Below are positions 1 to 50,664 of a DNA stretch of 50,664 nucleotides, one piece after another. A program made the translations under genes and the position numbers. Source of the DNA: Girardia tigrina (lineage: Eukaryota); NCBI GenBank assembly GCA_001938485.1, contig MQRK01223938.1, positions 38,233 through 88,896 on the forward strand. The letters are read 5' to 3'. Within the stretch, counting starts at the first letter, position 1; the number at the start of each line of letters is the position of its first letter. The notes beneath the pieces are model-generated. The model worked only from the letters and a program-made list of their open reading frames with translations, had not been told where the DNA came from and did not search any database.

Positions 1-110
1 TACGTGTTAATATATGTAAAATTTTAAATTGTAATAAATGTTATTTTTCTGTTGTATATTCATTTTTTGAACTTTATGTCATTTTGTTCTCAAATAGCTG
101 CCGCACCCTG
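1..110. mobile_element. Probable end of a Tc1/mariner-type element
   Basis: Ends in ...ctgccgcaccctg|TA (reverse complement TA|CAGGGTGCGGCAG), a Tc1-like terminus; the rest lies outside the window. Confidence 0.35.
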
Positions 111-562
111 TATAAATAAAAAAGTGACCGAAATCTCATTAAAAATAGTTCTTAATATATATATTCATATTAATTGTACTACTTTTTTGCAATGAAAATA
201 ATTTGAGAAATTGAAATCTTTGACGTTTTTTCAATTTAGAAACAAAAGTTTGAAAAATTAATAACATCTAAAGGAAGAGAATCTGTTTTGTTTAGAACAA
301 TAGTTTATTATCCCTATAATAATTCGTCTCAAAAATATTTTGCTACTATTATGAAATATTATTTACTTATTTATCACTATATATTTATTTTATAAACTTG
401 ACTGACTATTTAAATAAAAAAATAATAATATTTTTTTTAAAAAAATATATTAATTTTATTAAATTTTTCTTATTTTTAATTTTTCTAATTAATTTAAATT
501 ATTTTAATAAAATATTTAATTGAAAATAATTATTTTAATGCACATTAAAACAAATTTATTAC

Positions 563-663
563 CGAGTGCGAATCGATATTCGATCCAGAATCCAGACAAA
601 AATCGTTGTAAAACCAATAATTATATGCTTCTGGAATAATTATTTGACGATTTTTGGAAAATT
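563..663 (-). CDS. DDR: DDR-like gene, juxtamembrane exon (KFSKNRQIIIPEAYNYWFYNDFCLDSGSNIDSHS)
   Basis: catttag| acceptor, TCG|gtaata donor; 101 nt, phase 1-0, in frame with the previous exon; higher GC than flanks. Confidence 0.72.
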
Positions 664-962
664 CTAAATGATTTAAATAATTAAAAATTCCTGAAAAAAT
701 ATATTAAGTAATTTATTATTTTAAATAATATTTGAAAATAATAACATTTAAAAATGAATCTTAACAAATCATTTGTCCAATAGTACAATAAAATATTAAA
801 TAATATTTCTTAAATTAAATATTTATTATTTATATTTGATAATTCATAACAAAACAAACAGAAATTAATTATTATTTATTCATGGTTAAAGAAAGAATAA
901 AAATAAAAAAAATTATACATATAATATAAATTAAAACATTTTTAATAAATTTCTAAAGTTAC

Positions 963-1041
963 TTTCTTCTAGAGTTTGTAATTTCGGACTCAACGTTGAT
1001 AAATTTGCGACTGGATAATAAAGAGTTTGGTTTTTCATATT
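963..1041 (-). CDS. DDR: DDR-like gene, juxtamembrane exon (NMKNQTLYYPVANLSTLSPKLQTLEE)
   Basis: Follows a 69-nt GT-AG intron; cattttag| acceptor, |gtaact donor; 79 nt, phase 0-1, open frame. Confidence 0.75.
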
Positions 1042-1110
1042 CTAAAATGATACAAAGATGAGTTGTTATATTATGTTAGCAAATCGATGGTTTCCCATAA
1101 TCTTATTTAC

Positions 1111-1352
1111 CTGATGTTGGAGCGTCAATATTCGATTATATTCCTCATCCTGGCTTTGCAAATGCATCGCTTTTTTGTACTTCCTTATTCTAGATTTACG
1201 TTTCCATTTAATAATAATTATTAAACATATCGCTAATATAAACAGAATGCCAAGGGAGATTGAAGAACTGAGGAAAATATCCGTGATTGTTATGGAATTC
1301 GATTTTATTATTGTTTTTGATATTGTGGAATACGTTTTTGTTGTTATTAAAG
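1111..1352 (-). CDS. DDR: DDR-like gene, transmembrane exon
   Basis: Acceptor atttttag|CT and donor CAG|gtaaat; 242 nt, phase 1-0. Encodes a Ser/Thr-rich stalk, hydrophobic IFLSSSISLGILFILAICLIIII, then basic stop-transfer KWKRKSRIRKYKK. Confidence 0.85.
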
Positions 1353-1464
1353 CTAAAAATTAATTCAAATAACAATATCTATAAATATATATATTGAAAC
1401 ATTATTTTCAATATTAAGGAAAAAAAAACAATGGCAATTTATACTCTTGATAAATAAAAATTGA

Positions 1465-2034
1465 ACGCCATTTTTCAAAATTTATTTTTTTGGTTTCGTA
1501 ATTAATTTCGGCGGATTACCCGCCATCTTCGGACTAATTTAACATTAGTTTTCACAGCTTATATTTGAGAATAATGATTATGTAATCAATTATACAATAA
1601 AGGGCGCTTTAAACATTTAAAATCATCAATTTTGAAAAGCTTGATTCCGAATATCATGAATCTAAAAATTATTTCACAATCATTTAAAATTCGTGATATG
1701 TTGAGCAATGAATCTCACACTCATCTCGGTAGTTGATCCGATCTTGTTTATGGTGGGTACTTGTAATGGGTGTAACGCCACATACGTTGGAGAGACATCT
1801 CGTCATCTCTGCAAACGGATCAAAGAGCATAGTCGATTGGATAATGGGAGCAATATTGCCGAACATAATTTAAAATGTAAAAAGAAAATCGAAGAAAATG
1901 ATTTTCAAATTCTGTGTAATCGATTTAAGAATTACTGGGAGAGAGTAACGTGTGAGGCCTTATTAATAAGATCCATGGATCCAAAAATTAATATTCAAGC
2001 TTCACACTCAACTTCTCTGTTAAACATTTTCAAC
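1465..2034 (+). mobile_element. Penelope-like element fragment: GIY-YIG endonuclease with inverted pseudo-LTR at the 5' side
   Basis: CNGCNATYVGETSRHLCKRIKEH...EALLIRSMDPKINIQ is a PLE GIY-YIG signature; an opposite-strand hammerhead motif lies at 1495-1537. Confidence 0.85.
1495..1537 (-). ncRNA. Minimal type I hammerhead ribozyme motif (degenerate)
   Basis: ttagt CCGAAGA T GGCGG-gtaat-CCGCC GAAA TTAA TT acgaa. Core has U4>C; perfect 5-bp helix II; palindromic helix III loop; followed by AATAAA and AAAATGGCG. Confidence 0.7.
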
Positions 2035-2152
2035 AGTCGGGATTTTGGCTGTCGGGATTTTGGTCTGTCGGGATTTTGGTCTGTCGGGATTTTGGTCTGT
2101 CGGGATTTTGGTCTGTCGGGATTTTGGTCTGTCGGGATTTTGACCCGCTCCC
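2035..2152. repeat. 16-bp tandem array (ctgtcgggattttggt, about 6-7 units) ending in gacccgctccc; probable MULE-type terminal repeat
   Basis: Units are directly visible. The reverse-complement terminus GGGAGCG also begins the array at 50173. Confidence 0.75.
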
Positions 2153-2339
2153 GTTTTAAAATACTTTATTGCGATTCGATAAATTGCCTTCAATATTTAA
2201 GTATGTTTTGTGCAACTTTATTATCAATGCCTTGCCATTACTTCCTTCATTACCCATGTCCGATTGAAATCATTATTATGACCATGATTTTGTAATTTGA
2301 TGATCTTGACATTTTGTAATGGTCATTATTAAGAACACC

Positions 2340-3207
2340 AACATGGGTTTTCGAACTTTTATTTTCAATACAATCAGAATTGTCTTTTGGACAACTCTCA
2401 GCAAAACTCTCGTTATTCGACATCGTTCTAAATTGATAACTTTTAGTTAATGTTTGTTAATAAACAATTATTCGAACAAATATTTCATTATTTTCAGATT
2501 TTATTTTTAAAGTTCAAATTTTGTAATTTTAGTATTAATTTTATTTACATATCAATTTTATTTAAAAATTATTTTATGCGTTCAAACTGATGTATCTGCT
2601 AAATTGATCGATTTTCGCTAGTATGTATTGATATCCATTAATATTTCTTTTAAAAGGTCCGCAGAAATCCATATATATTTTTTCGAATGGTTCATCAGCA
2701 GATTGTTTAATATGTTTCTCTTTTGTTTTTGTTGTTAAGGTCTTTCTTTTCTGACAATTCATACAACTTTGCACAATTTCCTTTACCGTTTTTCTCATAT
2801 CTTCCATATCGAAATCATCCTTCAAATAATTATAAACTTTCTTACTACCAGCGTGACACAGCATCTTGTATATTTCTTCCACGAATTCAGTAGTATATTC
2901 CTCACGAATTCCTCATGCATAGTTTGACATTGTACACACATTTCACAGGAATTTCTCGACATTGCATCGGCGTTAGAGTGTTTTTCACCTTTCCGGTATT
3001 CCATTGTCACATCCAACCCGCTTAGAAAATTTATCCAAGTTTGAAATTGCGCTGTACTTTAAAATGCAAATTATACTCGAATAATTATTTATTGTGAACA
3101 TCCAAAATATCAATTTTCCACCTTGGTGGGAGAAACACATTTCCAAATACTAAACGCAACAAACAAAATTCAACAAACCAATTTCAACATACCAAATTTA
3201 AAATATT
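2340..3207 (-). repeat. Dispersed repeat homologous to 20605-21100 (inverted), interrupted by a Gypsy fragment
   Basis: gctgtactttaaaat...agaaacacatttccaaatactaaac and tgtcttttggacaa...aataaacaattattcgaac match the reverse complement of 20605-21100. Confidence 0.65.
2575..3052 (-). mobile_element. Ty3/Gypsy pol fragment (end of RNase H plus integrase zinc-binding and core)
   Basis: MEYRKGEKHSNADAMSR; HAG...CMNCQKRK; PFEKIYMDFCGPF..YILAKIDQFSRY; frameshifted and truncated. Confidence 0.85.
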
Positions 3208-4609
3208 CCTCACGGTCATAAAGAAGATTTTAAAAAATTTGGTACAAATTATTAAAGATTATTAAAGAAGAGATATTAATCAAGCATCATAAGCGATACT
3301 TAATCGCGTAAGAGAAATAATCCCTTCACAATAAAGTATTTTAAATCTTTTTTTAATTGTACTTGATTTTCAACTTTAATTTTAATAAGACCACACAGGT
3401 TCTAAATTTCATGAATCAATGAAGGAAAAACCATACGTAAATTCAAAAAAGATATTTAGGTTTATATCTATAATTACGATTTTAAAAATTTTAAAAATAA
3501 GATTGTTGTCGTAAAAATTTACAAAAATGATTTGGCCAGAACTAAGACCTTCGCAGTGGATCATTTCTTTTGTTATCCGCCAGACCAAAAAGAAGCATTT
3601 GTCGCATGAATATTCGGTTAGAGAGTATATTTACAATCATCAAAAAATATTTTTAACTAATAAATTATTTCAATTGATATTCCCTTTATTATTCCTAATA
3701 AAAAGGTTTTGAAAGAGTTTTTTTAAAAAATGATATCAGGTTCATTTACATTAAAATGTTATTGATAATTTATAATATTTCATAGTTTCCAATTTAATAC
3801 TTCTTTCCAATGAGAATAAATGTCAATTTAAATGATTAATTCATTAATAATTATTGTCATGAAAAAATTATTTTTACTAAATTATTATCATTAAAATGAA
3901 CAATGAATTTTATTTTTCAAAATTTATTTATTCAAAATTATTTATTTTTATTATATAAAATATTTGATCATTATTTGTTTTGCGTTTTAATCAGTAAAAC
4001 TGAATTGTCGTTTTTATTCTTTTATTTCAAAACACATTTTTTTTTAATTTTCAAAGACAAATTTTTCTTTGATGATTTTCATAAATGACAAAAATATTAA
4101 TTTAATCAAAAATTATCTTTTAGTATGAAATTGTCGAAGAAAATGTCTTTGTAACCTTTCTTTAATGTATACTTTTTCGATGAAAATTCTCATCTTTTGC
4201 ATCAAAGATTATATTTGACAGGTTTTCCTTGATCTGATCATTAAATCTCTTCCCGAAATTATTTTTTTAATAATTTTTTGGTTTTTATTAAAACAAGGAA
4301 GATTTTGATGAATTTTAATTTATATTTTTTTAATAATTATTTTATATATAAATACATACATATATCAACATTTTATTTTATAAATAATTGATGATGTTAA
4401 TTAATTAATATTTGTCATGTTAAAGTTGAAAATAATAATTGATATGCAATATATTTAAATTTATTTAATTAAATACTATTTTTTTACAAAAGATACTATC
4501 GATTTTTATAATTATATAAAATTAAAATTTTAACAACATTTTCTTACAAATTTTATATTAATTAAATTTAAATTTATTTTATTTGAATTTTGATAACATA
4601 TTTTACATT

Positions 4610-5262
4610 GAAAAACACGGGGAAGAATGTAAAATAATAATTAGTCGTATATCTTACTTTTGGATTAATTTCAATTCAGACTTTTACGAAAATCAAAAAA
4701 AGTTATGATTTAATAATTTTTTTGAATTAATCTCTTCATCAGTTACATTCAAATTTTTTATTAATTTTGTCTTTTGATTTTAAATAAATTGACTCCACAG
4801 TATTTTTAATGATGTTATTTAAATATTTTTTATTATAACCATTATTACTAAGTCTATTATGGAGAGTATCAATTTCTTTATCAAAAATTTCAAAAGAAGT
4901 TAAACTCCAAACTCTATGCACTAGACCCTTAATCATATTTCTATTATATTTTGGGTCACAGAAACTACTCGGAGTACTGTAAAGACCAGTGTCCGTTGAT
5001 TTTCTGTAGAACCTGTCAAAAATCTATTCTGCTTCCTTTCAATCAAGACATCCAAAAACGATATTTTATTATTTCTTTCACTTTCGCAAGTAAAATTAAA
5101 TATCAGAAAAGTATCATTTACATACCTGGTATAGAAGATTGGTAATTAACCCGGAAAAATTTTAAATTTTTGCTCCAAATTTTGTAAGAAAATTGAAGAC
5201 ATTAACGGAGCCAATGGAGAACCCGTTGCAACTCCATCAATTTGCATATACCAATTGTAATG
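4610..5262 (-). mobile_element. Penelope-like element reverse transcriptase fragment
   Basis: YMQIDGVATGSPLAPLMSSIFL, RYVNDTF (YVDD variant) and MIKGLVHRVWSL..LSNNGY; contains stops and frameshifts. Confidence 0.85.
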
Positions 5263-5857
5263 AGAGTCTTTTGATCTAGATATACATTTTAGTTCATGTA
5301 CCGGCATGGATTTTTGCACTTTTTTATTTTTATGGTGTATATTCGGCTTAGTGACTCTTTTTGTGACATATTTATATTTTTTTTATTTTTATTTCGAGGC
5401 TCGACGAAAGAGAGTGTGACAACTTTTGTTTTTTTTGTGTACTCTCTGATTTTTTTTGTTGCTTAATGTTAATCTGATTTTTGGTTGATATTTTTTATGT
5501 CGATTTCGTTATATTATATTTTCGTTATCGGATTAACATTTTTAAACGATATTAAAACTATTTTTATTTTAACCAAGAATATTTAATGTAAATATTTAAA
5601 ATAAAATATAAAGTTTAAAGTTAGTTCAGATTGTAAGGAGGAATATTAAAGCATTGAGTGATGGAATTAAGTGCGAGCAATACTATTGATCGACATAGAG
5701 ATTATCCAAATTGTGAATGTAATAAATATTCTGTCTTAACAACATTTGTGCTTCAAAATTACCAATTGAGACACAAATATGTGACTGCCATTTTGAGAAA
5801 ATTTTATAATTTAAGTGGTTAGATGAAGCAATAATCATTAGTGCAATGTTAATTAAT

Positions 5858-6236
5858 TTTTTTTGTACCGTAGCCTTTGGGCCGTGGGTGCACTCAATTA
5901 TGCTTGGGTTTGCATATATATTTGAGTATCTCAGTAGGCAAGGAACGTAGTTGCGCCTATCTCCTCTCCAGGTATGGATGGCCGTTGGCTCCAAGGAGCT
6001 CATCCGCCCTTTGCTAGGTTTTGTTTTTCATCCTGCTCTGGGTGAGGCAGCCGGTTTAGTCGCCAACTATTCGATCATGGGACAGGTATTACAGGTTTAC
6101 ATGGTACCTGTAGCAGACAGATTGCGTGACCTGACCTGTAGTCAATGGCCCCACGATTTCCCTATCGGTCACTTAAATAAGTACTAACGCGGCTATTGAC
6201 TATGATAACTATTGACTATTGACTAATTAATTTAAT
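5858..6236 (+). mobile_element. SINE-like or 5'-truncated non-LTR retroelement 3' end
   Basis: GC-rich island ending in (CTATTGA)n tail repeats, flanked by the direct repeat caatgttaattaat at 5844-5857 and 6237-6250. Confidence 0.6.
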
Positions 6237-7786
6237 CAATGTTAATTAATGTTTTTAAAGGAAATTTAACATATTGTGTAACAGTTTGGCTGCAATTTCC
6301 TCCATCTAATTCTCTCTTTTTATGTAGTGTATTGAGGTTCATGTGTACACCTGCAAAGCTAGTAGAAGTATAACTAGTAAAGCATTGTGTGAAAAATGAA
6401 GGGGTACATTTTAAACATGTCCATTAACATTAAATTTTTGTAGAGTACTATTGTATAAAATATTTTTTCTTTAATTTGTGCAATGTGTTAGTTTTGTTTC
6501 TCAATTTAGTGTGATCACTTATTGTTAAATATAATTTCTCAAAGGGCGACAATTATGTCACATCCTCTTTTAAAAATAAATCACTACAAATAATATCTTG
6601 ATGTGCTTTACTGAAAGAAAAAAAACTATAAAATTATATATTATCAATCTATTTTATTTTATGCATATTTTAATGAAAAATAATTATTTTAAAGAATTAT
6701 TCTCCTAATCTTCATTTCGTATCATTTGTTATGGATAGGAAAATATTTCCCCAATTAATATATTTGAGTTATATATTCTTCAAACATCGATAATTATATA
6801 TTTCTCTCTTATACTAAGATAAAGTTGAGTCAAATTTGAGGGAAAATCATTTTTCTAAATCAACGGTTATCAATGGGATAATGCATTTAATTATGCAGTC
6901 AAAAAGGAGAAGACTTTCATTAAAAATGTAGTTATCGTTTTAGCTTGGCCTATTCGACATAATAAGAAGAGAGAAGAAGTAAACTAAAAGCTTTGAAAAT
7001 TATATGAACAACATAATACATTCATGTTATAAAACAAATTATATAAAACAAGAAACTTTTCAAATCTGAAAATTGTTATTTAAAGAAATAATTAATTAAT
7101 AATATTATTAATATTTATAAGAAAGGGTTTCATTTTTATTTTATGATATTTGAAAATCATGTTTGACAAATAAAAATATTAATAATATGTAAATAATTTT
7201 TATTTAAAGTTTAATAAATAAAAATTTCCAAAAAAATAATTTTTATTTCACTAATTTTGTAATATTCAAAAATTTCTTTGAGGTTTAAACTAAGATTTAA
7301 TTAACTTTTTATTTGGTTGACATTTTTGTTGATGTTATAAATACAATATGAATGTTATATAAATTTAATTATAAAATATAAATATTATAAATATTACCCG
7401 AACAATTTAGTTTATTTTACAAGAAGATTTTGTTTGATCTAAAACAATTATTTTTATAATATTTATATTTTATTTTTTCTTTGGAAAAGTTTTTATGGAA
7501 CTAATTAATAGACTTTGAAAATACTAAACGAAGTTCAGTCGACATTTCTTTGCTACTTGTTTTTATTTTAATTTTTTATTATTTTTTGTAAAAATGAAAC
7601 AAATTTGCTCAGTGTTATACTCTGACAACAGTTGGTGTTTGGTATGTGGATATATTTATTTTTTTATCTCTTTCACTAACTGTATAACCTTTGAATGTGT
7701 AATTTTTCTTCACTTGTACTCAGCTCATGTGCTTATTGGTTATTGTTTATTTTTATTTTTTTTATTCCGTAAACGAATTCAAACAA

Positions 7787-8123
7787 AATAATATTATTAA
7801 TAAAAAAAAATTTATATAAAAACAACCACGTTTTTCAAGCATTACCAATGCACTAAAAAGAGGAAAATAATTTTTTTCTAGACATGTGCGAAATTTTATA
7901 CCTAACCAAAAACGCGGGGCGGATTTCTGAATTACTGCTATTAGTAACTGCTATTTCCTNNNNNNNNNNNNNNNNNNNNNNNNNNNNNNNNNNNNNNNNN
8001 NNNNNNNNNGGTATAAAATTTCGCACATGTCTAGAAAAAAATTATTTTCCTCTTTTTAGTGCATTGGTAATGCTTGAAAAACGTGGTTGTTTTTATAAAA
8101 AAATTTTTTATTAATAATATTAT
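7787..8123. repeat. Long inverted repeat (MITE-like) spanning an assembly gap
   Basis: About 7787-7902 is the near-perfect reverse complement of 8010-8123; an N-gap lies in the middle. Confidence 0.6.
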
Positions 8124-9296
8124 TTAACAATTTTTGTTATCATTTAGGAATTCAAATCTTTCGATTGATTTCGAATAACAGAAATGATAATAAAACCAAA
8201 ATAACAAAGTTTTATTTTAATAAAAGCAAGTTTTATTTCAAAATAATTTTTGTACGTATTAATTAATATTATTGATTTTTTTCATAAAGTTAAAATTTTC
8301 ATAAAGTTAAATTATAGCATATGCGGTTTATGTAGAGCCGTAAATGTTTTAAAATATTGTATTGTCATCGGAAGCAAGCCTGTATAAAAAATTTCAGCTC
8401 AATTGGATGACTGAAAGTGGTCGAAAAATCAATCGCAAGATTTGTTCCAGACAGACAAACAGACAAGAAAGCAAGCTAATAAAAACATTGTTTAAAAAGA
8501 ATAAAATTCAGTTTCAATTTAATATAATTAAAAAATTTCTTTGCAATCTGAATCAGATGTTAGTTATCTATAATGAAGCTCTGATTTGTAAATTTCTTTT
8601 AAACTAGCATGTTTTGATAATTATTTTCTTTTTATAATTATTAAAAATTCATTTTCTTATAATTAAAAATTATAATTCAGACATACCATAGTAATATGGT
8701 ATGTTTGAATTTCAATTCAAAAAAAATTAATAAATCAATATGATTATTATGCTATTATTATTATTTATTTAAGCACTGGCGAGTAGCTAATTGTACTGAT
8801 TGTGTGTTTGGACATTAGTTGATATTTTAGGCAAAGATTGTAATACTTTATCCAAGGTCATCTAACAACTCCTGCAATTCAGTTCTAATACTGTAATAAC
8901 TCATTCAACGTTTATCAACGACATCAGTATTTCATCTGAATACTATAACATTTCATCCAACAACTATTAACGACACCGATTATTTTTACCCGAAAACATC
9001 CGAATTTTAATTCAGAACCAAATTACGATTAACTAGTAATTTACTTTAATTTTTGGCCAATAACTGTTATCTTGATTAAAGTTGAAAGTTTGAACTAGAA
9101 TTTCATATTTTTACCTGTTCGTTGTTTTGGTAATTATATAAACCAATACTAACCAGGTTCACCCAACAATATCAAGTTAGGTTAGCCTGATTAATTTGTT
9201 CACATTAGTAATAATAATTGATTTACTTGCTCGACGATTGGGGGGATTTGTTATTATTACACTCAGTAACAAAACGTTCTAAATACACAAGAAATG

Positions 9297-10374
9297 GGTT
9301 CCATGAAAAAATAGCAAAGGAAAAAACAACAGAAGAAAAAAACAGTACAACCAAAACTGCACATTAAAAAACAGTATAATGAAAAAAACAGCACAATTAA
9401 TTTTTTTACTAAATTATATAACATTCTTCTTGTTAATTAGATTCTTGTTAATTAAATTTCATATCCTCATAACTCATATCCTCCATGTGTTTATTTCCTT
9501 CTGCAGATAAAAAACCTGGCTACTTACAACAGGATGTTTGAGATCATGAAGGCACTACTGCCAAATTTGTCACCTCGGAAGATTCTGGTTGATTTTGAAA
9601 AGGCCTGCATCATTGATTGCCTTTCCAAACACTGAATTCAAAGGATGTTACTTTCATCTTTGTCAAAGCTTCATCAGAAAAATCAACACTGCTGGCTTGA
9701 AAATAGAGTTTGAGTCTGATATTGAAGTCAAGTTGATGCTAAAATCGTTGCCTGCCTTGGCATTTGTGCCAATGCAAGAAGTGAGAGCTGTGTTCGACAA
9801 ACTTGCAGCCACATTTCCAGATGAGGAAAGCTACAATGATATCCTCACCTACTTCTTTTCTATTTAAGTTGAGGGTGCAGCAGGACGAGAGCCACAATTT
9901 CCCATCAGTATCTGGAATCACTATGAAACTGCTGATGAACAATCACCAAAGACAACAAACTGCTGTGAAGGCTTCCACAATTCGCTTAATGTCATCTTCC
10001 ACTGCAGTCATCCAAGTGTCTGGTCTCTCTTTTCTGGTCTTCAGATTGACATGACCAACAGGAGGCTGATATTGATAAAAGCATAGGATGGTCAACCAGA
10101 AGTCATGAAGAAAAAGTATCAGCTACTTCATCAACAGGTTGCTGCTGCAGCTCAAGGATACCAAGCTGAAGAAGACAAGTTGAAGTATTTGCGAAGGATG
10201 GCTAATTTGCAGTGAGTAACATGTCAAAATTCAATACAAAATAAATGCTAGTTATATTAATTGTGCTGTTATTTCTATGTGCTGTTTTTTCACTATCCTG
10301 TTTTTTAATGTGTTGTTTTGGTTGTGCTGTTTTTTCTTGTGTTGTTTTTTCCTTTGTTGTTTCATCCGGTTACC
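9297..10374 (+). mobile_element. MULE (Mutator-like) element, internally deleted
   Basis: TIRs of about 120 bp built from short repeats; 8-9 bp TSD caagaaatg/caagacatg; transposase motifs ILVDFEKA, KGCYFHLCQS and PKTTNCCEGFHN; frameshifted. Confidence 0.85.
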
Positions 10375-11766
10375 AAGACATGTTTGTAACGGTTTAGCTG
10401 TTGAAAAGAAAATGCAAAATATTATGAACGAAGTTGACTTTTAATAGTTTATTTGAATGAGTTTTTACTATGAAGCATTAGAGTTAAATTTTTTAAATCA
10501 CATTTTGTTTATTTTTTTCTGTTATAATTTAATTTTGATTCAAAATTTTTATGGATTAATTGGATTTTAGGTAAAGTTTTATCCTTTAAAGTCATCTGTT
10601 AGAAACAAGAGGATGTATTGTTTTAATTTTTTTGCAAAAATTAAGTAAATAAAGAATAATTAGTAAAAGAGTTTAGTAAAAAATGTTAAATAATTTTGAA
10701 GAAATTTGATATTTTAGAAGTTCTTCTTGCTTACATTTTAGAAATATTATATATAGTTTGTTCGATTTAATAAAAGTGTAAATTAGTAAAAAATTATTTT
10801 GCTATTATTCCCTTAATATTTGACGTTTTATTTCTTCGACCTATAAATACGGTGATGTATATTTAAATTCAACCGGTACAAAACGTTTATGCATAAAATA
10901 ATTTTAAAATAAGATATAATATTTAATATTATGAGGAAATTTGATTTTAAACAAGCAAAACAAGGAATTATTTTTTCGTCAATCTAATAGTTACGAAAGT
11001 ATGTTTTAATAAAAAAAACTTACTGGAATCAAAGAAAAGTAAAAGTGATCTTTTCATAAAATAAGATAATTATGTGGATATATTTAAAGATTTTAGATTT
11101 TAACCAAACATTCGTTTCCTTATAATTCCTTTAAACAAAACAAATGTATCAATGTACTGAATTTGCTGTTTAATTTTGGTCTTCTTTTGACAAAAGCTGA
11201 AAAAAGCTGAACCTATCAATTGAGCTCAAAGTCTTTTTAATGTTGAAGAAAATAATGTAGAGAAAAGATAAAGAAAATAGAAATTGGGGTTTTGACGATT
11301 TAAATAGTGAATTGATGAAGAAAATAACTAATGATTATCTTGAAAGGAAGAAGCATAATTACCAATTGAGAGCGCTTAGATCGACGTAAACACTGATTAA
11401 TGACAGTAGAAATAAGTAAAGCCAAAACATGAGAACATATACTCACGTTTCTCAGAGAATGGTTGGTGGGAATGCTGAAAAGGGTCTCGTTCCTGTTTCC
11501 AATGATCCCTGTGTCATCAGATTATCTTTAAATAGATTTTGTTCCTTTGATCCTTTCAAGAAATATTTATAAACAAACTAAATTTTCTCAGTAAAAAATT
11601 AAAAATGGGAATTTAGAAATAAAAATGTAATATTAGTTTATTATAATTACAAAATAACATCTCATTTACTTCACAAAAAAATATTTTATTTCTCGTGTTG
11701 GTTATTTTGTAATGATTTAATTGAATAAATTAATTTTTTCTTTTATTGATAAAAATAAACATTTAC

Positions 11767-11808
11767 CTGTTGAAATTATTTCATTGTTTACAGTGTTCTC
11801 CAGAGATT
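11767..11808 (-). CDS. DDR: DDR-like gene, 42-nt extracellular stalk exon (ESLENTVNNEIIST)
   Basis: Strong acceptor ttttacaattttag| and donor ACAG|gtaaat; phase 1-1, joining the DS-like exon to the TM exon in frame. Confidence 0.75.
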
Positions 11809-14800
11809 CTAAAATTGTAAAAGAAAGATTTTATTAAAAATAATAATAATTATTATTATTTAAATGAAAATACGTAACAAACATAAAACTTTTATTTATT
11901 TCAACTGAAAAATTGTAAATTAAAAACTGAATATTTTCAAATAAAAATACTTTTAAAAAATATAATTTTATTTTTAATTGCAGACATAAAATAAAATTGG
12001 TTAAAATAACATCGAATTTCATAAGGTTAAATAATTCTTTTAATTAAAATTGAGAATTTGATTTTTGTAATAAAACAATTGGAATGAAATATACAAAAAG
12101 GACAGAAGGTTTTGTGTTTCTATAGCTTGCCAAATCTTTTGAATGATAACAACATACATAAACATATGGAAAGCGGAAAGTAATAGACTTTTTATATTAA
12201 TTTTAATAATGATAAAACTCATTTAATTTTATAAGTTCAGTCGATGAATACCCTTTTAACTGTTGAATTATTTTTTAGTTTATTCCTTAAAAATATAAAG
12301 ATTTGCATTATTTTTCTGCAATATAAACCCTTTTTTGTATGATTAGCATTGCTTGATGAGGCTAATCTAAAATTTCGAATTGGATGGGTTTTTGCACTCA
12401 TACTATGTTTCGTGAGTAATAAAAAAGAACCTTTTCCACAAATAATTAAAACTTTTGTCTCTGTGTTTTAATAGTTTTTTTAGAATTTATATTGTATTCA
12501 TATAATCTGCTTATGAGCCTGGTTAATTTTTTACGATAATGAATTTTGTGTCTCTTAATAGTTTTTTGACTTGCTTTTGATCGGATTAAACGAGAATCTT
12601 AAGAGCATTCTCACTCAAAGTAAAATATCTTCAAAACATTTTCTGAACTTAAGTGCTAACCGTAATAATGTTTATATGTTTGCTAGCATTCTGTCGTTAG
12701 TAAAACGAGGAGTATACGATAATGTTGTTATTCAACATTATCAACCATATAAAATAAAAAAAACCATATAACTAACATATAAATAACATAAAATAATTCA
12801 TTATTTTTCACCCCTCTGGATAAATAAATATATAATTGTAGTAAATATAGATCAATGTATTTTTGTAGATTTTGTGTTTGCAAAAATGAAACTTGATCAA
12901 GGAATTTTACGGCTATTCAGTTATACAAACTTTATTTTCTAATAAGAAAGAGACTAGCCAAAATATGGTCAATCGAAAGAATCTACAATGAGATTAAAAA
13001 ATTTACAATTTAAAGAGTAACAAGACGTTTAACAAAAAAGAATCGGAATTCATTATCAATAAAAATAAATTTAGTAAATGGAATTTTAGTACTTCCTTAA
13101 CACTTAAATTCTACCAAATCTCTCATCCTTAGAACAGAAAACAACAACTAAACTTTCATCCACCGTCTTCTTCTAACCAAAACAACAACTTTTTAATAAA
13201 TTTCCATAATCTTGTTAAAATATTGTAAAGGCTGTAACATTCTATTTGACCGCTTTTACTCATTCATTCTTGACAAATTTTTTATCTTTTACTTTTAATT
13301 GTTATTTTTTAAATTTTCTTATGGGTACCACAGAAAGTAATCGCAAGATTTTTTAAATTAATTTTAAAAATATTTTTATTATTAAATTACTAATTTGTTG
13401 AAAAGATCATACTCTCCTTAACATGAATTTTTATTTGTATAATAATATTATTTCTCTTCTTAAAAATACTATTTATGTTGTACAAATACATATAACATTG
13501 TGCTATTAGAATAAAAACGAATTGTCTTTTTGAAGGAAACAATCACCGTAAATCAACAAAGCTAAAATTATTATTAATCTAGAAATTTTGAGATTCTGAT
13601 TCTTCATCTCAAGTGAAACATTTATTATCCACTATAGTTTGCTATTTGATGTCCTTTTTTTCACAAATCGTTACTTTTTCTTTTCAATTGTTATTCTTCT
13701 GATAATCCAATTGGTACAGGGAGGTCCATTTGTTAATAACAAAACTTGTTATATCGTGGATTTTTCGGGTTTACATTTATAACTAATGGAAGGTAAATAT
13801 TTTTTTGATATCTGTTAATTTAAATATAGTTTTTTGAATATTTTTTTATTCATTTACATTTTTTTCCATTAAATTATTTAAATTATGCTTTATATTTAAA
13901 ATTATAAGATATTTGAACTATTTTTTCAGTGTCGAACTTTTTAATTGAAAACAAAAATTCAATTTCTAAAATATATTTATTAAATTTTTAATTAAATTAA
14001 ATGTATTTTTTCCTTTGGCAATTGTTAAAAGAAATTTTTAAGAAAAAAATATGATTTTTGTAATTTAAAATAAATTTATTAAAATAATTTGATTAAAAAA
14101 TTTGATTAATTGAAAAATTTATTAAAAAACATACAAAATTTTATATTGTTAAATGGACATTATATTAACAAATGGTTCTAATATTATGTGTGTATGTTGT
14201 GTGTGCAGGTATGTATGTATGTGTGTTAAGGGGTAGAAAATATTATTTCATATATTTTCTATTCTCAAATGGACATTTTATTATCAAATGGACATTTGAG
14301 TAAGTATGTTTCTTAAATTAACATTTTGATTGGTTAAATTTTATTTTTCTTTCAATTTTAGACATGGATTCATGATATAAATAAATGGACCTTTAAAATT
14401 ACAGGCATGATAAATAAATATTATAAATTATCACGATTCATATTGATCAAAGTACAAGTAACTATTTTATTTTACTATCTTGGTTATATCAAGTACTTGT
14501 CCAATAATTTGATTCATTATTTGATTTCTTGTCTTACGACCTTACCTTTCTACTTATTAAATTATTGTTATTGTATACTCTCATTAAAAATTATATTTTA
14601 TTTTTAATAATAAATTTTTATGTAGTAATTCTAAATTTAAAATAAAATCGCAGTAAATATTGTTGACTGATATTTTTGGTGGGTGGAAAAATGTACTTGG
14701 CGAAAATTCCAGAAATTGAAAATTATGAAAATAAAATTTTTTTCATAAAATATTAGTAAAGAAAAGAAATTATTCTCAAATTAAAAACGGATATACGGAA

Positions 14801-15399
14801 TAGCCACAGAGAAATAACAAAAATAAATCACTTTTGTGACTCGTCCTTTTTTTTACAATTTCGTTGGGGAGTAGAATAAACATAATGGGAAATAATGTCT
14901 AACAGAAATAATGCAACTTTTTAATGAATTAAAGCAAATTTATTTTCTAAATTGATTTGTTTTACTTTCTCTGAATTAGGCAAATTATTAATCGTTTTTC
15001 AACTCATTGGGAATTTTTGTAAACAGAGTTCAGAAAATCCTCACAAAATGACACTGTAAAAGATGAGATTATCATTGAGGAATGTTTGAAGCATACAATT
15101 TCTTTTCAAAATGAATTATTGTTTTTGTTTTTAAGTAAATTTAAATGAAATCCTTTGAAGTTTATCGAGGAAGAATGTGTACGTTATGTAAATAGATTTC
15201 AATAAATTTTATTTATATATATTATTTTCGACCTTTTTTTAAAATATATATTATAATTAGAAGAGATTTGTCTTTTTAAACATCTCTGTTATTTTTATAT
15301 GAGAATTTTTAATTAATTTTATTCAGCGCTTACTTTTTAATCAACAATTTTCAATTTTTTTTGAGTTTAATTCTCTCTAAAGGAAAAACAGAAAGCAAA

Positions 15400-17050
15400 G
15401 CTCTGTCATGAAATGAAAAACTGTAGAACCCTTTAAAAGCAAGAAATTATTATTCTTTTGGTGGTTAATGTTTGATTTATAGACAACCTATTTTGATCAT
15501 GGCCATCAATTCTACTTAATTTAGAAATTCTGGGTTTCTTGGATTATCTTGTTTTTAATCCAGTTATCATGGGATTGATACCTAAACTTTTGGTTTTCAA
15601 TTCATGAAACTGTTTAGACTATCGGAGTTAGACTAATTCAACTGTCCTACTTTGTTAAGAAGAATGATATTTATTCAGTAAAACATCTTTTGTAAACATC
15701 ATTATGTAAACATATTTTGCACTTGCTGATATCATAACGCAATTTAGGTAGATTACAAATGATAACGCAAGAAACTAATTTGCTTCAAGGTCACATCCTG
15801 CAGGTTACAAATGAGCTATTTTCATAAATCACACAGAAGAAAGGACTTGTTTTCTTCTAACAAAAGTTACTAGAATACTTAGATAATAATTATAAATGAA
15901 GTCTATTAAATGTCATCTCTTTAGAACCCGAACTGTAATGACAAGCTCCTTGTTAATGAAACTGCTAAATAAGTTGCTTTTATCGTCTCTTTTGACTTCA
16001 TTGGCAAAGAAATAGCTGTTGTAAATCGTACTACTATCAACATCTACGGAATGGCGTAATCTTTTACAATCTCCATTATTTCTTGGATGTTGATGTTTTC
16101 CTCAGCCAGACGTTAAAATGTAGAATCAGATTTAAACAAAACGTCTTCCCAATTTATGATTTTATGACTCAATTTAAAGAATTGGAAAGATATCAAACTA
16201 TTTACGTTTAGTGTGGTGTTCTTTCATCAGTTATCTTTTAAATCAAAAAAGATTCCAAGTGCAGACTCAAAATTTTTGACTACTGGGGTAGTTCTTCTAC
16301 TAAACATGTACCAATAGTATATGTTTTGAGAGTCTTAATTGCTATGTATAGTGGTTCTAAGCTTGAAAACATTTTGAAATTACTTGAAGACTTGTTCAAT
16401 GAGAGTACCAAAAATTTCAGATTAATAACCGTTCTTTGAAACCTGGTTTAACGTCCGGTAGCCACTCAATTATGCTTACTAAGCTACTTTAGTAATTTTA
16501 AAAATCCAAAATGAGGTTCAGAGATGATATGCAATTGTAAAATGTCTTTTTATGAAAGTAGAGAGTCTGAACATTTCACAGTGCTTCTCATCTTTTCATT
16601 TACGACCTCTATTTTTACTTACAGAAAGAAGTAGAGTCTTCAGCATATTGTGTATCTACTTTGATGTAATTCATTTATTTAATTTCCAGGTTCCTTATCT
16701 TCAAGAAATGTTTCTTTCTGTACTGGATCGACATGATTTTCAATTTCCTTTTGATGGAACTGCGATTTTTTGTTATACACTGTAACCAGAACAAACCATT
16801 GAATTACAACTACAATATTTTAATTACATTTCTTATAATTCTTCATTCGCTATAAATTAAACCTTTACATTCAAATATATCTGTGCAGAAAGTATTATTT
16901 TTGTGATTCCATAATCCTATCATCCAAAGCATATAGAGCCAGACTTCTCAGGATCAGATTGTTGTACGGGATTCCATGAATCTTAGTCCTAGGATTACCT
17001 GAAACAATTCTGACTTCATATGAAGTAAAGATTTGAAAATTTTTACTAGA
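15400..17050 (-). other. Decayed coding-like segment, possible Mononegavirales L-gene endogenous viral element
   Basis: Fragments FKMFSSLEPLYIA, INWEDVLF and EIVKDYAI/SVDVDSSTIYNSYFF..LFSSFIN occur in the same order as the L-protein motifs LEPL, W..F and KDKAI/L; many stops. Confidence 0.35.
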
Positions 17051-17987
17051 AGAATAATTTCTGTTTCGATCAAAATTAAAAAGAAATTATTTGAATTCTC
17101 AAATCAAATTTTTTCCTCTTTATTCGAATTTTCTCTTTTAGAGATTTTACATTCTTCTAATGATAACATCTAATTATGATCGAATAGAAAAGTTTTCATT
17201 GCTTCACTTATTATACTCGAATTTTAAATTTTTTAATTTTTGATAATCGATATTGGGTTCATCAAGCACATCAGTAACTTTAGTGTTTAATAATTATTTT
17301 TATTTGCGCATTAGTTGAATTTTATTTTTAAACATAATGCTTATGAATAAGAATTAATGAAATACTTATTTTGCTCATATATAATTAATCGAACACTATG
17401 AATAAAATCTTGATCAATTCTAAAAATGGATCATAACTAATACTTATTGTCGTTTCTGTCATTTAATAGGAGTTTTAACAGGAGTTTTGATATTTTCTCC
17501 TAAGCTATTTGTAATAACAGATGATCTTTTGTGTTTTGGAAAATTTGATGCTCTACTTTTGGTTAAAGCTCCACTACAATCTTTAATAATATGTTTTGAT
17601 ATTCATTATATTATTTGTATTTATAGAAGCAATCATCATATTTTATACAAATATGTATAAGTGTTTTATTTGGTATATTACATTCATACTATATTCAAAC
17701 ATACAAGAAAAGGATGATATTTGGAGATTGTTAAACTCGAAGAAGTAAAAGCAGTTACTGAAGAACTGACTAAGAAAACGCCATTGATTCCGTGATTACA
17801 GCGATTGTAATACGATCTGTTCTTCAAAGTAAACTAATAATCAAATTTCAGTTACAAAAATTTACTTTTTCTATTTTTTCAGTTCTCGGCATTAACTGAT
17901 TTCTGTTATTAAAACTTACCCCATGTTACCAATCTACCTGTATACTTAACATTATTATAATTTTGTTCTCACTAACAGTTTATATTA

Positions 17988-18963
17988 TTGGGTTGGTCAA
18001 AAGGTTATTGCGTTTTTGAGTACGTCCTAATAAAAAGCTTGAAAATATAAAACGATGTGATAAAATTTTAATTCAATTATATATTCTGAAACCTTAATTT
18101 TCAGACTATGTTTATACAAAATATTAATTGATTTGTTTTAATTTATTACTTTACCGACAATTCGAAATGGAAAATCAAAATGAGCATATTCGTCATGTTT
18201 TGTTGTATTATTTTCGCAAAGTGAAAACCGCTGTGCAAGCTCATAAGATATGTTTTGTATATGGTAGTGACTCCTTAAAACTTCGACAGTGTCAATACTG
18301 GTTTTCTAAATTTCGTTTTAAAAAATTTCATTTGAAAGATGCACCACGCTCCGGTCGACCAGTTGAAGTTGATGGTGACAAAATAACAGCACTGATCAAA
18401 TCTAATCCACATATGACGACAAGAGAAGTTGCAGAGACTCTGGAAATATCAAATTCAAGTGTTGTAAATCATTTAAAGAAACTTGGATTCGTCAGTAAAC
18501 TCGATATGTGGTTACCACATGAACTGAAAGAAATTCATTTGATGAAACGTATAGACATTTGCGATTCCCTTTTGAAGCGAGAACAAAGTGATCCATTTTT
18601 GAAGCACTTGATTACGGGTGACGAAAAATGGATTGTTTACATCAATGTGGAATGCCGGCGATCATGGACAAAACGTGGTGAGCCTGCCAAAACGGTCCCA
18701 AAAGCAAAAATTCACCAAAAGAAAGTTATGCTTTCCGTTTGGTGGGATTTTAAAGAAATTGTGTTTTTTGAACTCCTTCCGAGGAATGAAACCATCAATT
18801 CAGATATATATTGTGGTCAGCTGGAGAAATTGGCTCATTCAATTCAACAGGAACGTCCTGAATTGGTAAATCGAAAAGGAGTTGTAATTCAGCATGATAA
18901 CAAAAAATTTTTTTGATAATAAATATTTTAGTAAAAATTGAAATGACCTTTTGGCCAATCCAA
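17988..18963 (+). mobile_element. Mariner transposon, 3'-deleted transposase (ORF from about 18167 to 18916)
   Basis: TIRs ttgggttggtcaaaagg / ccttttggccaatccaa with TA flanks; HTH, WLPHEL, ITGDEKW and QHDN; YSPDLAP region missing. Confidence 0.95.
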
Positions 18964-20318
18964 TATATAAGATGAAGGTAAAATACGAAAAAAATACATA
19001 TTTTAAAATTTTTTTAGTAAACGACTCTAAGTTACTACTAAGTTAATGAATATTTTTTGGAGTTTTTTTATGTTTTGTTTCATAAAAATACTGAAGTTAA
19101 TGAAGATATTGAAATTCGCCATATTATGCTTTAAAAGGCATGTTTTAAGTGATTTCAAAAACTCCATCCATAAACGAAAATTCAGTAAAAACTAAATTAT
19201 AGCATAGTTCAAGAACTTTAAATTGAACGACATTAATTTTAATAATTAAAATTAGGAATTAGTAAAACCTCAAATTTAAATGACTAGGTACATTTGGCCA
19301 TAAAGGTACATTTGAACAGGCCAAAAGCTTGACAACGATAACGTTCAATGAAGCCTTTAATATGGACAAATGTATTCTTCCCTGGAATTGTCCAACTACC
19401 AAGTAAATTGAAAGTAGTATTTAAAATATATAATGAATAAGCAGTGAGCTAATTACTTGAAGATGATTTCGTTAAAAGTATTTTTTGAATACAAAATTGA
19501 CTTTAATTATGTATAAACATAAACTATATTAATTAGAAGCAAAAAAGTGAAATTCTTTTTATCTGAAGTTGTGATTTCAATGTTATCCATCTCTCTGTTC
19601 TGGGAGAATTACGGAACAATGTCATTGTACGGATTGTTGCTCCTAGTCGGAACGCCAACTACTTTATTAACTTGTTTATGTCATACGGTTGAACGACCAA
19701 AACATAATGATATTTTTAAAAATGAACAATAAAACATTCATTGAATATAGTAATAAATAAGAGATTATCAAAATCCGAAATTAAAGGAAAATGAACACAA
19801 AAGCTCTATTTAGTTAACTTATTAATAATGTCCCCATTGTTCAGAAGACTATTAAAACTGAAATATGTTAAAAGCTTTTAAAAAGCATCAAACTTGATGT
19901 TAATCTTAACATACTATATTCTAAAGTTATGTTTCACAAGAAGAAGCTTGGTTACATGAAGAATAACAAAGAACGACTTAATTTTTAAAAAGCTTTCTTT
20001 CTTTTTTTTTGCATCGGTATATTTGATTTCTTGCTGGAATTATCTTAGTACCAAAACTTTACTCAGTACAATGATCCCCTAAATATTTTGGTAAATTAAT
20101 AATTTTACTTACTTAATAAAGAAAATGATCTTCCTTACAAACTATTTACAATAATTTGATATATAAATAGCTGTAAAGCAATTTGTTGTATTAATGAATA
20201 CAAGAATAAATACCATTTTATTTGTATTATTCACAATAATAAACGTTTTCTAAGAGTTTTTACTTCCCAACTTTATTTATTTTATCAAGTACTTCCTATT
20301 TTATCACAATAATTAAAT

Positions 20319-20320
<2 letters not shown>

Positions 20321-20380
<60 letters not shown>
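20321..20380. repeat. (ATT)n microsatellite abutting a PLE pseudo-LTR
   Basis: About 20 perfect ATT units. Confidence 0.95.
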
Positions 20381-20383
<3 letters not shown>

Positions 20384-20430
20384 AAAGACAAATAATTTCG
20401 ACGGAATAATTGTCATCGTCAGTTCATAAA
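20384..20430 (-). ncRNA. Minimal hammerhead ribozyme motif
   Basis: tttatgaa CTGACGA T GAC-aattattcc-GTC GAAA TTAT TT gtcttt; homologous to the 21409-21463 copy. Confidence 0.7.
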
Positions 20431-21408
20431 TAAATTATCAATTTTAAATACTTTTATAAATACCAAAGAAACGATCGATAATCAATCAATAAACAGAATA
20501 AAACTGAGACTAAAATGATATAAAAACCACAGATTTAAAATATATTTTGAGTATTCCATATTATGAAGATTTTGCTAAATTTAAACGTACAGTTGTTGTT
20601 TTAGTAATATTTTAAATTTTGTATGTTGAGTTTAGTATTTGGAAATGTGTTTCTCTCACCCAGATGGAAAATTGATATTTTAGATGTTCAAGATGAATAA
20701 TTATTCGAGTATAATTTATATTTTAAAGTACAGCATAAGATATTTTAAAAACTAAAAATATTAAATCGTTTCAAATTTTAATATTAAAACTTTTAATAAT
20801 TGTAAATAACTTTTAACTTATTTTTAAATTGATTTAATAAATCATTTTCTTTAAATAAAATTATTTTGAAAATTAAATTAATTTTTAGATAAAATATTTA
20901 ACAAAATTATAAAAGTAGAATTTTTAAAATAAAATCTAAAAATAATTTGAAATGAAAATTGGTTCGAATAATTGTTTATTAACAAGACATTAACAAAAAT
21001 ATATCAATTTAGAGTGTTCAAATTATGAAAGCTTTGCTGATAATTGTCCAAAAGACAATTCAAATTGTTATGAAAATAAATGTGTGAAGACCTATATCGC
21101 AAACCGATAAAATCAAAAACGTAGTATGCAATATGGATTGTGTTCGGATCTGGTATATCAATTTACATGTAATGAGTACAATGTCATATCAATTAGAGAG
21201 ACATCTCGTTATCTCTGTAGGAAAATCCAAGAATATGGCCCTAATGTTTGCGCTAATATTGCAGAACACTGAAAAGTTTTAAAATTGATTTTTAGATCCT
21301 AAGATAATATGCAAACATGTCTCTAGACAACTTTATTCAGTGTTTTTAGATGACATAATTGCTCATTTATTATATACTCCCTGCTTGTCTATGTCATAAT
21401 TTATTAAT

Positions 21409-21463
21409 TTCTTTATGACCTGACGATGACGGTTATATTGTCGAAATTAATTGTCTTTGAGAA
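21409..21463 (+). ncRNA. Minimal type I hammerhead ribozyme motif
   Basis: ttctttatgac CTGACGA T GACGG-ttata-TTGTC GAAA TTAA TT gtctttgagaa. Intact core; helix I gac/gtc; palindromic TTAA loop; overlapping AATAAA. Confidence 0.8.
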
Positions 21464-21815
21464 TAAATTTTTTTTCTTAAAATTGCTTCTTTATGTGTTC
21501 AAAAATAAAATGTCACTATTTGTTAATTATTTGATTTATTATTGTTATTATTATTTTTACTAAAAATATATAAATTAAACTGTTTTTCAAAAAAATTTAA
21601 ACTACTACATTTATAAAATTTTCTTTCAAAAAGCATAAAAATATTTAACATTATTAATTTTTATTAAATAAAAAAATTAGTATTTTCTAAACAATAATAA
21701 CTTTTCACAATATAGAAAAAATCAAAACATTATTATATTTATTTAAATAAAAATAAATGCAAAAATTTATGAGAAAATTAAAAAAAATTTAAATAAAATA
21801 ATGATCATTTCTTAC

Positions 21816-22352
21816 CGCTGGAAAATAATATTTCTCTGATCATTATCCATTGAGATTGAAAATGGATATTAATTGACACGAAATGCCCAATATTCTCCTC
21901 TAAATCTATCATTATCCATCTGGTGTTGAAATTTTCGTAATCTTCTTTAATCGCATGATTGATGGGTTTTTGTCTATCGAATTTAATCCCATCAGAGCTG
22001 AATTCAATCACAATTTGTTTAGGAAGTGCCACTGATTCTGGCCGATAATTGGCAACTCTCAAATTGACATTGAAAAATTTACGGTTGTTTAGAAATCGAA
22101 ATAAAATTCGAACGTAATCGGAAGGAAAATCAGCCCGATTCCATCCGACAAATGGAAAAGTCGTCATATTAAATGGATTGTTATCGTCCTTCTCATAATC
22201 ATTGTCAGTTAATTTTCCCAAACCGGATTTTAAAACACCCGTGTGAAGGAGAACCCCATCGTAGGACTGGTCAGTAAAATAAGATTCTTTGGTATTTTTC
22301 TGAGGATTGAAGTACAAGCTACCATCAACCATTTGATATTCAATAACATTAT
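21816..22352 (-). CDS. DDR: DDR-like receptor tyrosine kinase, exon encoding the discoidin-like (DS-like) domain
   Basis: Acceptor tttag|AT and donor AGCG|gtaaga; 537 nt, phase 1-1. Translation has YDG...GLGKLTD, FVGWNR, ILFRF..RKF and QWIMIREILFSS, matching DDR DS-like motifs (YDG..GGLGQLADG, YVGW, WLLFSEISF). Confidence 0.9.
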
Positions 22353-23299
22353 CTAAATTTTTATAATTTTTTAAAAATTTATATAATATTTTCAAAAAAT
22401 TACTTAAATACATTTTTTTGTGATTGAATAATTTCTCAACTAAAATAATTATTAATTTTCTTTTATTTTAGTTTACTTATTTTGAAAGAAAAATAAACAA
22501 AAAAAATAATAATGTTCATGTAAGACAAATTAAAAAATTTTTTTCTTTCATTAAGGAAAATAATTTAATGAGAAATACTAAAAAAAATTGTTATAAATCT
22601 TAATTTTAATTGAAATTTGCAGTAAATAATTAAGAACTCATTTATCAGTCTTGTGGTGCATAATTTTGTTTTAATGAAAACGAAATTAATTTTTTAATTA
22701 TTAATTTTATCATTGATAATCATTATAAATTAATATTCAAGTGATTTTTCTGCGTGATTTTTCTAAAATTTTTTTTAAAAAAATATTTTTTAAATTTACA
22801 TAAATTTTAAATGGAAAAAATCTTTCTTTTATTTTATGTGAATAAAATAAGAAAAAGAAACTTTATCGATTATTTTTCTTTATTATTACATTTAGATTTT
22901 TTTTTGTTTAAATTACGATTTTCGACGAGAGGAAAAAATATAATATTTTAATTTTTAAGAATATATTAAATTTTAAATTACCATGTGTAAATTAATTATT
23001 CAGAAATTGTTTTACAAATCGATATTATTTTGCAACTAAAATTTTAATAAATGATATTTTTATAATAATTAATATTTACGATAAATAAAATAATATTAAG
23101 TTTTGTGAATGCCCATTTTATATTTTTGAAACAAAATAATTTATTCTTTTATTAAGAAATTGATTATTGAACATTATTTCTGAAGATTACTTACATTTAA
23201 TTGCTAGTTTTTTATGAAAGATTATAAAAATGTATATTTATTAATTCTAGTATCATTAGATAAGGATGTGATAAAAACTTAATTTAATAAAAGATTTTA

Positions 23300-24290
23300 A
23301 GATTTAAAACGGTTTTTTGTCCATTTTGAATAAACATTAAATGGGTTGTAGGGTCTTATCAAAAATGATTCACAGAACTTTCTCTCTTAATGTGAATTAA
23401 AGTCCTTCTGTAGAACAGAAAACTCATCCTTTGAAACAGAAGACATTCTATTTTTAAAGAGTAACCAATGATAAAGAACTTTACTCAATCGACTTGATTG
23501 TGAAGGCTCATTAATTTGGGTTTTGAGATAACGATTTGTCTCTTCCATGAGTATCTGCAGTCTCTTTCATTGGTATTGCCTCTACGTTCTTTAGATTGTC
23601 CACTAAAATGTAAGAGTATCTAGTAGTCCTCCGAAAGGCCTGATACTTGGTTGGATTGATTTCGTCCCTTTTCGGCTTTTTCATAAGGAACTATCACTAA
23701 TGAACTGTAGTTCCATGATTCTGCGTGTCTTTGGTTGTATTTATTGGTAGGAAAAGTCAATCGCATCATGTATTTTAAATCGGTCACTCATAAAAGTACT
23801 AAAGCTATTGGTTACTTAACGTTGAAGATTGGACGCGATCAGGTTTACCTAACCTTGCATGGTCATTTTAAGTTCACATTATGATCATATTTATGATGAT
23901 TTCAACATTAACGTATTCAAAGATCCTACCTCAATACTTAATGACCTTAATAGTTGGGCGTGCAACATTTATCCAATGATCTGCTGTCTCTATTTAAACA
24001 ACTTGGTTATACTGCCTTCTTATTATATTCTTCTTCTTAACTACTCATCTCAAACCTTTCCATGGTCAAGCATTCCAGTTGCTGTATTACAAGCTGTATT
24101 ATTACACCAAATATAAGAGATTTTACATTCGTGACAATGTAATTTAATTTATAATTCGATTTGAAGGATTTAGAGCATTTAAGAAGAATATTTACCATAT
24201 TATAGTTAGTGGTTTCAATTACATCCAAAGTTTAAAGCTTCATCTGAAATAAATCGAAAACGATTTGTGGATTGTAATATTACTAATCTA
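23300..24290 (-). mobile_element. Penelope-like element fragment (same family as 27491-29070) with 5' inversion and an insert in the GIY-YIG
   Basis: 23340-23550 aligns to 28882-29070 (about 83% over 89 nt counted by hand); CHECKISYI at about 24110-24140; 24160-24290 is an inverted copy of the pre-endonuclease segment. Confidence 0.8.
23551..24102 (-). mobile_element. Decayed zinc-finger insert, homolog of 28311-28881
   Basis: Its 3' end aggcctttcggaggactacTAG...agtggacaatctaaaga...caatacca..agaga matches the 3' end of the 28.3-28.9 kb insert; HGTTVH versus HGTKFH. Confidence 0.65.
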
Positions 24291-24654
24291 TTATTTAATG
24301 ATCATGTATTATTTATGTTTTTTTTACCTTGTGTAATTTGATGGGGACATTTTTTAGTTTTATTTCTCTTAACATTGTCAAATTTTATAATAATGAAAAT
24401 ATTTTTCATGTAATAATAATCTTTCGCAATTATGAAATAGAAAATTCAAAATAATAGAGAAAAATTAAGTAATTAAAAGTAAAAAAATTCAATTCTAGCA
24501 AAAATTGTTAAAGAAGAAGGATCAAAAAAATTGATTATGGATAAAAAGTAAACTAAATCGTATTTAATAAAAATGCAATGATATTGTATTTATTGGAGGC
24601 TCGTACTATCTAGAAAATTCGATATTGAATAAAAAAAATCTTACATAATGATAA

Positions 24655-26180
24655 TGGTGAGGCGACTTTACCGCGGGTGACTTTACGGCTGATTTTTTTC
24701 AGAAAAAAATATTAAAAATTTATAATATTAATATTAAATAATTAAATAAATTCAATTTTCTTAACATTTTTAATTAAGATATTTTTGCCATTGTTACCGA
24801 ATAGTACTTAATTAAAATATAATATTTATAATAAAATTTTCCATTTAAGTTATTATACCTTTAAAAATATACCTTAAAATGTTATAAATTTCTAAAAAAA
24901 TTTTTTCTCACACTTTTTTCAGCATGAATCTTCAATTCTTTACTTCAAAATCTGGAAATACGATTGTTGCGTATGCGGGTAAAGTGGTCGCTAGGCCATT
25001 GCTCAGATGGTTGCAACTCGTGCATCGCAGACAGTAGACGGCCCCGTGGCAAATTATTCAGAAATCTAGGACTGGGATTCCACTTGACGCTGCAATATTT
25101 CTTCCAATTGATCGCTCTAGTTAACGTACAATTCAACGAAAACGAAAACAAGATAATCCTCCTTGGCCAAATCCAAATCATCTTTCTGAAATAAATGTTC
25201 CTGATAATTTGAGGTTTACAACTAGAAATGAATCTTTTTTGATATAAGATTCTGGATCTAATGATGTCAACCGGATAATGCTACTCAGTACAACTGCAAA
25301 CATAAATCTGATGGCTTCTTGTGAAAATTGGTTTATGAATGGGACATTCTCTGTCGCCCCTCGATTATTATTACCTAGTTTAAAATCAAACAAAGTATTG
25401 CCTCTTGTTTATGCATTGATGACCAATAAAACTCAATTAAATTACACTCGTATGTTTGAAGAGCTTTTAAGACAACAACCAAATTTAAATCCGCAAACTA
25501 TTATGATGGATTTTGAAAAAGGGGCAATGAACGCTGTTTCCACTGTATTTTGCAATGCTACTGTTAAATGCTGTTTTTTCATCGGAACCAATCAATTTGC
25601 AAAAAAATAAAAGAAACATCAAATCTTCCGGACCTCTATTCAAACAATGATGAATCGCACAATTTTCATCGCAAATTTATGCCAAAGTAAGTGAGAGGAT
25701 TGAACGTTGAGCAATAAAATAATTTACCAATATTGGATTATCTTAGAGGCGTTGCTCATAATTTAAACTTTTTGGATTAAAGTATATATTTACTATTCAA
25801 TTATTTTAATATATCAGTTTAATGTTTTTGTATCTTTCTTCAATTTACACATCACATTTTTTTGGTGTGTTATTCATTTGTTCTAGAATGTTATTTGAAT
25901 TTTTTAAATTAGGAATTTAATATTTCGTATGTTGTATGTTTATTTTTTATATTAAAAGGAATAATTAAAAGTCAGGTCGATCTGAAATTTTCTATCCATT
26001 TATGTTTTAAAATTAAAACCTTTGTATGATTCATTGTTTTATCATAACATAATTAAAAATTGTTATTCATATTTTAGATAAAATTGTTCACTTATTGACA
26101 ATTTTGTTGTAAATTTCCCGCAGTAAGGTCGCCCGCTGTAAAGTCACCCGCGATAAATTCGCCCGCGGTAAAGTCACCAG
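24655..26180 (+). mobile_element. MULE (Phantom-like) element with 15-bp subterminal repeats
   Basis: Inverted ggtgactttaccgcg repeats at both ends; transposase motifs WFMNGTFSVAP, VLPLVYALMTNKT and IMMDFEKGAMNA; frameshifted. Confidence 0.85.
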
Positions 26181-26221
26181 TTGTACTTAAACCAGTTGTA
26201 CCAGTTGCACAGTACTGTACA

Positions 26222-26306
26222 TATAGCCTACTCAACTTACGACCAAATCGTGTTACGACCGGTCGTGTCGGAACCAATCGTGGTCGTAAGTCGACGACTA
26301 TCTGTA
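26222..26306. mobile_element. Small palindromic MITE (pogo/Tigger-like ends)
   Basis: Inverted ends acttacgacc / ggtcgtaagt in TA context. Confidence 0.5.
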
Positions 26307-27458
26307 TTTTGAAGAAAATGATTAATTGCAATAACAAAGGATTTATTTTTTGTAGTTTGTTGTGTTTAATATATTTTTTTTATTATTGCTTTTATTTTAT
26401 TTATTGTTTTATAGTTAAAACTACGCTCAATGGTAGCTGAATTGCAGTTAATCAGTTAGCTTAGTATAAAAGGAGATAACTAGTGATCTTCACAGAGTGT
26501 CTCTGGACAAACCTCTTAGAGCTTACATTTTATAACAGTCAAAAGAGATTTATACCTTAATACTGAAAAAACGCAAATAAATTACACTCTTATTATTTTT
26601 TAAATTAGGAAAAAAAGCTACAATCTTGTTTGAAGTATAGTTTACTTTATTTAAATGTAAATAGTTTTTTTCTTTATTTATCTAGTTTCTAGTTTTTCCA
26701 GATTCAAATTTATCAATTTTATAAAGTGAACATTTTTTTATTTCTTATTAATTGTAACATTAATAAAACATTTAAGATATCGATTAAAAGATTAATTCGG
26801 GCATAAAATCTGCAATTATTCCAGTATGAGGCAACTTTAATCTTTGGGATTTTCTTGTTTAATTCTTGTATTTCTGGCAAAAAAAATTCCAATCAAGAAA
26901 ATAAAAATTTATAAAATTTCTCTAATTTTAACATTTTTTTTAAATTTTGTAATAAAATGATTATGTTGTTTCAATGAAATTGTTTTAATTCATATTTTTT
27001 TTAATTTCTGTAATTATTTTAATATTCATTTCATCAAAAATAATTTTTCTTAGAAATTATATGTTGTTTAGTTGTTTCTTTATTTCCTATTATGTTTTAA
27101 AAAGAAATAAAACACATTTTAATGTCTAAGTATTTTGGTTTTGTAAAAGTATCAGAAAGTAAAACTTGTATTTGAAGTTCGAGTAAATATAAAAAGTTAG
27201 GAAAAATTACGGAAAGCACAAGTTGAAAAAAAATTATAAAACAAAACTTATTATTCAATTGTTTAGTTGCCATAGGTTTTTTCCAACTGTTTCCAAACAT
27301 TTTGAAAGTTTTGGATACTTTCTTCATAGAAATTGCGTAGTTGGTATCATATAAATCCTGATAGTTTCAACGAAATAAAATTATTACCATTGTTCTGGAT
27401 TTGAGTTAAGAGTTAAAATTAAAATTACAGTTTAAAACTAAAATTAAATATTAAATTA

Positions 27459-27490
<32 letters not shown>

Positions 27491-27494
<4 letters not shown>

Positions 27495-29070
27495 TCAAAT
27501 TTTGTGCCAAAAATGTACCTTTTCTTTTTAATGAATTCAGGAAGACTGTATCGCAATGGGTTCTCCATTAGCACTAACTTTGGCATCAATCTTTATGAAG
27601 TCGCTTGGGGATAAAATGAATGCATACCCTGGTGAAAAACCTGTGTTGTCCAAGAGATATGTGGATGATGTCTTTTTGGTTTTCAGAAATCAATCCCTCA
27701 ATGAACCATTCCTAACATTTATGAATGGTCTTCATCCGAATATTAAATTTACCACAGAATTGGAAGTAGATAATAATCTTCCCTTTCTGGGCATTCTTGT
27801 CACTAGGATGAATGGAGGCTATAAAACTGAATTATTCAAAAAGGCAACAAATACAGGTCTTTAAAAAACACCACAGAGTTTTTGTGAGGAACAATATAGA
27901 GAGGGTATGATAAAATGGCTTGTTCACAGAGTTTGGAATTTGTCGTCCAGTTTTGAAATTGCAAATCAGGGTTTAAATATTCTTAGAAGGCGCTTGAAGG
28001 ACAATATGTATACAAACAAGCAAATAGAACACAACATTAGGGTAACATTAGACAAATTATGTACATATGTACGAGTTAAGAAACAATTAAAGGAAGAAAT
28101 TACTGAGAAATACAAACAAATCCTTAAAATACCATATTCTGGTGGATTTAGAGCGTTTAAGAGTAATATTTATATAACAATACGTAGTGCTAAAGTAGTC
28201 TCTGTCACATCCAAAGTTTAAAGTTTCCTCTCAAACAGTTTTTGGTTCACAAACTAATCTGGTATATAAATTTAATTGTCACGGGTGTCAAAACTCGTAC
28301 ATCGGAGAGATCACGAAGGAGCAGAGCCAATCCCGCAGAAGAAGAGAGAGAAAAAAGCCCAACCACGTCAGAAGAAAGGAAAATATCAATGTCAACACTG
28401 TCCGAGGGAATACAAAGCCGCTGGTTTCCTAAGGATTCATATTCAGAAGAATCATTAAGAAACGCCAACATCCAACGCACAGAGAGAAGAAAACTTAGAG
28501 AAGAGAACGAGGAAGAGCCGATATCAAACCAATCCAATCCTCAGTTGCCGGACGCAACTGTGAGTATGCCGAGGATACAGCTGAACGACAATGCCGAAGA
28601 CACGCACCTACAATACCGACTGCCAGCCGATTACAAGACTGCAAGAGGACAATTTAAGTGCCCATTTCGCGGTTGTTACGCGTTCACCGTAACAGCCAAC
28701 GGCATGTACGGCCATGGTACAAAGTTCCATGGTTGGTCGTTCGTTACTGCTCAGTTGACTGCTCAGAAGCGGAAGGCCACGGACCCTGTAGGAGGCCTAT
28801 CGAGGGGCCATTAAGGACTTTAGTTTGAGTGGACCCTCTAAAGAGCCTTAGGCTCAATACCATTACAGAGATGGGAGGCCCACATCGGAGAGACAAATCG
28901 TCATCTCAAAACCCGGATTAGAGAGCACTCACAAATGAGTCGATTGAGTAAGGTTCTTGATCATTGGTTATGTTGTGATACTTCATCCATTTCAAAAGAA
29001 GAATTTTCTGTTCTACAAAAGGGATTTGATTGACATTACAAACCACAGTTTTGTGAATCTCTACTAATAA
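27491..29070 (+). mobile_element. Penelope-like element (RT plus GIY-YIG), 5'-truncated at a (TA)n tract, endonuclease split by an insert
   Basis: MGSPLA..IFM, KRYVDDVF, HPNIKFTTELE..LPFL, MIKWLVHRVW; VYKFNCHGCQNSYIGE [insert] IGETNRHLKTRIREH. Confidence 0.92.
28311..28881 (+). mobile_element. 571-bp insert encoding two C2H2 zinc fingers, with a 12-bp TSD
   Basis: ACATCGGAGAGA duplicated at 28299-28310 and 28882-28893; YQCQHCPREYKAAGFLRIHIQKNH and FKCPFRGCYAFTVTANGMYGHGTKFH; stop at 28814, short 3' tail, no poly-A or TIR. Confidence 0.85.
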
Positions 29071-29480
29071 TTATGCCAACAGAACTCTCAAACTTCTCCA
29101 TCATCTCAACATCCCCTTTGTTGACAAGGAGTGTAATCCTCCCTACTTCCCACACTACCACCCCATTGAGAACTTTTGGGGCGCTCTAAAGGCGAAAGTG
29201 TATGAGGGAAGCTGGGAGGCTCAAACAATCCCTTAACTACAGCAACCGATTAATAAAATGTTGAAAACAATGGATCAGTCCACGTTGCGGAAGGACTTAA
29301 AATGGATTAAGAAACGGCTTCATGCTGTGTATAGAGACGGACCACTTTCAATTATTCTGTAAACATTTTTTGTTCCTTACATCTTACCCTTCAATAAAAT
29401 ATAAACAGCTTCTGGAAATTTTATTTCGTCTTTTCACAATGGTGGTTTAAAATTTGTTCAGAATTTGTCCGCGTACCCGT
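29071..29480 (+). mobile_element. Tc1/mariner-superfamily transposase C-terminal fragment with right end
   Basis: NPPYFPHYHPIENFWGALKAKVY motif; ends ...gtccgcgtacccgt followed by TA. Confidence 0.75.
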
Positions 29481-30517
29481 TATTACATTGCTTATCTGTT
29501 GGGAAATAAATTTTAACATTTTTTTTATAAATGAATGGACCTACTAATTCGTAAGAAGCTCGAAAGCTGTAAGGGATGTTCAATTACTAAATCTGTTAGA
29601 TAAAGTTATTTCGAAGTCAATTTTTTCATCTAACAGGTCTGATAATGTATTTTTTATTGAACATAGTTTTTGTAAAGAGAAGAAAACAAACGTATAAGAA
29701 CTAAAAGACATCGTATAAAATCAGAACTAAAATTATGGATACATCAAAGAGAATTTTGTAGGGATTCTATTAAAATTATGACTGCGCATTTATTCTTGAT
29801 CTTTATGTTAAGATATAAATTACAAATTAAAGCTCATTAAATATTATTACACAAACTTATAAAGGAAAATACATTGGAGATCCTCAGAGGATTCGGCATT
29901 GTATACCATGTTCCAAAATCAGATTGTTTAATTTTCTTGTTTTCTACTCGAAAGGTACACATCAAATTTAAAGAAAATTATGTATCCATAGAGATCATGG
30001 AATTAAATTGCTCGTATGGAGTGTGATATCAGGAAAACTATAACTGCCATGTGAAAAGCAATAGTATGTCTACTTATCCTCTCATATAACTGGCAATAAA
30101 ACTGTACTGTAAAGAATCTATTGATAATACATTGCTGGTCCCTTAACCACAATATTAGTGGTCCTATCAACAAATTTAAAGCGTTTCCATCGATTATTAA
30201 TAAATATTTTTTTATTTTTTAGCTATATTTTTACATAAGTTTTTAATTATTTTATTGTAATTAACATTATGTATTTACTATATTGTTTCTATATAACAAT
30301 TTCTTTTCAGTTCAATGAAGCGAAAAATATTTGTTTATTGGAAAAAAATGTGAACATCAAATATTATTCAAAATTTACTACATTTATAAATAAGTTGTAC
30401 ATAAGTTTGTCCACCTAAACAGTGGTTACGTAGTTTGAATCCGTGACCGGTATCTTAATTTCAAAAGACTGGAAAGCTGACTTTTTATTTTTGACAAAAG
30501 TATTTTATTCTATCATA

Positions 30518-31711
30518 TTAGGTTGTTCGATATGAAACGGGTCAAACTTCACACCTTACAATTCAATCGCGTATAACTTAACTTTGAAAATAAATAAGGT
30601 ATTTCTTGACAGATATATTATTCCTCTTTAAAAATCAATTATTTAATTTCAAATATATTGAATAGTTTCTTGTCAACAAANNNNNNNNNNNNNNNNNNNN
30701 NNNNNNNNNNNNNNNNNNNNNNNNNNNNNNNNNNNNNNNNNNNNNNNNNNNNNNNNNNNNNNNNNNNNNNNNNNNNNNNNNNNNNNNNNNNNNNNNNNNN
30801 NNNNNNNNNNNNNNNNNNNNNNNNNNNNNNNNNNNNNNNNNNNNNNNNNNNNNNNNNNNNNNNNNNNNNNNNNNNNNNNNNNNNNNNNNNNNNNNNNNNN
30901 NNNNNNNNNNNNNNNNNNNNNNNNNNNNNNNNNNNNNNNNNNNNNNNNNNNNNNNNNNNNNNNNNNNNNNNNNNNNNNNNNNNNNNNNNNNNNNNNNNNN
31001 NNNNNNNNNNNNNNNNNNNNNNNNNNNNNNNNNNNNNNNNNNNNNNNNNNNNNNNNNNNNNNNNNNNNNNNNNNNNNNNNNNNNNNNNNNNNNNNNNNNN
31101 NNNNNNNNNNNNNNNNNNNNNNNNNNNNNNNNNNNNNNNNNNNNNNNNNNNNNNNNNNNNNNNNNNNNNNNNNNNNNNNNNNNNNNNNNNNNNNNNNNNN
31201 NNNNNNNNNNNNNNNNNNNNNNNNNNNNNNNNNNNNNNNNNNNNNNNNNNNNNNNNNNNNNNNNNNNNNNNNNNNNNNNNNNNNNNNNNNNNNNNNNNNN
31301 NNNNNNNNNNNNNNNNNNNNNNNNNNNNNNNNNNNNNNNNNNNNNNNNNNNNNNNNNNNNNNNNNNNNNNNNNNNNNNNNNNNNNNNNNNNNNNNNNNNN
31401 NNNNNNNNNNNNNNNNNNNNNNNNNNNNNNNNNNNNNNNNNNNNNNNNNNNNNNNNNNNNNNNNNNNNNNNNNNNNNNNNNNNNNNNNNNNNNNNNNNNN
31501 NNNNNNNNNNNNNNNNNNNNNNNNNNNNNNNNNNNNNNNNNNNNNNNATCAGTGTTTTATACTAAAGGGTTAAATGTGTTACCATTGAAATGGCAACAGT
31601 GTGTTGACAACATGGGGGGGATATTTTGATTAAAAATAAAATGTTATTATTTAAAAAAAATCGATTCACATTTTACTTTAATTTTGACCCGTTTCATATC
31701 GAACAACCTAA
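30518..31711 (+). mobile_element. Mariner element spanning an assembly gap
   Basis: Perfect TIRs ttaggttgttcgatatgaaacgggtcaaa with TA flanks; C-terminal FYTKGLNVLPLKWQQCVDNMG. Confidence 0.88.
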
Positions 31712-33419
31712 TATTTGCTTCATGTAGTTAATGGCTTGTTAAAATATGGATAAAATATTTCAAAAATAAATTTATAAATTTTAAAAATTTTATTTTTATA
31801 ATTTTTATATTTTTGCTTATTTTAAAGAAAATTAAAAGTTAGTTTTTTTCATATGTATGTAGGACATTACTTAATGAACAAGTCATAAAGAAATATTTAT
31901 TTATTTTTTGTATATTAATGTGGCGTCGTCGAAAATCTCACAAACCGGCCAAAAAATGTTTAAGAAGCGCTGATCTAGATTATCATCTTTCAATAAATAA
32001 GTTATAAAATATTAAAATATTATGAAATATAATTAAAATTGTATTTGAAATATTAATATATATTTATATACATTAATTTTGAATTATAAAACATTTCATA
32101 TTTAATGAAAATATCTTTTGAAAATAAAAATAGTTATATTTAATTATTTATGAAATAAAATTTTAAATCTGAGTAAATTATTAAAATCCGACATTAATAC
32201 AAAAAAATTGTTTTTTTCTCCTAATTGAATAATTAATTTTTAAAAAATTTTCAGCATAGATTTTGTTTCAGATAAATAATTTCCTTTAAATCTCTTTTAG
32301 AAAGTTAATTAAATCTAATTACTTCTTAAACAAAATACAATTTGTCATTAAAATCATTTTAGAATCTCAAATCTTAAATTTTGACCAGACAAAATGACAA
32401 TTATCCTAACTCATGGGATCAAGTTTTTGAAGAACAACTTTTTTAAAAAAATAACTATAATTAAAAAAAATATTAAAAATATTAAAAATATTAAATCTTT
32501 AAAAGATTTCAAAAACAAGAGTTTATTTTTTTTGTTTAAAATTATTTTTATTTAAACGCTTTGAATATAAAGTTAAGGTAATATTTTTGTAGAAAATGAT
32601 TCTTCTATGAAGCTGAAGGATTTGAATACGACACGATTATCAATCTTGACGCGGTAGCTGCTTGTTACATTTGTAATTAATTTATCAACTTTTGATTGAT
32701 TTTTAATTTTTTAATATATAATTAAATACTAATAATAATACATAAAATATAAATACATTATTATATATAAATAATTATATAAACTGGTAAGGTAAAAAAA
32801 TGTAGAAGGATTTCTACAATTTTCTTTATATTTTGATAATTTTATATTTTAATATTTTTTGTATTTTAAAATAATAAAATGAAAGGTTAATTTTTTATAT
32901 TTTATTTATTTATTTATTTTTATTATTTTTTTAAATAATTTAAATCAATCAGTTATAATATACATATTTTTGTTAAAAAATTAATAGTAACATTTGTTGT
33001 TTTTCTGTGAAAGTCTAAAAAAATGACTATTGTTATCTTTTCTCAATTGAAATAATTTTTGATGGAACTCTTTAATCTTAAAACTCTAAAAGTAATTTCT
33101 ATGAATATTTTACGACAAAGTTTAGAACAGAAATTTTTCTTATAAATACTTTGTAGATCCTGAAATTTACGAAATTATGATTAACAGAGCATCATTTTAA
33201 TGATGAAATAATAATATTATTATGAAAAACATAAATTCCGTTGTTAGTGGTATTAGTAAAGCGTGGACAGTTCTTTGGCTACGGTACTGTAGCGTCTGAA
33301 GAATGTCTCTTGGTGACAGGTGGAAGACTAATTTTATCTTACCGCTATTCGTCTCAATCTTGACGTCGTAATTATCGTGCGGTTATTTTGTTTTTAGGGT
33401 CCTTAAATACAATTAGATT

Positions 33420-33790
33420 TTACTAACTTGGTTAATAACATTTTAAGAAAGGGCCCACTTGATTTTAATGAGGTATAATGGACTCTTTGCACACTGGATA
33501 TTCACAACCAATCAGTGCGATCGTCCCTGGTAATTGGCTAGTCATTTCGTCCAAACATTTCAAATGAAATACATCATTGCAAATCAATCGAATACATTCC
33601 AGATTTGAGACTGTTTCTCACCAATTTGGCAAATTGAATGATAATTACTATCTTCTAACCATTGCAGATACTATTTTATGATCTCATTATCGCGATTGAT
33701 CTCGCTAAAATGCTCGCACATTATGTTCGACTTTATGTTCGAAACCGAAAGAAAATGTACTTTCAAGTATAAGAAGATCTCTATAATTCG
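33420..33790 (-). pseudogene. ZFPL1: ZFPL1 pseudogene (intronless over the zinc-finger region; may extend to about 33000)
   Basis: FGFEHKV..VCEH, YLQWLEDSNY, CIRLICNDVFHLKCLDEMTSQLP and YPVCKESIIP..NQVGP match ZFPL1 (FCFEHRVNVCEH, YLQWLQDSDY, RLVCYDLFHWACL); stops and frameshifts present. Confidence 0.85.
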
Positions 33791-35708
33791 TTTTCATTCA
33801 AATCAAATAATTAAATTGTAATCATACTTCATTTATACAACAGAATTTTAAAGCCCTATGTCACCGTTTTTACTTGCACAATTAATTCAAAACATAATTA
33901 AATAACTCAACGTCGTTTCAATAATTTAATTAAATTACACTATTTTATTTTTTTTAAATTTCATTATAATTTATTTTGAATAATAATTTTCTTAAACTAT
34001 TTTTTTACACTATTGCTTATTTTATTACTAATTTTTAAATTAAATTTTCGTCTTTTTATTTTTTTCTTATTTATAAAAATTCGATAAATATATTTTACAG
34101 TATGTAAACAAATAATCTAGGTGTTCTCTAAAAACAATAGAGTAAACTAAAATCACAAGGAAATTTAAGATGTTATCCGGAATGAATTTTTTCTTTAGGG
34201 GGCCAAGATTCAGTTTTATACAACTTCTTATATTTTTAAATCCATAATTTAATTTGCTGGGGAAATTTTAATCTAACAGTGTTAATCTAAGGCTTTTTTC
34301 ACCAGCCTTATTTGCAAGTTCAAAAATTAAACCAAAATCATTTATTATTTTATAAATAACTGAAATAGTAAATACGGTTTTGTTTTTCTACATCTTAAAA
34401 TTAAGTATTAATATTACAGTGGTCCGGCCAGTCACTCGGGTGAGTTCCACTCCGGGCAACTCAATTGTTGGTGCTTCTTTCGATTGAGAAACCCGATTGG
34501 ACATCGCATCGACGTCGGAGAGTCACTCTGTTCCCAAGGTCCTGTTACCCTCAATGGGCCACCCCCGTAATGTAACGATTGCTATGAGTACAGCGCCCTC
34601 GTCCGACCGCGGTGTTTCCAGGCACACTTATGGACTCGAGCATCCTGTTTCGACTAATGGAGCTGCTGGTTCTGGATCGTGAGTATATTTCAATCCACTA
34701 GTTGCTATGACTAAGTCTGGTTTTTCCGTATTTTGTTTATCAACTATCAATTTAACCGAGAAAGAAACCATTGAAGTGATACGAGACATAATTCAAATCA
34801 TACTCATATTTGATACAAAATTAAAATTTTTTTTATTCAATGTTGTTCGTTTACATTCACAGTAAATTTACGTATTTGAATTTTTTCACAGTAAAAATTT
34901 AGTTAAATTATCAGGAGCACCACAATTATTAAAAAAAATCAAATATTTAATATCAAAACATTTTATTTATTTCAATAGGTAGACATTATTAGACAAAAGT
35001 TTTTAATTTAAGAAAAATAATTTAGTAAGTCTCAAAAGTCTTTAAAAATACCGTTTTAAGAAAGAGAAAAAAATAAATCGCATTAAAATGAGAATTTATT
35101 TCATTTAAATTTCTAAATTTTCTGAATCAAAATTTTGTACAAAGTGAACAAATTTAGTTCAGACAATTTTGCATTAAAAAAGATTGTCTGTCAACATAAG
35201 CAAATTTTGCACGCAAAAACTAGTTTAATAAAGATATAAAAGACAGATTTTTTTTTAATATTTGTGTTTCAAATGACATTGTCCATAAAAATAGGATTTT
35301 GTCATACTGAGGATTGGAATGCCTTTAAGCATTTAATGTTTCAGCAATATTTTTCAACTAATAATTGTATGGTAATAAATATTCGAATATATTTATATTT
35401 TTCATTTAGAATTTAGTAATTAATAGTTTTTTACTTTATATTCACCTCGTTTTCCTTAGGTCGATTTCTTGTCTGTCTGTCAGTAACAAATCTTGAATCG
35501 ATTTTGCAACTACTTCTAAACATTATTTGGCAGATTTATGTAATCCCAAAGACGACATATGAATCAATTAAAGGATTTACTATCAAAAAGATTAGTCTTT
35601 TTTTTAAATAAATTCAAATTTGAATATTTTTTCTTTTTTTCAAAACTTTATAATTTTTTTAATATTTATAGTTTGGGATTCCTTACTAATTATATTTTTT
35701 GTGATGTA

Positions 35709-36616
35709 TTAGGTTGTCCTAAAAGTTCCTGGTCAAGAATGAAAAATACAATTTTTTGTGCAAGAATAAAAATAAATAACAATTAATCTTCAAAGTATAG
35801 TCCATCTTTTTCTTTTACTTTCACCAACGGTCTGCAAGCTTTCAGATCTGGTAAAAGTACCATTCCGGCTGCCTCGAATTGAAGACATGCTTGCTAAACT
35901 TCATCGAATGCTTCGAATATGCTACCTTTCAAGAAGTGTTACATGGATTAGCAGAGGCCATAGTCGGATGGAGTGAAATCAGGGCTGTAAGCAGGATGAC
36001 TCCATCCAACTCTTGGAACCTGCTCGGGGTCTTCTTGGCGGTATGCGGCTTGGCATTGCCTTGATGAAGCAGTACACGTTTTTGGTTGATTAAGGTAGGG
36101 TACTTCTCCTTGAGCCTCTCGTAGACACGGTCCAGCTGTTGACAATAGAGCTCTACATTGATGGCCTGACCGTGCTGAACCAACTCAAAGTGCACTACTC
36201 CCTCAAAGTTCCACCAGATGCACAACATGATTTTCAAGCCAAATCGATCTGGTTTTGGAACTGATGGGGTTGCTTAACCCGTTAGAACACATAGCTTGTC
36301 TCGGTTGTGGTTGACCAAGTAGACCCCCTTTTCGTCCGACGTCACAATTCGTTTCTGCTCGTGGATTCTGTAGCAGTTGTCGGCAAATTTGAACTCTTTT
36401 ACCGGCCTGTGCTTTGGTGAGTTTGTGTGGATCTTGACGCTGTTTCTTGTGCACGCAGCAACACACGGATTTCAAGATTTGAAATCTCGTAGTCCATTTA
36501 ATGCTATAAATAAATCGATATATCTATATATATATATATCAAAAAATAATGCCAATAAGAAATTTGAAAAAAAATTGTATTTTCATTATTGACCGGAAAC
36601 TTTTAGGACAACATAA
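35709..36616 (-). mobile_element. Mariner element, internally deleted and frameshifted
   Basis: TIRs ttaggttgtcctaaaagtt with TA flanks; motifs PHKLT, VTSDEK, MLCIWWN, QGNAKPH and HPAYSPDFTPSDY. Confidence 0.92.
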
Positions 36617-39400
36617 TATTTGTCATTAATAAGTTTAAAAAAATATATTTACTTTCAGAACCCCTGGAATTCCGTTCATATATTTCATGAAGGAAAAAAT
36701 AACTTATTGGTAATTTCAGGTTCTTAAATAGCTCTCAGAAGACCGGACTAACCAAATTAGCAATTGGACCCGAAATAAGAGGTCTAAATTCTTCACCGAA
36801 ACAAGTAATAAAATTTAGACCGAAGGTTCCCAATTTGTTTTTACTCGTAGACCCCTTGCCATGATTTTCAGTTTTGGGTAGACCCCCTGCTAAGAAAAAC
36901 TATAGACCCCGTTGATTTTTAATTACACAATGTGAAAAATCTTTGTGACACAATCTCAAAAATAATGATTATGATTTTAAAAAGGACATTTTTTTATAAA
37001 AAGATTTTTTTATTCTATAAAATGAAATAAAGCAGAAAAAGTATTCATAAATAAAAATATTTAATTTCTTCATTAATAATAAGTCTGAATATCGATACAT
37101 AAATGTTTCAAAAATCTTTGGTTTGTAATTGCTAAAAAAAATATTTGGCTGGGAAAATTAAATTTTTGTTATTAAAAGAAATTGTTTCTTGATTTTAATA
37201 AATCAAAAAAAATACTTTTTCACTAAAACAAGAAAAAATTACTTCAGCAAAAACATGCATAATTGTTGTTTTAGTTTTCTGAATTTTTTATTTTTTGAAA
37301 AAAAAATAAAAATTAAATTTTCTTTTAATTTATTTTATGAATAAAAATTAATAGTAAAAAAAGTTATATGTATGTATATAATTTTAATTTTTTAATATTT
37401 TTGATAATTATCTTTTTTTTATATTTTATGCTTTTAAAATCCTTTTTTGATAATGTTTTTTAAAAATTATTTTTCAAAAAAGAAAAAAATAAATTATATA
37501 TATATATATATATTTGTAATTATTATTTATTTTAAATAATTCCCGTGTTTAGCTGGAATTAATAATTTATATTTCTAATAAGTGAATCAGAAAAAAATAT
37601 TATGTAGAAAAATTAATTTTTCAAAGTTTTTTTTCTTCTTTCGTTGAGCTTAATCAATATCGATATTTTTATCAAATATCTCAGCTGGATAGTTGTATCA
37701 AATGAAGCTGCCATCAATATAGGCTTTTTTAATCAACTTTCCTCCTAATATCTACGGTAATTAAATTACAATTCTGGTTCAATTATAACATCGATAATCT
37801 ATTAGATTTGGATTTTCTACTTTAAATCATTGAATATTATATTTCAAACAATTAAAACAATCTTCTCTTTTTCTATTTCTAATGATTTTCAAAAAATATT
37901 TAATTAAAATTAATTTTATTTAATTATATAAATATTTTAGTTTTAGTTTAATGATTTTTCTTTTGTTTTATTTATTTATTTTCTACAAATCAATTTTTAC
38001 TTTTTAAATTATTTTTATTAATATTATTTTTATTTCATTCATTTGATTATTTATATTTATTATTAGTTTTAAAATTTCGATAGAAATTTTAGATATGAAC
38101 TTTTGATATTTTTTCACTCAAATATTTTACTTAAAAAAATTAAAACATTTTTTTCGATATTTTTCTATTTATTTTCTAATAATATTTAATTTAAACTAAA
38201 ATGTATAAAATATATTTTAGCTTTTGTTTGTCATTTTTTTCCTTTTTTATTTATAATTTCAAAAAATCAATTTTTTTTCAAATTAAGTTTTTTTTGAAAA
38301 ATTTATATGTATATTGATTATTTTTTTCATTTTATTTATTTAATTATTATATTTATTTTTATTTTAAAAATGTCAATAGTAATTTGAGGTTTCAATTTTC
38401 TATATTAAATAATTGAAATATTTAATTTTTAAAAAAATTACAAAATTTTTTAATTTTTTTGGTTTAATGTTTCATTAAAATAAATTTGATTATTTTTTAT
38501 TTTAATCATTAAATATTTTTTGAAAGTGATTGCAAGGGATTATAATTTAAAGGAAAAAATATTATAACATTTTTTTAATTTATAAGTAAAGGTAATAAAT
38601 TGTTTGTCATTGAAAATAAAATTTATTTCGAAATGGATTTTAATTTCATCTATTTCAATTTATATTAAAATAATTGTTAATGTTCTAAAGTGAAACGTTT
38701 TACGAGCCCAATGGGATATTTTTTTATTTTCGTTTAGAATTAACTATAATATAATTTTATTATTTTTCATTTTTAAATGCTTACATAAAATGTTATAACA
38801 AACGCAAAATTATAAAATTAATAGAAACACAATGCAAAGAAAAAAGAAGTCAAATGGAAAAATATGACGAAAATAAGGACAAAAAAGAATCATTTTTTTA
38901 GAATTAAAAGTTGTGAATCATTTCGAAAAAATTTTAATTGAAAATTATGCTAATTTTTTTAAATTATTTTTTATCTATTTATGTTGCTTTATTTTTACTT
39001 TTCATAGTCATACTACTATTATGAAATACTTTATTATTATTTTCTAAGTATAATATGACAAAAATACTTAGTGAAGACTTTTATTCAACAAAATATTTTA
39101 TTAAGAACAAAAATTATAATAGTAAATAAAATTTTTATTATTTATTAATAATAAATTGAGAACTTTTAACAACGTTGATGATATTTACTTGAGACAACGA
39201 TGGGATATTGAGATTAAAAAGGAAATATAAAAGAATTTAATTATTCCCCATTTTAAGACTTTTGTTTTTTTGTATCCGGAGCTTTTTATTTCCTTTTAAA
39301 ATTTATATTTAACGTTAATAATTATAATTTATTGATTTATTTAATTATGATCTGTTATAAATAAATTTTATATTAGTTTATAAATATAAATAATACATAA

Positions 39401-39437
<37 letters not shown>

Positions 39438-39487
39438 NNNNNNNNNNNNNNNNNNNNNNNNNNNNNNNNNNNNNNNNNNNNNNNNNN

Positions 39488-39530
<43 letters not shown>

Positions 39531-40239
39531 CACCGTTAATCTAAAACTTCGTTTATCCGGACGACGAATTTCAACTGATTTCAACAGATTACAAAAAAAA
39601 TCGCTATGCAAGTGAGAATATGTCGGTTTATCGTGAAGAAGGATTGAACATACAAAACTTACTAAAGAACGCTGATTTACTAGATGTAGTGGCAATCATG
39701 TTTGAGGCATTGAAGATTGCAAAATATGTTTAGAAATGTTGAAAGTATGATATAAGAAATTTCTACAAACGAAGACGAATCTACATCGACGCTAGTTTAA
39801 GGTTTATGGAAATATTGTCAAAAAATAAGATTACTTTGAATGAAATAGGGGGATGTGAAATAAGCAGTTTGGGAAAGTGGAAGGGAAAAAAAATTTTGAA
39901 ACATATATTCCATGATAGAATCATCACCCTGATATTTATTTCGCTTGTTTGAAAACTGTGAGAGAAATATATTTTTAAAAAATGCATTTTAAAATTCTGT
40001 CTTTATCTTTTGAATTTTGGTAGTTTAGCTGCTTTGTTCTTTTCATTCTTTTAAGCCATCTTTTAAGTATTTTATTTATATTCCCATTGGTTTGTCTTCT
40101 TCCACTCTTCCTTCAATCATAACAGTCGCTAGTGCTTGTTTTCATTTTAGATTCCCCTATAATTTCCTATTCCTTCTTTATGCTCGTTTAAACTTTCAAT
40201 CTGAAAGTTATACATATTAATAACATTTTATATTCCAAA

Positions 40240-40728
40240 TTGATTAAAATGGAATATATATACATACATATATATATACATGTATATATATATATATAAA
40301 AAATAAAAATAACAAACGCCATTTTAAAAGTTTTTTATTTCCCAAAACATGTTTCGCCATTACGGCATCATCAATTGTGAAGTGAATTTCAAATTACAAG
40401 TCATTTATATAGCACATTGACTATTACCCAATTAATCTTTTTTTTTAATATTAAAAGATTTTAATATGATTGGATAATTCACTTTGAACATTTAAGCATG
40501 GTTTTAAATGCTTTATTAATAATGCCTCAGTGACTATCCTCTCATGATATATGTCTAAATTTGTCTTCAAAACAGTAAATTCAGTTTCATAGTTAACTTT
40601 ATCTCTATATCTGCATTTTTTAATGTGATCTAGAATCGAGCTATTCCTACTCAATTGGGTGTGTTCAGCTATTCTAGTGCGGAGATGACGATTTGTTTCT
40701 CCAATGTACAAGGATTCACACTTGTGAC
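40240..40728 (-). mobile_element. Penelope-like element 3' end (GIY-YIG plus pseudo-LTR) between (TA)n tracts
   Basis: HKCESLYIGETNRHLRTRIAEH...EALLIKHLKPCLNVQ followed by a hammerhead, AATAAA and AAAATGGCG. Confidence 0.9.
40339..40381 (-). ncRNA. Minimal type I hammerhead ribozyme motif (C3>U)
   Basis: ttcacaa TTGATGA T GCC-gtaat-GGC GAAA CATG TT ttgggaa; helix I pairs 6 of 7; palindromic CATG loop. Confidence 0.75.
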
Positions 40729-40778
40729 NNNNNNNNNNNNNNNNNNNNNNNNNNNNNNNNNNNNNNNNNNNNNNNNNN

Positions 40779-40815
<37 letters not shown>

Positions 40816-40886
40816 AATGTTTTTGTAAAAAAAGTTTTGTTGTTATTACTTGTGTTCGATTCATATTGGGGACCCATACCGAATGA

Positions 40887-41465
40887 GACCTAAAAAAATT
40901 AACATATAAAAATTCGAATACTTTATCAAATGATTATTCAAATAAAGGATCATCATTTCAAAAGTTCGCACCAATTAAGCGACTTCTCAAAGTAACTCAT
41001 TCTAAAAGGTCGGTTATTCTTCTTGGAACTCATTCCGATACGATTTCCCTGATACTAAACAGTCGGCATTCACAAGAATATATTGTGGAACAATCTGCTA
41101 ATCATTTAGACCTTCTTAGCACGTCGAAATTACATCGGATAATATCGGTTTCATCCAAAGACAATATTATTGAGTTGCACAAGAAAAATGTTTTCCCGCT
41201 TGATCTCCTTCTTAGTTATAAATCAGCTAAGCAAATTGGACAACTGAGGATCTGTAAGAATCCCCAAATCAAATCCAGCAAATCAGACTGTAAAAAATTA
41301 TTTTCACAATTAAAGGAATTCGAGGCAAAATGGTTTTATTTAATAAATGAATGTGTATTCCCGAGTCACGTCCCAGACACATGTGAAGCAATCATTGAAA
41401 AAGTCGAAGAGATTCAAATGGAAGACATTTGGTTACAAATCGATCAGTTCGAATACTCAGATTAA
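40887..41465 (+). pseudogene. DLG5: DLG5-like MAGUK guanylate-kinase-like domain fragment (open frame of 193 codons, no ATG start)
   Basis: KRSVILLG, IIELHKKNVFPLDLLLSYKSAKQIGQLR and CEAIIEKVEEIQMEDIWL resemble DLG5 RPVLILG, IERLHHMHIYPIVIFIHYKSAKHIKEQR and CTQILAMVNQEQNKVLWI. Confidence 0.7.
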
Positions 41466-41664
41466 ACGAGTATTTTAATGTAACTTTTACGCGTTCTTTC
41501 CTATTTCAATTATAAAAACAAATAATCATTTTTGTAAAAAAAATAAAAATGAAGAAAAAAAATTATTAAATAAAATAAATAAAAAAGTCAAAAAAGAAAG
41601 AAAAAGAAAAAAAAATATTAAAAAAAGTAGTAAAAAAAATTTTTTATCGATTGTTTCTGATTTA

Positions 41665-41910
41665 TGGCGGTAAATTAGCGTACATGACTTTGTTGAAATT
41701 GATTTGTTTTAATGAATTGATTTTGAAATGATAAAAATTGGCGCGAAATTTTTTTAGTAAATATTTTGAAAATAAAGACGCCATTGTAAATTGTTAAAGA
41801 AAATAAAAGTTTTCTGATTGATTGCGTTTTCTATTTGAGATATTTGAATTCGAATTATAAAAAAATGGTTTAAATGAAAGAGAGAAAAATCTGATTCGGC
41901 GCGAATTTGA
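41665..41910 (+). promoter_or_regulatory. Cluster of E2F-like sites upstream of the PKA-like ATG
   Basis: TTGGCGCGAAA at 41738-41748, GGCGCGAAtttga at 41898 and TGGCGGTAAA at 41665 in otherwise CpG-poor DNA. Confidence 0.4.
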
Positions 41911-41971
41911 TGTTAAAAAAATTAAAAGTCGATGCACATTCGACAATTGGATTCCAATGCTATTTGAATGT

Positions 41972-42640
41972 ATGGGAAATAATAACGCGACGAGTTACAA
42001 TCGCAATTTTTTGAATATCGCTTATCTTGACTAAAAACCCGAGAATATCTTAAGATGAATCGATGGCCTTTTGAAGGTCGCCGATTTCGGATTCGCAAAA
42101 CTCGTCCCGAATCAGATGTGCATGTTGTGCGGGACGCCCGAAATAATCGCCAATTGGAGTTGCAGTCGAGCGGTCGATTGGTGGATGTTCTGAGTTCTCG
42201 TGTTCGAAGTTTTCGTCGGCTATTCGGCGTTTTTCTCCGATTATAATCGTCAGATTTTAGAAAAAATTATACCAATGAAATTCACATTTCCACGACACTT
42301 TTCTAAGGAAATTCGATCTCTTATTAGAAAGTTATTGGAGCCGGATTTGACGAAACGAGTCGGTAATTTGAAGATCAAAGTCGATGATGTTAAAGAGCAG
42401 AAATGGTTTTGTGATGGAATGAATTGGTCGTAGTTATTTGAAACGGAGGATGGGGCTCAAGCGGCGAGCCGCAGAGATCTGACGAAAGAGATGAGCGAGT
42501 CATGGAGCGAGGATGATGGCAGTAAGATTACGTTGAATTCAAGCCCCCAGCATCCCGCAGATCATCCCCCAATACGAAAACGACGCGGCCACCACGCTGC
42601 GCCCGTTCTCGCACCAATAACTTTTTTTTAAAAAATGTTA
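41972..42640 (+). pseudogene. PRKAC: cAMP-dependent protein kinase catalytic subunit pseudogene
   Basis: One frame reads MGNNNATS...LNIAYLD*KPENIL..KVADFGFAK..LCGTPE..AVDWW..FPRHFSKEIRSLIRKLLEPDLTKRVGNLK..KWF. Four internal stops; N-lobe and YLAPE deleted. Confidence 0.9.
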
Positions 42641-43119
42641 ATTTTTATCAAAAAGATTAAAACTATTTGTTATCGTTACTTTTTTGTATTTATATATTAT
42701 AAAATGATTATTAAATTTTGTTCCAAAAAATAATTTATGAGCTAGATAAATTGTTTTATGTATTTTTGTTGAAAATCGATTAAAAAAACTATTTTATGTT
42801 TTTTTGTATCTGGAAAGTTCTAAGAGTAAAAGATACTGTTTGTTTTAATATTTGAAATTAAATTGTGAGTTGATCAAATGTTTGATTGAAAATTGTTTTT
42901 TTTATATTTGACGAATTAGATCTGAAATGAACTTAATTTGTAAAAACTTAATATTTACTTTTTACGCGGTATATTCGGACAGCGTTCATCCAAATTAATG
43001 ATCTACATATTATCAGGATTGTTATTGTTGTCCTATCTCATAATAAGCTTCGTTGATCGAATTTCCGATTAAAGAAAGATCCTGAAATCGTTATAATAGT
43101 GAGACTAGTGGTGACGTTG

Positions 43120-43560
43120 ATCGTGATATTTGTCACAGTTGTGATTTGTTGCGCTCTTGTGTATAACTTTATCACCCGAGGAGATGTGATATTTGTGAAC
43201 AGTTGCAAAATACGTTTAAAAATCTATTCATTTTTGAAGCATTACTTCAACTGGACTACTTACTAACAGAAACTATTTACTAATAAGGTAAAGATTATGT
43301 TAATGAAAATACTTCTGTTTTTTGAGACAAGAAACAGTTTTACAGCTTCTCCACCCTGTTGATCATGTCGCATTTGAAATATTGGATTGCCCTGTCATTA
43401 TCAAAAGTATAATGGATACGATTAAAGAAGATTGATTAGAAAGTTCTATGAAATATTTAAAAATTGTTACATTTATAATCCGCTTAAAATCCGATTGTAT
43501 CGATGGGAATGGAATAAATCATTTTATGTTTCTGAAATTGCAATTTATGCTTTCCAGAAA
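43120..43560 (+). pseudogene. PHD-bromodomain protein fragment (ZMYND8/11- or BET-like)
   Basis: DICHSC..ICC..LYH..CDICEQ, QLDYLL, HPVDHVAFEILDCPVIIKSIMD and IFKNCYIYNP across frameshifts; intron-like gtaaag...ag begins at 43288. Confidence 0.6.
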
Positions 43561-45469
43561 TATCAGACCTTTTAAAAAGGATTTTCAATTTCGGATCGTT
43601 ATCGATAGTTAAAATCCAAAAAATCTGTCCATTCTTTTCCTAGCGGAATCAGCTGCGTCTTTATGGGCTCGGACACAGCTACGAAAAAATCGAACAACAT
43701 TTTACTTCTCATTGTCAAATATTTTCAGGTTTTAATATTTATTATTATTTTTTAATATTTTTATTTGTTTAATGTACTTTATATAAAAAGAAAAGTTGTT
43801 TAAAATTCAAATTATTTTTCCTTTAATTACTGTTTACAATTTAACAAAACATTTTTTTGGATTTTTATTAAAATCTAAGATAAAAAATGGTATTAATTCA
43901 AATAAAAAAAATTTGTAAGTTATGAAAATTTTGTTATCTTTACAATAAAAAAATGTTAATTTTGTTTGAATAATATTTTTATTATTTAACTTTGTTTATT
44001 TTTTTAATTATTAAAAAAAATATATTTAAGTATATTTACAATTGTCGAATAAATATTATCATAATATCAATTTTAATTAAAATAAATATTAAATACTTTT
44101 TATAAATAAATATTTTGAAAATGTTTTAATTACGAATATATTTATTTATTAAATTAAATATGCAATTGATATTACAAATATTTAATTTAACTTTTGTTTT
44201 TTATTATTTTTTTGATTGATTTTTAAGAAATATTAAATTAAAACAAAATTGATGAAGTTTTTTTTATAATTATGATGTAAAATGTTTGATATATTTGAAA
44301 AATAGCTTGTTCATTTTTTAAATGGTTTTTTACGTGAGTTTTTATTGATTTTTATGTTCTGATAAAAGCAATTTGTTTCTTTTTTAAAAAATCAGTCTAT
44401 TAAAAAAGACTTGAAATATGTTAAGCAAAGAATTTATTGATTTTTTGGAATTTTTTATGTTTGGTTTTTTTTAATTAGGACTTTCGATAAAATAATTAAA
44501 GAAATTAATGGAATTTTAAAAATCAATTATAAATTAATTTTGATTTTAATAAAATCAATATTTTAAATTTAGTACTTTTAATTTATTTTTATATTCCTTG
44601 TTATGATTGTGGTGCTCCTGTCAAACGACCGAAATTATAAAACTGACTTATTTAAATAAATTAATGAAAAATAATTTTTGTGTAACAAATTTGAATATCA
44701 TTAATTAAAAAACATTTTTTTCTCAACTATGTTTGTTATTTACCTCGAAGTATAGAAGAAAAACGTGTCAAAAATTAAAATTTGTTGAAATGAGTGGGGA
44801 ATCACACTACACTGCCCTACAGCGGGCCTGATCTGTCGGATCCCGTGCGTCATCTCCTCACACAATTAGTCGACGCACGTCGGATCCACGCGACCACATT
44901 AACTGCGTATTTGGGTCACGGGTCGATGAATCGAGTCGATTATCCAACACTTCGAGCTGCATTGACGGTCACAGAAAGAGGCACGCGTTACGGGAAGCTG
45001 CAGTTAACCGGATATGAGACCGCTACTCAGCGGTGCACCGATCGGTATCGTTCAGGTCTAATCGAACTCTGATCGGCACAGAACCGGCCGATCCTTTCGC
45101 TGAATTGTAATTTCTCGAACAAGAAAAGGTGCTGGCCGCCGCCATTCATTCCGGTAGCGGCACCTCAATGATCATTATACTACCAAAAATAATTTTGTTA
45201 ACAAATTGGTAAATTTTCGAAAAGTTTATTTTTTACACTTTTTGATCAAGAATAAATTTTTAACTAAATTATTATTATATTCTTGGCGTTAGTCATTATG
45301 GTCTAATACGAAGATTATTTAAAAAATAAAATTTTTATTTTCATAAATATTTTTGTCTTTTATACAGAGACAAATAAACAAAAAAAATTATAGAGCTTTC
45401 TTTTGCTTTAAAAACTTGAGAAAAAATTTAAAATATGTATTCTTTCGTATTTTACCTTCATCTTTTATA

Positions 45470-46577
45470 TTGGGTTGGCCAAAAAGTCATTGCGTTTTTT
45501 GCTAAAATATTTATTATCAAAAAATGACATGGATGCACAAATATTTTTACACGATATACTGTCCATTATTTTCAATCACTTTCTTCCACCTTTCCGGTAG
45601 CTTCATTATTCCTGATTCATAAAAACCTTTGCCTTTGTCAGCAAAAAAGCCGTCTAGAAACGATTTGATGTCATCATCACTGGCGAATGTTTATTTCTGT
45701 TTAAGGAATTCTGCAGTGATCTAAATAAGTGAAAATCAGATGGGGCCAAGTCTGGAGAATACGGTGGGTACGGCAAAACCTCCCAACCCAGTGATAAAAG
45801 TTTCTGGCGAGTGGTCAAACTTGTATGTGGTCTTGCGTTATCATGCTGAATTACAAATCCTTTCCGATTTACCAATTCAGGACGTTCCTGTTGAATTGAA
45901 TGAGCCAATTTTTCCAGCTTTCCACAATATCTGTCTGAATTAATGATTTCATTCCTCGGAAGGAGGTCAAAAAACACAATTCCTTTAAAATCCTACCAGA
46001 CGGTAAGCATAACCTTCTTTTGGTGAATTTCTGCTTTTGGGATCGTTTTGGCAGGCTCACCACATTTTGTCCATGATCGTTTCTTTAAATGACTTCCAAC
46101 ACTTGATTTTAATATTTCCAGAGTCTCTGCAACTTCTCTTGTCGTCATATGTGGATTAGATTTGATCAGTGCTGTTATTTTATCGCCATCAACTTCAACT
46201 GGTCGACCGGAGCGTGGTGCATCTTTCAGATGAAATTTTTCAGAACGAAATTTAGAAAACCAGTTTTGACACTGTCGAAGTTTTAAGGAGTCACTTCCAT
46301 ATACAAAACATATCTTCTTATGAGCTTGCACAGCGGTTTTCCTTTTGCGAAAATAATACAACAAAACATGACGAATATGCTCATTTTGATTTTCCATTTC
46401 GAATTGACGGTAAAGTAATAAATTAAAACAAAATCAATTAATATTTTGTATAAACATAGTCTGAAAATTAAGGTTTCAGAATATATAATTGAATTTAAAT
46501 TTTACCACATCGTTTTATACTTTCTAGCTTTTTATTAGGACGTACTCAAAAACGCAATGACTTTTTGGTCAACCCAA
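45470..46577 (-). mobile_element. Mariner transposon, same family as 17988-18963, central deletion
   Basis: TIRs ttgggttg with TA flanks; MENQNEHIRH N-terminus, QHDNARPH and YSPDLAPSDFHLF; lacks the WLPHEL-GDEKW segment. Confidence 0.95.
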
Positions 46578-47050
46578 TATTTTAGATATTTGAAAGTTTT
46601 TTTTATTTTTTTTCTTTTAAGTTGTTTTCCCATTATCTCTTTGGTATTCCTCTGATTGGATCTTTTTTGACTTAATTCAAATTTTAACTTTCCATAGTGC
46701 TTGTTTTCTTATCACATGTTCATTAAATTTCAGACTCGGTTTTGTGACTGTCTCTTATATTTATTCTGGTTTTTCACATAGCATTTCTGCTACTCTTTTT
46801 TAGCAAAGTTTTTTTCCTTTTTCTTTTCGTGTAATCGTCAGCATTCTCCTTAAGCACTTCATTTTAGCACTTTCAATTTATGTATATTCTTCTGATATAA
46901 TGTCAAACTCTCGTATCCATAGAGAGAGGTTGCTCCAGTAATTTTATAAAATAATTTTAAAATTTTGTTATAAGCTTATTAAAATTAAATTTTTTAATTA
47001 TTTATTATGTGAAATAATAATATTCCTTTCCGAAAATTTTTTTCTGAATT

Positions 47051-47221
47051 TAATGTAGGGGCTATTCCCGAAGTTTTATTAATTTTAAGTCAAAGATACT
47101 ATCGAAGTAGATTCGTCTACTTTTTTCGTGATTTCTTTCGTTATAAAAATCACGAAAAAAGTAGACAAAACTACTTCTTTGACTTAAAATTAATAAAACT
47201 TCGGGAATAGCCGCTACATTA
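47051..47221. mobile_element. Palindromic MITE of about 170 bp
   Basis: taatgtag.ggctattcccgaagttttattaattttaagtcaaaga is mirrored at the right end; inner arms gtctacttttttcgtgattt. Confidence 0.75.
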
Positions 47222-47680
47222 CAAAATAATAGCGAATAATTAATTTAGTAAATAATTTTAGAAATCACCATAGAAAATCGTTCCTTGGACGCCGAAACGA
47301 GTTCAAATAAAGCTAATCTTGGGTCTCAAAATTTGAGGTATAGTTTAATCTCTTGCAGGTCAATTTTTTAGAATGACAGGTTGAAGTTGACTATTTTTAA
47401 ACATTTATATTTTACTTTTTGGAATATACATAAATGCAGGCTTTTATTTATTTTTATCGTTGACACCATATTAGATAAATTATCACTGAAATATGAAACT
47501 CCATGTATACGCGGGATTTGTGTACTATGGTCCTTCTACTAAACCCAGCGTGTACATGGTATAAGACGGCAAGGGGTTAAGAATTTATTCTAACGACAAA
47601 TTACAATTAGCAAATTAAACAATCATTCACAAGGACAATGATATGTTATTCAAGTTTTTAGTGAAATTTATAGACTATAT

Positions 47681-49698
47681 CAGTGTTTCTCAAACCGTCT
47701 GCCGCGGTACACTACTGTGCCGTGGAAGAATTACAGATGTGCCGCGGGTTTTTCTTTAAATGTTCGTAACATTATAAAAGTCGGCCTACTTATTTCATCA
47801 TCCGCTGTGATGATGTCACCGCTCGTAACAACCAGTAATAGTAGCGCCAAATCAAAGCATAAATTTAGGCCACCCTGGCAGTCACACAACAGTCGTGGAA
47901 TTGTTAACGATAATAATATTTGGTGTGTTTCATATAAATTTTTATGTTGTATGCTTATATTTTACAATCTCAATTTTAGATTCTAAAATTATCAATAGAG
48001 TTTATTGAATAAACGATATTCATTTTTATCCATGGAAAAACATGTTAGCAAGTACAAAACTGTGAAAGCGTTAAATAAAAAGCATGGAACCAAACGAAAA
48101 TACAAAGAAGATTATATCGAGTATGGTTTCATATCTTCGGTACCAGATCCATTGCCATTCTGTCGGATCTGCAATTCAGCTCTGTCAAATGAGGCGCTTG
48201 CTTCAAGCAAATTGAAAAGACTTGGAAACGAAACATCCAGCTGTGAAAGAACAACCGAATTAATACTTCGAAAACATCAGGGATCAACAAAATAAACAAG
48301 CTAAGAAATTTACAAACTACCTAAAGCTGCCAGAAAAGGGATTGATTGCAAGTTATAAGGTTGCTCAGCTACTAGAAAAACGCAAAAAAGCTCATACAGA
48401 TGCTGAATCAGTCATTGTACCAGCTTTAGCAATAGTTGTTGAAACTGTCCTTGGGTTTCATGCTGCCGAAAAAGTTAAAAGAGTTCCTTTCTCAAACGAT
48501 ACTATCTCACGCAGAATTGAAGACTTATCGTCAGATTTAAAAGATCAAATCTGCGAACACTTTGAAGCGCCCGAAGATGAAATGTCTCTGTTGTGGTCTC
48601 TTCAAGTTGATGAATCTACTGACAATAGCAGCAAAACCCAGCTTCTGGCTTTTATTCGGTTCATAAAAGATGGAAAATGTGTCCGCGAGTACTTATTTTG
48701 CAAAGAATTACAAACTACGATCAAAGGCGAAGATATTTTCAATGTAGTGATCGAAAACATTTTACTTTTTAAACTACAATGGAAAAACTGTGTCAGTGTC
48801 TGCACCGATGACTTCCCGTTCATGCATGGAAGTAGAAATGGATTCGTAACTCTCGTGCTTCAAGAAAATCTAAATGTGTTGGTTGTTCACTGCATGATCC
48901 ACCGAGAAGCTCTTGCCTTCAAATCTTTACCAAAAGATATGATTTCTGTTCTGGATCAAGTGATTACAATTGTAAACTTCATCAAATCTCGACCACTTGC
49001 ATCACGACTTTTCTCTCAGTTACGTGAAGCAATGGATTCAGAGTATAAATACCTCCTATATCACACTAACGTTCGTTGGCTTTCTAGAGGAAAAGTGTTA
49101 AAGCGTGTCGTCCAACTCAAGGCTGAACTAATTTCGTTCTTAGAGACTGAACAAAAAAACCTTGAATTTTCTATACATGACGAGATCTAGCAGATTCGGG
49201 TGACATTTCCTTTTGATTTATTTTAAAAATTAAATTAAAAATTAAAATTAAATTAAATTCTTCAAGGGCCATCAGAAAACATCATCACTGCATCCTCAAA
49301 ACTGAAGTCATTTGGTGAAAAGTTGTTGCTGTGGCAAAGTAAGATCTTAAAAGGAGTCTTCGACTTCTTTCCTACTTACAACAAATGTTCTTCCAATAAA
49401 GAAATCACCTCCGAAATTATTTACACATTGACACACCTGCTGTCAGCACTGCAACATTACTTTCCAACACTGGCAAGTAATGAATATGGATGGGTCAGCC
49501 ATCCATTTGGAAACTACGAAACTACACATCTTATAACTGAAGAAGAAGAACAGCTCATTGATATAAAAAATAATGCATTTCTTCAGTCAAGATTTGCCTT
49601 TCATTTTAAGATGGGCTTAACTGTTGGTTTTCCTGGTGTGCCGCGATTTTTTTAGCTTCGTTACTGTGCCAATACACAAAAAAGTTTGAGAAACACTG
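47681..49698 (+). mobile_element. hAT transposon, Buster/Charlie group, defective
   Basis: TIR cagtgtttctcaaac; 8-bp TSD gactatat/aactatat with central TA; BED-like CRIC, LQVDESTD, HCMIHREAL and VRWLSRGKVL; stops and frameshifts. Confidence 0.95.
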
Positions 49699-50172
49699 AA
49701 CTATATTAAACACTTTAAATAATAAATTTTGTTCAATTAATTTAACAATCCATAATCATAGTAGATTACCCTAAAACTACGCACAAAAACAAAACATAAA
49801 TGTATTATAACTTTTATTAAGAATATTTAGACAAGTCTCGTTTGAATTTTTATTACAATCACATTAAGAGTCATTAAGACTCTCAGAAAGTATTTCATCG
49901 TTTGTCATCATTTTAATTTGTTTTCTTATTTCTATTTTTAACCATGATTATTCGAACAATTTTTCTAAGTTATTTTTTTAAAATATTTAACTTTTAAAAA
50001 TTATTAATTAAAAATAATAATTTTTACCATTTCTCAATAAATCCCAAAATAATAAAAATTTTATCAAATTATTAAAAATGCATTTAATTTAAATTTTACT
50101 AAAAAAATATTAAACTTAATTTTAAATGTTAAATTAAAAAATATGAACTTATAAAATGATTATTTTAAATTA

Positions 50173-50664
50173 GGGAGCGACGATGTATCGTTTAACGATG
50201 AGTCGATGTATCGTTAACGATGCTTGTTTCGATGCATCGTTTTCGATGCATCGTTAACGATGCATCGCAACACGCATCGTTTACGATGCATCGAAATAGC
50301 CTTCATCGTTAAACGATGCATCGAAAGACTGCAGCGTTCACGATGCATCGAAAGACTACATCGTTAACGATGCATCGAAAGACGCATCGTTAACGATGCA
50401 TCGAAAAAACCTTCTTCGTTTATCGATGCATCGAAAGACTGCATCGTTAACGATGCATCGAAAGACTACATCGTTAACGATGCATCAAAACACGTATCGT
50501 TTACGATGTACCGAAAAGACTTTCATCGTTAAACGATGCATCGAAAGACTGCATCGTTAACGATGCATCGAAAGACTACATCGTTAATGATGCATCGAAA
50601 AACGCATCGTTTACGATGCATCGATAAAACTTTCATCGTTAAACGATGCATCGAAAGACTACAT
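50173..50664. repeat. Palindromic tandem array (cgatgcatcg / catcgttaacgatg units) with 110-bp higher-order period, truncated by the window end
   Basis: Register repeats at 50301, 50411, 50521 and 50631; begins GGGAGCG. Confidence 0.9.

Follow-up and report, generated by a model that had tools for sequence, protein, structure and literature searches.

According to the available part of PMC4640811, target-specific families are most numerous in the early-branched RLE elements, Tx1 and R1, and within the APE-type LINEs most reports of target specificity concern R1 and Tx1, the two APE groups named there as target-specific. Ribozyme-mediated release from rRNA transcripts is the way of life of R2, and RTE elements also carry such ribozymes (PMC3774820 and PMC5786205, as far as their accessible text goes). 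The RTE element RTE-1_MD is given as random-inserting in the accessible text of PMC13708176.

The window, i.e., the whole stretch of 50,664 nucleotides of Girardia tigrina DNA analyzed here, contains two copies of Penelope-like elements (PLEs) that are split by inserts, insert A at 28311-28881 (plus strand) and insert B at 24114-23551 (minus strand). We consider it very probable that B is a single old insertion of 7SL, 5S and LINE-end sequence, likely produced by two template jumps, and that the LINE from which it derives, with APE, RT and C2H2 domains in a single ORF, inserts at one 28S base and at a matching GIY-YIG site of PLEs, likely reading GGTGTC-N8-T/AC in both (the slash marks the point of insertion). 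Judged from sequence comparison, the parent is likely an rDNA specialist that spills onto a Penelope decoy, its cleavage and binding activities being putative.

Both inserts are located at the T/AC point of the GIY-YIG motif C-x-x-x-Y-I-G-E, between the T and the A of the Tyr codon, and the sequence-only reading was right to place B at the identical PLE site as A. Upstream of A, the host PLE comprises an RT remnant, a linker and the GIY-YIG start (27535-28298, plus strand; the RVT_1 match is weak, E=0.04), with the GGTGTC-N8-T motif at 28284-28298 (plus strand), and the remaining GIY-YIG region downstream (28894-29059, plus strand) reads I-G-E-T-N-R-H-L-K-T-R-I-R-E-H. The host PLE upstream of B (24115-24160, minus strand) carries a decayed GGTGTC-N8-T motif and is identical to the 5′ flank of A at 24/30 positions; downstream, the remaining GIY-YIG region (23367-23539, minus strand) is 78-80% identical to other copies. 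The colinear 5′ PLE flank of B is only ∼45 bp long and is followed by an inverted segment of the same PLE family (24166-24249, plus strand), which is 72% identical to 28144-28235 in the same orientation, the rest of B being reversed. The ∼83% identity given earlier for the PLE flanks holds beside the insert (69/81, 85%), but the longer 3′ flank is less similar (133/170, 78%). Both hosts in the window are broken fragments; an RT with a C-terminal GIY-YIG domain, as in Penelope-like elements, was found on related copies, among which L017 matches Pfam GIY-YIG at E=3e-5 and P0290 combines PF00078, PF01541 and PF26215. Two further PLE GIY-YIG motifs with an empty target, at window positions 1771 (plus) and 40720 (minus), belong to other PLE families. 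Judged from their motifs, the regions 17986-19013 and 45421-46579, 35929-36523, 24928-25610 and 48264-49655 presumably comprise mariner-like transposase copies (93-95% alike), a fragment resembling a MULE that lies between the two inserts, and what is left of a hAT-like transposase. The exons at 21805-22467 (minus strand), 0.9 kb from B, presumably belong to a host gene and have a galectin-like carbohydrate-binding look.

Insert A is a 5′-truncated copy of LINE subfamily 1, 93-95% identical to 39 other best-scoring copies and bounded by a 12-bp target-site duplication at its 5′ end (28299-28310) and its counterpart at the 3′ end (28882-28893, all on the plus strand). Finger 2 is found at 28390, finger 3 at 28659 and the stop codon at 28812, after which comes the tail; longer relatives of A reach into RT and then APE.

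Insert B consists of 7SL RNA, 5S rRNA and a LINE 3′ end, all in sense orientation, with both RNAs at full length. On the minus strand, a remnant of the 5′ target-site copy (24107-24114, by alignment) overlaps the first bases of the 7SL (SRP) RNA copy (23872-24112), which is 73-77% identical to L034 (a Metazoa_SRP match of 231 bits); 51 nt are deleted from it at 24038/24039 in the window allele, and another allele has 51 extra letters there. The 5S rRNA copy with its U-run follows (23750-23870), covering Rfam RF00001 positions 1-120 at E=0.057, which is below gathering, and matching the 5S gene copy L164 at 91/120 positions. Next are the second half of finger 3, the 3′ UTR and the tail of the zinc-finger LINE (23551-23749), nearest to subfamily 2: the identity of 136/180 (76%) to L047/L049 is the best of 102 distinct tails compared, and the exact source subfamily was not found among these. 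The 3′ target-site copy (23540-23550) agrees with the PLE target at 8/11 positions.

The sequence-only reading took B to be a second, much more diverged insert that aligns with A only at its 3′ end. Such an alignment is indeed confined to the last ∼170-200 nt (118/171 columns identical), the HGT codons with their synonymous differences and both tail motifs agree with that reading, and degraded target copies are present at both junctions, the 5′ one as a remnant of only ∼7-8 nt. The part that does not align, however, is 7SL RNA (24112-23872) and 5S rRNA (23870-23750). The 5′ 360 nt of B score 21.5 against A, compared with a shuffle mean of 23.0 and with 140/200 shuffles scoring as high, which rules out a LINE diverged along its whole length. 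An assembly artefact is ruled out by junction-spanning contigs in two public contig sets, which are two samples of one study and of which one may be the window's own source; each junction is spanned at single-copy depth (about 20-90 per contig) by alleles several percent apart.

Tandem arrays of linked 5S and 7SL genes exist in the genome (L033, L034, L037), and their 5S type differs from that of L164-L169, which gives two 5S gene types in all. An origin of B's 5S in such an array is ruled out by the better fit of the other 5S gene type (124 vs 75.5); compared with the array, B also has the reverse order and no spacer. A dispersed 5S-headed family, SINE3-like or otherwise 5S-headed (L163, L170, L173-L176, L178-L189, L191-L192), has members ∼80% alike with a common downstream body and a head with a short deletion near the 5′ end. 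B is without that deletion, which rules this family out as the source.

Substitutions in B were counted by base class against the proper source of each part. G/C sites have changed at 28/65 and 13/37 positions in the 7SL, 23/61 in the 5S and 39/102 in the LINE part, compared with 24/69 in the PLE 3′ flank (35-43% for the parts of B against 31-35% for the flank), and A/T sites have changed at 7-18% in the 7SL, 10% in the 5S, 18% (17/95) in the LINE part and 11% (12/108) in the flank. The LINE part and the PLE flank do not differ (G/C, P = 0.75; A/T, P = 0.23). Thus, after correction for mutation bias the divergences of insert and flank are largely equal, contrary to the excess divergence of the insert proposed in the sequence-only reading. 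The small A/T excess of the LINE part over the 7SL and 5S parts (P = 0.04-0.09) fits an unsampled source subfamily, as the H-G-T-T of B matches other subfamilies. Since 7SL and 5S genes are constrained, their copies in B date the insertion, and the equal decay per base class in all parts indicates an old, single-locus chimera. The proposal that the two inserts diverged while still coding applies to the parent subfamilies (dN 0.40 against a saturated dS of 2.9 over 167 codons) but not to B, two thirds of which is non-coding RNA and whose zinc-finger remnant has three stops. Independent insertion of A and B, as proposed, is borne out by their different subfamilies, different 5′ structures and divergence from relatives of ∼5% (A) and ∼25% (B).

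Genome searches covered an AT-rich assembly of 1.43 Gb. A search with B matched its three parts separately, and none of the 40 scored of 83 candidates spanned more than one part; an exact young 7SL-5S join was not found, nor was a second 7SL-5S-LINE trio or any further copy of the composite, and very old copies could escape such searches. A script run over 318 LINE-bearing loci detected small-RNA captures only in B and in L323, in which the PLE target is followed by tRNA-Gly and a full-length LINE. L190, whose subfamily was not among the queries, has 5S before a full-length LINE with the 5′ end of another subfamily. Another RNA-RNA chimeric retrocopy, a 7SL copy joined directly to 28S rRNA fragments, was observed at L040:1005-1784.

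The parent of B is a single-ORF LINE with the order APE-RT-C2H2, full-length copies of which are ∼3.8 kb long with an ORF of ∼1,200 aa (L064, L391). Its close relative P0214 has one 1188-aa ORF with Exo_endo_phos, RVT_1 and zf-C2H2 (Pfam). In L064 and L391, a leader of ∼150 nt precedes the APE frame and leaves no room for ORF1. The APE frame of the copy searched had no PDB match at E≤1, and Pfam gave only E=0.012 on it; its APE catalytic motifs are presumptive. The exact 3′ tail pattern was matched 2,652 times in the assembly, i.e., by at least 2,652 tails, with 0 matches in the control. The LINE ends at a fixed G/C-rich base followed directly by the target, without a poly(A) or short tandem-repeat tail. 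Between the subfamilies, of which A represents subfamily 1 and the LINE part of B is nearest subfamily 2, dN is 0.14-0.40 and dS 1.3-2.9, indicating purifying selection.

The copies follow a target-specific pattern of fixed 3′ junction, variable 5′ truncation (inserts of 565-1947 nt at the PLE site) and target duplication of ∼11 bp (modal length 11 bp in 25/49). The specificity figures are from samples of copies: the PLE site was found at 28/69 3′ ends of all copies with one tail variant (24/61 after collapsing duplicates), at 54/91 full-length 5′ ends (90 loci out of 167 matches) and at only about five of the first 30 tail matches by contig number, a low bound given the bias from short contigs. 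Insertions at the homologous codons also occur in further PLE families (L011, L028, L120, L128, L217, L320). Specificity is loose in this genome, which counts against our preferred explanation: 41/69 sampled 3′ ends are outside the PLE site. Stray sites were examined in 24 junctions, the number left from 36 non-PLE junctions not scored as tandem after removal of seven duplicates, three tandem cases, one in another PLE family and one same-locus repeat. GTG-N10-TA was present at the expected distance in 11/24 of these, whereas its frequency in background windows was 1.2%, and the counts peaked at a spacer of 10. The choice of motif followed inspection of the sites, but its margin over background is wide; 13/24 sites are without an exact copy. 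Among ten stray copies with duplications found from the 3′ side, T/A was at the cut in 9/10 and the full upstream motif only in some. The stray copies have duplications of their own, 10-14 bp long and starting at the same offset, and 36/41 non-PLE 3′ flanks start with AC or AT.

The 28S site has the same GGTGTC-N8-T/AC layout as the PLE site (Rfam LSU positions ∼2800-2824), and its upstream half is identical to the Rfam eukaryotic LSU consensus. The 28S flank resembles the planarian 28S sequence in PMC4640811 S6 Fig, which makes a triclad flatworm the likely host. Several tandem junctions had in common an 11-bp duplication other than that of the PLE site, and a search with the tail plus that sequence gave 10 matches, two of which join LSU rRNA directly and eight of which run into a further element, i.e., tandem arrays. 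In L391 the order is 28S, short element, full-length LINE, short element and short element, each behind the same 11-bp duplication, and the LINE begins with the same bases as those at the end of the 28S duplication. Several lineages have full-length, long-ORF copies within 28S arrays, and further APE lineages are present at the 28S base (L350, L383). The assembly contains few insertions in 28S (10 tail matches vs 2,652), which also counts against the preferred explanation. None of the 26 matches to the upstream 28S site was an uninterrupted site: 11 are short AT-rich repeats, two are unreadable and 13 continue into non-28S sequence. This absence probably reflects collapse of the rDNA in the assembly. 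Among eight metagenomic relatives, three show the 3′ end, and one of these three (L361, 28% aa identity, on a metagenome contig of another organism) ends at the same 28S base with a flank identical to that of L354 at 83/85 positions; its 5′ flank is non-rDNA, yet carries the motif. The other two, L359 and L362, have 3′ ends outside rDNA, which, like the 5′ flank of L361, counts against the preferred explanation. No relatives were found in IMG/VR.

Other sequences were observed at or near this site. At least four other insert types occupy the same 28S base (L368, L371-L374, L378, L385, L386, L357, L267/L301), most of them without a long ORF within 1.5 kb. AT-rich repeats of ∼215 bp (L369, L370, L375, L380-L382, L384, L388) have 26 nt identical to the 28S target, with no insertion seen inside; read on the opposite strand, this match continues into CTGA, presumably as in a box C/D snoRNA guide, and the repeats had no Rfam match. 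Short non-coding elements with an HDV-like head and a LINE-like tail (L391:804-1070, 4951-5363 and 5375 onward; L299, L316, L318, L376) were seen within 28S arrays and, in a single case (L318), at the PLE target, resembling SIDE-like partners of the LINE.

The distribution of copies between the two targets could be read the other way around, the family now being a Penelope specialist, i.e., a hyperparasite that uses and disables another retroelement, with the GIY-YIG codons as its selected target and 28S as a relic. The 40-60% of sampled copies at the PLE site and the several PLE families hit agree with such a lifestyle, as do the 666 exact empty PLE sites remaining, which imply that a large share of the PLE family is occupied. 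We regard it as unlikely, because the stray sites have only the motif common to both targets, full-length copies with long ORFs are found in 28S arrays in several lineages, the element begins with the bases at the end of the 28S duplication, and the rDNA is likely collapsed in the assembly. Insertion without any sequence-specific nuclease, either by amplification of a PLE+LINE composite or by annealing of read-through RNA tails to DNA, is scarcely credible. It would account for the same 3′ junction in most top matches and is already largely refuted by a site common to different truncation points, subfamilies and PLE families, by a stray-site motif that is upstream of the cut and beyond pairing by 3′ read-through, and by stray copies that have their own 10-14 bp duplications at the same start offset.

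The origin of B can also be explained in more than one way. Successive insertions at a regenerated site, the LINE end first and then 5S and 7SL mobilized in trans as in the 28S arrays, would draw on the tandem insertion common in this LINE family and on the 5-10 nt of no assigned source between 5S and LINE in B. However, array members are separated by the 11-bp duplication, for which there is no room at the 7SL-5S join, and the decay is the same in all parts of B, making this scenario improbable. Still less probable is the view that B alone remains recognizable from an extinct family of SINEs with a 7SL-5S head and a LINE tail. A Pol III head with a LINE tail is the standard SINE plan (PMC5786205, available part), and copies 25% from their master are hard to detect with B as the query, but no second copy was found in genome searches, and human LINE-1 chimeras are each unique events in the accessible text of bioRxiv 2025.02.02.635956. 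Two template jumps in the course of target-primed reverse transcription are the likely origin of B, with ligation of RNAs as the known alternative route to chimeras (same preprint, accessible text).

Several features point to how the parent LINE might work as an rDNA specialist. A match to the HDV ribozyme RF00094 starts at element nucleotide 1 (E=0.009, 32.9 bits against a gathering cut-off of 50). A rule-based test of HDV pairing was passed by 3/3 short elements, by 0/8 other 5′ ends, LINE copies included, and by 1-3 of 300 shuffles; the failures among LINE copies are partly due to copy mutations and in one case to an offset start. The HDV-like fold is a nested double pseudoknot with a catalytic C in J4/2; visual comparison of L064/L391 with L190 shows changes on both sides of P1 and of P2. 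The conserved tail, suggested in the sequence-only reading as a cis-acting signal, is a plausible one because it is common to the non-autonomous short elements, but in B's copy the fold is lost (−2.5 vs −16 to −17 kcal/mol in others), and z-scores for folding reach only −0.2 to −0.7. Covariation amounts to one compensatory pair in 4/12 rows, with a central hairpin common to the short elements showing a G-C to A-U change; in the MAFFT alignment, two stems of the short elements are off by a single column, which makes these pair counts conservative. The tail motifs kept in B are those that A/T-biased decay would spare. In the rows parsed from 32 proteins, the residues of fingers 1 and 2 that face DNA are conserved throughout the clade: position −1 of the finger-1 helix is E/D and position 6 is R in 28/28, and the finger-2 helix has T/S, G, W and R in 21/27. 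By the C2H2 code, R6 and T-1/G2 would presumably read G-N-T and then G-Y-N, in agreement with GGT-GTC. We infer that the fingers may read GGT-GTC; however, the linker is long, and subfamily 1 and its sister are without the finger-2 arginine, yet have the same target sites, which counts against this reading.

In the life cycle that we propose, the predicted 5′ HDV-like ribozyme would cut the element RNA out of an rRNA co-transcript, the upstream GGTGTC would be bound by the conserved C2H2 fingers 1 and 2, T/A would be the point at which the APE domain nicks the bottom strand, and the second nick would follow ∼11 bp downstream. Reverse transcription would begin at the structured tail of the LINE and, when the RT falls off, could continue on the 3′ ends of abundant Pol III RNAs. 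The 28S site would be the ancestral target, and the PLE site a decoy arising from the Gly-Cys-x-x-x-Tyr codons kept by the PLE nuclease.

The affiliation of the LINE was estimated from an RT tree of 75 regions (FastTree, midpoint root, no named RTE reference). In it, 24 zinc-finger rows form one branch (SH 98), nested within a branch of 62 rows (97) that also contains all 10 DUF6451 rows and is separate from the L1-like and RNase-H rows. A DUF6451 region after RT is typical of RTE; the match in P0002 was at E=0.071, and L079 and L063 gave none. This tree carries the affiliation no further than "RTE-like", with RTE, RTEX, RTETP and Proto2 not separable in it. We lean slightly toward the broader view that a widely spread RTE-group lineage evolved rDNA specificity independently of R1, Tx1 and R2, with a C-terminal C2H2 reading head and a two-part GGTGTC-N8-T/AC site in the 28S peptidyl-transferase region, and that it has here moved onto conserved catalytic codons of a Penelope nuclease, one retroelement systematically knocking out another.

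In the literature searched, which did not extend to Repbase and Fell et al. 2025, so that a prior description is possible, targeting of 28S and Penelope by an RTE-like LINE was not found described, and no element of the APE/RTE type was found reported for this 28S base or for the GIY-YIG codons of Penelope; the accessible text of PMC5035012, PMC10946416, PMC2048585, PMC13586686 and PMC13708176 mentions no such element. If an RTE-like lineage has its own 28S site, this would be a further origin of APE-type target specificity with a testable modular explanation (fingers plus nuclease). The thousands of on-target, decoy and stray insertions in one genome already provide material for studying how specificity loosens or shifts. 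As the upstream half-site is the Rfam eukaryotic LSU consensus, the single ORF of ∼1,200 aa is, in addition to R2, a candidate tool for RNA-only gene insertion. Although minor, B is a clean example in which two conserved RNAs serve as internal clocks for the date of insertion.

Like the LINE, the R1 and Tx1 clades (R1, RT1/RT2, Keno, Tx1L) are of the APE type and have fixed insertion sites, in their case in rDNA, small-RNA genes or other transposons, and the 28S site of RT1/RT2 may lie near that of the LINE. R1 and Tx1 elements have a gag-like ORF1 upstream of APE-RT, whereas full-length copies L064 and L391 have none, the RT groups with RTE-like sequences, and recognition is likely via the C2H2 fingers. 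The RTE clade (RTE-1, Bov-B type) has in common with it a single ORF with APE and RT, a short 5′ UTR, a predicted 5′ self-cleaving ribozyme and non-autonomous short partners (PMC5786205 and PMC3774820, available parts), and its nearest RT matches outside the zinc-finger clade, many with DUF6451, are the sequences among which that clade nests. Unlike RTE elements, the LINE has two or three C-terminal C2H2 fingers, a fixed 3′ end, a defined target and no 3′ poly(A) or microsatellite tail. R2 and SIDEs resemble it in the 28S target, the 5′ HDV-like ribozyme and the short non-autonomous elements made of ribozyme and 3′ signal (PMC3774820, available part), but R2 has N-terminal fingers/Myb, a restriction-like nuclease and another 28S site, and the RLE signature of R2/NeSL/R4, a C-terminal restriction-like endonuclease without APE, does not describe a LINE with N-terminal APE and C-terminal C2H2. 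LIN9_SM, a NeSL-related, 28S-specific planarian element, inserts in the same 28S stretch only 3 nt away (PMC4640811 S6 Fig, available part), but in the opposite orientation, with a T-rich end, no duplication at the boundaries shown there and a placement with RLE-type NeSL in that source, whereas the present LINE has an APE domain; LIN9_SM is thus a precedent for the site and not for the LINE family. Finally, the small-RNA/LINE-1 retrocopies (U6-L1, 5S-L1, 7SL-L1, tRNA-L1), as given in the accessible text of bioRxiv 2025.02.02.635956, resemble B in having a small RNA upstream of the 3′ end of a LINE and a single target duplication, and in being unique events, but the human 5S/L1 chimeras are mostly truncated and antisense, whereas B has two full-length sense RNAs in series. 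In kind, B is an ordinary chimera; its triple form is unusual.

What the first reader, a model, noticed from the sequence alone, without database searches (positions are those of the whole stretch)
28299..28893. Zinc-finger insert sitting in the YIGET codons of a Penelope endonuclease: candidate site-specific parasite of a retroelement
Seen: a 571-bp GC-richer insert splits the PLE GIY-YIG exactly at Y-I-G-E-T, with a perfect 12-bp duplication (ACATCGGAGAGA). It encodes two C2H2 fingers, has a stop codon and a 67-nt tail, and lacks TIRs, LTRs and poly-A. A homologous insert of similar length (about 552 bp) occupies the same site in a second PLE copy at 23551-24102. Three other GIY-YIG copies (near 1785, 21195 and 40700) are empty. 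Established: the YIG motif is part of the conserved catalytic core of GIY-YIG nucleases, and some non-LTR elements target conserved multicopy sequences. Inference: this is an element, or the 3' end of a longer one, that targets and inactivates PLE endonuclease genes. I do not recognise the family.
Basis: partly seen in the sequence, partly recalled or inferred. Interest (0 to 1): 0.88.

Follow-up and report, generated by a model that had tools for sequence, protein, structure and literature searches.

The report
Retrotransposon homing on Penelope and rDNA
The insert is the tail end of a jumping gene whose family has landed hundreds of times at one exact base inside the DNA-cutting gene of another jumping gene and also at a look-alike site in ribosomal RNA genes, likely because its own protein reads a short DNA pattern that the two sites share.

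Summary
Observation confirmed. The 571-bp insert is a 5'-truncated copy of a ~3.9-kb RTE-type LINE (one ORF: APE nuclease, RT, three C2H2 fingers; HDV-like ribozyme head; fixed, folded 3' end). 355 of 720 exact 3' ends abut the Penelope YIG site; 5' ends vary from 28 bp to full length, at least three Penelope families are hit, and roughly 40-65% of the main host family is interrupted there by this lineage or its short non-coding riders. Targeting is relative, not strict: half the copies lie elsewhere, but those sites share a spaced motif (GTG at -14 to -12, then T^AC). The same motif lies in 28S rRNA, where the lineage forms tandem stacks: 8 of 9 assembled downstream halves carry one of its elements, and the deepest-branching family sits mostly there. 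Best reading: a protein-read motif whose older home is likely 28S rDNA, with Penelope Cys-x3-Tyr-Ile-Gly codons as a very abundant look-alike; sister families use the Penelope site only 5-10% of the time. Whether family A adapted to Penelope is open. I found no sequence-specific RTE-type element in print; Repbase could not be searched.

The parts
27535..28298 (+). Host Penelope-like element (family 1), 5' part: end of RT, thumb and start of GIY-YIG; 5'-truncated and decayed
   Evidence: tblastn of Penelope ORFs from L147 and L065 covers 27535-28309 at 78-84%; translation; RVT_1 on those ORFs
28285..28288 (+). Upstream half of the target motif (GTG plus T at -14 to -11); overlaps the second Cys codon of the host C-x2-C
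   Evidence: sequence; motif derived from non-Penelope sites
28299..28310 (+). Left target-site duplication; insertion point is between 28298 and 28299; last 5 bases shared with the element (microhomology)
28311..28881 (+). 5'-truncated copy of RTE-type LINE family A (last 571 bp of about 3.9 kb)
   Evidence: 40 scored genome hits at 93-100% that extend upstream into RT and APE; 81-83% aa to intact protein P0001 residues 976-1144
28390..28455 (+). C2H2 finger 2 (followed in this copy by a premature stop at 28456-28458)
   Evidence: weak Pfam zf-C2H2 hits below cut-off
28659..28730 (+). C2H2 finger 3 (other frame in this copy)
28812..28881 (+). Stop codon and 67-nt 3' UTR; folds into stem-loops; fixed 3' end without poly-A or tandem repeat
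   Evidence: fold of 28790-28883 z = -3.09, 0 of 200 shuffles as stable; same end in all 60 loci
28882..28893 (+). Right target-site duplication
28894..29075 (+). Host Penelope-like element, rest of GIY-YIG (T-N-R-H-L-K-T-R-I-R-E-H...)
   Evidence: end coordinate approximate
23551..24102 (-). Second, older and decayed insert of the same lineage at the same site in another Penelope copy
   Evidence: about 70% to family C over 190 bp
23367..23550 (-). 3' Penelope flank of the second insert
   Evidence: 74% to 28824-29059
24103..24274 (-). 5' Penelope flank of the second insert
1745..1990 (+). Empty GIY-YIG of Penelope family 2; relatives elsewhere are hit at YIG and, on the opposite strand, at a second motif match
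   Evidence: coordinates approximate
21100..21230 (-). Empty, degenerate GIY-YIG (family 2 type)
   Evidence: coordinates approximate
40430..40728 (-). Empty GIY-YIG of Penelope family 3 (assembly gap just upstream); relatives elsewhere are hit
   Evidence: coordinates approximate

Best explanation
The insert is a 5'-truncated copy of a ~3.9-kb RTE-type LINE (APE nuclease, reverse transcriptase, three C2H2 fingers) whose insertions fall at a spaced DNA motif found both in Penelope YIG codons and in 28S rDNA, likely because its protein reads that motif, with the 28S site likely the older home. Steps. SHOWN: one ORF with APE, RT and three fingers; fixed 3' end, variable 5' truncation and 10-14-bp duplications; site consensus G-T-G at -14 to -12, T at -1, A-C at +1/+2; hot spots at Penelope YIG and at one 28S site; tandem stacking; short non-coding riders with the same head, tail and target. 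FROM ESTABLISHED KNOWLEDGE: target-primed reverse transcription from an APE nick.
For: Identity: (RVT_1 E 4e-33, Exo_endo_phos_2 E 1.5e-6 on P0001, 97% to a genomic copy). Hot spot: 355 of 720; 17 of 30 unselected 3' ends; 40 of 90 full-length 5' ends in sense Penelope sites. Independence: lengths 28 bp to full length; Penelope label needs 19 changes on the element tree against 22.8 shuffled; three host families hit. Motif: near the junction in 11 of 37 unique non-Penelope 5' flanks against 10 of 592 control windows, p 1.5e-9; spacing one base shorter or longer gives 0 and 1 of 37. In 23 duplication-defined non-Penelope sites (27 rows less 4 dropped, counted by hand) G-14 22, T-13 19, G-12 17, T-1 23, A+1 23, C+2 20. 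Three unique insertions are on the reverse strand of family-2 Penelope at a second motif match. 28S: Rfam RF02543 on the flanks; this genome's 28S has the motif at the same spacing (L423); 8 of 9 downstream halves are preceded by lineage elements; 0 of 22 upstream halves that reach the site continue intact. Deepest family G has 4 of 6 readable 3' ends at 28S. All 8 proteins of the clade (SH-like 99) keep three fingers, with Lys and Arg at fixed finger-1 positions, against 3 of 112 other homologs with two or more.
Against: The core motif alone occurs an estimated 170,000 times in the assembly while family-1 Penelope sites number about 4,200, so wider context or something else must account for 49%; a matrix free of Penelope-derived rows is not available, so this is open. 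Sister families with the same finger 1 use Penelope far less (45 of at least 501; 2 of 23; 1 of 18), which the motif alone does not explain. rDNA is collapsed or missing in the assembly, so the share of 28S insertions is unknown, and most assembled copies of every family except G are not in 28S. Targets of the distant three-finger relatives are unknown (no flanks). Ribozyme hits are below Rfam's gathering score. In L1Tc the C-terminal fingers bind nucleic acids without sequence specificity (PMC5814959, passages), so fingers need not be readers. No RNA evidence and no structure model were obtained.
Confidence: 0.75

Rival explanations
1. Family A (and C and the short rider) has adapted to Penelope: selection tuned recognition to the invariant YIG codons, giving a large harmless, transcribed landing pad and disabling a competitor.
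For: 49% against 9% or less in the sister tail variant; A is stricter at +2 (C in 36 of 38 off-target flanks, against 13 of 24 in the sister); about 19 of 30 short riders are at Penelope sites; 40-65% of the host family is interrupted; an uncleaned matrix scores the Penelope site above the 28S site (21.5 against 15.5 bits).
Confidence: 0.22
2. Hot-spot choice is helped by RNA pairing: copies sitting in Penelope or 28S are read through, and the few extra 3' bases pair with like targets, so a family's home reinforces itself.
For: No poly-A and a fixed end with A at +1 in all 62 off-target flanks; family shares differ despite near-identical fingers; dispersed 28S pieces begin or end exactly at the site, as expected if flanks are carried along.
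Against: The strongest signal is upstream of the nick, where a 3' tail cannot pair, and it holds for 5'-truncated copies; off-target flanks show no clear likeness to the Penelope site beyond +2; duplications keep the target's own variant on both sides (L027, L057); reverse-strand Penelope hits have no tail homology.
Confidence: 0.12
3. One chance insertion into a Penelope copy, later amplified with its host or by 3' transduction.
For: Many copies share the same family-1 flank.
Against: Each Penelope-embedded copy has its own 5' breakpoint; several host families, both strands, tandem stacks and several element families occur at the site; Penelope and other copies are interleaved on the tree.
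Confidence: 0.01

Closest known systems
RTE-clade LINEs (RTE-1, Bov-B type) and their bipartite non-autonomous derivatives
   Same: Single ORF, N-terminal APE then RT, no RNase H, short 5' UTR; short riders made of head and tail (PMC5786205, passages). HDV-like head is an RTE trait recalled from the literature, not read here.
   Different: Three C-terminal fingers instead of none or one; fixed folded 3' end without tandem repeats; base-precise hot spots. RTE-1 is listed as integrating at random (PMC13708176, passages and table).
Trypanosome ingi/RIME and L1Tc/NARTc (ingi clade)
   Same: Closest in how it works: APE-type, relative site-specificity with a conserved motif upstream of the nick, 12-bp duplications (PMC3820030, passages), C-terminal C2H2 fingers, HDV-like ribozyme, short riders (PMC5814959, passages).
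   Different: No RNase H domain, no poly-A; RT motifs and nearest homologs are RTE-like; targets are 28S rRNA and another retroelement.
R1 and Tx1 clade site-specific LINEs (R1Bm in 28S; Tx1L in another transposon)
   Same: APE-type elements at fixed sites in rDNA or in other transposons (PMC4640811, PMC8869645, passages; Tx1L's target is recalled).
   Different: Different clade; these have an ORF1 (recalled); here half or more of the copies are dispersed and two unrelated multicopy targets are shared.
R2, R5 and LIN9_SM (restriction-like endonuclease elements in 28S)
   Same: 28S home, ribozyme release from a co-transcript (R2). LIN9_SM of Schmidtea mediterranea inserts in the same 28S stretch, 3 bases from this site (PMC4640811 S6 Fig, passages).
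   Different: Other nuclease class; LIN9_SM is in the opposite orientation, ends in a T-run and shows no comparable duplication: convergence on one site, not kinship.
Pokey (DNA transposon)
   Same: Prefers a 28S site but also inserts elsewhere (PMC3706591, passages).
   Different: DDE transposase, not a retroelement.

Membership tests
Non-LTR retrotransposon, APE type | APE domain N-terminal to an RT in one polyprotein | tested here: met
   PF14529 and PF00078 above cut-off on P0001; motifs in genomic copies
Non-LTR retrotransposon, APE type | Fixed 3' end, variable 5' truncation, target-site duplications | tested here: met
RTE clade | Single ORF, no ORF1, short 5' UTR | tested here: met
   APE frame opens about 160 bases after the 5' end; 1145-aa ORF on a 4025-bp contig
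RTE clade | No RNase H domain | tested here: met
   no RNase H family at E up to 0.5
RTE clade | RT phylogeny: nests with reference RTE elements | tested here: inconclusive
   forms a long-stemmed clade (SH-like 99) among homologs that include an ordinary single-finger RTE-like locus (L333) and proteins auto-named craniofacial development protein 2; no curated references or outgroup were on hand. Filed as RTE-type only.
RTE clade | 3' end of short tandem repeats (typical, recalled; not strictly defining) | tested here: not met
   fixed stem-loop tail
ingi clade | RNase H domain after RT | tested here: not met
   feature from PMC5814959 passages
ingi clade | Conserved motif upstream of the insertion and about 12-bp duplication | tested here: met
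   works-like only
ingi clade | 76-79-bp 5' signature | not tested
   no reference sequence on hand
R1 / Tx1 site-specific clades | Separate ORF1 (recalled) | tested here: not met
R1 / Tx1 site-specific clades | Nearly all copies at one target | tested here: not met
   49% for family A, 5-10% for sisters at the Penelope site; rDNA share unknown
R2 / NeSL group | C-terminal restriction-like endonuclease | tested here: not met
   C-terminus holds three C2H2 fingers only; APE is N-terminal
HDV-like ribozyme (5' head) | Nested double pseudoknot layout with catalytic C | tested here: inconclusive
   full-model Rfam hits RF00094 / RF02682 at the exact 5' end of three families but at 24-34 bits, below gathering 44-50; first and third helices keep pairing with changes on both sides between family A and the short rider, read by eye
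HDV-like ribozyme (5' head) | Self-cleavage | not testable with these tools
   needs a co-transcriptional cleavage assay
Penelope-like element (host) | RT followed by GIY-YIG endonuclease | tested here: inconclusive
   RT met; GIY-YIG recognised by motif (recalled) and only a weak Eco29kI hit, E 0.16
Penelope-like element (host) | Pseudo-LTRs with hammerhead ribozymes | not tested
   host copies read here are fragments

The most novel reading that the evidence does not exclude
An old three-finger RTE lineage that homes to a conserved 28S rRNA site has spawned families retuned to the catalytic codons of a rival retroelement, a transposon hyperparasite that has broken about half the copies of its host family at one base and now carries its own guild of ribozyme-headed riders: a caught-in-the-act switch from rDNA safe haven to transposon-on-transposon targeting.
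Probability: 0.25. Interest if true: 0.85.

Novelty: new variant of a known kind. Interest (0 to 1): 0.66.

Why it matters
Sequence-specific LINEs are reported mostly from the restriction-like, R1 and Tx1 groups (PMC4640811, passages), and RTE-1 is used in gene writing as a random integrator (PMC13708176). An RTE-type element with a base-precise, spaced motif would be another origin of targeting in APE elements, with a natural series of sister families that differ fivefold in target use: a direct way to test how specificity arises and shifts, and whether fingers or the nuclease set it. The 28S site matches the Rfam eukaryotic consensus, and an intact 1145-aa protein exists (P0001), so it is testable as a second rDNA safe-harbour writer. 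It also shows that an amino-acid motif conserved across Penelope families can act as a conserved DNA target, putting a measurable load on another transposon.

Tried and rejected
Single insertion later amplified, or 3' transduction as the cause of Penelope flanks: rejected. DNA transposon, intron or LTR piece: rejected, upstream copies hold RT and APE. Second window insert as a near-twin: rejected. My first idea that the tail variant is one 28S-specific family: rejected; it is a mix of subfamilies and the P0002-like family R is mostly dispersed (20 of 23 read ends, 7 of 30 loci gave no readable end). Dating by pairwise identity: A and the tail variant both have median 0.95, no ordering; the Penelope figures there rest on 4-11 short rows and were not used. 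Flanks of distant relatives: the metagenome scan returned ordinary RTE-like loci, none with a 28S flank (80 loci); the viral-contig scan found nothing. Sequencing runs: only contigs hold the junction stretch (2 runs with half the words or more); no read evidence was obtained, so expression and true rDNA occupancy are open. Structure prediction failed on the machine. First ribozyme alignment had wrong coordinates, redone. ESM Atlas and PDB searches gave only generic RT/APE/zinc-finger neighbours. Earlier scan notes: nothing for this genome or sequence.

Full report
1. Observation. GC is 0.49 in the insert and 0.34 in both flanks. This copy is broken between the fingers by a stop and a frameshift. 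The second insert (23551-24102) is at the same site, but a genome search with its 3' 300 bp finds only about 70% matches (39 non-self hits of 40 scored): an old member of another subfamily. Three other GIY-YIG copies in the window are empty.

2. What it is. The genome is a 1.43-Gb AT-rich assembly in 255,254 contigs; haplotype duplicates inflate absolute counts but not ratios. The insert gave 3,128 first-look candidates, 40 scored, all covering it at 93-100%. Upstream these copies run into RT and APE. Full-length copies start directly after the left duplication and are about 3.8-4.0 kb. An intact 1145-aa protein, 97% identical to a genomic copy, is in the protein collection (P0001): APE, RT, no RNase H, three C2H2 fingers. 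The first 90-110 bases match Rfam HDV-like ribozyme models over their whole length in three families, but below gathering score. The 3' UTR folds well (z -3.09). On an RT tree of 129 rows the families of this genome and six unnamed proteins form one clade (SH-like 99, FastTree, no bootstrap, no curated references; five rows under half filled); all 8 full proteins of it have three fingers, against 3 of 112 other homologs with two or more. I call it RTE-type; the clade label rests partly on recalled motifs.

3. The Penelope hot spot. 720 exact 3' ends of family A exist; 355 are followed by an 8-base Penelope-type flank. In the first 30 unselected ends 17 were Penelope-type. Of 269 exact 5' ends (this head is shared with sister families) I read 90: 40 in sense Penelope sites, 2 Penelope plus a tRNA piece, 5 on the reverse strand of family-2 Penelope (3 unique), 1 tandem, 1 ambiguous, 41 other (three of these later proved to be 28S stacks). 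Element lengths at the site run from 28 bp to full length. On a tree of 68 3' ends (16 of 84 rows left out as too short or chimeric) the Penelope label needs 19 changes against 22.8 shuffled. Host load: 1,631 exact upstream 27-mers against 937 exact spanning 27-mers suggests about 43% interrupted. Directly, of the first 61 listed sites 57 could be judged: 38 interrupted, 19 empty (small contigs, biased upward). Of 40 fetched sites that were not exact-empty, 12 held family A, 9 a short non-coding element, 11 other relatives, 3 unassigned sequence, 5 were empty.

4. The motif. Non-Penelope sites are not random. GTG(T/A), nine bases, then T^A lies at the junction in 11 of 37 unique flanks against 10 of 592 control windows (p 1.5e-9); spacing 8 gives 0 of 37, spacing 10 gives 1 of 37. 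One search found 27 sites fixed by their duplication; I dropped 4 (two Penelope variants, one 9-base AT-only match, one tandem repeat) and counted the rest by hand: G at -14 in 22 of 23, T at -13 in 19, G at -12 in 17, T at -1 in 23, A at +1 in 23, C at +2 in 20, full core in 13. Downstream of +2 off-target flanks do not resemble the Penelope site. Because the signal is upstream of the nick, holds for truncated copies and also draws insertions to the reverse strand of family-2 Penelope, I infer protein recognition. In the host the motif falls on the second Cys of C-x2-C and on Tyr-Ile, which explains why several Penelope families are hit. Against sufficiency: the core occurs an estimated 170,000 times, family-1 sites about 4,200 times (14 of 36 flanks carry the exact 27-mer), and about 19 bits of enrichment are needed; the matrix gives 21.5 bits but includes two Penelope-derived rows, and a clean matrix is not available.

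5. The 28S site. A recurring 11-bp duplication led to 28S rRNA (Rfam RF02543). This genome's 28S has the motif at the same spacing, with an A-like element inserted in sense orientation (L423); the Rfam consensus has it too. All 9 exact matches to the downstream half are preceded by foreign sequence, 8 by elements of this lineage or its riders and 1 by an 18S piece. Of 30 fetched upstream halves (104 candidates, 40 scored) 22 reach the site and none continues intact; 8 run into lineage elements within 170 bases, the rest end at a gap, a contig end, an unknown head, a deletion or AT-rich DNA. Intact rDNA is not in the assembly as served, so these are dispersed or collapsed copies; pieces that start or stop at the site suggest flanks carried along from rDNA-resident sources (inference). 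Family G, deepest among this genome's families, has 9 hits; 4 of 6 readable 3' ends (with L421) are at 28S.

6. Families differ. Penelope share: A 355 of 720; family C 6 of 14 on the tree; short rider about 19 of 30 by eye (163 exact ends); tail variant 45 of at least 501; R 2 of 23 read, 1 at 28S; C' 1 of 18 read, 2 at 28S; the 1.2-kb rider F 1 of 10, 2 at 28S (7 and 12 of 30 loci unreadable for R and C'). A and R share finger 1 exactly. Tuning, timing or RNA pairing could each explain this; I could not separate them.

7. Mechanism. Committed reading: co-transcription from the host, release by the ribozyme, protein binding to the folded tail, finger 1 on the GTG, APE nick at T^A, target-primed reverse transcription, second nick 10-14 bases on; the upstream motif and left duplication survive, so later copies stack 5' of earlier ones (L057, L469, L574). 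Shown and inferred steps are marked in Best explanation.

8. Literature. Nine searches returned no sequence-specific RTE-type element and no LINE targeting Penelope; the library lacks most subscription papers and Repbase, so the family may be catalogued. Seen as passages: PMC4640811 (plus passages of its S6 Fig), PMC13708176, PMC5786205, PMC5814959, PMC3820030, PMC3636483, PMC8869645, PMC5035012, PMC3706591. Not held: the 2025 Nature survey of site-specific retrotransposons and the 2011 paper on retrotransposon HDV-like ribozymes; both and their supplements may bear on novelty. The closest mechanism is ingi/L1Tc relative specificity; the closest site is that of LIN9_SM, an unrelated element 3 bases away in 28S.

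9. Verdict. New variant of a known kind; interest 0.66.

Noticed in passing
L296, L310, L461-L490 (163 exact 3' ends): A 410-420-bp non-coding element with an HDV-like head and a tail shaped like the LINE's; same motif, 10-13-bp duplications, in Penelope and 28S stacks; head helices covary against family A.
   Followed up: partly
L413, L419, L420, L548-L562: A second non-coding rider of about 1.1-1.2 kb (family F) with a similar head, at 28S, Penelope and dispersed sites.
   Followed up: partly
L102 3136-3240 (minus) / L119: About 75 bases of 5S rRNA sit between the Penelope duplication and the 5' end of a full-length copy: likely a template jump by the RT (Rfam 5S, E 1.5e-9).
   Followed up: partly
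L237, L250: The 3' half of a tRNA (anticodon read as Gly by eye) lies between a Penelope flank and the element's 5' end; same kind of chimera.
   Followed up: partly
L572-L601, L413-L421: Dispersed 28S fragments that end or begin at the insertion site; none crosses it intact. L417 joins an 18S piece to the downstream 28S half.
   Followed up: partly
L324, L577, L162, L438, L044, L141, L422: Further unassigned heads or tails stacked at the same sites; probably more rider or LINE families.
   Followed up: no
L136, L150/L228, L153/L210: Family-2 Penelope has a second motif match on the opposite strand just upstream of YIG, and it is used.
   Followed up: yes
window 29076-29360: Fragment that reads like the end of a Tc1/mariner-type transposase (motif recalled) directly after the host Penelope.
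   Followed up: no
window 4787-5253 (minus): Another decayed Penelope RT, about 40% to family 1.
   Followed up: no
window 2340-3170 and 20610-21100 (minus): Two related decayed integrase-like fragments, each next to a family-2 Penelope GIY-YIG.
   Followed up: no
window 17986-19013 and 45421-46579: Two inverted copies of an unidentified repeat at 90-95% identity.
   Followed up: no
window 50247-50664: Tandem array with a period near 55 and 110 bases running off the window end.
   Followed up: no
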